DNA of 64,000 nucleotides from Rhodosorus marinus CCMP1338 (GCA_029953675.1 JAMWBK010000008.1:1426001-1490000); one strand, 5' to 3'; shown: positions 1 through 64,000, counted from the stretch's first letter. Numbers and translations are program-made. Notes: generated from the sequence alone by a model not told the origin.

Positions 1-58
1 GGCCACTGCCGCAGGAGCTCTAACAAGGGAGTTGTTGACTCACGGTTCTTTTGTTCAG

Positions 59-753
59 GTTCTATAGTGAGAGCTCTGTTCCCGCTGTTGATGTGGGACG
101 TGCTATTCTGCAACGTCCCGGATGTCTTTAGAACGCCTTTTCAAGACGCACCGTTGGACCTGGGAACGGAGGACTTTTACCTCTCACGAAGAGAGCTGAT
201 CGATACGAGGCTTGATGTGCTGGTCGGTATGAGCCGTGACAATTTGGAGCAGGAAACCAGAGACGTCTGGGGGAGAGAGCAGGGGGTAAGATGCAGAGGT
301 TTGACATGGAAGGATTCTCAAGTCCATCTTCCTGAGGTAATGAAACAGGCTCTCTACATAGAGACAACCAAAAGGTCTTGACGATCTAAAACGAGCGTTG
401 GTGGCCCTGTTTCTGGTTTTTGTGTGGACCAGATGGCAAGGTGCATAGGGGGTAAAGCTTTGGCTGCTATGTTTCGTCTTCTCTGTGTGGACTACAGCTA
501 CTGGAGTGGAGGAATGCCGGACCTATTCCTTTGGAGGAGTGAGGATTCCGTCGCAAAATTTGTGGAAGTGAAAGGCCCGAGGGATTCGTTAATGGAGCGA
601 CAGCGCGCATGGATACATGAGCTGATGTCTTGCGGGGCGGATGTCGAGGTGTGTAAAGTAGTAGAGCGCGTGACGGAGAGGAACAAGGACGTCATTGTTG
701 GTGACCATGACGCGTATGAGCTGGCAAGATTAGAGGATAAGTCCGTGGTTTGA
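59..753 (+). CDS. FAN1: Fanconi-associated nuclease 1 (VRR-NUC domain), 3' part; gene starts upstream of the window
   Basis: Motifs LMWDVLF..VPDVFRTPFQDAPLDL, CIGG..LA, DYSYWSGGMPDLFLW and the PD-(D/E)xK core KFVEVKGPRDSLMERQRAW. Exons 59-336 and 433-753, with a 96-bp phase-0 GT-AG intron at 337-432. Confidence 0.92.
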
Positions 754-954
754 GGATTGTGCTATATGAAACGCTCAACGCTGTTTGATAAATTGTATTT
801 ATATATGTTTTACCTACTCGAGCTAGAGGGGTCCTGGGTGCGGTTGCACAAGCCGCCAGATTCAGTATGCTTGATACTGATGGTGAAGTTTTGCGCGAAA
901 GCCCTTGCAAGGGGGGTGCTGCGAGAATGGGCAGCTGTTAGATTGCTACGGGTT

Positions 955-1443
955 TTATCTGTCTCCCCTTCGCCAGGCCATTAGTTTTGACTGGTGCTTC
1001 TTCTCTTGCATGCGTTTGGCCTTGAACTGGTTCTTCGTCTTACTGTCTTTGTTCCATACCTTCGGCTCGATCATGGCTTTCCTTATATAGTCAGAGGCAA
1101 GCCTGGCGGCAATATCAAAGTTCTGTTTCTGTGAGCGAGTCTCGCTGCTCTTGAACATCATTTCACCGTTCGCGGACATACGATTTCGGCACAATTCTCT
1201 TAGTCTGCTCACAGCGTCCTTGGATATCTCAATATCTTCTGGCCTAATCCTCAACTCCACCTGCGTCTCCACCTTGTTCACGTTCTGTCCACCGGGACCC
1301 GAAGATCTCGAATAGGAAACTTTCATCTTCCGAGAATCGTAGTGCGGAATCCCTGCGCTCGAGTGACTGGTATAAGTTATCTTCTGTATCCATCGCCATC
1401 GATTATGGTGTAGCAGTGCTCCCATCGACCCTCTAAAAGCCAT
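955..1443 (-). CDS. ICT1: ICT1/ArfB-type peptidyl-tRNA hydrolase (organellar ribosome rescue factor)
   Basis: SYSRSSGPGGQNVNKV contains the GGQ motif. Also SETRSQKQN and a basic C-terminal tail (KRMQEKKHQSKLMAWRR). Single exon, 162 aa. Confidence 0.9.
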   Translation of the reverse strand: MAFRGSMGALLHHNRWRWIQKITYTSHSSAGIPHYDSRKMKVSYSRSSGPGGQNVNKVETQVELRIRPEDIEISKDAVSRLRELCRNRMSANGEMMFKSSETRSQKQNFDIAARLASDYIRKAMIEPKVWNKDSKTKNQFKAKRMQEKKHQSKLMAWRRGDR

Positions 1444-2850
1444 TGTGAAAGTGATCTATTTCCCCGCAACCCACGGAACTCTTGCAAGCAACGCCCTGCG
1501 TGTTATCAACGTTGATACACTCCCGTCTCCGGGTCCTTAGCCATCGAATGGAGGTCACGAATTGTACTCCAACGATACTTGTGGTGCTTGAGAAGAAAAT
1601 CTCCAGGTCGGATACACAGCACTTCACTACGCACTCAGACCGCAGCCGAGAAGAACGAAAAGAGTGCCCACGAGCTACAAGAAGCATCAACCGATACAGA
1701 TAATGATTGACTCTCAATCTTCTTGTTAGTGACATTGACTCAACGACTTTCGGGGTTCGCCAAATTTCCCTCGTTCTCAATCCCCTTGAGCATTGCGAAA
1801 AACCCGATAAGATTGTGTTTGACAGTCTGTCGAACTCAAAAGTAGTCTGTTAGAGGTTCTCAAATAGTCCTAATTCAATATACGATAGCGCAACTTGTCT
1901 TCATTAAAATAATCATTATTCAATATTTTTGGATGGGAGATGATTGATTACTGGATTGAATACCGGATCAGGCGCAATCGCGAGTTCGTTTTTGTTTTGA
2001 GGAAATTTTCAATTGGGCAGTAGAACGACCTGGTAAATATATGAATTTATTTTATATTCTTAATCGTGAAAATCTCTTTAAGCGGGCCCGTTTATTAGGA
2101 TGCCTGGTCACGTCCTACCCAGACGGGCTCCGATTCAAGTACAAAACACCAAAAAGCAAAAAAAAACGCACGGCTTTTGCGACCCACGCATCAGTTAAGC
2201 AACCCTCAACGACACTGGATCCTAAATAATTCCGATACATCTAATTCTAGAGTATCTCAATCAATTCTCTTGAGACCTAAAATTGGGGTACCACAGCAAC
2301 CAAAAAAAAGGGTTTACCTATATTTAGATCTTTGTTCTCTAGAAAATACTCACAAAGGAATTATGCAGAAGAATTCAAGGAATACGGAACTGGTTATGCA
2401 GATTATTGGGGAAAATAATTCTTAATTATGAGTAAAAATGCGTTGTTTTGGTGTTGATTGGACTAGAGTACTCGTGTTGGACAGGCGATAACGTCGCGAG
2501 AGAATGTGCGCAGAGCAATCGAGTGGGTCTTTGGAAGTGCCTTGGAAGGAGCTGTTGGGAAGGTTTTCAGGGGCAGGCGAAGAGCGGGCATGAAAACAAG
2601 TCATTTGCGATATTCGTTAAGATCGACTGAATATTGATGATTGACAGTATGTCGATACTCATTATGAACGTGGGTGGACGTGTTTTATTTGTGGTCTGAG
2701 GAGTTTTCGGGGGCCCAGGGGGAGGGGGTTGCGGGGGGATTGTTGGTTTGGTCTGTGACCGAGTGGTTGAGGCGGGTTGGCAAGGGAGACGTCAAGGGAG
2801 ACTGGGGTAAAAGAGCGCGGTTCGGTTGTGGGTTGGATCTGTGAGGAAGC

Positions 2851-3435
2851 ATGATGGACCATTTGACACCGTTTGAGCGTCACGATCTCTTCAATATATT
2901 TGGGCTGTTTCCTTTTTCGGCGATGAATTTCTTCGCGTTTGGGAATAGGAATCTTCAGAAGCCAACCTTGATGGCGTTCGGGGCCTATACGGTGGCAGAT
3001 ATAATGTGGGTTCTCACAATTCCGAAGAGTGTGAAGGACCCTAAGGGGATTATTATGCATCACATGTTGTCGCTTGGGCTGTTAACGGTCCCGACTCTGC
3101 TTCCAGAGTATAGACACTATGCGGTGCTGACGCTGACCGCGGAATTCAATACGTGGTTACTTGTCACGAAGAGGCATGTGACTTGGAAGCCTCTCCGACT
3201 CGCACTCGAAGGCCTATTCTACACCAGCTGGGTTGGTATTCGACTCGTGCTCTACCCCTGGCTCTGGAGCAGGTATTTCACTGTCACGCTGCGCAACATA
3301 AGGAACGGACTATGGATACACCCGACCATCATATCTCCGATAGTCATGGGGTCACTCTGCCTCATGCAATTCAAGTGGAGCTGGGACCTTATACAGAAAT
3401 ATGTCTTGAGGAGAAAGAAGAAGGGCAGCGACTAA
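2851..3435 (+). CDS. TLC (TRAM/LAG1/CLN8)-domain membrane protein, paralog 1
   Basis: Intronless 194-aa ORF with several hydrophobic segments and TLC-type motifs IIMHH, AEFNTWLL and FYTSWVGIRLVLYP. Confidence 0.8.
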   Translation: MMDHLTPFERHDLFNIFGLFPFSAMNFFAFGNRNLQKPTLMAFGAYTVADIMWVLTIPKSVKDPKGIIMHHMLSLGLLTVPTLLPEYRHYAVLTLTAEFNTWLLVTKRHVTWKPLRLALEGLFYTSWVGIRLVLYPWLWSRYFTVTLRNIRNGLWIHPTIISPIVMGSLCLMQFKWSWDLIQKYVLRRKKKGSD

Positions 3436-6400
3436 TCGAACCGTTGAAAGGTTCTATTTAGCAGCTACCTACCTACCGCACCGCGACACCATTTTTGCCG
3501 AAATCTCTACCAAGAAGGGCACAAGGAAGTGTGAGACCCTGAATGGTATCCGGAGGAAACCCCGCGCCGGGGTTGAAAATTACTTATTGAAAAAGAATGC
3601 CTCCGCCCACCTCACTATTGCCTGTTCTGTGGCGTCAACGAGGAGGGCACCCTTAGGTAGCCTCTGAGCATTTGGAGATGACCCCGCTGCATTATGGGAA
3701 GGAAAAGAAAACTCCAATGATCAAATAAAGAATTCGCGAGGAGCACTTGTACCAGAACAGATTGGGAACGTGTCGCGGGGTCAAGACGAACGAGCTGGAT
3801 CTGTCTTGCACCCCGGAGAAGTCTGTTTCATCCCGCTTCCAACACGCAGCATGTAAGCTTGTCGAGCACTAGGTTCAGCCATTGTTACCGGATTCTTTCG
3901 CAGTCTTGTGCCATAGTAAACGAGCACTGTAGCAAAAAAAGCGATTCTTCGGTGCAATTAGCCGGCCGAGCTTGGTATCAAAACTTCAACCGCGTCATCA
4001 ACATCCGAGTTTTCTATCTAAGCGACTTATGCGCCTGATTTGTTCGTGACCGATTGCTGCTCAAAGGCGTGGGGTCGACAGGATGAAGCAAACGCGGAAG
4101 GCCGAAAATGAGAGGATTCAGAACTGCCACAATGACGAAGTCGGACGTTCTCATACAAAATCCTTCAATTCATCAATTCAACAGCGACACATTCAGTTGC
4201 GCAGACCGACCATTCCGTTGTCCAAAAAAATCGTCGAAATCATGGGCTCCAGGTGGTTCTCCGACTACAAGCACTAGCACGAGGGCAAATAACCTTAGCC
4301 ATTGGGGAGATTGACACGAGCTCTACCGCAGGTCAAGCAGATCAAGCTAGTCACTCGCACCGCCTGCATTGGGCTTACCCGCTGGAAGTCAAGTTCCGGC
4401 CCCCCAAAAAGACATGACCGCTCTGAGCAAACCTTCATCGCGACGAGGAGAATAACTCATGATTGTCCTCCGGCCAGCAAGGCCAGACTCCAAGAGAGCA
4501 TAGAGAGTTCATTTGCTTACATGTCATGCTCCTATCTTCTTACCACTCAACAGCCGCTTTGATGTGAATGTGTACAAGAAGAAGCCCCAAAAGCGCAACT
4601 TGATAAAACCAAAGTTTTCATTAAAATCTGTTGACGCCATCCAAGTTCAATCTATTTAAAGCTGTTATGATGGAGAAGAATTTTGAGGATTTTCAACCGG
4701 TCTATTTTCAACGAAAATTCTGTTTTCGTATCGTCAAGATACTCATACTATCGGATATGCGTATCAGATATTGTATAAAACTTTCTGGGCGGGAAAAGAA
4801 GGAATTTGGCGTCCTCGGGTAAGCATGAAATTTTGTTGAAAATACTCGCTCCATAGTCTTGAAGTTGGTGTACTGATCTTGTAGGTCTTGTTGAAGAATT
4901 GGTTTTGGTTTCTTCTTACCGCGGTGGACGCCGGCTGGAGAGTAGGGCCTCATTCTCAGTTATGGACCTGGAAAGCAGCAGTTTCAATGAACCCGCTGCA
5001 AACAACTAAGCACGGAAAGGAATGGGAACATATCTGCCTTTCTGGGACAATCCGGATGTGCTCGTACTTTTTTGAACATGCCTGGAAGCAGGCTTTCGGA
5101 TGAGGGAAGGGCAAAACGCCAAGACTAGGAGAAAAATTCCTTTTGGCAATACTAACAATGCAGAGCAGACGTTCGCAAATCCGTTCCCTTAACACTTCCA
5201 ACGAGCTGGGCCACTCTAGTCCATCGTCAACCCCTCCCTCGACGCTTCTGGCGAAGTTCCAATAAGACGTAGACATCCATCAAACACGTCCACCCCCCCC
5301 CCAAAAAAAAAAATTTACGAGGGACCCAAAGAAATCCGCTCAATTTTCTCCTACTTCCTCCTTCCCAGCGTTGTTTCAATTTCCCGTGTCGCCCACCCCG
5401 ACGGATTTCCCTTACACCTAGTATCAGCTACCCCACCACGAAATTCCAAAAACAAAAAAACTTTTCTTCTCCAAGGGGTGTCATTAAATTCTCTCCTCCA
5501 GTATCAATCTAAAGAAATAAAATTGACTAATCAAATATCAAAAACAACCTCGAGAAGAAATATCAATCAACATACCAGACTGAAAACAATCATTTATATA
5601 GGATACTGGTGCTTTTTTTCAATCCCCCAAAAAGGGGGGGGGGGAGTTTTGAGAGGCGCTTAAACGAGCGTCCGACGAAAAAGAACAAAAAAAGAAGAAT
5701 GACTTTACCTGTCAGGTAATGGGCGACGTTTGCCGCGTTTTGAACGGGTTCTTTAAAAACCGACAAAATTTAAGATGAATTAATATTTATATTACAATTG
5801 TTTAAATCTTTTTTACGCAATGGTTGATTTATGGTTTTTTAGTTATTGTTGAGTCAATTAGAATTCATTGAAAACAATTTAAAAAAAGAAGATACGGTGG
5901 TTGTTGGAATTAAATCAACGGAAGACCGAGAAGGGGGGGGGGAACGGAGATTACTACGCCGTTTAGTCTCTTGCTCATATTGTTGTTGTTTTTCCGATGG
6001 ATGGAAGTTTCTTGGAGATAAAAAAGCAGAGAGAGAAAGATAGTGAGGGGGTGGGGAAGGAAGGAGAAAATATAAAGGAGTGGATACGAACGATTTTTGA
6101 TATTTTATCTCAAAAACCATTTGAAAAGGGGATCCAAAAAGATGTATTTTAGAGCCTGTCATCCGTCAATAGACATTGACATGAAACGTCAGAGATTTGT
6201 ATTGAAAGAGGGGGACACGAAGAAGGGTAGGAAACAAATTTCCCATTTGTCAGCGTAACAATGTTTTTAGGTAATAAAAGTTCGGTTCATGTCGGGTTTT
6301 GGGTTTTGTGGGGGGGGGGGAAGGGCAACGGTTTTTGTTGGAGAGAGCGGGAGAAGAAGAGTTTTTAAGGAATGAAGGTGAGGAATGACAAGGGTTTATC

Positions 6401-6572
6401 GATGAGGAGGGGGAGGAGAAGTGGTTGGGGATGTTTAGGTGGTTTGAGAGGATGGGATGGATGGATAGGGAGGAGAAGGATGTTAGTGTTTGTGTGGTCA
6501 GGTTGGAGGGTAGTTGGATTAGATAAGGAAGACTGAGGCCTTGGGGTGATCCCTTTTTTTTGGGGGGGGGGG

Positions 6573-7241
6573 ATGGGAAGGATGATGATGAGTAAGGTAG
6601 TTGAGATGTGGGAGTATATGACTCCGTTTGAGAGGCATGATTATTTTAATATTTTGACTTTGACACCGGTGTCTGTGATGTGTGTGCTGGCTATTGAGCG
6701 GGCGGAATTGCGGCGCTTGTTGTTTTATTGTTTCGCGGTGTATACTTTGGCCGACTGTGGTTGGATTTTGGCAGCGCCGAAGAGCGTGAAGGACACCTCG
6801 GGAATTCTGCTGCACCATGCTCTTGCGCTTTTGTTGCTTGTCGTCCCGATTTTGTACCCCGAGTACAGTTTTTATGGGACGATTACACTGTCAGTAGAGC
6901 TGAATACGTGGTTGCTAATAACCAAGAGGCACGTATTCTGGAGACCTCTCAGGCTCGTTCTCGACGCTCTTTTCTACGTCAGCTGGGTGGTCATTCGCCT
7001 TATCTTCTACCCCTATTTATTGAGCAGATTCGTGCTGCGCGCCATGGAGAAGCTGGAGCAGCAGATATATACTCATCCTGTTCTACTGGTACCTGTCTAC
7101 ATGTTCATTCTGTGCTTCATGCAATATAAATGGACCTGGGAGATTGTGAAGAAGAATATAATCGGAAGGCCGCAATCTACTCAGCGCAAGGCCAGCTTAG
7201 CGAAAAGCGGAGCTGAGCAATATAACTTGCGTCCAAGATGA
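6573..7241 (+). CDS. TLC-domain membrane protein, paralog 2
   Basis: Collinear with paralog 1: TPFERHD.FNI, PKSVKD..GI..HH, E.NTWLL.TKRHV.W.PLRL, FY.SWV.IRL..YP. First ATG is at 6573; the true start may be a downstream ATG. Confidence 0.8.
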   Translation: MGRMMMSKVVEMWEYMTPFERHDYFNILTLTPVSVMCVLAIERAELRRLLFYCFAVYTLADCGWILAAPKSVKDTSGILLHHALALLLLVVPILYPEYSFYGTITLSVELNTWLLITKRHVFWRPLRLVLDALFYVSWVVIRLIFYPYLLSRFVLRAMEKLEQQIYTHPVLLVPVYMFILCFMQYKWTWEIVKKNIIGRPQSTQRKASLAKSGAEQYNLRPR

Positions 7242-7655
7242 GGGCCTCGCTTCTTGAAGGCCGTGTACGAAGCTGGAACGCGTACCAAGTGAAGTGGTTT
7301 CGTTGCCTTTTTTTCGGCTTGCAACGTGCCAATCTAGCTGCATTGTGCTAGTGTAAAGAGTAAAACTCGAAAATTCGAAAATTCGTTCTTATGCAACGCG
7401 AATCAACGCTGCCCGCTACTTGGCGGCCTCCTCCGCCCCGGCCAGAGATACACAGCTACACCTCCTGACGGACGTATGTCGAGCAGGTCTCCGAGAATGT
7501 GTCGGAGAGCTTCATGACCACCCACAGAACAGAATCTGCCCCGAGAAAAACGGAACGGACAAACGCCGATAGCGTGAAAAATATGAAGTTTCCCTTCACA
7601 CAGAGGCTTTGAGTAAAGCCTTCCTGAACGCTTTACTAACAGACTCCCCAGCAAA

Positions 7656-7695
7656 GGCCATCAAGAGTGCCTTTGGGCCATCAAGAGTGCCTTTG
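7656..7695. repeat. Exact 20-bp tandem duplication
   Basis: ggccatcaagagtgcctttg occurs at 7656-7675 and 7676-7695. Confidence 0.95.
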
Positions 7696-7736
7696 TGCTA
7701 AGGAATCTATCGATGTGTTGCGGAATCCCCAAAGGG

Positions 7737-8066
7737 TTACTTGGCTACGTCCCACAGTACTATTGTACAGTTCTGTTCGTCTGCTAGGTGAGCCTCCATG
7801 GCCAGGAGAGCATTCCCCTCCCACAGTCTTCGATTCAGCGTCGCTCGCGCTTCGCTTAGTTGCGTTGCTGGGTTCGGTAGGTGTAAAAGTGACTTCTCGC
7901 AGGAACCATTTGCGCGTTTGCCTAATCGACAGGTCTCCACGAAGACGTTACCGGTGTGGTCGCAGATCGCGTGGCGATATTTCAACCGCTTGAATTTTCC
8001 ATCCTTGTGCGCCGCGTATGCGGTCTCCCAGGAAGCCTTGGGAGGTACGTCTTCCGCAACGACGAG
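7737..8066 (-). CDS. Possible internal exon of an uncharacterised spliced gene
   Basis: An AG acceptor at 8068-8067 is followed by about 110 open codons (LVVAEDVPPKASWETAYAAHKDGKFKRLKYRHAICDH...). No family recognised and the frame is ambiguous. Confidence 0.3.
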   Translation of the reverse strand, partial: LVVAEDVPPKASWETAYAAHKDGKFKRLKYRHAICDHTGNVFVETCRLGKRANGSCEKSLLHLPNPATQLSEARATLNRRLWEGNALLAMEAHLADEQNCTIVLWDVAK

Positions 8067-8934
8067 CTAACCTTCACGTCAAGCACTTACGCAGTTTCGG
8101 GGGTGTCGAGCTAGGATGTCAGGTCGGACATGGCTGCCCCGGGAAGTGGTCGGTGGGTTCGACGATCACTTCGAGTCGCCATCGTCTGAGCTGCGGGGTC
8201 ACAGCATCTCGGAGCAGAGAATGTTTCAGAGTCCAGCTCCCTGTAAAGCTCGTGCAGTGGTGGTGGCGTGGATGCCCTGAGTTGCGGATTGGATTGTGCT
8301 GAGATAGTACACGTACGAAACATCGTTCGTACACCCCGCAGCGCAATGCCAGCAGCAAGCAAACTCAATTAGGCTGGCTTTTCGAATACAATATGGCATA
8401 TCCCCCAAGATGTCCTATACGAATGAAAGAGCGTTTCACGCAAACCAAACTCCCTCTGGCCAGTCTGGGGTTACGTTAGTCTGGGGTTCCCAATGTGACC
8501 GGAATCAATCTGTTCTCGCTAGTCCCCCTCAGTCTAAATCCCCAAAACGATTGAAACGCCATTTTTCGTTGTCCGCCGTGAAATCGGGGGGCCAACCCGT
8601 TCCGGTCTGGAGACTGCTCACGGTCGGGCGGTGGCTTCTAGTTCGGGAGGCGCTCTCCACACCGCCCTCGACCGCAAGTCGAACAGCAGCGTCTAAAACT
8701 GGAAACCGTGATTTGGAGCTTGAGATTCCTCACTTTCGCACAAGCCAGCTCTGAGAAGCAAAGTTTCTCTTTAATTTAAATCCTAAGAAACAAACAACAG
8801 GAATGATAGTACAGGAAACAAAACACACCCTTCATCACAACAAAGCAATGACAACTCGATAGAAGATCACAAACGCGTTGCGAAAGATCCCACTATTTAG
8901 CCACGAAAAACTGATCAAGAGGAATTTTCTGTGT

Positions 8935-9015
8935 GCGCTGATGGTACAACCAGACAGGCGCTGATGGTACAACCAGACAGGCGCTGATGGTACAACCAGA
9001 CAGGCACTGCTGGTA
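8935..9015. repeat. 23-bp minisatellite, 3 exact copies plus a degenerate fourth
   Basis: gcgctgatggtacaaccagacag at 8935, 8958 and 8981, then gcactgctggta. It lies just 3' of the bHLH stop codon. Confidence 0.95.
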
Positions 9016-9065
9016 GAATGAGGTCCACGTGCTGCGTTCCCACTGAGCCTGGACGAGAAGAGCGT

Positions 9066-10304
9066 TCAAGCTCGCTTCGAGGAATGACGCAACATCTGCT
9101 GACTTGAAGCAACACGCCCGCTGCAGTTCTTCGAAGAATACGCATTTCCTAGACAAGTGGACACAACTTCACCAGTCTCCACGAAACTCTTATCAAACGC
9201 TTTGTAGAGATTGTGGAACACTGCCACAAGCATGACCCGTCCAGAATAAATTATAGGAATCCCCAACGAGCTCCAAACTTTGCAGCCCCATCGCCCTTCG
9301 CCGGAATTGACGTCTTTCTGATCTCCTAGGCACGTTCTCATTGACGAGAAGCACTTGAACGCGAGCTGTGCATCATCTGAAGCCGTCGTGGTCTTCGAAC
9401 AATCCAATTTATTCTCCCAGTCACCAAATCTCTCCTTCAGGGTCGCTGACGCAGTGCACTTCAGCACTCCGTAGTGTCCACTGGTGTTCACCTTCCACAG
9501 CTCTGCAATAATCCCCTGTTCCTTCAGGCACAGAAGCTCCGCGAAAGGATGAAACGTGTCAAGCACGTTATCAGCCGTCGCCACAATATTCTCAACCCAC
9601 TGCACGCTGTTCTCCCTCGAAATCAGGGCAAGCTCCATCTCGAGAACTTTGTTTTCCTGCATGAGCTTGTCCAGAACAAGTAACGTATGCTCCAGTATTT
9701 GAGCCTTGTGCTTCAGGGCATTATCGTCCTCTGCAATCCGCAATATGGAAACCAACCGCTCAAACTTGTCGTTCAACTTCTCCCGGGATTTGCGAGTATG
9801 AGAATTGTGATCCTGTTTTCGCTTGGCAATAACGGACGAGGCGAAATCGCCGTCGGTGTCGTCTACGCTATCGGCTTCTCTTCGCAATTTCGGTGTTATC
9901 GGTGAGGACGCGGAGTCCGGTTCTACATCAACCAGGCGATGTTGACCAACGTTGACGAAAGGAAAATCGCTCACCTCCTTGGCCAGGTTAGGCGTGGGAG
10001 GAAGCAGGCTCTCAATTCGTCGCTTGCATCCACTCATAGTTTCCAGTGTATCGTTCTCGTACCCGTCTGCCCACCTCCCGGAATCTGGAACACTACGACC
10101 AGCGTTGAGCCTGAAAAGCTTTTCGTTCTCGAAAGAGCTGGCGCAAGACATAATCGGGGAAGATAGCTGAAACCCATCCAAATCGTAGTTTGCGGACTGC
10201 AACAGATCAATGGAGGTCTCGTCAATACTCGATCCTGGATACTCACCAGCCACAATCGGTTCGGGAAGGGACTGCCCCTGTATCCAGAACTCTTGCTTTA
10301 CCAT
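9066..10304 (-). CDS. bHLH(-zipper) transcription factor with a possible GAF-like C-terminal domain
   Basis: 412-aa single-exon ORF. Basic region and helix 1 KRKQDHNSHTRKSREKLNDKFERLVSIL, helix 2 KHKAQILEHTLLVLDKL, then a heptad extension LMQENKVLEMELAL. Confidence 0.8.
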   Translation of the reverse strand: MVKQEFWIQGQSLPEPIVAGEYPGSSIDETSIDLLQSANYDLDGFQLSSPIMSCASSFENEKLFRLNAGRSVPDSGRWADGYENDTLETMSGCKRRIESLLPPTPNLAKEVSDFPFVNVGQHRLVDVEPDSASSPITPKLRREADSVDDTDGDFASSVIAKRKQDHNSHTRKSREKLNDKFERLVSILRIAEDDNALKHKAQILEHTLLVLDKLMQENKVLEMELALISRENSVQWVENIVATADNVLDTFHPFAELLCLKEQGIIAELWKVNTSGHYGVLKCTASATLKERFGDWENKLDCSKTTTASDDAQLAFKCFSSMRTCLGDQKDVNSGEGRWGCKVWSSLGIPIIYSGRVMLVAVFHNLYKAFDKSFVETGEVVSTCLGNAYSSKNCSGRVASSQQMLRHSSKRA

Positions 10305-10710
10305 TTCTTTTCCTTACCACAAGCACCCAATCACCCTCTCAATGTCTAAGAGAACAACACCTATGCTTGGAAATCGAAAATTTCACACCCCAATTCTGCC
10401 CGATTTGAGATCCCCGCGAATCTTCAAACTCAAATCCAGACCAGCGTCCCTCCCGAATCCTATGCGGGAGACTTCAAAATTGACCAGAACAAGATCATCA
10501 CACGAACCCAATTCCCCTTCAAGCCTTTCCACCAAACCAGCTCAGCGAGCTTCACCTTCACCCATTCTAAAACTTTCGGCACAACGAGCGAGCTCAGCGC
10601 TGAAATGGAAACTCGCACTGAGAACGTTTAGTGAGCGCGAAGGAAAAACCAAAAACAAAACATTTACAAAGTTCTCACAAACGTACAACATATTAGCAAA
10701 ATACAACTAA

Positions 10711-11346
10711 TGAGTTACAACCAAACGAACTATATACCCCCTAGGGATATTCTTATATATGCGATTCCTTTTCCTTACCCAACCCCCCCCCCAAAACGAA
10801 TTTATCGTATTCTAAGCTCCCGTATAATATTCGAAAAGGCCTACTAAATTTGAGTTAAACATTATAATGGACATTATCCTACGTTGAGGGGACCCCTCAA
10901 CACATAAAAAACGTGATTTTTGAGCTTTTGCACCGCAGAGGGGCGCGAAACAGAAACATGGAAGAAAAAAGAGCCATTCGCGGAGTATGAGAGCTCCTCA
11001 ACGAAACTTCGTTTTAGACCCCAATACCCCCCTAACCCCCCCCCAAGAAAAAGAACGAACTACGGGGTAAATTTAATGCGCTGGGGGTGGATGGAACATG
11101 TACATTCCACGAACCCCTAAAATAAAATGGTCAATAGCTTGATTACTCGATGATAAGGTAGGGGCTAACTCGAAACAATCAGATTCTTCCGCATTAATAT
11201 TGGCTTCAAATGAAATATAGATTTTCTTAGAACGATGGTTGAGGGTCTGGCAAAATGACTCGGATATAAGCTTTAACAGTTTTATCCTGCCTGCGGTAGT
11301 GAGTTACAACCAAACGAACTATATACTATATACCCCCTAAAGATAT
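10711..11346. repeat. Pair of about 40-bp direct repeats, 589 bp apart
   Basis: tgagttacaaccaaacgaactatatac (27 bp identical) at 10711 and 11300, each followed by ccccta..gatat. The second copy carries an extra tatatac. Confidence 0.9.
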
Positions 11347-14300
11347 CAGCGGACCGAACCGCCTCCATCGGATCGATTCGTAAGGGGGAAAAGCTCAAAC
11401 CGCATCGGAATTCGCCAAGGGATCGAGTAGAAATGTATGCGAGTAAATCAGTCCTAAGTTTTTGAATAAAGGGCATTTTAGGTTCTTAGTGATACTCGGA
11501 AGGGGGGTGAAGGAACGGTGTGTGTCCACTTGAACTGTGAAGAGAACAAACGCACCTTTCTTCCTCTATTGGCCGTTTCTGGCAAAAATTCCAGTTGCAA
11601 GAATACTGATAGGGGTGGATGATGAGGAACGAATTCCATTGATCCAAAACTACGTCTGACCCGGCGTCAAACGATTTGATCGGTGGCGCAGAGGCTCATA
11701 AACTCTTCTTCAAATCAAAAAGAGACGACCTTTGCCCAAAGAAATGGCACTACGTGACGGGGCCTTTGAAAGCAACGAAGAACTGAAGAAGCTCAATACT
11801 TCCCCTCCCTCCCTTCAAGGCCCTAGTTATTAAGTTGGGGTTCTCCATTGGCTAAACATGAGAAGAATTAGTCGATAAAATTAGGTGTGTCTCCCAGTGT
11901 TTGCATTGGCTTTCTAAACCCCCGTCCAAAATGAAAAACGAACAAGGGGTTCCAACCGAGTGCTCAGCCGAATATTGATTGGTTCAGCGAAGAATGCTGG
12001 ATATTACGAAGCTTGGCCGTTTTTAAAAGAAATAAATGAAAAAGGAAAAAAGGAGCCCCGCTTCGCCAATGGAGGACAACCCCTACCGGCCACATACGGA
12101 TAAAATCTGCGGAAACATCGTTCTCCCCATTTTCTTGATAGTAATAGACAAAAAATTGTTTCAGTCACTAGCAGGTGAGCCCAGGCATCCCCCTCTGTTT
12201 CTAAGAAGCCGAGGCACCACGCCACCTGAATGGCGTCAATTTTCAAGCCTTTTATTGATGCGACGAGTGTATGAAAGCAAACAAACACTGAACAAGAAAA
12301 AAAAAGTAAAAAGTTCCCGTTCACTCAAACAAAAAAAAATTCGAAGATACCTTCGAATAATTTGTTTAAAAAGCGTTATCCCAAACCACCGATTTCGCTA
12401 CAAAAAAATAACAAATCAATAACGCCAAAATTATTTGAATACAAAATATTGTTGCACAAAATGTATAAGAAAAACAGAACTATAGTCGAGCAGAATTCAG
12501 TGGCTATCAAGAACATCCACGTGTCTTTATACAATCAATTGTCGTTGCTTAACTACTGGCTAAAAAGGAATTGGCTAGGAAACAACTTGAATGTCTTTAC
12601 TTTATTTACATTTATATTAAAAGCTGGGAAGAACTTTCTTGAACGACTTTCCTTCCTTTTGGAAGCCCGATTTCCACGTTTTCCTTCTAACTCTGCGTCC
12701 TGTTGATTTGTTTTGGGAGCGGTATTAGAGACGAAGAAGGGGAGCGAGGGGAGGAAATTTTGCTTTTTCCTTAGCCCTAGCCTAACCCTCCGTGTCTTCC
12801 TCAAGTACGATAAAGCATCAAATTTCGCATAGAATGGAAGTACTTCGGTCTCATGGGAAATAAACCCATTTCTGGAGGGGGGTTCGTAGGTAACTAGATA
12901 TTCCTCTTCTCAGTAACAAGTGGAATCACAAACAAGAGCAACTCAAACATTTGAGTAAACTCAATGAAAAGAAAAAGACAAATACGTTTTCAAAAGCACT
13001 ATGTCCTGAAACGCTTCTGGTCATCAGTCCCCTTTGCTGGAAGAGATATTTATATATCCAGACTCGAAAATATCTTAAAGTTAAAATATTTAGAGGGTTT
13101 GAAACAAAACGCTCATCTTGAGGTAAGGGCCTTTGGAAAAGAAACGCACAGGATACTTTCCTTCCTCCTTCCTTGCATTTATTGTCGGGGGAGGGGACTG
13201 TGTTGACTTTTTTTGACCAAGACAGAGCGGGTTTAAAATATTTTAAAACACACAAATCGTTCTTCGCTTATAGAACAGCACGCGGGTGGGGGGGTTTCAA
13301 AAAGGGACTCTTTTTTTAGCAGCATATCGTGTTACGGAAATTTAATTGGAAATTTATGAAAAATGCAGACCAGCTTCCCAGTGTGCGAAAGGCTGAGAAT
13401 GTCACACTCATTTATTGCGCGGAATCCCCACGAGAGAGGCCATTCTTACCTTACTACACAAAAGCAAGTCGACTGCTATTCAAAAAAATTTATTACCAAT
13501 AAAAGACTGTATGATGAATATATAGGGTTTTTTAATAAATATCGCGGCGAGCTCTTAAGAATTAGAGAAGTCGGAAAAATAGAAGGATCTGTTCATAATT
13601 ATCGTGTATATATCATGAGAAATTGTTTAAAGATTTAAATAGACTCACCACTTTCATTTTTTGGATCACTATGGAGTTATTAATGGAAGCCGTGAAAAAC
13701 TAGTTGTCGGACGGGGTGCTTGCGTTTGACCTCGATAACCACTTGAGTACTGAATGGCATAAAGATTTTGAGGCTTTACATCAAAACCTTTCTAAAAGTT
13801 GTAACTCGAACTCGAAGGGCACGGTTGGCCTGCATGATAGCTTACTCTTTATTGCTTGGGAGGGATTGAAGCATCAACTTTCGGGGGGTTTTCGTCCCGT
13901 GCAGACCGAAGGCAAAAGAACTGGTGAGCACTCAGTCTGGATTATGAGCTCAGCTAAGTGATGGATAGTAGGGCTCACAAGCACCTGCTTAGTCCTGCAC
14001 TCATATGAGTGTGTCCAGGATACAGCAATGATCAGAACATCGATCAAACGTTTTCGGAGCTACGAAATGAACCATCAGAATCCTTTCTAATTTGTTGGAA
14101 TTTTCGAGGATTCCCAACCTTGACCAAAGTCCGGTCAGCCAAGCTTCGATGGTTTCTTTATTGTTTCCCTGACCATTGGGGTCGATATCTCCCACTTAAG
14201 TAATCTACTATATACCATGGAGATGATCGATGTCTTGTACGGTTCAAACTACTTCAAACGTTTGAACTTCCATCCGGTTAGCCTACCGTATACCATCCAC

Positions 14301-14594
14301 ACACCTGTTCTACCATATATAGGACGATGTGAGGATCGTCTTTCTACGTGCTGAGAGCGGATGGCCACCGTTGATCGTGTGACCGTTTCAACATAATTCT
14401 CAGTTCCGATAGTCTGGCACAGGGTCATATCGAGTTTTGCGATCTGCGTAACGTATAAATGTGACAATCTATGTAGGTGGGAAAGTCGGTAGGTGGATGT
14501 AGGGTTGGTGCGTGGGACTTTGTCAGACATTCAGGACTCGGAATCTGTTGCGAACTCGGCCATGTGGCAGAAGCTGTGAAATCTGATCATCAAG

Positions 14595-14776
14595 ATATCA
14601 GCCACAGCATAAGGATACAGATATTGCCGTTTTCTCAATTACTTAAATGACCCGATCGTTTGCTAGTGCTCATCCAATACTTACAAAATATCAGCCACAT
14701 CATAAACATCTAGACATTGCTATTACTTCAAGTACAGAAGTGGCCCGATCGCGTTGCCACTGCTCGTCCACGACTT
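14595..14776. repeat. Degenerate tandem duplication with a period of about 93 bp
   Basis: atatcagccaca.cataa...attgc...cccgatcg...tgctc.tcca..actt starts at 14595 and again at 14688. Confidence 0.75.
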
Positions 14777-15130
14777 GCCATGCTCCCCCCCCACCCCCTC
14801 TCTCCCCTCCCTTTTCCATCTAAAAGGAATTGTTCTCTATGGCTTTATCTGAGTTTTCTCCCATGTTGATGTGTATAGAGGAAGATGGTTGTGGGCAGGG
14901 TGAAGGGCCTGCGCAAGATGGTACCCCGGTAGCGGGGTTCCAGTAAGTTTCTCCCTAGATAGGATTAGACGTAGTGTTGCGCTGCAGTAGGCAGCTGCCC
15001 AGTAAAGCTTACGGGTACATCAGGCGAGCTATGATTCCATGGGAAACTCCCGCTAGATCGGGAAAGCCGCATGTGAGAGAAAGCGGTTTAGGGATAAATT
15101 AAAAAACGGCTATACAGATGGGTTGGGGAC

Positions 15131-15286
15131 ATGTCCCGCGCAAGAAGAATGCTTATTAATCGGGACTCCCCTGCAGCCAGGAGGAAGAAGGATAGCGTGT
15201 GCCGGCAAGAGTTGGAACTCTTATTGAGACGCCTTGAGAAAGAGCTTGATGCTCTGGAGGAAAGGAAGAACAAAAAGCCGAGGTAG
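15131..15286 (+). pseudogene. Truncated bZIP paralog (pseudogene or 51-aa microprotein)
   Basis: MSRARRMLINRDSPAARRKKDSVCRQELELLLRRLEKELDALEERKNKKPR* matches the bZIP region of the 18245-18961 gene at 31 of 44 residues. There is an in-frame stop at 15095 upstream, and the RKRFRD segment lies in another frame. Confidence 0.7.
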
Positions 15287-18244
15287 ACAGGGCGCGATGG
15301 TTCGCTTCCCTTACCGAAGACAACAGAATGCTCGCCTGCCTACGTGATGATGTTGAATCGACCTGTGATACAGCAGATGAAATTCATCCCTGCATGCCTA
15401 CAAAACTTGCCGCTGAAACTTGGAGACGTGGAATCGAGGTCCATAAATGTAAGAATGTCAGCGCGAACGCCGGTTGGACATATTTCCTGTTCAACCATGT
15501 GGACGTCATCTCTGCCAACCATCCTATCGCAAGGAGCGCCTGATGAGAAGTGTTCTTCTCCACTTCTAGGAATTGGAAATAAGAGAAGTCTTCTTCTCCA
15601 CTGCGAAGAATTGTTTGGAAATTTGTTCCCCGGTTATCCTATTCTTCCTCGCAACTGCCATTAGGAACTCTAGGGTGGATGTCAATATGTAACAAACTGC
15701 CTGCACCCGAAAAACAGGAGTTCCTTATGAATCTTTGAGGTTGAGCTGTGCTTTGTTCACTTTACGGAGCACCGGGAAAGACGGTTTCCGCCCTTCATAG
15801 TCGCGACTTGCCGGACCGGTTTTGGTACAGTTTACCCACGCACCAACCGCCTGCATCATGACAGGAAGAAGAAACTCAGATAGCAGTTTTCCTAAGTGAA
15901 ATTGCTCCAGTCACTTCTTGCTTCTCAAAAACTCCTTTCGTTGATGGGTTCAAAATTGTATACAGTAGCGAGTACCCTTATTCTGAGTTTCTAAATATCC
16001 TCGGGCGCTTCTATTAGCCGATCAATGCCAAACATTTTCCTGAGCTTCCTATTGAACCTCAAATTTCGTCAACCTAATGGCTGCAAAGCTGTTCACATGC
16101 AGCCATAGGATTCCCCTCGATGCGGGAGCATTCAACAGTACCAAGGTAAAGTAGTAAGCCGCGAGTAACAATCGGTTTGACAGAGCTCACGAACAGGCGA
16201 AACCCTCAGTTCGTGAGTTGTCCCCACACGCTACTTTTTGAACGTGTGTTGCTGTACCGATACCAATCCCAATTGATACTCCGCGCTTGGTAGCGCGTAG
16301 TTGCTACTAGGTTCTCACCACGACTAGGGAAAGCAAGCAGTCCACGCATTGTCGCCTATTACTAAAGCGCCCACCGCCCACTAGGGGGCAACGCCAAGCA
16401 GCTTTCAGATCAGGTCATCCTTCATCGGTGACACATTGTCCATAGTTGTCACCAAGATCTGAGTTCCAGGCGCCGCGAAGGATATTGTACCCCCCTGGGA
16501 CACACAAGGGCAGAGGGGATATCTGAAACATACACGACCAGGTCATCAGCCCACCATCTCGACAACCAGGTTTCTGCCTCAAACGATCCATCAGGTACAG
16601 CCCCACCTCGCGTTACAAATCGAACCATCGACCTTCAGCATCCCTCAGTCGTGTTCCCCCCCAGGGAACCTCATATTTAGGACTGCGTTTTGCTTCCAAA
16701 GTCTTAAGGAACGCTTCAAAAACTGGAGGCACACTAACCATCCCCGTCCGAACAAACCGCGGCCTGGTCTCCAACCAAAAAAAAAAGAAGTGCGGGGTAT
16801 GACAGTCCACCCCCACCCAACCCGAGATGAGATTCGAGTTGCTCTGGACCCCTTAGCCTTTATTCGGCAGCTACCTACCGCGGCGAAACTAATCTCAGGC
16901 AAGGTCCCGCCAAACATACCCAAACCCCCCTGTCCATGGATCTCATCTAAAAGCTAAAATCTATCCAAGGGAACTATCGGGACATCTTCGCGAAAAAAAA
17001 AGAAGCCAGAAGGCAACCGGTTTGCATCCTGACCATGAATGCATAGCCGCACCTGTGCGACCCCCAGAATCCTACTCACGCCGGCGAGCACTACCAGACA
17101 GCCTGACGTTGTACATCAAGCTACGTCAACAAACTCCTTTCAGAACATACGAATAATATCCAAAAATCAACATGAAAACACAAAACACTTACAAAAGCTG
17201 TCCTTCAAAAATCTTTGAGATGAATTCCTCGGGCCTCGATCTCCGCTCTGGCCGGGCAAAATTCTAAAACCTGTTTTAGTTTTTCAATAAACAATTTTCG
17301 GGATTCTGGGAGGCAGGGATCCAATGGCAATACGTTTTCTCACTATTTTTTTGACAGCCCGACAAGTAAATCAACCCGCAATTGGTCTGTTTTAAAACCT
17401 CCCCCTGATGGTCACCGCTACAATACTCGGAAAAACTTCGCTGTTATGAGTTTTGTTTTTTGTTCGGAGTCCACTAGGGGTTGGAAGAACAAGTGAATGC
17501 TTGATTGTTGGGGGGGAGGGGGAGGTAGGGGTGGTACGGGGAGAGGGGGAAATAGATGAATTGCTTTTAAAATGAGACCATTGAGCATGAAATGGAAATA
17601 TGTGCTCTTCATGTATTTTCTTTTTTTTAAACAGACTACGACGCTGGCTGTTGTCATCACCAAAGGCAGGGAGGGTAGAGGTCAATTTGGAAGAAGGGGT
17701 GTTGGCTGTTTCGGCTATGAATATGGATCCCATGACAATCTGTTTTCTAGGTACGAGACCGAGGCTTGTTGCAAAGTTGTGGAGATCGCGAGACCGTTTC
17801 TGACCGAGGAAATAGGGCATGGTCGTACGAACTCGAACCAGGGCTGATTCAGTCTTTATGTCCCCCCTGATCATGAGGATGGACATCCTGAACATTTTTG
17901 CTACGACTTGGTTTCAACGTTGGTATGACTACACTTGCTTTCTATTCACCCCTGCCGGGATGTGGTAATTGGGAGAGCCTTATGGGGATGAGCTGGTGCG
18001 CAATGTAACAATAAAAGAGTAGATGCCTTGGGGCGGTGGTTTCAACAAGGCGCTTGCAGATATGGATAGTGTGGCTATAGTTGGGAGACCGATCACCTGC
18101 TCTTTTGAACAATGAACGCTCCCTTTGCTGGTGGCGTCAACGAATTTATTTAGGTCTAAAAATTAGCAAAAATTGTATTCCAGAAAGAGACTCCAACTTA
18201 CAAATGCGATATTGGCGGGTACTCGCCAGCCACATGCCATGGGG

Positions 18245-18961
18245 CTATGCAATCGAGGCTGGTAGCGCAAGATATCGAACACAAGGTGGGGCTTGACGAC
18301 TCCGAGCTACTGATGGAGTTTTAAAATCGGAGTCTCCTTCCCGGTGGGAAACAGTTGAGCAGAGGTCACTGTGGAGGTAGGATTCCAGGCTCCCGTGGTT
18401 TGAGAAGATCTCCGAAAATAGTTGGTCAGTCCCACCTATTCCTTGGCCCCGAAAAAAAGTTCCTTCCTGGACTTTGCCCTGTTCCTCAACCCCAGATTTC
18501 CTCCTTTCCAGAGCATCGAGCTCTTCCTCCAGTCTTTTCAATGCGATGCACAGCTCATTCCGATAAACTGCGTCCTTCATCCTCCTCGCGGCGGCCGAGT
18601 CCCGATTGCAAAGTATTCTTCTCGCCCGAGCCAAATTGGCGTCGCTGGTTTTGACAATCTCAGATGCTTCCGCTTCTCTCACTCTCTTTCTATTTTGGTA
18701 TACAACGTTCCTGTGTACCTCAGCGGAAACTTCGGCCCTCCTAACAGAGTCCTCAAGTCTCTCCTGGTCGCAGTGCTGATGTTCTACATCATCCTCCAAA
18801 CCTGCGACTCCATGGTCCTTAAGTATATCGATACCGATCTCTTCGAGAAATTCCTCATGCTTCTTCACAGAGGTCTCCCGTCTAGGCCGGGACTCTTCGT
18901 TCATCACCCGCGAGAGCTCCCGTTCAAATTCATCTCCCGCCCAACCGTCTGGGTTGTCCAT
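18245..18961 (-). CDS. bZIP-type transcription factor
   Basis: 238 aa. RARRILCNRDSAAARRMK fits the N-x7-R basic motif and is followed by a short zipper (YRNELCIALKRLEEELDALE). The N-terminus is acidic. Confidence 0.75.
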   Translation of the reverse strand: MDNPDGWAGDEFERELSRVMNEESRPRRETSVKKHEEFLEEIGIDILKDHGVAGLEDDVEHQHCDQERLEDSVRRAEVSAEVHRNVVYQNRKRVREAEASEIVKTSDANLARARRILCNRDSAAARRMKDAVYRNELCIALKRLEEELDALERRKSGVEEQGKVQEGTFFRGQGIGGTDQLFSEIFSNHGSLESYLHSDLCSTVSHREGDSDFKTPSVARSRQAPPCVRYLALPASIA

Positions 18962-20302
18962 TCAACAATTCCCTTCAACCAACCCCAAGAATCTGTCTCC
19001 CCGCTCAACGCAGGTCTCCGCAAACTAGTTCACTCCAAAACTCAATACACGCTCGTCTACAAACTGACAGTGACCTCCCTCGCCTTTCCACTACTCCTGA
19101 AATATACCCAAAGACCCATAGCTTAAGTACCTTCTCATCGTCCACACATCACTAGGTCACTCCAAACGTCCATAGTTCACCCGTTAGCCCCCTCCAACTT
19201 CCCTCCCCACCCCCACCCTCTCCGAACAAACCAAAAAAAAAAAAAAAAAGAAGAAAAACTTTTACAAACCCCTGTAAAAAGTTTCCCCAAGTCAAGAATA
19301 GCTCTTCAACATTTCTCCCGTCGTTGGAAACCTTGAGATTCATCAAACTTGCACAACACACAGAAAATATAGCACTTTTTAGCTTGAAAACGGACACCAA
19401 AATCCATCGAAAAACAATGCTTTTCTAACCCCCCCCCAAAAGAGGCTCCGTCTGGTACAATCTTTTTAGATTGTACAAGCTAAAAGCTAAAATCTTCTGA
19501 TATTCTAATTTATCCCTTTATCCATTATAAAAACGGAATTGGGAGTGGTCACACTTCTTCGTCTGTTGGTAATACTATTTTCATTGAAATTTTGTCCGTC
19601 TGTTCGGGATGTTTGACAACGTGTTGATATGAAACGTTTTTCAATAAATAAACCTTGTCCCACAAACCCACCCCTAGATGAATTGTAATTTTACCCGTTT
19701 AATACGCCTATTTTAAATTAATATTCAATATGTTTGTCGAAAGAGGAAGGGAGGCTACCCTTAACACATCCGATGTCTGTCTGGCGATGGAAGGCGAGTA
19801 GAGGGTGATTTAGTTGGGAGAAATGTTTCCAAAGTATTTTTAGCTTTACCCACAGCTCTTTTTTCCAACAATTTTTAAATTTTTTTCTTATCAAAGTGGC
19901 CAGTGCTTTTCCCCCCCCCCTCCCACCTCCCCATAATATGTGCGAGCCCGGCAAGAAAATTGGTAGTAACTACACCCACCGTCCAGAGGGGATGTTTTGA
20001 CAAGTGGCGATTTCTTTTGTTTTGATATATATATTTTTAGGGAGTGAATCTGCACCTCCCTTATAACAGCGATGTTATCTATTTATAACAAACTTTCAGA
20101 ATCTAAACAATAGATTTTCTAATTTTTTATGAACATACGAAATGAAATAAATATGAATGGTGGAGCGAGTCGCATGTATTGAATTTTCTTAAGTTTTTCT
20201 AGGTTGGCTTGGATTAACTGTGCTCGGGGGGGGGGGCGTTTGCGAGAGAGTATATACGATTTTACTTCTACAATCAAATCTGCTCAGGCCGGGCAGGGGG
20301 CG

Positions 20303-20584
20303 ATGGATGCAAGAATGCTGCTGGACGGGGGGTCTTCTTGTTTTGGATTGTTTAGGTCCCCCATCATACCACTTTTGCAGGAAGTATCTCACGAATGTGA
20401 AAAAATAAACGCTCAAGACCGCATGGACCCCAAGAAGCCTTTTAGCTTAAACTCTTCCTGTTCGTGCTCTGCGTTTGGATCAACCCCGAGGGGCGAGAAA
20501 AGGGGGGTGTTCCGCCCAGATCTATCGACCCTGTATGGCGATTCAAAAATCGATTGGGACGCGTCAGAAGAATGCCTTCCGTAG
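20303..20584 (+). CDS. Possible small hypothetical protein (93 aa)
   Basis: ATG-initiated ORF MDARMLLDGG...FRPDLSTLYGDSKIDWDASEECLP downstream of an AT-rich tract. No homology recognised. Confidence 0.22.
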   Translation: MDARMLLDGGSSCFGLFRSPIIPLLQEVSHECEKINAQDRMDPKKPFSLNSSCSCSAFGSTPRGEKRGVFRPDLSTLYGDSKIDWDASEECLP

Positions 20585-23165
20585 TTTTCCATTGGACTGT
20601 CCAAGAAGCAACAATCGAAAGACGCACTGAATCAGTTTCGTTGAAATCGTCAGACACTTCCAAACCAGCTCATAAACAATTGAAAATCAATCACCACTGA
20701 ATCCCAGCTTCAACGCGTACAGTTCTTCATCAACCAATCAAACAAGTTGCTTGGAGTGGTCCAGGGTATTTTTTCTTCCGAAAATCTAAAGCACTTCATC
20801 TCCGCCATTTCATAATTATCTAATTTCCTCCAATAATCTGAAAAAATTACATTAATACATATATAAAATGATTGATCACTCGCGCGCTTCAGTGCTTGAT
20901 TTTATTCCTAATTGATTTTAATCAGCTGAGTTGTTTCTTCATTGGCGAATTGGCTGTGTGGACGTGCCGGTGAAGAGTGCCGGTACTTTCTGAAAGAGGT
21001 AGAATTCCAAGTAAAGAAGGGCAAGCCCCTGTGGAATCAGCAACGAGACACTTTTATTGCGGCTCTAGATAGCGTCTACTGTGCTTGTGAGAGTATTTTG
21101 AACCTTCGGTCGCGCAATACAAGTCCAAGTCGATGTACATGTTCTGCCTCAACATTTATATTTTTTTTTGGAAGGGCTCAGGGCAGCATCCTTGAAGCTT
21201 GCTTGACGTGGCGTTGCGATGATAGGGAGTACTATTCGAGGGATGACTTGACCTAAACTTACCGTCCCAATTTGATTCCTTAATTGCGTGCAGGGCTCAG
21301 GTAGCACGCCGATCAGTAGCGCGACCTGGCCATTTTTGCTTCAGCTCGTACAAAACAAATCTGGTGAGGAGAAACGCATTTCCCAAGCAGGATAGTGAAC
21401 AACCCCAGCTGCTAGCAATATGACATGCCGAACACGCCATTCCTCGTCGAGACCCTGTCCGTCGAGCACTGAGTACTCACCTTTTGTAGGTCCGACTCAA
21501 GGAAGGGTGCTGATGTTCACTCACTATTTCGACCGATATAGACAGTTTCCATGCGCCATGACGAATAGCAAAGCCTGCGGGTGTCCACGGCTCCAGTCCC
21601 TACACATAGGCTTGTAGTCCTAACGAAACGTTGAAAGTGGTACTATCATAGTTTTTCTTGTGGACTGTGGTGTGCGCGAGTAGCCCAGGGACCCACGTAC
21701 TCTGGGTAAGAACCATCTCAACGTACAGCTACGTAAGTTTGTCAGTATGCTCGGCAACATCTCCCACGCGGGTGGGGGGAATAGCTTGCTCAAGGAGATC
21801 GTTGTTTCACGCCTCGCGTCCCAGTGTAGACGTCGGGTCGTCCTGTTTCTCGCTGTCCAGATGTGTGTGTGGTGATACCGTCAGTATTACCACGATGGGT
21901 CTAGAATCCCTTGTTTTGTTTGGATTCTATCGAGGGGAGCCAAAGTCACTACAAGTGCCGCCTCTATGTAAGCAGATCAGTTCGCCATCGCTGCCCTCTC
22001 TGTATAAAGCTAGCGACGAACTTGGACAGCTGTCGGAGGCAAACTTCCACGCAGTCGCAGGCAAAAAGCGCATGCCAAAGCCATAGAATACCTCGGCAAA
22101 CGCCGAAATCCTTACTGCGAAAGCGGATTTGCGTGTTTCAAGACTCCTGTGACCTCAAACGTATCATGGTTGCAGCGTTTATAATTCTACGACTTCGGTA
22201 AGTGAGGACTTTGACACCTGTGAGCCGAGTAGCAGCTCCAGTTAGCGCCTGGTAGGTCGTCAGGTCTCGATAAAACTGATCGATCATAGCGCGGTTGATG
22301 ATTATCAGCGGTGAGGGTGTTTTGGATGAGGCTACCCAGCAGTGTGGACGGCAACCAGCGTTCGGGTTTCTTCTCTTTGCAACGAAATGTGGTCAAAGGC
22401 TAGGGTTGCCTAGTACTAGATTGAAAAGGGGTGGGTTACATATGGATGCAGAGGGCTTTACCCCTCTGCCTCGCGGTTCCCGACCTACACGACGGCGCTT
22501 GCAGCCTCGTCGCTTCGACTCATGTATATGGATGTTTAGATACGAGCAGAAGACATCTCGTCGCTGCAACGTTAGCACAGGAAGGTTTTTGCTAACATTT
22601 CATACTTGGTCTAGAAGACTTGGAATTCCCGGATCCGTTCAAGCTTGTGGTTTGCGATTGATGTTCAGGCGAAACTAGCTGTTCGAACCCATGCCTTGAA
22701 CTGGAGAAAACTTAGTATGTCTCAAGTGGCAGGTCTCCCTGTACCAATGTCACCAGGGGACACTTCGCCCTCGAACCAATATCGTATAAAGTTGCTGGAC
22801 TGCGAAAGTTCAACACCAATAGCCACTACGGCGGTACTTGTTCTACACCGAACATGGACTGCAGGAAACTTTCCTGGTTGAGTTAATCTCTTTAGAGCAG
22901 CCTGTAGAGGAAAGCAGGCAGTACGAACTGTAGAGATCGAATGATGACTACAAAGCGCTCTTTTGCCATTCTAAAATAGTCCGGATTCCGACCAAAACAT
23001 GGTAGAGCTCGACGCAACCTCCCCTAGCCTGGGACAGCCTGAAACGATTAGACTCTGGAAGGTCGATGCCTGCTCTCTTATCGCTGTGGGGGGATTCACC
23101 TGAAGCCGATGGGGGAAGATATGGCTGGGAGATCGGATGTGATCCTCCTGCAGTCATGTAGAACA

Positions 23166-24065
23166 ATGAATAGGAATCGATCAATTAGGCTCTTTGGATT
23201 AATCTGTTTGACGTTCTTAGTATGCGTTTGTAAGTATTCAGTTGCGATCAGCTTCGAGGTAAGAGCTGGTCAACAGGAGTGCATATATGAGGGATTGAAG
23301 GCAGGTATGTTATGTCACAATCCGTTTAGAGACCAGAGATCTGAACTTCTTAAAACCCATTCTTGGGCATGGATTCGTAGGTGAGTATCTCAAGGCTTCC
23401 TATAGCGTTGTGGAGAGCGCTCATGTCGATGTAGACGTAAAGGTATAGTGACGCAGTTCATAAGCAAAGGGCTTTTTTGAGTTTCGCTGAGGAGATGAGC
23501 GTTTGACGAATTTCAGGTATTTAGTCCGTCGGGGCGTGTGATGTTCGCTGAGGAGAAGAAGTCTACGGGTGGCTTTGAGTTTGGAGCGGATGGAGTAGGT
23601 GTGTACAAGGTGTGCTTTGCTCTTTCTACAGTTAAGATCGGGAAGAGGAGAGTTGACTTTGCCCTGGAGAGGGACTTCAGTGAGGAGCCGATCGTGGACA
23701 TGATTCAAAAGGAGCATCTGAAACCTGTTGGTAGCGCCCTTCGTAACGTATCAAGGCTCATCGATGCCGTAGAGTTTGAGGAGGCGCGTTTTCGCCAGCT
23801 CCATCAACAACACAGAGCAAGTACGTTGTTGAGACTCCCACAAGTCTTGAGCCAAGAAAGCAAGCTGCGGATCTAACTGTCAAATACGACTGCCCACGTT
23901 TTTCTTCTCTGCGCCCATAACCCAGCTGTGCTGAAAACTCAACGGAACCTGTGGCTCCTAACCCTGCTGCAGTGTCTTACCGTCGTGGGCTTGACTCTGC
24001 TTCAGATTTATTATTTGAGTAGCCTGTTCATGAACGGGAAGTCAAGAGCTCGTCTCGCGGTCTGA
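23166..24065 (+). CDS. p24/emp24/GOLD family cargo receptor (TMED)
   Basis: Four exons (23166-23304, 23381-23442, 23517-23820, 23926-24065) give 214 aa. Signal peptide, GOLD motifs (ISFEVRAGQQECIYE, GVYKVCF), coiled coil and a C-terminal TM ending LQIYYLSSLF. Confidence 0.9.
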
Positions 24066-24149
24066 ATTCAATCCTTCCGAATGAAACTAATGCAAAAATG
24101 TACAAAGGAAGAACTGAAGCGCCGAAGAGTAGTGACGATCAAGCTGTCG

Positions 24150-25340
24150 GACTTGTTTTGCCCCGCTGAATGTTTCTGTTTTCTGCTCCTCTACGCCAAG
24201 AAGCAGTTCAGGGTTACATATGTCTGTTACTTTGCACAAGGCCTTTGGTTCTGTGACGGATTGATCAACCGAACTTTGATTGAGAGAACATACGCAGACA
24301 GAATCATGTCGTCTACATTTACGATGAGATAAAACTGCATCGTCCTTTGTATGTTTTTGGAAGACGAATGAGAGACCAAGTAGTTTCTTGGTATCCCTGA
24401 ATTGTGAAGTCTACCTTGAGCGTTGTATGCAAGGCCTTAGGGGCTTGTTTCAGGCCGAACGAGCTCTTGTGTAAGGGACAGACTCCTGGAGATCTAGAAT
24501 CCGAATGGAGATGCGTTTATACTTCCTCATCAATGCCTTCCATTTAGGAATGCATTTTTTTTCTTGGCATCCGACTGCCTTCGCTTGAGGTGATACTGAC
24601 ATGTTATTATCAGTAGTGCTCGAACTATGGTGCAGTCCACAGGTGAAAAGGTATCAAGATCATCATCTTGATGCTTGCCAATAGCCACTAGCGAGCTTTA
24701 CTTGTCAATAGTCCGATCAAATCGTCGTTTGATCCTTAATACCAAGCGAGATGGTGGGACGTTTATGCCTCTGGGCCGTGGAACTAGCTCCCAGGTGGTT
24801 GCATCTTCCAGCGCCATTAGTCCTTCACCAATCGCCCCCATCCAGTTTGATGCATCATCCGACTGGAGAGCTTTGGACGGAGTGGGCGAGTCATCCATGA
24901 AACTTGTGGAGGTTAACCCTGCTCGTTAGATGACAGAGTTCACTTGCAGCCATAGGTCATTCAACTTCAGGATCAGTTCGGTACCATCGTCGTGTTTTTT
25001 GAGTGTCGGCAGACGCTGATGGACCTCCTCCTGAGCGAAGTGGTATTCTCGGTAGAGGTGTGCAGTGACCAGGATAGACGAAGGGCAGGTAAGTGGTGAG
25101 ACTTGTTTGTTTTTCGTCCTCTTTCTTTCGTTGCTCCCATCGGTTGGGTAGGGCTAGGTTTTGGTGAATATGACGAATACTGACGATGCTTAGATAGACA
25201 CTGACGATGTTGGTGCTTACGCTCCATCCTCCCCAGCAAACATCAACTGAACTGATGAAGAGCATGTTCTTGAGGAACAAACACCAGCGACCATCACGCT
25301 GAATGGAAATTTGCAAAACCGATTTTCTTCTCCCGGGCTC
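24150..25340 (-). mobile_element. Decayed Ty1/copia retrotransposon pol fragment (integrase C-terminus and reverse transcriptase)
   Basis: Collinear copia RT motifs broken by stops and frameshifts: PTPSKAL...W..A....ALED..TWELVPRP (about 24790), LRIKR..D.TIDK, DTFSPV, AFLNG (about 24545), IDEEV, GLKQAPKA (about 24445), YLIVNVDDMIL (YVDD-like, 24308-24319) and KVTDICNPELLLGVE. No LTRs found. Confidence 0.88.
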
Positions 25341-25475
25341 CTTGCAGCTGCTAGTTAGTGGCACTCCAAAATCCTCTGCAGCTTCTGAACATCATTAGTT
25401 TTGGCCTCTCATCATTCTATCAACGTCTGCAGAATCATCAGGGCAACAGCGGCAGCACTACAAAACAAAAACGAA

Positions 25476-25549
25476 TACCATTGCCGAGGCTCGAACTCGG
25501 GACCTCTAGCATGTGAGGCTAGCGCTCTAACCAACTGAGCTACAACGGC
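25476..25549 (-). tRNA. tRNA-Val(CAC)
   Basis: GCCGTTGTAGCTCAGTTGGTTAGAGCGCTAGCCTCACATGCTAGAGGTCCCGAGTTCGAGCCTCGGCAATGGTA. Acceptor stem GCCGTTG/CAATGGT, anticodon stem CTAGC/GCTAG around loop CTCACAT, T-arm CCGAG-TTCGAGC-CTCGG, followed by T-tracts. Confidence 0.96.
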
Positions 25550-26448
25550 ACTATCATATACTGAAATAAATGGTAAAAATATATACAATTCTTCATCGAA
25601 ACAAATGGTAATAATATACACAATTCTTCATCAAGGCCTGTTGGCTTCTCATTCACCCCTTTGCCTTGGGCGAAAAGAACTTGTGAAAGGTTGTAAGTTA
25701 TATTTTAATATTTTTATTTTGAATTGGAGGTTGTTCGTCAAGGGGTTAAGGAACAGATTAGTTTGGGAGTTGCGGTTCGGCGAAATTGTTGACCTCGGAA
25801 GGGATTTGTGCTTGAGCGTGCTGATGGAGCTTGTTCGAAGGGATAGGGTAAAAATCCCATCCCTACCTGTTGAAAGTACTTAACTAAGTTCGTCAGATCA
25901 CTTGCTGCAAGCCCTAGAGAACACGTTTGTCCTAGAGAGCGCTGAGGTGGTGTCGAGAAGAGTGGAAAAGACGAACTGATAGAGACGTACATCTGGTGTC
26001 CTCTTACCAACCGCTTTGTCCTACTGGATCGAGTTACCGACTTACACCGATTGTAGAACGTGAAGGAAACGGGGTTAAACCGGACAGCAGAAAACGTACA
26101 TGGTTCCATCATGGTATAAAGACTTAATATTATTAGTTCTCATATTCGAATAGTTTGTTTCATAGTCCAGTCAGTACTGGGAAACAAACGACGGCGACAG
26201 AGAATAATGCCTACATAGCTTCGTCAATCCGCTAAACTCCAAACTTGGAACTCGAGCTCGCGAGTGCAATCCCCAGGAACTTTTTCCGTACTAAACGTAA
26301 GTGTCTATGCTCAAGACCTTTTCCTTTGGGCGCTTTGAGTGTGCGTACAAACAGAGCCAAAAACCGATCCCATGCATACGGCTCCAGAACTTGCTGAAAC
26401 TGGGTATTCAGAGGGAAAAATCTGGACCCCAACGGCACACAATTCGGC

Positions 26449-26526
26449 GTTAAACCTCGCCCAAAGGCGTCCCGACATTTTCCACTTCTTTGGAAAATGT
26501 CGGGACGCCTTTGGGCGAGGTTTAAC
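26449..26526. repeat. Perfect 36-bp inverted repeat with a 6-nt loop (hairpin)
   Basis: gttaaacctcgcccaaaggcgtcccgacattttcca (26449-26484), loop cttctt, then the exact reverse complement at 26491-26526. Confidence 0.97.
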
Positions 26527-27943
26527 CCGACTATTCGGAGCTCAGTATCTCTTTCGAGTATAGCCCAGAAACCGGACCCATGGCGGCGATGTCGAGGGCG
26601 TCGTTACTTCTGTCAGAAGTGTGGTGGCTTTTCAGAAGAGTCAGCCACTAATCTGAAGAACAAAGCGTCAGATGAGTGGCTAACTCTTCAGCATAGTACA
26701 TAAGCTCTCACGATGAGAGCAAAACGCAAACCACTCAATATACACATCCATCCATTAGAGCCCCGCAGACAGAATTCAAGTAGCCAGAGAAACTAGACCC
26801 GCAGAAACTTGACAATCCACGCCCTGAAGAAATCCGTCTCACATTCACCTCCGTGCAAGAGCCGAGCAATCCTCAATAAATTCGTCATTCCCAACCATTG
26901 ACTCCTGTACCATGAAACTAACAGACTATTTTCCCCTTGAGGAAAGAAAACACCAATGTTTTTCTCTGTCCCATCAGGACTCACCAGTCATGTCCCAAGT
27001 TTGCTGCGTCAACAACGTCCTACGGGTAATATTGAACTATTTTCTCAAGAAAGCTGGTATATAATTTTGGTAAATTAACTTGTCTATTTCATAGTAATGT
27101 TAAATACCCCCCCTCATAGATCTGAACATTTATTCGACTGGATTAAGAAGAAACGTTTCAACGTACACAGAAAATGGGACGGGGGTTTTCGACTCCGTAG
27201 AAACTTTACGAATAAAGAAAACCCACGTGTCCTCTACCGGATTCTAGTTTTTGTTTTCCACAAGAAACGACTAGGGCCCTCTCACGTTTTAGAGGTTGAT
27301 TCTTACCCCCTAGAGAGCTCGGATTCGAGGTGAAAGAAATGTTTTATCACCCCTCAAGTTTCGCGAGCTACTATTCTGTAGGATGATACCTGAATTGCTC
27401 CAGAGAGGAGTTTCGGATTCACCAAAGGGGTAGGACAATTTCAGGGTTTTCGGAGAAAAAGAGGTCCACCCCCTCTTTGTTCAACATATAATTCTCAATC
27501 CCTTCGTTCTGCTCGGTTTTCTCTTTTCATATAAAATATATCGTAAAAAGTATAATATCTAGATACGTTCTGTGGAGAAAAAAGATCAGCAGGAGCAAAA
27601 GTTCTCCAAATTGAAGAGATCCGTATACTTTAATTTGAATTTACATTAAAATAGTTCGATTCACAAATAATTTTTTTTTATTGTTTAGATTGGTGTAGTA
27701 CAACATCTTGATGCGAGACTCTTCGGATTCAGGAAGCCCATAGTAGACGCTGAACTTGATGTGTATATTAACTCAGGTAGAATTGGGATTATTGAGTTTC
27801 GGGGTGGGTGGGTCGGAGGGAAGTCTGAAGTGAGAATGTGAAGGGAGCTATATATTAAACTATTGGAGTTGTGGGTCTAGGAGGGAGGAGGAGCGCAATT
27901 GTTGAGTGTTGGCTTTTTGGAGTTTTTTTTTTTGTTGGGAGAG

Positions 27944-30590
27944 ATGAGCTCTGATTCAGTGGATTCCGGGATTGAGATCGATGAGATCGTGTCGGCTTTC
28001 AAAACCTCGGTGGTTGTGAGGGACAGGAAGCATATGCTGAAGACGTATAAGAAGTGTTTCGTTGGTTCTGAGGCTGTTGATGTGCTGGTGAAGAAGGATA
28101 TCGTTTCCAACAGAAAAGATGCTGTTGCCGTTGGCCAGGTGATGCTTGCCGAGGGGATCTTTCACCATGTGCTGCGGGAACATCAGTTCGAGGATGCCAA
28201 GCTGTTCTACCAGTTTACTGAAGGGCATGGTGAAAAGGTGACCAAGGTACAGGTGAATTGTAATACCAAGCCTCTTTTGGGGGGGTTAGCTGTTGAAAGG
28301 TTTCTCGCTTAACGGAGCAAACCCTACTTTGTACTTGTACAGGACGGCTCAAAGGTCTCGTGGTCTGACTTTATCAGGCCAGGTATGTGATGCCCTCCTC
28401 CTCTACTTACCTATTGGCGTGCATCGAGAACTGAAGGTCGATTGTTCATTGGCTACTGTTCTTCAGTTACCAAGGAGACGGACGACTCACTGCAACCAGC
28501 AATGCCTGCTTCCGCGGCCACGCCAGAAATCGATTTCAATATTTCCGAACAGCTTGCCCCTCTAGACGAGCACAACCTGCGATTGCTTGACAGTGTACAC
28601 CCTTCGGCATGGCAAGATCCGAAGGCCAAACCGAAATACCATATGGTAGTTATCGGTAGGCGATAGCATAACTTGGCTGGGACCTAAAGTCGCTATATGG
28701 ACCGCACAACTCATGAGTACTTGTTGCCTGCAGGTGCTGGAACTGGAGGACTCGTCACGGCGGCCGGCTCTGCCGGTGTTGGAGCTCGTGTGGCAATGAT
28801 TGAGAAGAATCTCCTCGGCGGCGACTGCCTCAACTACGGATGCGTTCCGTCCAAGGCTCTGATCTCTGCTGCCAAGGCTTATTATGCTGTAACAAACCAA
28901 AAGGGTCTGACCGAGATGGGCATTACCGTTGAGGGAGCGACGATTGACTTTGGGAAGGTGATGGAGCGGTTGAGAAGACTTCGTGCAGGTAGGAGAAAGG
29001 TCTACACTCAACTTCTTCGTTAGCTACACTCGGGAGTCATGTTCTGAGGAGCTTGTATTCGTTGGACAATGTAGATATCGCGCACAACGATTCCGCTGAG
29101 AGATTCGCGTCGAAGCTTGGTGTTGACGTGTACCTCGGTCACGCCAAATTCTTGGACAAGAATACTGTGGAGGTGAACGGTCAGAAGCTGACGTTTGCAA
29201 GGTGCACAATTGCAACCGGTGGTTCACCTCGTCTTCCGGACGTGTCCGGTATTAAGGAATTGTTCGAAGCGTACCACAAAAAAGAGGAGGGTGCTCCTGC
29301 CATTGTGACGAACGAGAGCATTTTTAACTTGACGGAGCTACCGCCGAGGTTTGCGGCTATTGGGAACGGTGAGGTTGTCAGAAAACTATTGATTCCAGTA
29401 AGCTTTTAGCCACTGACAACTAGCTTAAATGGGTTCACGTTGTAGGCGCTATCGGTCTCGAGATTGCGCAGTCGATGACGAGGTTTGGCTCCGAAACCAC
29501 AGTGTTTGGTCGCGGCGGAAGAATCATGGGCAAGGAAGACGCGGATATTGCAAAGATACTCCAGGACCAGATGTCATCGGAAGGGACGAATTTTGAGCTG
29601 GGCGTGGAGAAGTACGTTTCTCTGAAGAAGACTGGTCGAACGAACGGGTCCTACCCCGAAATGGAGATGCAGGTATTACTTAAGGGAGGCGAGAGCAAGA
29701 CGTTCTTGTTCGACGCCCTGCTGGTCGCCGCCGGACGAACTCCGAACGTTGGTAGCCTTGATCTTGAAAAAGCGGCAGTCAAATACGATAAGAAAGAGTA
29801 GGTTGCGTTCTGTCCCTCCAGAACTCGCGAGGACGTTGTGAGGCTTTCGCACTTGCTCACTGGTACCGTATCGTTCGTTCGCGTGCATAAACAGGGGAGT
29901 CATTGTGAATGATAGGCTGGAGACCTCATCAAAAGGGATTTTCGCCGTGGGCGACTGCTGCACAGCATACAAGTTCACTCACGTAGCAGACTTCATGGCT
30001 AGAATCGTAATCCGAAACTCGCTCTTCTTCGGCAAGGACAAGTTCTCGAAGCTTATTATTCCCTGGTGCACTTACACGGAGCCGGAGGTGGCCCACGTTG
30101 GCCTGTACGAGCAGGACATCGCAAAGAAAGGCCAAGTCGTTACTGTTCAAAAGGACTTTGCGGACAACGACAGGGCGATCCTGGAGGGAGAAACTGAGGG
30201 TTTCGTTCGGATTCACACACTGAAGGGGTCTGACAAGATCCTCGGTGCGTCCATTGTTGGAGCTAACGCCGGAAATTTGATCAGGTACGGTGCAATATCT
30301 CTGCTGCCCGTTGGGCTCAAATAGCGATGGCTGTCCGCACAATGCGGGCACGTGCACCCAGCTACCAAGAGCCCTTTTCTAAAAGTACCGCCGTTGTTCC
30401 TTCTATGATTTCCAGTGAGCTGACCCTTGCCATGAACGCTGACTACGGCCTTGGATCAATAGCAAGCGTAATTCACCCCTACCCAACGCAAGCAGAGGCA
30501 ATTCGGGCGGCTGGAGATCTGTTGAACAAGAATCGCCTCACACCGACCGTCCGTGCCGTGCTTAGACAGGTTCTCAAATTCCAAAACTGA
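27944..30590 (+). CDS. DEP domain fused to a MerA-like pyridine nucleotide-disulfide oxidoreductase, copy 1
   Basis: Eight exons (27944-28246, 28343-28382, 28467-28655, 28734-28988, 29075-29368, 29446-29797, 29895-30284, 30416-30590) give 665 aa. DEP: KCFVGSEAVDVL...GQVMLAEGIFHHVLREHQFEDAKLFYQF. FAD site VVIGAGTGG, redox disulfide GGDCLNYGCVPSK, NAD(P)H site IGNGAIGLE, GRTPN, IFAVGDC and C-terminal IHPYPTQAE. Confidence 0.9.
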
Positions 30591-31173
30591 CTTGACTGAA
30601 AAATTGCAGCATAGAGAGAAAATTAAGTACTATTTTTTTGAAGAACCGCAGCCTGATTTCATACCGGATGGGAATCGCAAGGCCCATGTCTCCAACCCAA
30701 GTTCGATGACTGGGAGTAGAAGCACTTAGGAAAGGTCATCTTCCCCACAGCATGTTTCCAGAATTTATGAGTCCGAGGCAAGCTGGTACTTGTGTTCACA
30801 CTTTGAAAAGCTTGTAACAAATTACCTGTCTTGAAAGCGACTGGGCGGAGCGGCGTAGGAAACATGCCACAAATTAGTGATGTTGTACAGCTCCAGTGGA
30901 AGAGTGGTCACTCGCCTATGTGGCTGCTTGTACTACTTCGGTATCCTGTCAGCAGAGAGCAAGCTTTCTCCTAAAAGAACTTTCGTTTATATCGAGAGGA
31001 ACCCCTTCATCGGTAGTGGCTCGATGGTCCTTATCATGCAACGAGTACAGTACAGGCTCGAGAGAGGTCGATACCTTGTCGAGCAAGACGATGTCCAACT
31101 TTTTCGTCCAGGATATAAGTCATAATAATGTTGAAACTGAACATGAGGAGCAGGGTCGGTGAACGTCTCCGCT

Positions 31174-31856
31174 CTAGGATGCGTATTTACCATTGATCTT
31201 GCCTACGAGTGTCATATCCTCCGAAACAACCAGCTAGCAGGGGGGGGACGGGGGTCAGTCGTTGAAAACAGGCGTTGGAAAGCAGACGTTTGATAGCTTA
31301 CCATGAGCCTCTCAATGTTTGGGTGCTTTCCTGGGTTTTCCTTGGCATCATCCCACATTTCTGCATAGAGCTCTAGTCCCTACGGGCGGAGTTATGAGAA
31401 AGACACCAGCTTCAGTTTGTCGACTAGTGGTGTCATAAAGCGCAAGGCAAAAAAAACGAACCTCCTGTGCGGCTCGCTTATCGATTATCTTAAACTTCTG
31501 GAAAAGTGCATTATACACCGCAATAGAGCCTCTCTGTCCAGAAACATTCCTAATGACTGCATCCAATTCCCCTCTCCTCACAGCGCGGCGTCCAACTGCC
31601 AGAAGCTCAATCTTCTCTACATCTAAGCTTGCCGGGAAAGATTGAAAGCATCAATCCAGTAAGAACCAAAAGCACAAACGTTCAACGGAAGGCTTCAAAG
31701 TGCCTTGATACTAAAAGCAAAAACAAAAAGCTCACCATCAGAGTCAGGTAGACGATCCAAGTTCGTTCGAAACCGTCGATCCGGTAGGTCGACCCCCATC
31801 CTAGTACAACTTCTCAATCTCTTTGCGTATACGCTACTGGCGCAGACGAATGCCAT
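31174..31856 (-). CDS. DUF2322-like protein with a probable plastid transit peptide
   Basis: Four exons (31856-31736, 31622-31462, 31379-31302, 31233-31174) total 420 nt, 139 aa: MAFVCASS...FRTNLDRLPDSDDVEKIELL...IRNVSGQRGSIAVYNALFQKFKIIDKRAAQEGLELYAEMWDDAKENPGKHPNIERLMLVVSEDMTLVGKINGKYAS. The AAQEGLELYAE...NPGKHPNI.RL signature is recalled as DUF2322. Confidence 0.8.
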
Positions 31857-32589
31857 TCCATAAATGCAACAAAAACGGACCAAGAAGATTTCAATATTCA
31901 ATCCAGCCGAACAAAATTTTGCATCAAAGACGTCCAGAGTAGCTTGGATCCTGCCCTTCTTACCAAGTCTATCGACCGCGCGCCGACCGGCCTCATCGCG
32001 TAAGCTGACTTGTTTACATATCAGTTTCATTCGTTGACGACGGGAAGCGATTTGACAGACTCGCATGCTACGCTTCAGTCCATTTCTATGGATAACTTCT
32101 CGTCTAGATCTTGTTTGAGAGGATGTATTGAGCTTTTCTCAGCAGTTTACTTTTAACTCTTCCTATCCTCATCGCCCAAAGCCGGCTACGGAGATCTGCG
32201 TGCTTACTGGTCTGGTCACCTGGCGCATGATGAAGAAGAAGTATTTGAACAACCCGGATCAACATCTGTTCCTATCGTTGAATACTCTAGCTTTTGTGTG
32301 AACGAGTGAGCCAGGTTCTTCTCAACCGCGTTCGCCCAAAAACCTCTGTCCGGATCGGTGAGCTTTCTCGTTGTGTTGAACTTTGCAAGTTGCAAGTTCG
32401 GAAACATCTCAACCGACTCAAGTACGACGCAACCAGTCCGTTTCTATACTTGGCTGCTCGTCTAGAATTTGGCATGAACATATGAACCAGGCACTTTTCA
32501 GTCGTAGACGCTTAACCTTTCCAGTGCTCATCGCCGAAAACCAGAGCCAACATCAAGGGATCGTGTTGAAAGTCTCCAAAGACGCGAGG

Positions 32590-32930
32590 TTCGCGTGGAT
32601 GTGGCGAGACTGGTTGCCAAAATGAAAACCTCTTACTGAAAGCAACCAGTAATTCAGCTCGATCCCCTCCTCGTTGGAGAAAAGTGACGTCACATACGGA
32701 AAAGCTGGAAAATGGAACAGACCTTTCCTGGTTGAGGAGGTGGACGAGAGAACCAGTGTGGCGCGGCTGGTCGTCGAATGGAAACCTCTCACTGAATGCA
32801 AATGTCTAACCAGTAATTCAACTCGATCCCCTCCTTGCTGGAGAAGAGTATATGAATCCTTTGAGGTACGTCCCAACGGAAAAAGTTGGGACAATGCAAT
32901 GGACCTTCTGGTTGAGAAGGTGAGGCATGG
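32590..32930. repeat. Degenerate tandem duplication (period about 160 bp)
   Basis: tgtggcg.g.ctggt...aaacctct.actgaa...aaccagtaattca.ctcgatcccc...tggaga occurs twice, with aaacctct at about 32625 and 32783. Confidence 0.75.
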
Positions 32931-33119
32931 ATACTACTCTCTCGTTCCTCATTACTTGATCCATTTGCTCTTGTCCTATCCTAAGGAAACTGACCGCAGC
33001 TCAGCTGTCTCCATCGTTAGAAAGACCTAGTGAAAGAGAAGTCCGGGAAAGGTAGTGAGTAGAAGAGCCCTCGTTCATGAGTTGGGACAGTTCGTGGCTG
33101 ACAACTCAACTGAGAGGTA

Positions 33120-33660
33120 AAGCGGATGAGATATCTCTTCTTGTTAAGAGGCTTCTTAGGCGACTACTGGGCAGCGAGTGGAGAGGGAGATAGAGAGAGC
33201 AAGGACTGGTCTGGTGATCGATTGTGAGACTTCTTTGGTGACTGATGAGCAGCGAGTGGAGAGGGAGATCTCTTCTGGCTAGAGAGAGAGAACAAGGACT
33301 GATCGATCTGGTGATCGATTTCCTTATCATTAGATCGATTGTGGGGCTACTTGGGTGACTGATGAGCAGCGAGTGGAGAGGGATATCTCTTCTGGTTAGA
33401 GAGAGAGAGAGCGAGGACTGATCTGGTGATCGATTTCATTATCATTAGATCGATTGTGGAGGCTACTTGAGTGGCTGATGAGCACCGAGTTTAGAGGGAG
33501 ATATCTTCTGATTAGAGAGAGAGAGCGCGAGGACTGATCTGGTGATCGACTGTGAGGCTTCTTGGGTGACTGCAAAGCAGCGAGTGGAGAGGGAGATATC
33601 TTCTGGTTGGAGAGGTCAAGCAGACTTGATCGACCTCACTATCTCTAGATCGATTGTGCG
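33120..33660. repeat. GA-rich satellite-like array of about 5 units (77-116 bp) upstream of reductase copy 2
   Basis: gcagcgagtggagaggga(g)at...agagagagag...aggactg(atc)tggtgatcga recurs near 33171, 33249, 33366, 33482 and 33578. Confidence 0.9.
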
Positions 33661-33805
33661 GATTCTCGCGGGGGTGGAGGGGGGATGGTGACATTGTCTT
33701 GGTTCTTAAGAGAGGTTTGAGGAGGATCTGGTTGAAATGGGATTTGTTGGAGGTGTATTTGGGATTGGGAACAGGACTGACAGGAGAAGAAGAGTTTGTC
33801 CTGGT

Positions 33806-36800
33806 ATGAAAGGGACTGGTCCTGGAAATGGATTTGAATCTGTGGAATCGGGAGTCAAGCTCGATGAGATTGTCTCGTCGTTCAAGTCTATGGTGGAACT
33901 GAGGGACCGCAGCTACATGCTGAAGATGTACCAGAACTGTTTCGTTGGGTCTGATGCTGTGGATACCCTGATTGAGAAGGGATTTGTCACGAACAGGAAG
34001 GATGCGGTTACGGTTTGTCAAATGATGCTTACAGAGGGAATTTTCCACCACGTCTTGCGCGAACATCAGTTCAAAGATGCTAAACTGTTCTATCAGTTCA
34101 CGGAAGGCCATGGAGAGAAACTCGTCAGGGTAGGGTTGATGTCCTTAGAGCCTCAAATCTCGACTTTCTGCAGCATCTAACGGCTTCGGAAAGCCCCGCT
34201 TCTTTCCATTCCGACCGCTTCTTATAGGAAGGTTCAAAAGTATCCTGGTCGGATTTCATCAAGCCAGGTGAATCAGATCAAAAACTCCTCACCTCTGTCT
34301 TTCCAGAATCATATTGAAATCCCAGGCTCCATCCGTCTGCCCAAAAAAACACACCTTCTGTCTTGTTCCGATCAGAGACGATGGAAATCGACGATTCTCT
34401 TCAACCCGCCATGCCCGTGTCTTCAGAAACCCCGGAGATAACCCAAGACTTACCTCAGACCGATCTCAATATATCCGGACAGCTTTATCCACTGGATGAA
34501 TACAACTTGAGGCTTCTTGACAACACCCATCCGTCGGCATGGCAAGATCCACAGAACAAACGAAAGTATCAGATGCTCGTTATCGGTAAGGTTTATGTGG
34601 AACCCTCCTCGACTCTTGAGTAACTATTGGATGCCATGCAATAGCTTCAGCTCAACTTGGGATGCTTGGAATAGCTTCAGCTCTTGGACGAAAGAGCTTA
34701 GAGCTTTCTTGACCCGGGGGGGCGGATTCAAATTCAGTTTCAACAACCTGAATTTGTCAAGCACGATCGGATAGTAGATTGTTATCTCTGGTTTCATGAA
34801 GACATGCGTCGTGTCGTACTATACACACTACGAATATCTTCTGGTTCCGAATGAAGAATGTATCTGCAGAGGTTTCAACAGATGGGGACTGGATGCCATG
34901 ACTTACTGCCATCCTGCGGAGAGTCATGGCATCCGGTCGTCTGCATCTGCTAAGTTCTTATTGCCGGCTTCCGAGAACTATGACTTACCAACACTAGCAC
35001 CAGAGTGTTTGTCTGAAGGTCTTTTGGTGTTGACTGTTTGTTTATAGGTGGTGGAACTGGAGGACTTGTCGCTGCCGCTGGATCGGCTGGTGTGGGAGCT
35101 CGTGTAGCGATGATCGAGAAGAATCTGCTTGGTGGAGACTGCCTCAACTTTGGATGCGTTCCCTCCAAGGCTCTTATATCTGCGGCCAAGAGATACCACG
35201 CCGTGACAAATGATCAGTCGCTGAGCGAATTCGGAATTTCTGTAGAGGGTGCCAAGATCGACTTTGGAAAAGTCATGGAGCGGCTTCGGAGACTCCGCGC
35301 AGGTAGGAATGCTCTCCGCCTTGTGCTTGTACACAAACCATGAGCTTACGGAACCCCCACTCCCCCGCCCCGTCATTTAGACATCTCCGTCAATGATTCC
35401 GCGGAGAGATTCGCGTCCAAGCTCGGGGTGGACGTGTACCTCGGAGAGGCAAAGTTCATTGACAAGAACACAGTGGAAGTCAATGGTCAGAAGCTCACTT
35501 TTGCAAAGTGTACAATCGCGACCGGTGGGGCTCCTCGTCTACCAGACCTATCGGGCATCAAGGAACTCTTCGAAGCATACCATAGGAAAGAACCTGAAGC
35601 ACCAACCATCGTGACGAACGAGAGCATTTTCAACCTGACAGAGCTGCCGAAGAGGTTTGCAGTGATAGGAAACGGTAGGATAAGCAGCTCTTGCTAGTAG
35701 GAAAAGACGTCTGCTGAACTTGAAGAGCTTCCGTCTTAGGGGCTGTTGGCATGGAACTTGCTCAGTCAATGACTCGGTTTGGGTCCGAGGTGACTGTGTT
35801 TGGTCGAAGCCGTAGAATCATGGGGAAGGAAGATGCGGACATCGCGAAGATACTGGAGGACAGGATGACATCGGAAGGTACCACGTTCCAACTGAGCGTG
35901 GAGAAGTATGTCAGCCTGAAGAAGACCGGTGTGAAGAATGGATCTTTCATGGAAATGGAGATGGAGGTTGTACTTGAGGGAGGGGAGCCCAAGACGTTTG
36001 TTATCGATACTCTGCTTGTAGCGGCGGGGAGAACTCCCAACGTGAGCAGCCTGGATCTGGAAAACGCTGGCGTCAAGTACGACAGGAAAGAGTAGGTTTT
36101 GTGGAACCGCATGGTGTTGCCCTAAGCGATGCGTTGAGGTTTGTAACTGATTCGTATGGATTTGATCTCCATCTGCAGGGGAATTATTGTTAGTGACGGG
36201 CTGGAGACAAGTACGAAGGGCATTTTCGCTGTCGGAGACTGTTGTTCAGCGTACAAGTTCACTCATGTGGCCGACTTCATGGCGAGACTCGTTGTGCGCA
36301 ATGCGTTGTTCTTCGGAAAGGACAAGTTTTCTCGCCTGATTATTCCCTGGTGTACTTACACTGAGCCGGAGATTGCTCACGTTGGTCTTTACGAGAAGGA
36401 TATCTCGGAGAAAGGTGAAGTGGTTACGGTGCAGAAGAACTTTGCGGACAATGACAGGGCCATCCTGGACGGAGAAACAGAAGGGTTCGTCCGGATTCAC
36501 ACGCTGAAGGGATCGGACAAGATCCTAGGAGCGTCGATTGTTGGTGCCAATGCTGGAGACTTGATCAGGTACAGAAACAAGCAACCGATGACCAGGCTCT
36601 CCACTTGCAACTTCACGTTTACACATGCTTTTCTGTTTATCCTTTTGGCAGTGAGCTAACTCTTGCCATGAACGCCGACTATGGCCTCGGATCTGTTGCG
36701 AGCGTGATTCACCCTTACCCGACTCGGGCGGATGCGATTCGGGCATCGGGAGATCTGTTGAACAAAAACCGCCTCACCCCGACCGTCCGTACCATCCTAA

Positions 36801-36826
36801 GGCAGGTTCTGAAACTACAGAACTGA
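33806..36826 (+). CDS. DEP domain fused to a MerA-like pyridine nucleotide-disulfide oxidoreductase, copy 2
   Basis: Eight exons (33806-34129, 34228-34267, 34376-34585, 35048-35302, 35381-35674, 35740-36091, 36179-36568, 36652-36826) give 679 aa, with an alternative ATG at 33737. All 7 intron positions and phases match copy 1. Motifs GGDCLNFGCVPSK, IGNGAVGME and IHPYPTRAD. Confidence 0.9.
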
Positions 36827-37699
36827 GCCATACTGGAAACGACTATCTACCCGGACATCCCTTTTTTTTTGAACCTGTTGTTCAGACAAACCAAACTGCT
36901 CGGGAAACAGACAAGCGTGTAGCCGAAACATTCACTGGGCAGCTGCATACTGCAGCGCGACGCGGTCGACGAGTGCCTCTCACGATCCATATTACTCACC
37001 AAGTCGTAGCCCCTTCTCGCAAGGCACATTGCTTGTATGATCTGTCTCGGTGGCTGGGTTTCCTCCGTTGCCATGGTAGACTTGTTGAAGTGCGATCGAC
37101 TAGACCAAGCGCACGTCTACAATGGCCATGGCCATGGGGGGTTTAGATGGTCCCTCCATTCTCTGGTAGGGCTGTGTCCAACCCGGTTGTACGTTGATTC
37201 GCGTATGGACCAGCCAGGGCACAACCAGGTCATCGATTTCTTGATCATCTTTGGACCGCTATTTGGAATGGTACTGCCATTCTCGCTGGCGGGGAGTTGT
37301 CGAGCCTGGTTGCCTGACGATGCGCATGTGAACTGACCGGTGGCGAGAACGGAAGCACCTTTTCAAATTGCGGTGCTGTCATTACGGCGTCGGCAGGTTC
37401 TGAGGAAAGGCATACATCGATGCGGGTATAGTGCGTAGTGAGTCGACAATGTGCGCTGTTCGCTCGTCTTGTAGAACTGAGAATAGCATCAGGAAAGCCG
37501 AGTAAATCCGGTTCGAAGACAAGTCGCAGTTCCTACCAAGCTCTCGTTTCTCAAAGGATCACTATCAAGACCTGAGAGAGGCGAGCGACGAGCTCTTCGA
37601 GCCTCCGTGAAGGGAAGACGCAAGTTTTACTGTACTACAAACCCTTCTATGTTCTCTTTTCTTCTGTTTGATTGTGGGAGCAAAGAAAAGAGGGCCTCG

Positions 37700-39020
37700 C
37701 TAGCTCTCAGCAGCCAACTCATCAGCCGCTTCCGAAAAGTCCATTGAGGCCGCAGCCATCTGAATCGCTCCCTCTACAGTTCTATTTCCTCCTGTCACGC
37801 AGTCCGATCCAAGAAAGCCATGAACTCAGTTTCCGTAAGAGCCGGTCGACAGGTTCCAGGAGAACTCAACTTACCAATGAACCCGCTCATATGGGTGAAA
37901 ACGCAGTCCGGTATTCCGGCAACCGCAGATAGTTCCTTATCGTTTAGCCCTCTCCATGGCTTTGGCAGTGCTTTCCGAAGAGTGAAAGAGGACTCATCAA
38001 GACCAACACCTTGCACACGCCAGCTCTCCGCGTTCGCAGCGAGATAGATCACATATTTGGTTTCGAAACCAAGCTCCGCTTCGACGTCGAAAAGGTGCGA
38101 TTTCCAAGGACAAAATCGCTCCAGCAGAAGCACCTCACCAGACGGATGGACCTAAAATCCAATCACGTCAATCGTTAGGCTCTCCCATGTGAATTGAGAC
38201 CCTGATTCTTCCTGTTGAAAGAAGCACCGGCCATCCTCACCTTAAATCGTCCTTTAATGGCATCAAGAAGAATGCTCTTTCCAGGCAACCATGAATGGTA
38301 AACACTCTTAACGGTGGCTTCGAGTTCTGATCCAGTCAGCTCCATTGCCTTCTCGAAGCAACCGTCGTAGTCCGGATTCTCATCGTCCCAGGATGGATTC
38401 AGACGACACACACGAGCTGGAAGAGAGCTGTTTCTCTCGTACTTGGGTGGAGCATCGGTATCATACTGCTGTATTCCGTTGTCTATACCATCAACTTCCT
38501 CAATAAACGATGAGTAAACCTGTGCACAAGACCAACAAAACCCGAATCAGCTCAAGGAGGCCTCTCCATGTTGAAACGGTCATAGCGCCTGACATACCTT
38601 GTTGTAAACTGTCTCAAGATCCTGTTCAGCAATCTTCTGCTCCAATACGGACTCAATGACCTGTCGGCCAAAGTGTTTGTAGACCAAACCCGCGCTACTC
38701 AGCTTTGTCTTCTTCACCATATTGAACGTCTCGAAGAATCCACGCTGGTGGTGATCAAACCGGAGCTTTTCAGGATCATAGACACCTCCAACATCAACGA
38801 CGCATTCAAGCTCATTAAGAGTCGCCTTATCTCTCGTTCTTACTATCGGCGAGGACTTGAACTTGTCCACTTTCTTCAACATGTAACATGCCAGCGCCTC
38901 ATCACAGTGAAACGATCCGTCATGGGTTCCGATCCTCATGCCTAAACAAGACTGGGAGGCAAGCCCACGTTGTTGTTTCAACTTCACCAAACTCCCGGAA
39001 ACGAAGGACGCTCTACCCAT
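37700..39020 (-). CDS. MYG1: MYG1/UPF0160 exonuclease (DHH-like)
   Basis: RIGTHDGSFHCDEALAC, VVDVGGVYDP...FDHHQRGF, KLSSAGLVYKHFG, LPKPWRGLNDKELS...CVFTHMSGFIGGN. Multi-exon, with an N-terminal extension resembling a targeting peptide. Confidence 0.93.
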
Positions 39021-39881
39021 TCCCAAATGTCTCTCCTAAGAAATGTGAGCTACGACCCGTTTGCTTCTCCAAACCTGAGTCGTTGCCTCCCTCCACAAGG
39101 ACCCCGTGCGGTATTACTTTGGCAACCACAGCCGCAGAGTGAGGCGATGAACAAGTTTTCCGAATTGCTACGGAAGACTGGTGGAGCATGAGGCGGCTGA
39201 ATAGATGCCATGATTAAAGAAAGCTCGATTGAAAAGAATGGCCTCAGGATTCTTTCCTCAAATCTCCACGTCTTCCTCTTCGCAGGATATCTATCCATGC
39301 CATTCTCGACCAGTTGGGAACGCTGGCTGTTATGACTATTGGATGGCAAAAAAGGGTCTCACAAGGCATGATGCTCCACGTTCTCCGCAGAGCGCTATCT
39401 ACAGGCGATGCACATGGGAAGCCTTCCAACTCGCCTGTAATGTTCTTACAGCCTCTTATTGGAATGTGTTTGACAACAATCCCGCGGGTCAAAACGCTAT
39501 TCGCACACGATGGTCACTACCAGACTTTTTCTATTCTGAAGTAAGGTGGCTTTGCTTGGGAGGACGCTGTTTGTCTTCATTGATGTTCCTGGCGCCTTTG
39601 GATGACCATGACGTAGCATTGTTGAGTGAACGATTTCAACTCCACTCGTCACTGCCATCGAGGGGACGGGCTGTCCCCAAATGGAGGACAATCTGTCCAG
39701 GGAAACATACACACAGCTGACAGCAGTTAATCGATTCTTGAGAGGGAATGGGCTTATAGACATAGAGTCTGTACTAGCTGAACTGATACTTGCTTGACAA
39801 AGGACGATGACAGCTTCACTGCAGGATCAATAACTGCAATAAAACGGAGATTGGCTAGTTAGCTGTTAACCTACAGCCTGC

Positions 39882-40638
39882 TTAGAGTGGATAATGTTGA
39901 TGCGGTGACCGTGTCATATTGGAGTCAAAATCTAGCTGGTTGATGGTTGGAGACTCCACTGGATGAAGGTCTCCGGACTGGTCCAAAAACTGCAAGGTAA
40001 ATTCGTCTTACCGCTCTGTTCATGGCAGTTATGATTGGCTCGGTAAGTATGAAAAGCTGCGTAGCATCCATCGCCTCCATCCCGATGATCGCGCGAGCTG
40101 CATCAATATGTCCTACATGATTTGATGATCACTTCTTAAGATCTCCGACCTTCAGCACTGCACACTGTAATAGAAGTCTGAGTTGGTTTCTGTACACGGA
40201 TTTCTTACAGGTATCAGTGCTTTCCGCGATGAGCTTAGCCTCCGCAACCTGATCTTGCTGCGGGACCACTCCCCTAACAAAAAACCTATCCCTTGCCTTG
40301 CCCATTGTGGACCTTTCACCAAAGATGAGAGTTTCGCTTGGATTTTGCATGCTAACAAGTACTGGGGTCCAGCTTTTCCGTTTCTGAAGGAGGTCTGCGG
40401 AGCTCGACTCGCCCGTACTTTCGAGTTGATCAGTTTTCAATCGTTTTACATACTCGCGAACTTGATATCTGCAAAAAAATACAGCCATCCGACGCTTGCC
40501 AACCACACAAGTGCAAACGTGAATCTGGCTAAAGAAGTCAGAAGTACAGAAACCCTGCACATCTGTGCATAGACCCACTGACGCTTGAGGCGCCAAGGCT
40601 TGCTGAACTTCTATAATTAGCGGCCACTGAGGCCCCAT
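39882..40638 (-). CDS. Possible uncharacterised multi-exon protein
   Basis: A 169-codon ORF (40129-40638) plus downstream GT-AG-joinable segments (SRAIIGMEAMDATQLFILTEPIITAMNRA; FLDQSGDLHPVESP...). No family recognised. Confidence 0.3.
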
Positions 40639-40664
40639 GGAGATACCATGCTATACAAACTCAT

Positions 40665-41879
40665 TCAGTGTCGTGTAAATCGCTGACTGCGAATCTCGTG
40701 GCGAAGTCTTTGAATCTTCGACAAGGACGACACTCGGACCCTCTTATGTACAGGTAGAGGACGAGACAGTATCGCAATCTTAGGCCGATTTGGGTTGGAG
40801 CTCTGTTGCGCACTTTCACGCAATCTCCGTGCGGCGGCTTGCAGCCGATCTTCTTTCTCCCGCTCCTTTTCATCATGAAGGGCTCTCCAATGCGAATATC
40901 GCGGCGCAAGCTCCTTCACCCCGTGCTTTTCTTCAATGATACGACTCCAAGCGGCGTCACAGGCCTGCAGAACATACACGAAATGATAAGGTTAATCCAC
41001 GTGACTCTCCGGTCAAAGCTGGACAGGAACATGGTCAGACAGAACAAGACGTACCCTGATATTCAACGGATTCAACTGCTCAATGTGCTTCAGACTCTCC
41101 GCAGTCACATTTTGCAAAAGGATGACCACGTAGTCGTCAGGGATTCCCCCAAGGTACCCAAACTTGTTGCTATGCGCGACGGCCCGCCGCCAGCAAAGCT
41201 CGGCCAACGGTGGAGGAGATTCATCGTCATCACCATTCGCATGATCCAAACGCCACACAACAGTACCGAACTCTTCAGCAACTTTCTCCCTCTGTCGCGG
41301 TAGGCCGTAAATTGTTCTATCACTGCGAACGCTACCGTTCACTAAGGGCGCGGCGGTGGGGAAGCTCGCCTTTCCACTATGCGGAGGTTCCAATCTTCTC
41401 TTCTTTGAACTTTCTCGTCCTACGTGCGCTCTTTTCAAAGGGGTTGGAGAAATCTCATTCCTGGGGCAGGCATGGTCCAGTCGTCGCGCATGCTCAGAGG
41501 TTCTTGTCCCCAAGGCAGGCTCTAATCGGCGTTCACGTTTCTTACGTCCAACGGAATCGCTTCGCCGACTACCTCCAAGGGCGATTTCATGCATTCCAGA
41601 GTTCACCTTCCGCGGAGGACGTCGGGGTCCATGCGCGGCGCCGGGGCTCCTGGCCGTAGGGGAAGTGGTCAGGTCATACCTCCTCGTTGGAGCAGCAGAA
41701 GGTGTGCCGAAAATATCCTCATCGTTCAGGGGCGTGCCACTGTTGCGCCTCTGGGATCTGTCGTAGCTCGACCGCCGAGTAACAGAAGACCCGAAAATGT
41801 CCTCGTCATTTAAATCAGTGCTTCTAGTCGGACAGAGGTCATCAGAACCTAGCTGATCATCTTCCAACCCGGGTCCAGT
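40665..41879 (-). CDS. Elongin A-like protein (5' exons unresolved, probably up to about 42330)
   Basis: BC-box-like PPLAELCWRRAV, then LGGIPDDYVVILLQNVTAESLKHIEQLNP, W..I.E.K.G and WRALHDEKEREKEDRLQAAARRLRES. The N-terminus is low-complexity. An acceptor at 41880 implies upstream exons. Confidence 0.72.
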
Positions 41880-43987
41880 CTAACGGCAAGAAATCAAAAT
41901 CGTCAGCGACTTGGAGTCTCAAAACAACACAACTCCATCAGCAACAAAACATCACCCAGGATTTCCATTCAGTAATCTACTACAATCCAGAAACAACACA
42001 GAGCAACGACAAACATGTCATTTCCCTGTACTGTTCCTGTATGAAAAATGTGCAAAAGGAGAGGAAAGACCCACTTCGTCCCTAAGATTTCTTAACTGAA
42101 AGTCCAGTCACAAACCACTCTACTGACAACCAATAACGGCAACGCCATCAACAAAACACCAGCCCCAAACCCCCCCCCCCCAGATTAAAAAAAAAAGGAC
42201 AAACGTAAACCTGGCATCCCAAAAACAAAAGCATGTCTTCTCTGAAACTCACCTCCAAAGTCTGCTTCCTCTCAAGCTCCTCCTCCCCAGTCGAATCCTC
42301 CAAATACGCTGCTAACACTTCAACCTTCATCCAGCTCAACAACAACTCTCCACATCCCAATCACAATATCGACTGACTTCAATCATCTTCAAATGAAAAC
42401 CGTCCTGGAAAACAACAACCCTACCCCTTCTAACATGATCCCTCACCCAAGAATCTCATCAAACACTACTAAAATAAAATAAAACACGCATCAATTTCAA
42501 CTACCAATTCACCCCTCTCAACTTATACAATCGAATTATATTACTAAATTAGAAGCTCATAATTCCTCCCTTTTTAGCTTGTGAAAATTTAAGGATCACC
42601 TTTTTTTGGTCTGGCCAAAAAAAAAGAAGAAAAAAGGTCCCCGAAAGAACCAATGTTCTCTGGCTCGCCTGCGCTACCCTGAAAACACAGAAAAGCCAAA
42701 ATCGCTCGTCAAGTGCTCTCTCTCTCTCTCTCGCTTTCTCCCTCTCTCACCTCCCAATCTACACTGCGATTTTAGAGCCTGAGCGAGAAATCCCCTTTTT
42801 ATACCCAGCCCGCCTACGGACATGGTTATATAAATTGCTATTGTGGGTTCAAGTTTGCTTGTTTTTTGCTTGTTTATTTTGGTATTTGGACCGGAGTTGG
42901 GGGAGGGGGGTTGGGGGTCCAGCAACCTGTTGATGATTGTCTGGTCATGCGAGAGGGGAGGGTATTTTTGGATTCTTATGAATCGTACCGATGTTAAATT
43001 AACTATGCAAGAAAGCTGAAACAGTTAACAAATTTGAAAAATAAGAGTATTCCATGTACCGTGGTTGAGGTGTGGATAGTTTTTCCGGCGATCTTATCGC
43101 GTCTGGACACGCGCGAGGCGAGCTGTTAACGATTAGTACTACGTGCTATCTGTTTCTGAGCATGAAAATCCCAAAAGTAGTTCGTGAAATGCTCTTAAAG
43201 GACTTAATTTGCGCGATATGTAAATAAACAAATACGGTCTTTGTCAATTATGTACATTGAAAGTCGTTGAAAGTCCCTAATTTACGGCTGTCCACACCGC
43301 AAGGACATGTCCGCCGTATAATCTGAGAAAATACTATAAAAATCAGTCAGAAAGAGGGAACTATATCGTTAATACTGAATCATCAGTTGAATAATTTCAT
43401 AAAACAAAAATATTTATCATTTAAACGGTTTTATTAAACTCTAGCGATTCAATACCTCGAAATTTTTATCAAACGTTGAGTTTTGCGTTTATGAAGAAAA
43501 TCGTAAATAATTCCTTCAGTACGATACCAAAATTAAATCACAATAAATTTAGGTACATCTATGAGTAAAAACAATATATTTGTTGATTATACTATAATTT
43601 TGGCGTCTTTTTGATAAGTGGGTTTTGGGAAGCAACTCGAAGAGGCTTTCAAAAGGTGATGGACGTAGAGAGTGCGATGGAGGTGGGAGAGGGAGGATGA
43701 CGAGCTAAGGAAAATGTGTGTTTGAGTAACAAGTAGAAGATTACATTGAAGAGATGTCTATGGTTCGAATCGATTAATACGTTCTAAAGAACAACTTTTT
43801 GTCTGGTGGATGATTGGGCGGCTTTCTTCAGGGCAGTAGTGCGGTGGAGGAGAGGGGGAGGGGGGTTGAAAAGGTAGGAGGGACCACTTTGGTCTCCCTT
43901 CTTTTTTTTGAGGTTTTGGTTTAGTTGCTAGTGCTTTTGGGTGTTAGCGACTGGGTCCAGGCCTTTGAGAGACGGGTATCGGCAAAC

Positions 43988-46900
43988 ATGGATTACGAGG
44001 ATGAGGAGTTGCATGCTGATGAGGATGACTTTTACTCAGACGAAAAGGAGGACTACGACGATGAAAACGTCGGCGAGGATCAGGAGATCGTCGAGGAGGA
44101 TACGTGGGATATCGTGTCCGCCTATTTCGAGGAAAAGGGATTGGTCAGACAGCAGCTCAACTCCTTCAACGTATTTGTTGAGCATACGATGCAGGTATTG
44201 CGATTATAAATCAGTCCATCCCCAAGTGCTTTCCCACTTGTGGCTTGGGAGCCCATGGAACGTACTCAGTCTCGTCAGTATAGATTCTGAATGATGTATT
44301 CCACCTACATGTTACAAGTCAATTGTAGAGGAAACTAGAGACATCCTGATCATTCCTGAGGAGCAGCATATTCCAGGACAAAGAGCATCAGATGAAGATA
44401 TCAAAGTGAGCTTGCAAATCCTTCGCTCGATGGGCTATTGCACGCCCATGCAGATTCGGGTGAAGACGTCAAACTCACTCCAGACCTTTCTGCAAACCCC
44501 CTCGTCGTTTCTGCCTTCAGTACTTGATTAACTTTGGTCAGCTTCGTTTGTCCAAGCCGACATTTACGGAGGCAAATGCGGAGACGTTTCCGCTCTATCC
44601 TAACAAAGCGAGGCTCCGGAACCTAACCTATTCAGCGCCGTTGTACTGTGACATTACGATGAAGAAGATTCGCGTGTTGAACGAGGAAACTGCGGAGGAG
44701 GAGATGGAAGAGGAGAAAACTAGTAAAGTGTTCATAGGAAGAATACCGATCATGCTTCGGTAAGCCCTACGGCCCAGGACCGCTTTAAGATGACAATGAT
44801 AGTAATAACTAAGCGCGGACCTCAAATCCAATCCCGCCCCCGTGAAGGTCAATGTATTGCTTGCTGGCGGATATGGATGATGAGGCCCTGGCGGCAGTTG
44901 GGGAATGTACAGTAGATCAAGGGGGTTATTTTGTCATAAACGGCAGTGAGAAAGTTCTCATTGCACAGGAGAGAATGAGCACCAATCAGGTGCATGTGTT
45001 TAAGAAAACTATGCCAACGAAGTACTCGCATGTAGCTGAAATCAGGTCAATAGCGGAGGGAGGCAAGCCCGTTCCTACTGCTTTTAAGGTATGCGAAGCG
45101 CAAGACGGGTTTTGGCATTTGAGTCCGCTGAGCCTTAGCCTCACAAAAAGTCCTCCTCTTTCATTGAACATTTCTCAGGTTGCACTGCAAGGCCGAGGAG
45201 GGAAGGCAGAACAAGCAAGCAGTCATATCATCGTGGCTACATTGCCTAATATTCGCGCTGACATACCGGTTGTAATTTTGTTTCGTGCACTCGGATTTGA
45301 GAACGATAAGGAGGTATCGTGCCCATAGGCGCTGGGAGGAAACTAGGAGCTTTTTAAATTGTTTAACATCTAAACGATGGAACATGTTGCCCCTCTAGGT
45401 GATGAGTCATATTTGTTACAACCTCGCGGATGAGGAGATGATGACAATGCTCATGCCATCAATTGAAGAAGCGGCTCCGATTCAGGACTCGCAAGTTGCC
45501 CTGGACTACATCGCAAAGCGAGGACCTGGTGATGTTGTGCGATCGGACAGACAGCGGCGAATCAAGTACGCAAAGGAGCTTCTTCAGAAGGAACTCTTGC
45601 CTCATATAGGTATCGGCGAAGTAAGTACAATTCAGCAGCTCAACTATCGGCGTGATGTCTTGTGCTCGAGAGCTCATCGTGAGGTTTGCTTTTGCGTGCT
45701 AGGGTATCGAACTACAAAAGGGATTTTTCCTTGGATACATGATCAATCGTCTGCTCTCGGTCGCAATGGGACGACGAGACGAGGATGACAGAGATCACTA
45801 CGGTAACAAGCGGCTGGACTTGGCGGGAGCGTTGCTGGCAACGCTTTTCCGACAGCTTTTCAGACAAATGGTGGACGAAACCCAGAGAGAATACAGAAGA
45901 TTGGTCAATGACGGTCACTTCAACATGGAAACGGACGCATTGGACAGGATCAACTCTAAGAAGATTACGAACGGCCTGAAATATGCGCTGGCAACCGGCA
46001 ACTGGAATGCTGATCGAACGGCCGGTGTGAGGACCGGGGTTTCCCAGGTAACTATACAGTTCTGCGGGAAAAACGCCTGTTTTCTCTTGGCGACGCTCAG
46101 TTGCTCAAATCTTTTTTGCGGTGAACGCAGGTGCTGAGCAGATTGACCTACGCGTCCTCGCTTTCTCAGCTAAGGCGACTAAATTCACCTATTGGCCGAG
46201 ATGGAAAGCTTGCAAAGCCAAGGCAGTTGCACAATACGTTGTGGGGTAAGCACCCTGCACTAACCTCAACAAATTCTTCGTCTCGGACGCTGAAAAGGTG
46301 CGTTTGCTAAAATGAACTTCCAGGAATGATTTGTCCTGCGGAGACACCAGAGGGACAGGCGGTGGGACTGGTGAAGAATCTTGCTCTAATGGCGGAGATA
46401 TCGGTCGGTTCATCCTCTGAACCAGTCCTTACGTTCTTGGAGGAATTGACGACGGATACTCTTTACGAGATTTCTACCCAAGACATTCCCGACGCATGTA
46501 AAATGTACGAAAACCTTTTAATGGAGTGGACGCGGGATAGAACTATTCTTTTGGAGTTGTTCACAAGGGCTCATACTATTCTCTTCTGTTCTGCCGACCC
46601 CCCGATAGATTTGTCAATGGAACATGGCTAGGAATCCATAGGGACCAGGAGTATTTGCTCGATACGATCCGACTTTTCAGAAGAAGGGGCGAGGGAATTG
46701 ATGCAGAAGTATCCATAGTCATGGATCACCAGTATAAGGAACTCAGAATTCACACCGACAGTGGAAGAGTAAGTTGGCCTTCTGGTTTTGAGCATTCAGT
46801 GGCTTGCCGAGTTTGCTGGCGGGTCTCTTTTTTTGTCCTTTTCTGAATTTCTGCGGACTGCCCCAAACATGTGTAAAGGTTCTGAGGCCGTTGCTGATCG

Positions 46901-49139
46901 TAGATGACGGAAGAAACCAGGACACGGATACCCCAGTCCCGAAGCTGAAGATGAAGAAGAGGCACATTCAGAAAATTCGCAATCAGAACCCGGATGATCC
47001 AAATAATTGGTCCTTTTCACACTTGGTTTCTCAAGGGCTCGTCGAATACCTCGACATTGCCGAGGAGGAAACGATGATGATTGCTATGCGAATGAAGGTA
47101 GGCCGAACGCGAATGTTTTTAATTCTGGGACTCGTATAAGCTGGTTCTTGCGGCTTACATCGGTATCGTCATTTTCTAGGATCTGGGAAACACACGCGCT
47201 GTTGCGCGCTACACCCACTGCGAGGTTCATCCGTCCCTGATTCTCGGAGTATGTGGCTCTATTATTCCGTTTCCTGATCACAACCAGTCGCCCCGAAATA
47301 CGTATCAATCTGCTATGGGCAAGCAAGCCATGGGATTGTATATTACAAACTACGCCCTTAGAATGGATACGATGGCGCACGTGCTTTTCTATCCACAAAA
47401 GCCCTTGGTAGGGACCAGGGCAATGGAGCATCTCAAGTTCCGCTCGGTGCCCTCTGGGATAAACGCCATCGTAGCGATTGCCTGCTACTCGGGCTACAAT
47501 CAGGTAACCTTACTAACAAACTTCCAGCATTCTTGAAAGCTTCTCAGCGTTCAGCAGACCTGCTAACGCTGCACTTGCCGATTACGTTCTACAGGAAGAC
47601 TCCGTGATTATGTGCCAGAGCGCGGTTGACCGTGGTCTGTTTCGGTCGGTCTATTTCCGGGCGTTCTCCGAAGAGGAGAAAAGACGATTCGGAGGTGGAA
47701 CCGAAGTCTTCGAGGTACGGCTGCAACAGTGTGATTGGTTCGTTCTGTCGCTGTTCTTACTCACCGTGTTCTACCGCCGTTTTGTGTGTTTTCCAGAAAC
47801 CGAATCCGCGGGAATGCGTGGGAACCAAACCCGGATCGTACGATAAGCTTGATGAAGACGGCTTAGTATCGGAGGGCACGAGAATATCAGGCTTGGACAT
47901 ATTGGTCGGCAAAACGATCGGGTTGGCACCTCCTCCTGGTGTTGAGGCCAACGACGAGGAGAACATGGTGCCGCTTGTGGGAGGAAAAACGAAGAAGGAC
48001 ATGTCGGTTGGGGCCAAGGTCACAGAGAATGGTGTTGTTGACAAGGTGATGATGACTGTGAATGACAGTGGAAGTCGCTTCGTGAAGATTCGACTACGAT
48101 CAATTCGGGTACCACAGATTGGTGACAAGTTCGCAAGTCGACATGGACAGAAGGGAACTGTGGGAATCACGTATCGTCAGGAAGATATGCCGTTCAGTGC
48201 GGACGGCATTGTTCCGGATATTATCGTAAACCCTCACGCCATTCCTTCGCGAATGACCATTGGCCATCTCATTGAATGCCTTCTTTCGAAAGTGAGTTTG
48301 GGCCCATGAAAATCGTGCACCGGGAAGCAGCAAGCGTTTGGCAAGGAGCTGTGGCCAGATCCATTTGCCGACTAATGGTTATTGTTGACGTTTTCCATGC
48401 CACTCTTTCAGGTCTCAGCGATCAAGGGCGTAGAAGGCGATGCAACACCTTTCACGGACACAACGGTGGAAGGAATATCGGCTCAGCTCCAAGCGAACGG
48501 ATACCAGCTACGAGGATGGGAGATGATGAGGAACGGTCACACAGGCCGGCCTCTCGAGGCACAGATTTTCCTTGGACCTACTTATTATCAGCGATTGAAG
48601 CATATGGTCGAGGACAAGATCCATTCACGGTCGAACGGTCCTGTCACGATGCTTACCAAACAGCCTTTGGAGGTTTGTCAAAACTCCTTTGTCAATTTTT
48701 TCCCACGCGATTGGGCGGCAGGTCCTAATAGTTTTTTTCAAATTCACGCTATCCTAGGGTCGTTCAAAAGGTGGTGGTCTTCGTTTTGGGGAAATGGAAA
48801 GAGATTGTATGATCTCTCACGGCGCCGCGGCGTTCCTGAAGGAGCGACTTATGGATCATTCGGACGCCTACAGAGTACATGTGTGCAATATTTGCGGCTT
48901 GATTGCTATAGCAAACTTGAAAAACAACCAGTTCCAGTGCCGAGGGTGCTCAAATACGACTGAGGTAAGCCCGCAATGGTACTCGAACACACAGCAACGG
49001 TGTTTTTGCTCACCTGTGGTATCCACCTTGTCGGGGTTAATGTCCTCAGATCTCACAGATTCAGTTGCCGTATGCTTCGAAGCTCCTTTTCCAGGAGCTG
49101 ATGTCGATGGGAATTGCTCCAAGAATGATGGTGTCATAA
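43988..49139 (+). CDS. RPB2: RNA polymerase II second-largest subunit
   Basis: [106 protein letters not shown] and [10 protein letters not shown]. About 16 GT-AG introns inferred. Confidence 0.98.
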
Positions 49140-49400
49140 AAGAGTTGGAGAGGAATTTAGCACGCTACCGTATTTCTGCCCTTTTGACTTCGAGACCACA
49201 CTAAGGAAAGCCCTAAGTGTACTCTGGTCATGTAAGGTGGCATCTGCGTCTCCTTTACAGCCGCAGCAACTCGTCGGCCTATGTTTTTACTGATACGAGG
49301 GCTAGGACTACCCCCCAACAGTTGATCATTTAGGCGCTCACTTCCACTTGTGTGAAGGAGGAAGGAGAGGGTTTGTCAACGGGATTCAATTGGTGCCAAG

Positions 49401-50414
49401 TCACCTGCCCTGGAAAACAGGCCGGCGCTTTTCGTTGAACGCCCGCACTCCTTCGGCTCTGTCCAGTGTATGAAGCGTTTCAGCGTAGAGTTGGCCCTCC
49501 CATTCCAGTCCGTCCCCGATGCTTCTATCCAATCCTTCGTCGATGGCCCTCTTGGCGAGGCTGATCGCGAGCGGTGCACACTTTAAAATGTCGCTCGTAA
49601 AAGATTTGGCAGCTGCCACCACGTCCTCAGCGTCGTCGACCTTGTCAATTCTATATCATCCAAGCAAAGCAGTAAGCCTCAGAAATGCTTAGTTCCTAGC
49701 GTGCTCCCCTTTGGACGCTGCGTCTGGAGCATAAACTTACAATCCTATCTCCAAGGCTTCCCCTGCTGATACTCGTCGCCCGGTAAAAATCAACTCCTTC
49801 GCCCGTGAGGGTCCAATCAGACGTGAAAGTCTTTGGGTCCCGCCCGCACCAGGGATGATCCCAAGTTTGCACTCCGGAAATCCGATAACGGTTCGTTGCG
49901 AGGCGATTCTGAAGTCACAAGCAAGGGCCAGCTCGGCTCCACCGCCGAGAGCCGGACCATCCATCGCTGCTACTGTCGGAACCCTACATTTTGACAGCGC
50001 GTCGAGATTGGTGCGGAGCGTGTTCACAGTATCTCCCTGTTGCTCCAAGGTGAGCTTTGCCCGCTCCTTGAGGTCTGCTCCAGCACAGAAAACTCCGTCC
50101 ACCAAGGATTGTATGACCACAACCCTGATTCCAGGGCTGTCGTTTAGCAGATTCACGGCATCCCTCAGTCTCCCAATCACCTCTCTAGAGAGAGCGTTCC
50201 GAGTACTCGCGTTTTCTAGTGAAATAGAAGCGATACCACTTTCACTTCCAGAGTGCTCCCCAACCCATAACTTGGAACCTCGATCGAACAAAGAATCGTT
50301 CGCACTCGTTGCTTTTAACAGCTCCTGCTTGTTGTCAGTCTTCACTCCCCTCAGATTCTTTAGACCTCTCCCAAACGCTCTTCTGCGTTCGATAAGAGCC
50401 GACGTCCTATTCAT
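49401..50414 (-). CDS. Enoyl-CoA hydratase/isomerase, AUH-like (methylglutaconyl-CoA hydratase type), probably mitochondrial
   Basis: Two exons (50414-49741, 49650-49401) give 307 aa. VFCAGADLKER, ALGGGAELALACDFR, FPECKLGIIPGAGGTQRLSRLIG and EGVRAFNEKRRPVFQGR. Confidence 0.9.
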
Positions 50415-50880
50415 TCGGTTGCTACTTCACCAAACATATTATGACCCTTATCTAGCTGACCTCCAGATATGAGAGGAGGAACGGACCTACGAGGGTACTC
50501 AAGTACTCTGCGGGAGGGCCTACCGTGTCCCCTTGCGAGCTGCAAAACACGGAAATATCTCGTTCAGCACATGAGTCCGCTCCTTGCTTTTTTACTTGAC
50601 CATTCAACGTAGCTTGTCAAACACTTGGAAGGTGTCGGGAACTTTTCGGGGTTTCAACCAAACCACAACCCTCAAGAACTTAACTATCTACGCTTCGAAC
50701 AGATGTGGGTCCGAGCTCCAGGCCCGAATTTTCCCGACAGTTCCTGCAAGCTGTTAATATCTTAGCTTGGCTTTGTCGATGAGCTATTCTTTTGCTTTTC
50801 GTGGAGGCTTCAGTGGTCTTCTGAAAATCCTCAAGAAAAGCATCCTACTATAGATATACGGTTGGAGGTTCTATCGCGGC

Positions 50881-51720
50881 TCATTTCTTTGCGAACGAAG
50901 CGATGAGTTGTCTATCACCAGGTAGTTTCACAGAGCGCAAGGATTTCAGGGCGACTGTGGCTTCGGGTATCGATGAATACTCAACGAAAGCCATGCCAGG
51001 TTTTCCAGGGACGAGTCTCGTTTCCACGAATCCAGGGTACTGCCCGACAATCTCAGACACAGTCGCAGGGTCGTCTGGAAGGTTTTGGACAAAGAGAATG
51101 TTGTGCGGCTCCAAGTCCTGTTCAACAGGTATGACAACATTGCTTGTATCCATAGCTGCAGTGTTGCCCTCCTCCTCATTCTCCTAACCATGAAAGTTGG
51201 TGGCCCCGAGCGCCGTGATGATTAGATAGAGATCGGTTTCATTTTTGAACGGGAATTGCTTTCATACCTCTTGAGCGAGTATTGAATTGTCTCGTTTGAC
51301 GAAAGTTCCATCCTTCTTCGCAAGTTTGTCACTCTTCGCCTTTGCAAATTGGATGATCATTCTGTGACCCTTTATCTCCTGACCGTCAAGCGCCTCCTTC
51401 GCCGCGATTGCGGATTCTAAACTTGCAAACGATACAAACGCTTGGCCCTTCATAGTCATCGTTCGAGCCACTCTTATACACACAATCTCCCCATGTGCGG
51501 AGAACTTTTCACGAAGTAACTTCTTCATTGCCGGAACTCTGGTCTTCTGCCGCAGCCCGCGTATGTACAGTGTCGGGATAGGTTCATTGTTCTGATTAGA
51601 CAACTGGATCATCGTCGGTATCTTATCAGGCGCTGTATATCCACCCGCTCCCATTCCAGGTGCGAAACTCGCCGGAAGGTTTACTGGAAACCCAACGGCA
51701 CCAGTTGACGAGTCACCCAT
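50881..51720 (-). CDS. U1A/U2B''/SNF-type spliceosomal protein with two RRMs
   Basis: Exons 51720-51268 and 51183-50881 give 251 aa. RRM1 TLYIRGL...MKGQAFVSF...MIIQFAKAKSD and RRM2 PHNILFVQNLP...RLVPGKPGMAFVEY...SFAKK. Confidence 0.88.
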
Positions 51721-51880
51721 GTTTTTGATCACCAGCAGAGGGTACCCTCAAATAGAAACTGGACGAGAGTTAAACAGTTCCACAGCTACTGAAACAACCG
51801 CGTTCCTTCTTCAAACAAGAAATGCAGATCTTCCTTTAACTGCCTCCCCCCCGGAACGAAAAGCCCGAATCGGAGGACTT

Positions 51881-52340
51881 AGTACCATTCGCCAAGTTTC
51901 CTTGGCCGCAGAATTTCATCCGCAAAGACCAGTCCTATAGACTTGCAAGAGGCTGCTTTTCTAATCGGAATGGCTGGGGAGGGTTGGATTGGAGTCACGC
52001 GTCAGATGGGTGATGCAGATTTATGAACGCGTTAAGTACCATTCGCGTGCTATCTTGGCCAGAAGATTTAAATCGTAGAGAAGGAATCATGTAGGCTTCG
52101 TATACTGATGGTTTTCTGATCGGAAAGCCAGGAATGGTTGGATTGGAGTCAACGCGTCAGATAGGTCGACGCTAGGAGAAGATGGACAGATTCGACGCGT
52201 CAAGTACCATTTGCCTGCATAGCTTGGCCAGGAGATTTAATTCGTAAAGAAGGAACCATGTAGGCTTGGTAAAATGACTGTTTGATCGGAAAACCCGGAA
52301 ACGAGTCGAGCGGAGTCACACGTCTGATAGGTCAATTGAC
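51881..52340. repeat. Three degenerate tandem units of about 155-170 bp
   Basis: agtaccatt(c/t)gc...cttggcc...tcggaa...ggagtc(a)acgcgtcagat units start at 51881, 52035 and 52203. Confidence 0.85.
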
Positions 52341-52789
52341 TCTGGAAGATTGATAGACTGTCTTTGCCTTTGAAAGCGACAAAAACGATGTGCTCTGGTA
52401 GATTGAGGACTGCAACATTCAACCGGTTAACGAAGAAGAATGAGCCAGGACCATGGCCACAATGTGGTTTTTTTGACCAGCCGTTAGAGTTTGAGGACGT
52501 CACATGACGAGTACATTAAACCTACTGATGGATGCTGGGTCCCTGCTGTTGTGAGAGCTGGAACTCGGTTCAGAGAATTTGGCTGGGAGCAGGAACTGGT
52601 TGACAAGGAATATTCTCAGCTCCGCGAGGATGTTGATTTTGATTTGTTTTTCGGATAGCAAGAATGGAGTCGTGTTTCCTGTTTCCTCTGTAGGCTTCGA
52701 GGGAGTTTCTACTATCGTCATCTTCACTGAAATCTAGAAGCAGAATCAGCTTCTGAGCATGCTTTGGAGTTGCGGCTTTATTGTCAGTG

Positions 52790-53380
52790 TTAGAATTCGA
52801 TGTTAGCGTTAAAGAAATCGCGCGAGACGTCATCGCAATGATCATCGAAATCATTGAACGATTTAATCAGGGTTGAATCCACGATCTTCGGAGCAATCTG
52901 TTTCATCTTGTCTTTACCACCATTCACTTGAACCTCGCCTCGTTGAGAGTATGTGGTTCTTCCTTTTGGTTTAACCCACAACCTCAGCGCACACTCGCTC
53001 CGAAGCTTTCCAGGAGTGAGAGCATCGTTATCGATCATCAAAATGAAAGCTTGCGGAAACGGCTCCTTGAGGCAATCGCAAACTCGGGAAGCTACGACCC
53101 CAGGGGTCCGATCCTCCAGCAGCTCACAACCTTCATAGTAGCCGACCATTTTCGTGCCATCCAGTTGGCACTTCTTATCGATCATCGCGAGAGCCGCTTC
53201 CATCATCGGAGCCAGTGCCAATTGTCCATGATTCACCGCTACCGTGTCCAAGACTTTCACGTTCTCGCCATCTTCCTCGCCGATCAAAATTCCCTGCACG
53301 GCTGTGGAGAAGTGCTTCGAGGCGTGCAACAGAACTTTGCCATACGCTGTCGGTTCTATCGTACACTGTAGGTCCCCCAT
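52790..53380 (-). CDS. EMC8: ER membrane protein complex subunit 8/9 (UPF0172, MPN-like)
   Basis: Single exon, 196 aa. AYGKVLLHASKHFSTAVQGILIG, DTVAVNHGQLALAPMMEAALAMID, VGYYE and DFDDHCDDVSRDFFN. Confidence 0.88.
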   Translation of the reverse strand: MGDLQCTIEPTAYGKVLLHASKHFSTAVQGILIGEEDGENVKVLDTVAVNHGQLALAPMMEAALAMIDKKCQLDGTKMVGYYEGCELLEDRTPGVVASRVCDCLKEPFPQAFILMIDNDALTPGKLRSECALRLWVKPKGRTTYSQRGEVQVNGGKDKMKQIAPKIVDSTLIKSFNDFDDHCDDVSRDFFNANIEF

Positions 53381-54471
53381 TCTACTAACTAGAATCGATT
53401 CTAGTTAACCCCGTGCCCGCCTTGGAGCGGTCCAGTGAACAACTACTTCGCTGCTGAATGTCGGTGTCTTACATGCCGTTTTGTTGCTTCGGGTGTTAGC
53501 AAGACATGGGGCCAAAGCTGGTTACAAAAATAATTGTGATTCGCTACAGACATTCAATCTTTCCAAAGTTTCACTCTGCTCCTAATCGCTTCAGGCCTTT
53601 TTCGATGCAAGCGCCAGGTGCCACTAGCAAACGACAGAAAGGCACGAGGCCAGAAACGAAAGCAAAACTCGGGCGGGCAAGGTCCTGGAGGGGAAGCTCT
53701 TCAGCCAAGATCTACTTCATGATGTTTCTCACGAGGCTTAGATGACAAAGACAACCAGATCGAACCCAAACCATAAAGCAGACCAATCTCAAGAGCCCCT
53801 CCGGGCAAGCCTAACACGGAAACGACTCTCAATCCACATCAATCCAAAACTGATTTAAATGATTGAAAATAAATCATTATTATGATGGAATTCTGTTGGC
53901 CCAAAAAGGAACAACTGACCTTTTCTTGGCCAGACAATTTTTCCCAGTTTTCTAGGTAACAAAGGGATCATTGGCCTGTTTTTGGGAACGAGGATATTTT
54001 TATGAGTATTTAATTTTTCCTTTTTAGTAGCGGCTATCTTGATTTTTATGCTCATGCGCCTTTTTCGGGGGGGAGGAAGAGAAGGAGGATTGGGAAGGTT
54101 TTGGGAGGAAGGGTAGCGGGTTCATGGGGAGTGTGAAAGGGATTGAAGTTTTGGGAGGAATCGATTTGTTTTTGTTGGGTTTCTTGTAATTGAGAAACTT
54201 TGGAACATGAGCGCTCCTTGGTTGACCTAAGTGTGGAGTGTGTTGTTTGTTTTTGTTGGTTGTTGTTTGTGGACCCCCTGACCGGTTGTACGTTGACGAC
54301 GTCTTCTTGGATTAGATTTTGGGGGGATTCTTTTGGCTTTTCGGTGGGGAGGCTCTTTTCTCTTGTTTGGCCCCCTTTGGGTGGTGGAGGTTTGAAGGGC
54401 GACGAGGTTGGTTTTGGTGAAGTTGTTTTCCTTAGTTTGGGTGATTTTTGTTGTAGGACTGAGCGAGCAGT

Positions 54472-56072
54472 ATGGTGAAGTTGACTTCGTTCGACTTTTT
54501 TCGTAAGCTCCCGCGAGAGTACACATATGGAACTGCATCGGGAGGGTTTTTGTCTATACTGGTTTTGGTGATTGTCCCGATGTTGATTTTCTTCGAGACG
54601 CTAACATTTCTGAGCGGGGAGATCCAGACGGACATCGTCATTGATCCAAACAGCGAGGAGAATCTGAGAATTAATTTCAACGTGACGATGCTGGGACTGC
54701 CGTGTCAATTCACGGAAATCGACGTTTACAATTTCTTCGGTGCCAAACGGCTGGACATCGAGAAGGACATCCAGAAAGCAGTGGTCACAGGAGAAATGGG
54801 GGAAAAATTCTTGCATTACCACTATGAGGTTCCCAGACCACAGGTCGACAATCCATCGAGGGCAGCCAAGACTTTAGTGCCGCCAGGATTTGAGGTGAAG
54901 TCCCTAGGCGAGGACAACTTTACCCAGACCCTACAAGCGGACAAGTTCGCGTTTGTGAACTTTCACGCTGGATGGTGCCATTGGTGCAGAGAACTTCAAC
55001 CAATATGGAAGTCCTTCGCGGTGGCTGTCGATGAGAAGGGCATGAACGTTAACGTATACAACGTGCATTGTCCGGACCACCCGCAGATTTGCGGCACCGA
55101 GCAGAAAATTGCTGGATATCCGACTTTGAGGTGCGTTGGTTTCGCTTTTAAAGCGCTAAGCGTCCAGCCTAGGATTACTCTCCTGGGCCGACCACAGACA
55201 AATCAACATTCCAAGCTCAATCTTTACTTTCGCATGTCTTCCACTGTATTCCGCCCAGAATGTTTCATCAAGGAACTGCACTGCATCCCGATTTTCAGTA
55301 CCAGAGGACAGAAGATGTCCTCCTAAAGTATGTTGAGAAGGTCATTATTGACTCTCACGATGGGCCTCCAACTCGCGCTGAGAAACCGCGCGCAGTCGCT
55401 GCAGTTCGCGAACATGCTGAAGAAGGATGTAATGTGGCTGGAACCCTGTACGTCAAGCGTGTTCCCGGGAATTTTGTCGTGCTCGCCAATTCGCGAGATC
55501 ATAACTTTGATCCAAAGGGGACAAACACCACTCATGTAGTGCATCACCTAACGTTCGGTGATCAACTCACACCGTCTCAACTCAAGCAGATACCGAAGAA
55601 CGCCCGACATGACATTGATCCATTTCAGAAGGAGTGAGCACGCACACCAAGAGCCAGCGTCCAGGTAGTTGCAAAGGTGAACCCAACGACATTTGTGCTG
55701 AATTTGTTTTCACTCGCGCTTTGCTAAAGGTTATTCTCGAGCCCAGCGGAGCACACGTCGCACGAACATTACATAAAGCTCGTGAGCACATTCTACCGGC
55801 TAGGAAAGTTTGGGTCGTCCGAGGTCCTTGGCTATCGGATTACTGCTTCAAATCACTTCTACGATAGCGAGCCTAGCGTTCCCGATGTCAAGTTCTCGTA
55901 CGACATGTCCCCAACCGCAGCTGTAGTGACCCGAGGGGGTCGCCGATGGTACGAGTTTTTAACGAATCTGTTTGCCATTATCGGCGGGTTTTACGTTGTC
56001 ATGGAGTTGACTGATGGACTATTTTACAAAGCAAAGCAAGCGATCAAGACCGCCTCAGGCAAAAAGTCTTGA
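54472..56072 (+). CDS. ERGIC/Erv41-Erv46-like protein with an inserted thioredoxin domain (PDI-C / PDIL5 type)
   Basis: Exons 54472-55130, 55259-55633 and 55730-56072. DFFRKLPRE, TM1, LRINFNVTMLGLPC, Trx FVNFHAGWCHWC, EGCNVAGTLYVKRVPGN, HEHYIKLVST, FSYDMSP and TM2 FLTNLFAIIGG. Confidence 0.9.
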
Positions 56073-56679
56073 GTCTCTTCAAGCCCCAACCTGCAGGAGA
56101 CATGCCTGAAACTTGAGGGGCGTGCTGGGCGGTAGCTAGTGTTCGTCCTCCGGCGCTCGATTAGTTCGGGTCTGGTTTTTGCTAGGAATAGTTCATGGGC
56201 GGGGATGAGAAGGCGGCAAAGCACGGGTGTACGTTTGATTCGCCGTAATGCGGTCGAGAGGGCTTTGGAGAAAACACCACATCTGCCTAGAAGATTCCCC
56301 GCCCACTTTCTTCTACTATTGTGGGGGAAACTGTAAAGCGCAAGACAAGAAGCAGCGAGAATTGACTTGTACCCAGAGATAGGTCTTTCAAGTTTATAGT
56401 TCGCATTGCTGCGCAACGTTTCACAGACAACCGGATGTTCTTCGGACTGTACTTCAATGTGGTGGGAGTGTTGTGCTCAGTCAGAACGGGGAACGATGAA
56501 ACGTAGAAGTGAGGGAAACCGTAGATTATTTGCACAGGACGTAAGTCCTGTTCTGCAAGCTCAACCCCGCGAGACGAGATAGATCAAGCACGGTGCGCTT
56601 TGAACTTGCGGTTTCCCCATTGCCACTCGTTGAACAGCGGTTTCGGATTTCAAAATATACATAAAGCTCGGGTCTCTGG

Positions 56680-57828
56680 TCAGTCCGCAACATCCTGCAG
56701 ACCCAAAGCCCTGAAGAACTGAACGAACTGTACACCGCCATAGAGGTTGTTCGCAAAGCGTATCGCGATAATCAACGCTTTCAGTGCAGCGTCTTGGTCC
56801 TTCAGCAGTCGAGCAAGGCCGAGTTCGATTCCTTCGACCAGCTGGAATCGCAAGTTGGATGAGGACGCCATGAAAAGCCCCCAGCCAAGACTGTTCGGAA
56901 TGACCTCCGGCATCCGTCTGAGGGGCTCGTAATCTGGTTGGAATACTTTCCTCCCCTCAAGCATTCCGAAGACTAGAACCGTTCCAACTATTCCGCACCC
57001 AAAGCCCATTGCCATATACTGAGCCGATACCCACACCACCGAAGCTACCCGCTGCATAAGCGAGTACGAACGTTGAGCGGTATTCGCCTCGAAAAAACTC
57101 GCGGGGAGAGAGTCCAGCAACTTCTTCCATGGCGGGACAGACAGCGACTGCAAGCTTGGAAACGGTACCCTCGCAGCAAGCAACCATACGAACGCGGCTT
57201 CGACTACCGTTCCAATCACCAAATCCGATACAACATACTCGATCTCATCCACGATGTCCTTCCCTCGCTCGATAAACTCCCCAGCCAGAGACGTTCCATT
57301 TCCAATCAGTTCCTGTGCTAGAAGCTTGAAGAAGAACTGCTCGTCGCAGAGAAATCGATCGCGAAAAGGCTTCACCGCCCTTATTAGGAAGCCGAATGTG
57401 CCCGTGTCGAACCTACAAAATGGTTACAAAGACAAACCGAGGAAGATCTTAGTACGCAAGTACGGAGAGAGCAATCTAAGAACAGCTTCAACATACCTAA
57501 GATATGCTTGAAGCTGAGCCGCAGTCATCAGACCCCCCTCTACCGCAAGGACCAGATCCGGGGGTAGTGACTGCACCCTTCGTCCCGCCTCCATCAAAAT
57601 TCCCTTCAACACCTCCGGGGACGCCGGTCCACCGTCTCCATCACCACTACCATCGCCACCACCACCGCCACCACCACCACCATCATTCACATTACCCAAA
57701 CTCCCCCCACTACTATCCGATACAGCCTCTACATTCTCGCTCCTCACCCGACAAATCCGCTGACCTCTACAAACTCTCACACCTCCCACCGCCCTCCTTC
57801 CAAATCCGCTCACTCCAACAAACCCCAT
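56680..57828 (-). CDS. RETICULATA-related (DUF3411) plastid envelope protein
   Basis: MGFV transit-peptide start, Gly-rich tract GGGGGGGGDGSGDGDGG, LPPDLVLAVE, FRDRFLCDEQFFFKL, EFIERG, FFE...YSLMQR and SSNLRFQLVEGIE. Intron at 57496-57413. Alternative ATG at 57858. Confidence 0.9.
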
Positions 57829-59000
57829 CCCGTCCAATCCAGTGATGACCTTCTTCATACTTCCAACGATTCAATCCCAGTCCTACAGTCATCACTCAAA
57901 AATCCTTCCAAACTACTCATCCTCGTCAAACCCTCTTCAAAGCCACACCGTGCTGGCTCAATCCAGTTCTTGGCACCGATCCTTCTCCACGGCCGTTGAG
58001 TTTCAATTCACAAAAATCCTATCCACCCTAAGTCCGACGCCTCAAAAATACAAAATCTTCTGTAAAACTTTTATTTTAACAAACAATGGGAAGAAAGTGG
58101 AGCACATCCAAGGGGGTTGGTATGAATTCAGTTAGAATCCGGTGGCGGGTCGATAAGCTTGGTTGCGGTCCAGCAATGGTCTGATAGCGTAGATGACATC
58201 CTCTGTTGTCCGAGAAGAGCTTTGTGAGCTTTTGTTTTAGATGATATGTTTGTTCGAGATGCCTCACAAACCTCCTCTTACATATCTCTACTGTTTTGTT
58301 GGGGGGTTTCAGAAGATGGGGACAAAATGGATCGCGTTGCCGCGAGGGGTTTTTGCACGGTGGAGCTTTTTGTGTATTCTGGATGAGTCTCATAGGCTCA
58401 TACTTTCGCGCTGCGTGTTCTGCGGAATCAGTCGATCATGTAAAACAACAAGAAAGAACGAGTGACGTCCTTTAGAGGCTGCCCCAACCTGGCAGGACGC
58501 GGGTTGGAAAAAAAACAGTTTGTGAAGCATATTGGGCACCGTATTCCCTAGCCAGTCGAGCTTAAGCGAAATACTGCAATATCAAGCACATATCAAATCC
58601 AAACGCCAAACCTAGAAGAAACTCGAACGCACCCTCTTTGAGCCATAAGATCTGAGACCAACACGGCAAAGGGTAAGATGGGATTTGGGGACATCGAGAA
58701 TCATAGCACTCCTACACCTCTGGGATGGAGGGGAGAGCCGTCTCTTACCACTGTCGCTCCCTGTTTTGGACTCCGAACTCAATCCTAAAAACGGTTCTAG
58801 TACAATATTAGTTTAAGATAGTACTTGTACTAGCAATTGATCAATAACGGTTACGAGCGATAAGAACGAAGATCGCGCGACTGGATTACAGAAGGGGGGG
58901 GGGCGGGGGGCAGATCCGTGAGAGTACTTTCTGTGTGAGTTCTGCATTCTTTTGTACGGAAGGGGATATGTGATCTGCTGTTTTTCTTGTAGGAAAGACC

Positions 59001-63426
<4,426 letters not shown>

Positions 63427-63519
63427 TTAAGTTGTTTTAGAACGAAACCTGTCTTCGCCGGTCTCCGCGCAGCTCTTCGAAACGGAGCGTCGCTCAGAGC
63501 ATCGGTTGGAGACATCTAA

Positions 63520-64000
63520 CTAGGCGAACCGTGTTTCGGCACCGAGCAACGAGTGACCAGGAAAGCCTAGGAATAGCTTCCTGACAGTGCCAGCGTGGAT
63601 GGCGCCGGCAACCGCCATGAAGAAAGCAACGTCGAATCCAATTGCTATTAGCTGTCGAGAAGCCAGTTTGACTGGACCTCAAATATTGAGAGCGAGAGAG
63701 GAATTAGAGCGTCTTACTGACGTGAGCATATTTTCATAAGGCGGATTCGAGAAGTGCAGGATAGAAAACGCCCCAGCTGCAATAGATAGCTGCTCAGGGG
63801 ACAAGACCCACATGAACAGTGTGGCTCCATTCTTGTGCGTACTTTAATTATAGAGCTAGAGTGCTAAGCATGCATCAACTGGTTGGACGATGGCTCTTCA
63901 CAACTTGACCTTACATCACTCTCCGTCCGAGTACTAGAAGAAAAAAAGCTCCCGGACTACGGCCAACGCTAAAAAGCCTACAGATCCAACTGGCTATGAT
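63520..64000 (-). CDS. 3' end of an uncharacterised, probably membrane, protein (gene begins beyond the window)
   Basis: GT-AG-joinable exons give ...NGATLFMWVLSPEQLSIAAGAFSILHFSNPPYENMLTS|LIAIGFDVAFFMAVAGAIHAGTVRKLFLGFPGHSLLGAETRFA*. No family recognised. Confidence 0.4.

Follow-up and report, generated by a model that had tools for sequence, protein, structure and literature searches.

Does a DEP domain joined to a flavoprotein disulfide reductase bring that enzyme to a membrane, and for what chemistry? The question is raised by a 64,000-nucleotide stretch of the nuclear genome of the red alga Rhodosorus marinus CCMP1338 (hereafter the window), in which two genes on the same strand had been annotated, from sequence, as fusions of an N-terminal DEP domain to a class-I reductase resembling mercuric reductase (MerA). 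Both genes are intact and comprise eight exons, all introns are of the GT-AG type and both frames are open. The first, g1 (27944-30590, + strand), encodes a protein of 665 aa. Its exon 1 (27944-28246) encodes the DEP domain (PF00610, residues 23-91), exon 2 (28343-28382) is only 40 nt long and encodes a conserved post-DEP motif, VSWSDF, and exon 3 (28467-28655) encodes a disordered linker, the leader PLDEHNLRLLDSVHPSAWQDP (28559-28621) and the start of the FAD-binding strand. The reductase core occupies exons 4-8 (28734-28988, 29075-29368, 29446-29797, 29895-30284 and 30416-30590) and includes CLNYGC (28826-28843), TVFGRGGR (29499-29522) and HPYPT (30474-30488). The second gene, g2 (33737-36826, + strand), is a paralogue encoding 702 aa, with a basic N-terminal extension of about 37 residues, which shares exon 1 (33737-34129) with the DEP domain (residues 53-121). 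Exon 2 (34228-34267) again has 40 nt, encodes VSWSDF and matches its g1 counterpart in length and phase, and exon 3 (34376-34585) holds the linker and the leader PLDEYNLRLLDNTHPSAWQDP (34489-34551). Exons 4-8 (35048-35302, 35381-35674, 35740-36091, 36179-36568 and 36652-36826) have exactly the g1 lengths of 255, 294, 352, 390 and 175 nt and encode a core with CLNFGC (35140-35157), TVFGRSRR (35793-35816) and HPYPT (36710-36724).

That each pair of domains belongs to one gene product is confirmed by the Rhodosorus marinus transcriptome. Its protein P0001 (665 aa) shares 96% identity with g1 and its protein P0002 (702 aa) shares 91% with g2, without gaps, and both are colinear with the respective models. 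They cover the 40-nt exon 2, whose g1 peptide is present in P0001, as well as the start of g2, the N-terminus of P0002 being MGFVGG as in our model. DEP and reductase are therefore carried on one mRNA, as initially proposed. The two encoded proteins are 81% identical, with a saturated dS of about 1.65 and a dN/dS of 0.07. Synonymous sites are saturated and DNA similarity is restricted to exons; the tandem duplication that produced g1 and g2 is therefore old. Judged from their sequences, both are under purifying selection.

Pfam recovers the DEP domain in both proteins: PF00610 matches g1 with E = 1.2e-22 (80.1 bits) and g2 with E = 2.6e-21 (75.8 bits), for a gathering cut-off of 32.7 bits, and the matches span positions 2-72 of the 72-position profile. 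An AlphaFold2 model of P0001 (pLDDT 88.8, pTM 0.84) predicts a confident winged-helix-like fold at residues 12-91, and the order of its predicted elements (helix 12-22, strands 26-30 and 33-40, helices 41-50 and 57-69, strands 73-75 and 88-91; pLDDT 83-95) is consistent with a DEP winged helix. The linker between DEP and leader measures about 20-30 residues and is disordered, with pLDDT below 50 at residues 114-133 of the model. Just after the domain, the tryptophan of VSWSDF is invariant in 16 of 16 DEP-fused proteins, both bacterial and eukaryotic.

The remainder of each protein is a class-I flavoprotein disulfide reductase with the fold of lipoamide dehydrogenase (LPD), glutathione reductase (GR) and MerA. 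Pfam detects Pyr_redox_2 (E = 2e-52 in g1, 4e-57 in g2) and Pyr_redox_dim (E = 9e-27 and 3e-26), so that all three domains of the annotated fusion are recovered, and a Foldseek search with the P0001 model gives target-normalised TM scores of about 0.9 to LPD and MerA structures. Enzymes of this kind are homodimers. Residue-level alignments bear out the active-site reading of the initial annotation. The Cys-x4-Cys pair of the FAD domain lies within GGDCLNYGCVPSK in g1 and GGDCLNFGCVPSK in g2, and both cysteines are invariant in 82 homologues. The tyrosine of HPYPT aligns with the tyrosine of MerA 5x1y and with the catalytic histidine of lipoamide dehydrogenase 1ebd. The arginine-rich segments TVFGRGGR and TVFGRSRR align with TLMQRSER of MerA and TILEGAGE of LPD; this alignment to MerA fits the annotated NADPH-type site, and NADPH as the probable preferred cofactor.

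Which family do these proteins belong to? Placement in the bacterial and cyanobacterial MerA-like subfamily, as first suggested, agrees with profile searches: the NCBIfam model NF004991 (PRK06370.1-3; FAD-containing oxidoreductase, MerA-like group), with a curated cut-off of 620 bits, scores g1 at 628.5 and g2 at 625.2 bits, and scores their relatives higher still (759 for a bacterial DEP form, 871 for a cyanobacterial DEP-less form and 831 for a fusion to a VTT domain). The MerA model TIGR02053 (324.8 for g1 and 337.1 for g2, cut-off 454.45) and the dihydrolipoyl dehydrogenase model TIGR01350 (342.8 and 353.9, cut-off 408.8) stay below their thresholds, and the glutathione reductase models fall far below theirs. 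The two signatures put forward as typical of the family also hold: of 103 sampled members, 98 contain HPYPT, and DEP-less members start with the leader P.D..N..L...HP..W.(D/N)P that g1 and g2 also have. From leader to C-terminus, the catalytic unit is common to g1, g2 and the NF004991 reductases (52-62% identity), and they share C-x4-C and HPYPT and lack a C-terminal cysteine pair. The difference lies upstream, where DEP-less members begin at the leader, directly downstream of a VTT/DedA gene, and g1 and g2 have DEP and linker. The family is very large: GTDB species genomes contain at least 596 relatives.

The fusion itself is no peculiarity of eukaryotes. All of the best 120 database matches carry PF00610, and they come from red algae, green algae, diatoms, a choanoflagellate and bacteria; the full-length architecture occurs in bacteria too, at loci on contigs of up to 5.1 Mb, including ones of 2 and 5 Mb, among ordinary bacterial neighbours. 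In a tree built on reductase columns only, DEP-fused and non-DEP sequences are split with support of 100/100, eukaryotes form one clan (95/90), and the order (Myxococcota DEP, (other bacterial DEP, eukaryotes)) receives 94/86. By this tree, the DEP-fused form has a single origin, shared by the bacterial, red-algal, diatom, green-algal and choanoflagellate sequences. A single acquisition of the gene from bacteria, or an exchange with them, appears to have been followed by its passage from red algae to diatoms; as the trees are unrooted or midpoint-drawn and include no MerA, LPD or GR outgroup, the direction of transfer between bacteria and eukaryotes is only suggested. The fusion is real and belongs to a large uncharacterised family of bacteria and many algae, with a DEP-fused clade spanning bacteria and several eukaryotic supergroups. 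The possibility that the architecture was already widespread and characterised is borne out in its first half only: literature searches found no paper on a DEP-reductase fusion, none combining a DEP domain with mercuric reductase, and, among the 15 best-ranked papers on DEP and disulfide oxidoreductases, none that mentions a DEP domain. The DEP-fused clade is one of few cases that pair DEP with a small-molecule redox enzyme.

A clue to the role of DEP comes from what stands in its place in the DEP-less relatives. A VTT (TVP38/DedA) gene lies directly upstream on the same strand, or is fused, at 49 of 60 DEP-less loci versus 2 of 58 DEP-fused loci (Fisher p = 7e-20; counts from six-frame HMM searches of the loci), a comparison to be read with the proviso that the 51 metagenome loci with DEP are closely related to one another (60-70% identity over the DEP region) and not independent counts. 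Seven proteins are true VTT::reductase fusions, with the junction exactly at the leader, and they have at least four separate origins inside the DEP-less clan. TVP38-like DedA proteins of COG0398 are themselves of unknown function, and their commonest fusion partner is the domain pair PF07992+PF02852 (PMC10127716). In these fusions, as in the DEP forms, a reductase of this family is joined at the N-terminus of its leader, which implies that the enzyme is coupled to a membrane component; the two differ in that the N-terminal module of the VTT fusions is an integral membrane domain, and that of g1 and g2 is a soluble one.

The reading we favour, with a probability of roughly 0.55, is that g1 and g2 encode NADPH reductases docked through DEP at a membrane or a membrane partner, where they would act on a putative thiol-reactive class of substrates. 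Electrons would flow from NADPH through FAD and the Cys-x4-Cys pair to the substrate; a tyrosine takes the place of the acid/base histidine of lipoamide dehydrogenase and glutathione reductase. The catalytic unit begins at the conserved leader, and the DEP winged helix lies N-terminal to it, connected by the disordered linker. As VTT/TVP38-DedA occupies the DEP position in DEP-less relatives, either translationally coupled or covalently fused, we infer an enzyme of the cytosolic membrane face; DEP would be an alternative docking device, binding a membrane or a membrane protein and replacing the VTT coupling. The physiological oxidant would be neither lipoamide nor glutathione; the most likely candidate is a thiol-reactive species handled at the membrane, whether a disulfide or one of the soft metal(loid)s (for example Hg, As or Se species). 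The near-exclusivity of DEP and VTT offers a handle on the use of reductases by TVP38-like DedA proteins and on a role of DEP outside G-protein signalling. For algal biology, g1 and g2 are candidates for membrane metal(loid) or thiol handling. Mutual exclusion of the two modules could also reflect functional divergence and not substitution. Moreover, at 8 of the 51 metagenome loci just mentioned, which are not independent, a VTT gene lies 2.7-5 kb upstream on either strand, and DEP and VTT may therefore cooperate.

A somewhat unlikely alternative is that DEP serves not as a membrane anchor but as a regulatory or protein-docking module, for example one contacting a substrate protein or a signalling partner, or autoinhibiting the reductase. 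Across 82 homologues, the whole domain is slightly acidic (median net charge -3), basic charge being confined to the beta-hairpin arm (median +3); simple electrostatic binding to lipids is hence not evident, and docking to a protein is possible. Strong conservation of the VSW.DF motif likewise suggests a specific contact. In a search with DEP only, over 1.84 billion representatives, the best matches were the ordinary DEPs of signalling proteins (multi-DEP repeat, RGS, RasGAP, kinase and START proteins, 35-48% identity), in a ranking that is little informative because the summed scores of multi-DEP proteins dominate it. Against this alternative, a membrane protein can stand in for DEP at this position in relatives, DEP domains generally target proteins to membrane sites (PMC13621322), and a disordered linker fits a tether.

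Another possible setting is an arsenic pathway. The reductase could act in arsenosugar or arsenolipid metabolism, for example by reducing pentavalent methylated arsenic or re-reducing the thiols of ArsM or ArsS at the membrane. The initial annotation had stated that bacterial MerA-like genes often cluster with TVP38/DedA, ArsM, ArsS, TIGR04282 and TIGR04283 genes, which is correct for DEP-less bacterial relatives: arsenosugar glycosyltransferases (TIGR04282/TIGR04283) occur at 17 of 60 DEP-less loci, ArsS (TIGR04167) at 14 of 60 and ArsM-like methyltransferases at 9 of 60. The clustering hardly extends to DEP-fused loci, where the glycosyltransferase is the only arsenosugar gene found, about 2 kb away (E = 1e-152) in 3 of the 51 non-independent metagenome loci, and not at all to the window, in which tblastn with 12 members per cluster gave no match for VTT, glycosyltransferase, ArsS or ArsM. 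The arsenosugar neighbourhood belongs to the DEP-less relatives and has been largely lost by DEP-fused genes. Red algae are known as arsenosugar producers, which speaks for such a pathway; with its genes absent from most DEP-less and nearly all DEP-fused loci and from the window, we consider an arsenic function unlikely.

The same neighbourhoods bear on the suggestion that DEP links the reductase to a DUF547/glutaredoxin module. In a Pfam scan of 278 proteins within about 3 kb of the reductase gene at 80 bacterial loci, DUF547 was absent from the best 25 families shared by at least two neighbours, and precomputed Pfam annotations of contigs with three further DEP-fused loci also lack it; at these loci the proposed association finds no support. 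None of 10 proteins checked among the best matches of the DEP-only search had a GRX or DUF547 architecture. The plant proteins that inspired the suggestion do exist: class IV glutaredoxin-like proteins have the architecture GRX-DEP-DUF547 and are uncharacterised (PMC13621322). They resemble g1 and g2 in joining a thiol-redox module to DEP, and differ in that this module is a glutaredoxin instead of a flavoprotein reductase and in their DUF547, with which the present family showed no association at the loci scanned.

A bolder version of membrane docking takes DEP and VTT/TVP38-DedA as interchangeable couplers and the reductase as the redox partner of a TVP38-type scramblase or transporter. The algal DEP would then sit on a eukaryotic TVP38/TMEM41-type protein, and the substrate to be reduced would be a metal(loid) or disulfide, either lipid-linked or membrane-delivered, for instance an arsenolipid or arsenosugar intermediate. 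We regard this scheme as improbable in its entirety; if it is true, the tethering of redox enzymes by DEP would be of prokaryotic age, and COG0398 DedA proteins would gain a biochemical context that can be tested.

Less probable still is that g1 and g2 are genuine mercuric reductases, recruited to a membrane and detoxifying Hg(II) to Hg(0). They share with MerA (Tn501; Lysinibacillus 5x1y) the class-I fold, the C-x4-C pair, the tyrosine in the C-terminal motif and the arginine-rich NADPH site, and 5x1y is the best sequence match among solved structures (E = 7e-63). 'Mercuric reductase' is also the NCBI name of the Salpingoeca orthologue and of cyanobacterial relatives. A further argument comes from Synechocystis Slr1849, probably a member of the DEP-less family: as summarised in a review (Marteyn et al. 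2013, reviewed in PMC4307280), this MerA-resembling NADPH enzyme, distributed across cyanobacteria, is reported to reduce Hg(II) and uranyl under the control of Grx1 and glutathionylation. Slr1849 is an NADPH reductase close to MerA like ours, with the difference that it lacks DEP. Several features tell against a mercuric reductase. Both proteins score below the MerA cut-off given above, and the two absences noted at the outset are real: there is no Pfam HMA match, and hence no NmerA domain, in g1 or g2, and their last 40 residues are free of cysteine. A terminal CC is missing from the last 15 residues in all of 103 family members, and bacterial neighbourhoods contain no recurrent mer genes.

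We set aside as extremely improbable that g1 and g2 encode a common lipoamide dehydrogenase (E3) or glutathione reductase with an added domain. The automatic JGI and NCBI names that include 'dihydrolipoyl dehydrogenase' and the match to LPD folds are outweighed by scores below the TIGR01350 and GR cut-offs, by the replacement of the catalytic histidine with tyrosine, leaving no His-Glu dyad (HxHPT..E), and by a separate, strongly supported clan with leader and tail motifs of its own. Genes of the DEP-reductase type should accordingly be named neither MerA nor E3. Across the MerA-like family, 'mercuric reductase' and 'dihydrolipoyl dehydrogenase' are routine misnomers. The former name is frequent among DEP-less NF004991 members, from which g1 and g2 are set apart in their separate clan; in a search with a cyanobacterial member, for instance, the best 120 matches were all Oscillatoriales entries labelled 'mercuric reductase'.

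In six-frame translation, coding blocks on the plus strand of the window line up in two colinear series, at 27.9-30.6 kb and 33.7-36.8 kb. From enumerated in-frame GT-AG junctions and comparison of the two copies, we obtained complete 8-exon models of 665 aa for g1 (window 27944-30590) and 702 aa for g2 (window 33737-36826), with all introns GT-AG and equal lengths of exons 4-8 in both; exon 2, which at 40 nt is easily overlooked, codes for D/EGSKVSWSDFI(R/K)P and is conserved across the copies. Proteins from the Rhodosorus marinus transcriptome match both models: P0001 (665 aa) shows 96% identity to g1, and P0002 (702 aa) shows 91% identity to g2, with zero gaps and the same MGFVGG start. DEP domain and reductase therefore lie on a single mRNA in each case, the window stems from a Rhodosorus-like red alga, and the two intact 8-exon fusion genes described in the initial annotation are fully confirmed. 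The two proteins share 81% identity, with dS ~1.65 (saturated) and dN/dS 0.07, and DNA likeness is limited to exons; these values are those of an old duplication, with both copies under purifying selection.

Pfam identifies DEP (E = 1e-22 in g1, 3e-21 in g2), Pyr_redox_2 and Pyr_redox_dim in both proteins. Residue-level alignment to the structures of MerA (5x1y) and lipoamide dehydrogenase (LPD, 1ebd) bears out the active-site features first read from the sequence: the C-x4-C pair is present, the Tyr of HPYPT occupies the position of the MerA Tyr, which in LPD is the catalytic His, and TVFGRGGR, whose Arg had suggested an NADPH-type site, aligns over MerA TLMQRSER and LPD TILEGAGE. The proposed absences of the C-terminal Cys pair and of NmerA hold as well, the last 40 residues of g1 and g2 being Cys-free and the Pfam search finding no HMA domain in either protein. 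The alignment marks g1 and g2 as class-I flavoprotein disulfide reductases with an intact redox-active dithiol and a pyridine-nucleotide site of NADPH type. They carry Tyr instead of His, as MerA does, and lack the Hg-delivery elements specific to MerA. Immediately after the FAD-binding GD motif, both proteins have a vicinal Cys-Cys (AVGDCC; g1 Cys499-Cys500, window 29695-29700, and g2 Cys536-Cys537), distinct from MerA's C-terminal pair; the doublet recurs in 9 of 18 sampled eukaryotic members, while the position reads GD(I/V)C in most DEP-less members and GDVA in bacterial DEP forms. In the family alignment, what follows the second Rossmann strand also depends on the clade: G-R-x-G-R (NADPH-like) in eukaryotic DEP forms, E-x-x-H-G (NADH-like) in many DEP-less bacterial members and H-K in cyanobacterial ones, so cofactor preference may vary within the family.

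NCBIfam places g1 and g2 in NF004991, 'FAD-containing oxidoreductase' (628.5 and 625.2 bits, cut-off 620), with a match running from the leader, the conserved motif that opens the reductase unit, to the C-terminus. The models of other reductases all score both proteins under their cut-offs: MerA (324.8/337.1, cut-off 454.45), lipoamide dehydrogenase (342.8/353.9, cut-off 408.8), and every glutathione, mycothione and RclA-type model.

The fusion is very common, not rare. In a homologue search over a 5.8-billion-protein collection, all of the best 120 clusters carry PF00610 and the reductase domains, with 47-57% identity across the full length. These clusters include red algae (Compsopogon, Hildenbrandia, Gracilaria, Agarophyton), diatoms (Skeletonema, Thalassiosira, Seminavis, Nitzschia, Mediolabrus), the green alga [Myrmecia] bisecta, the choanoflagellate Salpingoeca rosetta, under the database name 'mercuric reductase', and bacteria (Verrucomicrobiota, Desulfobacterales, Gammaproteobacteria, Myxococcota). 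When eight bacterial and eight eukaryotic members are aligned, homology runs from the DEP domain through the Trp motif behind it and the linker to the leader. DEP is found in 8 of the 80 best loci among GTDB species genomes; these sit amid ordinary bacterial genes, and their contigs reach 5.1 Mb. A DEP+linker alignment scanned against metagenomes matched at least 600 stretches, of which at least 198 were confirmed as relatives. A literature search found no publication describing the fusion: g1 and g2 are new members of a widespread DEP-fused variant of MerA-like reductases that is present in databases, unpublished and uncharacterised.

The main functional clue is the genomic context of relatives. 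After ORF calling in the 80 GTDB loci, neighbours were grouped into BLASTP clusters, and the recurrent ones were identified through Pfam and NCBIfam. Of these loci, 45 encode a VTT-domain membrane protein (PF09335, TVP38/DedA-like) on the same strand (median gap 14 bp), 15 have a TIGR04282+TIGR04283 arsenosugar glycosyltransferase fusion, 8 have ArsS (TIGR04167) and 7 have an ArsM-like methyltransferase. We then re-scored the loci on six-frame translations with HMMs built from the neighbour clusters, requiring 1.5 kb or more of sequence upstream. A VTT gene lies immediately upstream on the same strand in 49/60 DEP-less versus 2/58 DEP-fused loci (Fisher p = 7e-20); the DEP-fused set comprises 7 GTDB and 51 metagenome loci, the latter closely related, so this count overstates independence, but even so the two sets differ widely. 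DEP and the VTT/DedA partner are thus nearly mutually exclusive, which is the most useful new result. The DEP-less loci also hold the glycosyltransferase (17/60), ArsS (14/60) and ArsM (9/60). DEP-fused loci retain a weak trace of this context: among the 51 from metagenomes, a VTT gene lies 2.7-5 kb off in 8 and a TIGR04282/3 gene ~2 kb off in 3. The association with TVP38/DedA, ArsM, ArsS and TIGR04282/3 given in the initial annotation stands, but for the DEP-less relatives. In one DEP-fused metagenome locus (L149, 2177-5389), genes for a putative patatin-like phospholipase (GGGxxG...GTSAG) and a putative multi-pass membrane protein intervene between the VTT and DEP-reductase genes, which hints at a lipid context.

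VTT can also be fused to the reductase. Seven loci (L018, L024, L038, L051, L053, L057, L060) encode true single-ORF VTT::reductase fusions with the junction at the leader, exactly where DEP-less proteins begin. Independently, published work notes PF07992+PF02852 as the most frequent fusion partner of COG0398 DedA proteins and leaves its meaning unexplained (PMC10127716). The VTT fusions occupy at least four separate tree positions and so arose repeatedly, versus once for the DEP fusion, since a 100/100 branch separates the DEP-fused proteins from the rest in unrooted trees on reductase columns only (103 rows in a quick tree, 62 in a careful one; LG+C20+F+G4). Eukaryotic members form one clan (95/90; 98% of bootstrap trees), joined (94/86) by a clan of 14 bacterial DEP proteins (100/98), so that, of the DEP forms, a Myxococcota pair stands closest to the DEP-less proteins. 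If the root lay among DEP-less proteins, the first DEP branches would be bacterial and the gene would have reached eukaryotes once. The fused DEP domain, in turn, resembles ordinary eukaryotic signalling DEPs; with the trees unrooted as well, transfer may have run in either direction. The best matches to the g1 DEP exon (P0241-P0265) have 4-7 tandem DEP domains, six in the 1246-aa P0241, and the ones examined carry nothing else that Pfam recognises. In the 103-row tree, diatoms and florideophytes (Hildenbrandia, Gracilaria, Agarophyton) form one clan (SH-aLRT 100) that leaves out Rhodosorus and Compsopogon; this fits transfer alongside the ancestor of the red-algal plastid. g1 and g2 pair as sister genes, closest to Compsopogon and one MMETSP sequence.

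An AF2 model of P0001 built from 82 homologues (pLDDT 88.8, pTM 0.84) has a confident DEP at residues 12-91, a disordered linker at 114-133 and a core that superposes on LPD and MerA structures (target-normalised TM ~0.9). The modelled DEP hangs by a flexible linker where relatives couple to a membrane protein; the reductase is inferred to act at a membrane, with DEP as the docking device of the DEP-fused clade. Across the 82 homologues DEP is net acidic (median -3), its hairpin arm alone being basic (+3), so the docking target may be a protein, not bulk anionic lipid. Synechocystis Slr1849, a putative relative, reportedly reduces Hg(II) and uranyl (PMC4307280); this activity and the arsenosugar neighbourhoods make soft metal(loid)s, or thiol adducts of these, the candidate oxidants. 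The family is not rare, but the hypothesis on its function is sharper than before and testable. The initial interpretation is supported in part: the DUF547 link finds no counterpart among families shared by at least two of 278 neighbour proteins, and plant GRX-DEP-DUF547 proteins do exist, uncharacterised (PMC13621322), with nothing found that links them to DEP-reductases.

No VTT, ArsS, ArsM or arsenosugar glycosyltransferase gene occurs in the 64-kb window. Its remaining content is ordinary nuclear coding sequence, with no metal(loid)-metabolism gene among those named: a TLC-domain protein (6546-7241), tRNA-Val(CAC) (25475-25550, minus strand), an RNA polymerase Rpb2 fragment (47626-48309), enoyl-CoA hydratase (49737-50414), an ERGIC_N+thioredoxin protein (54472-55326), a RETICULATA-like protein (56680-57375) and beta-galactosidase (59001-63440). 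The presumptive promoter or 5' region of g2 contains 2.9 copies of a 116-bp unit (88% matches) at window 33216-33549, ~190 bp before the start codon, with no counterpart at g1. g2 further carries a ~37-aa N-terminal extension absent from g1 (residues 1-38, window 33737-33850; MGFVGGVFGIGNRTDRRRRVCPG...), with 6 K/R versus 3 D/E, which is kept in P0002; Gracilaria P0017 has a Ser/Arg-rich one. Both extensions may be organelle-targeting peptides, so g1 and g2 may act in different compartments.
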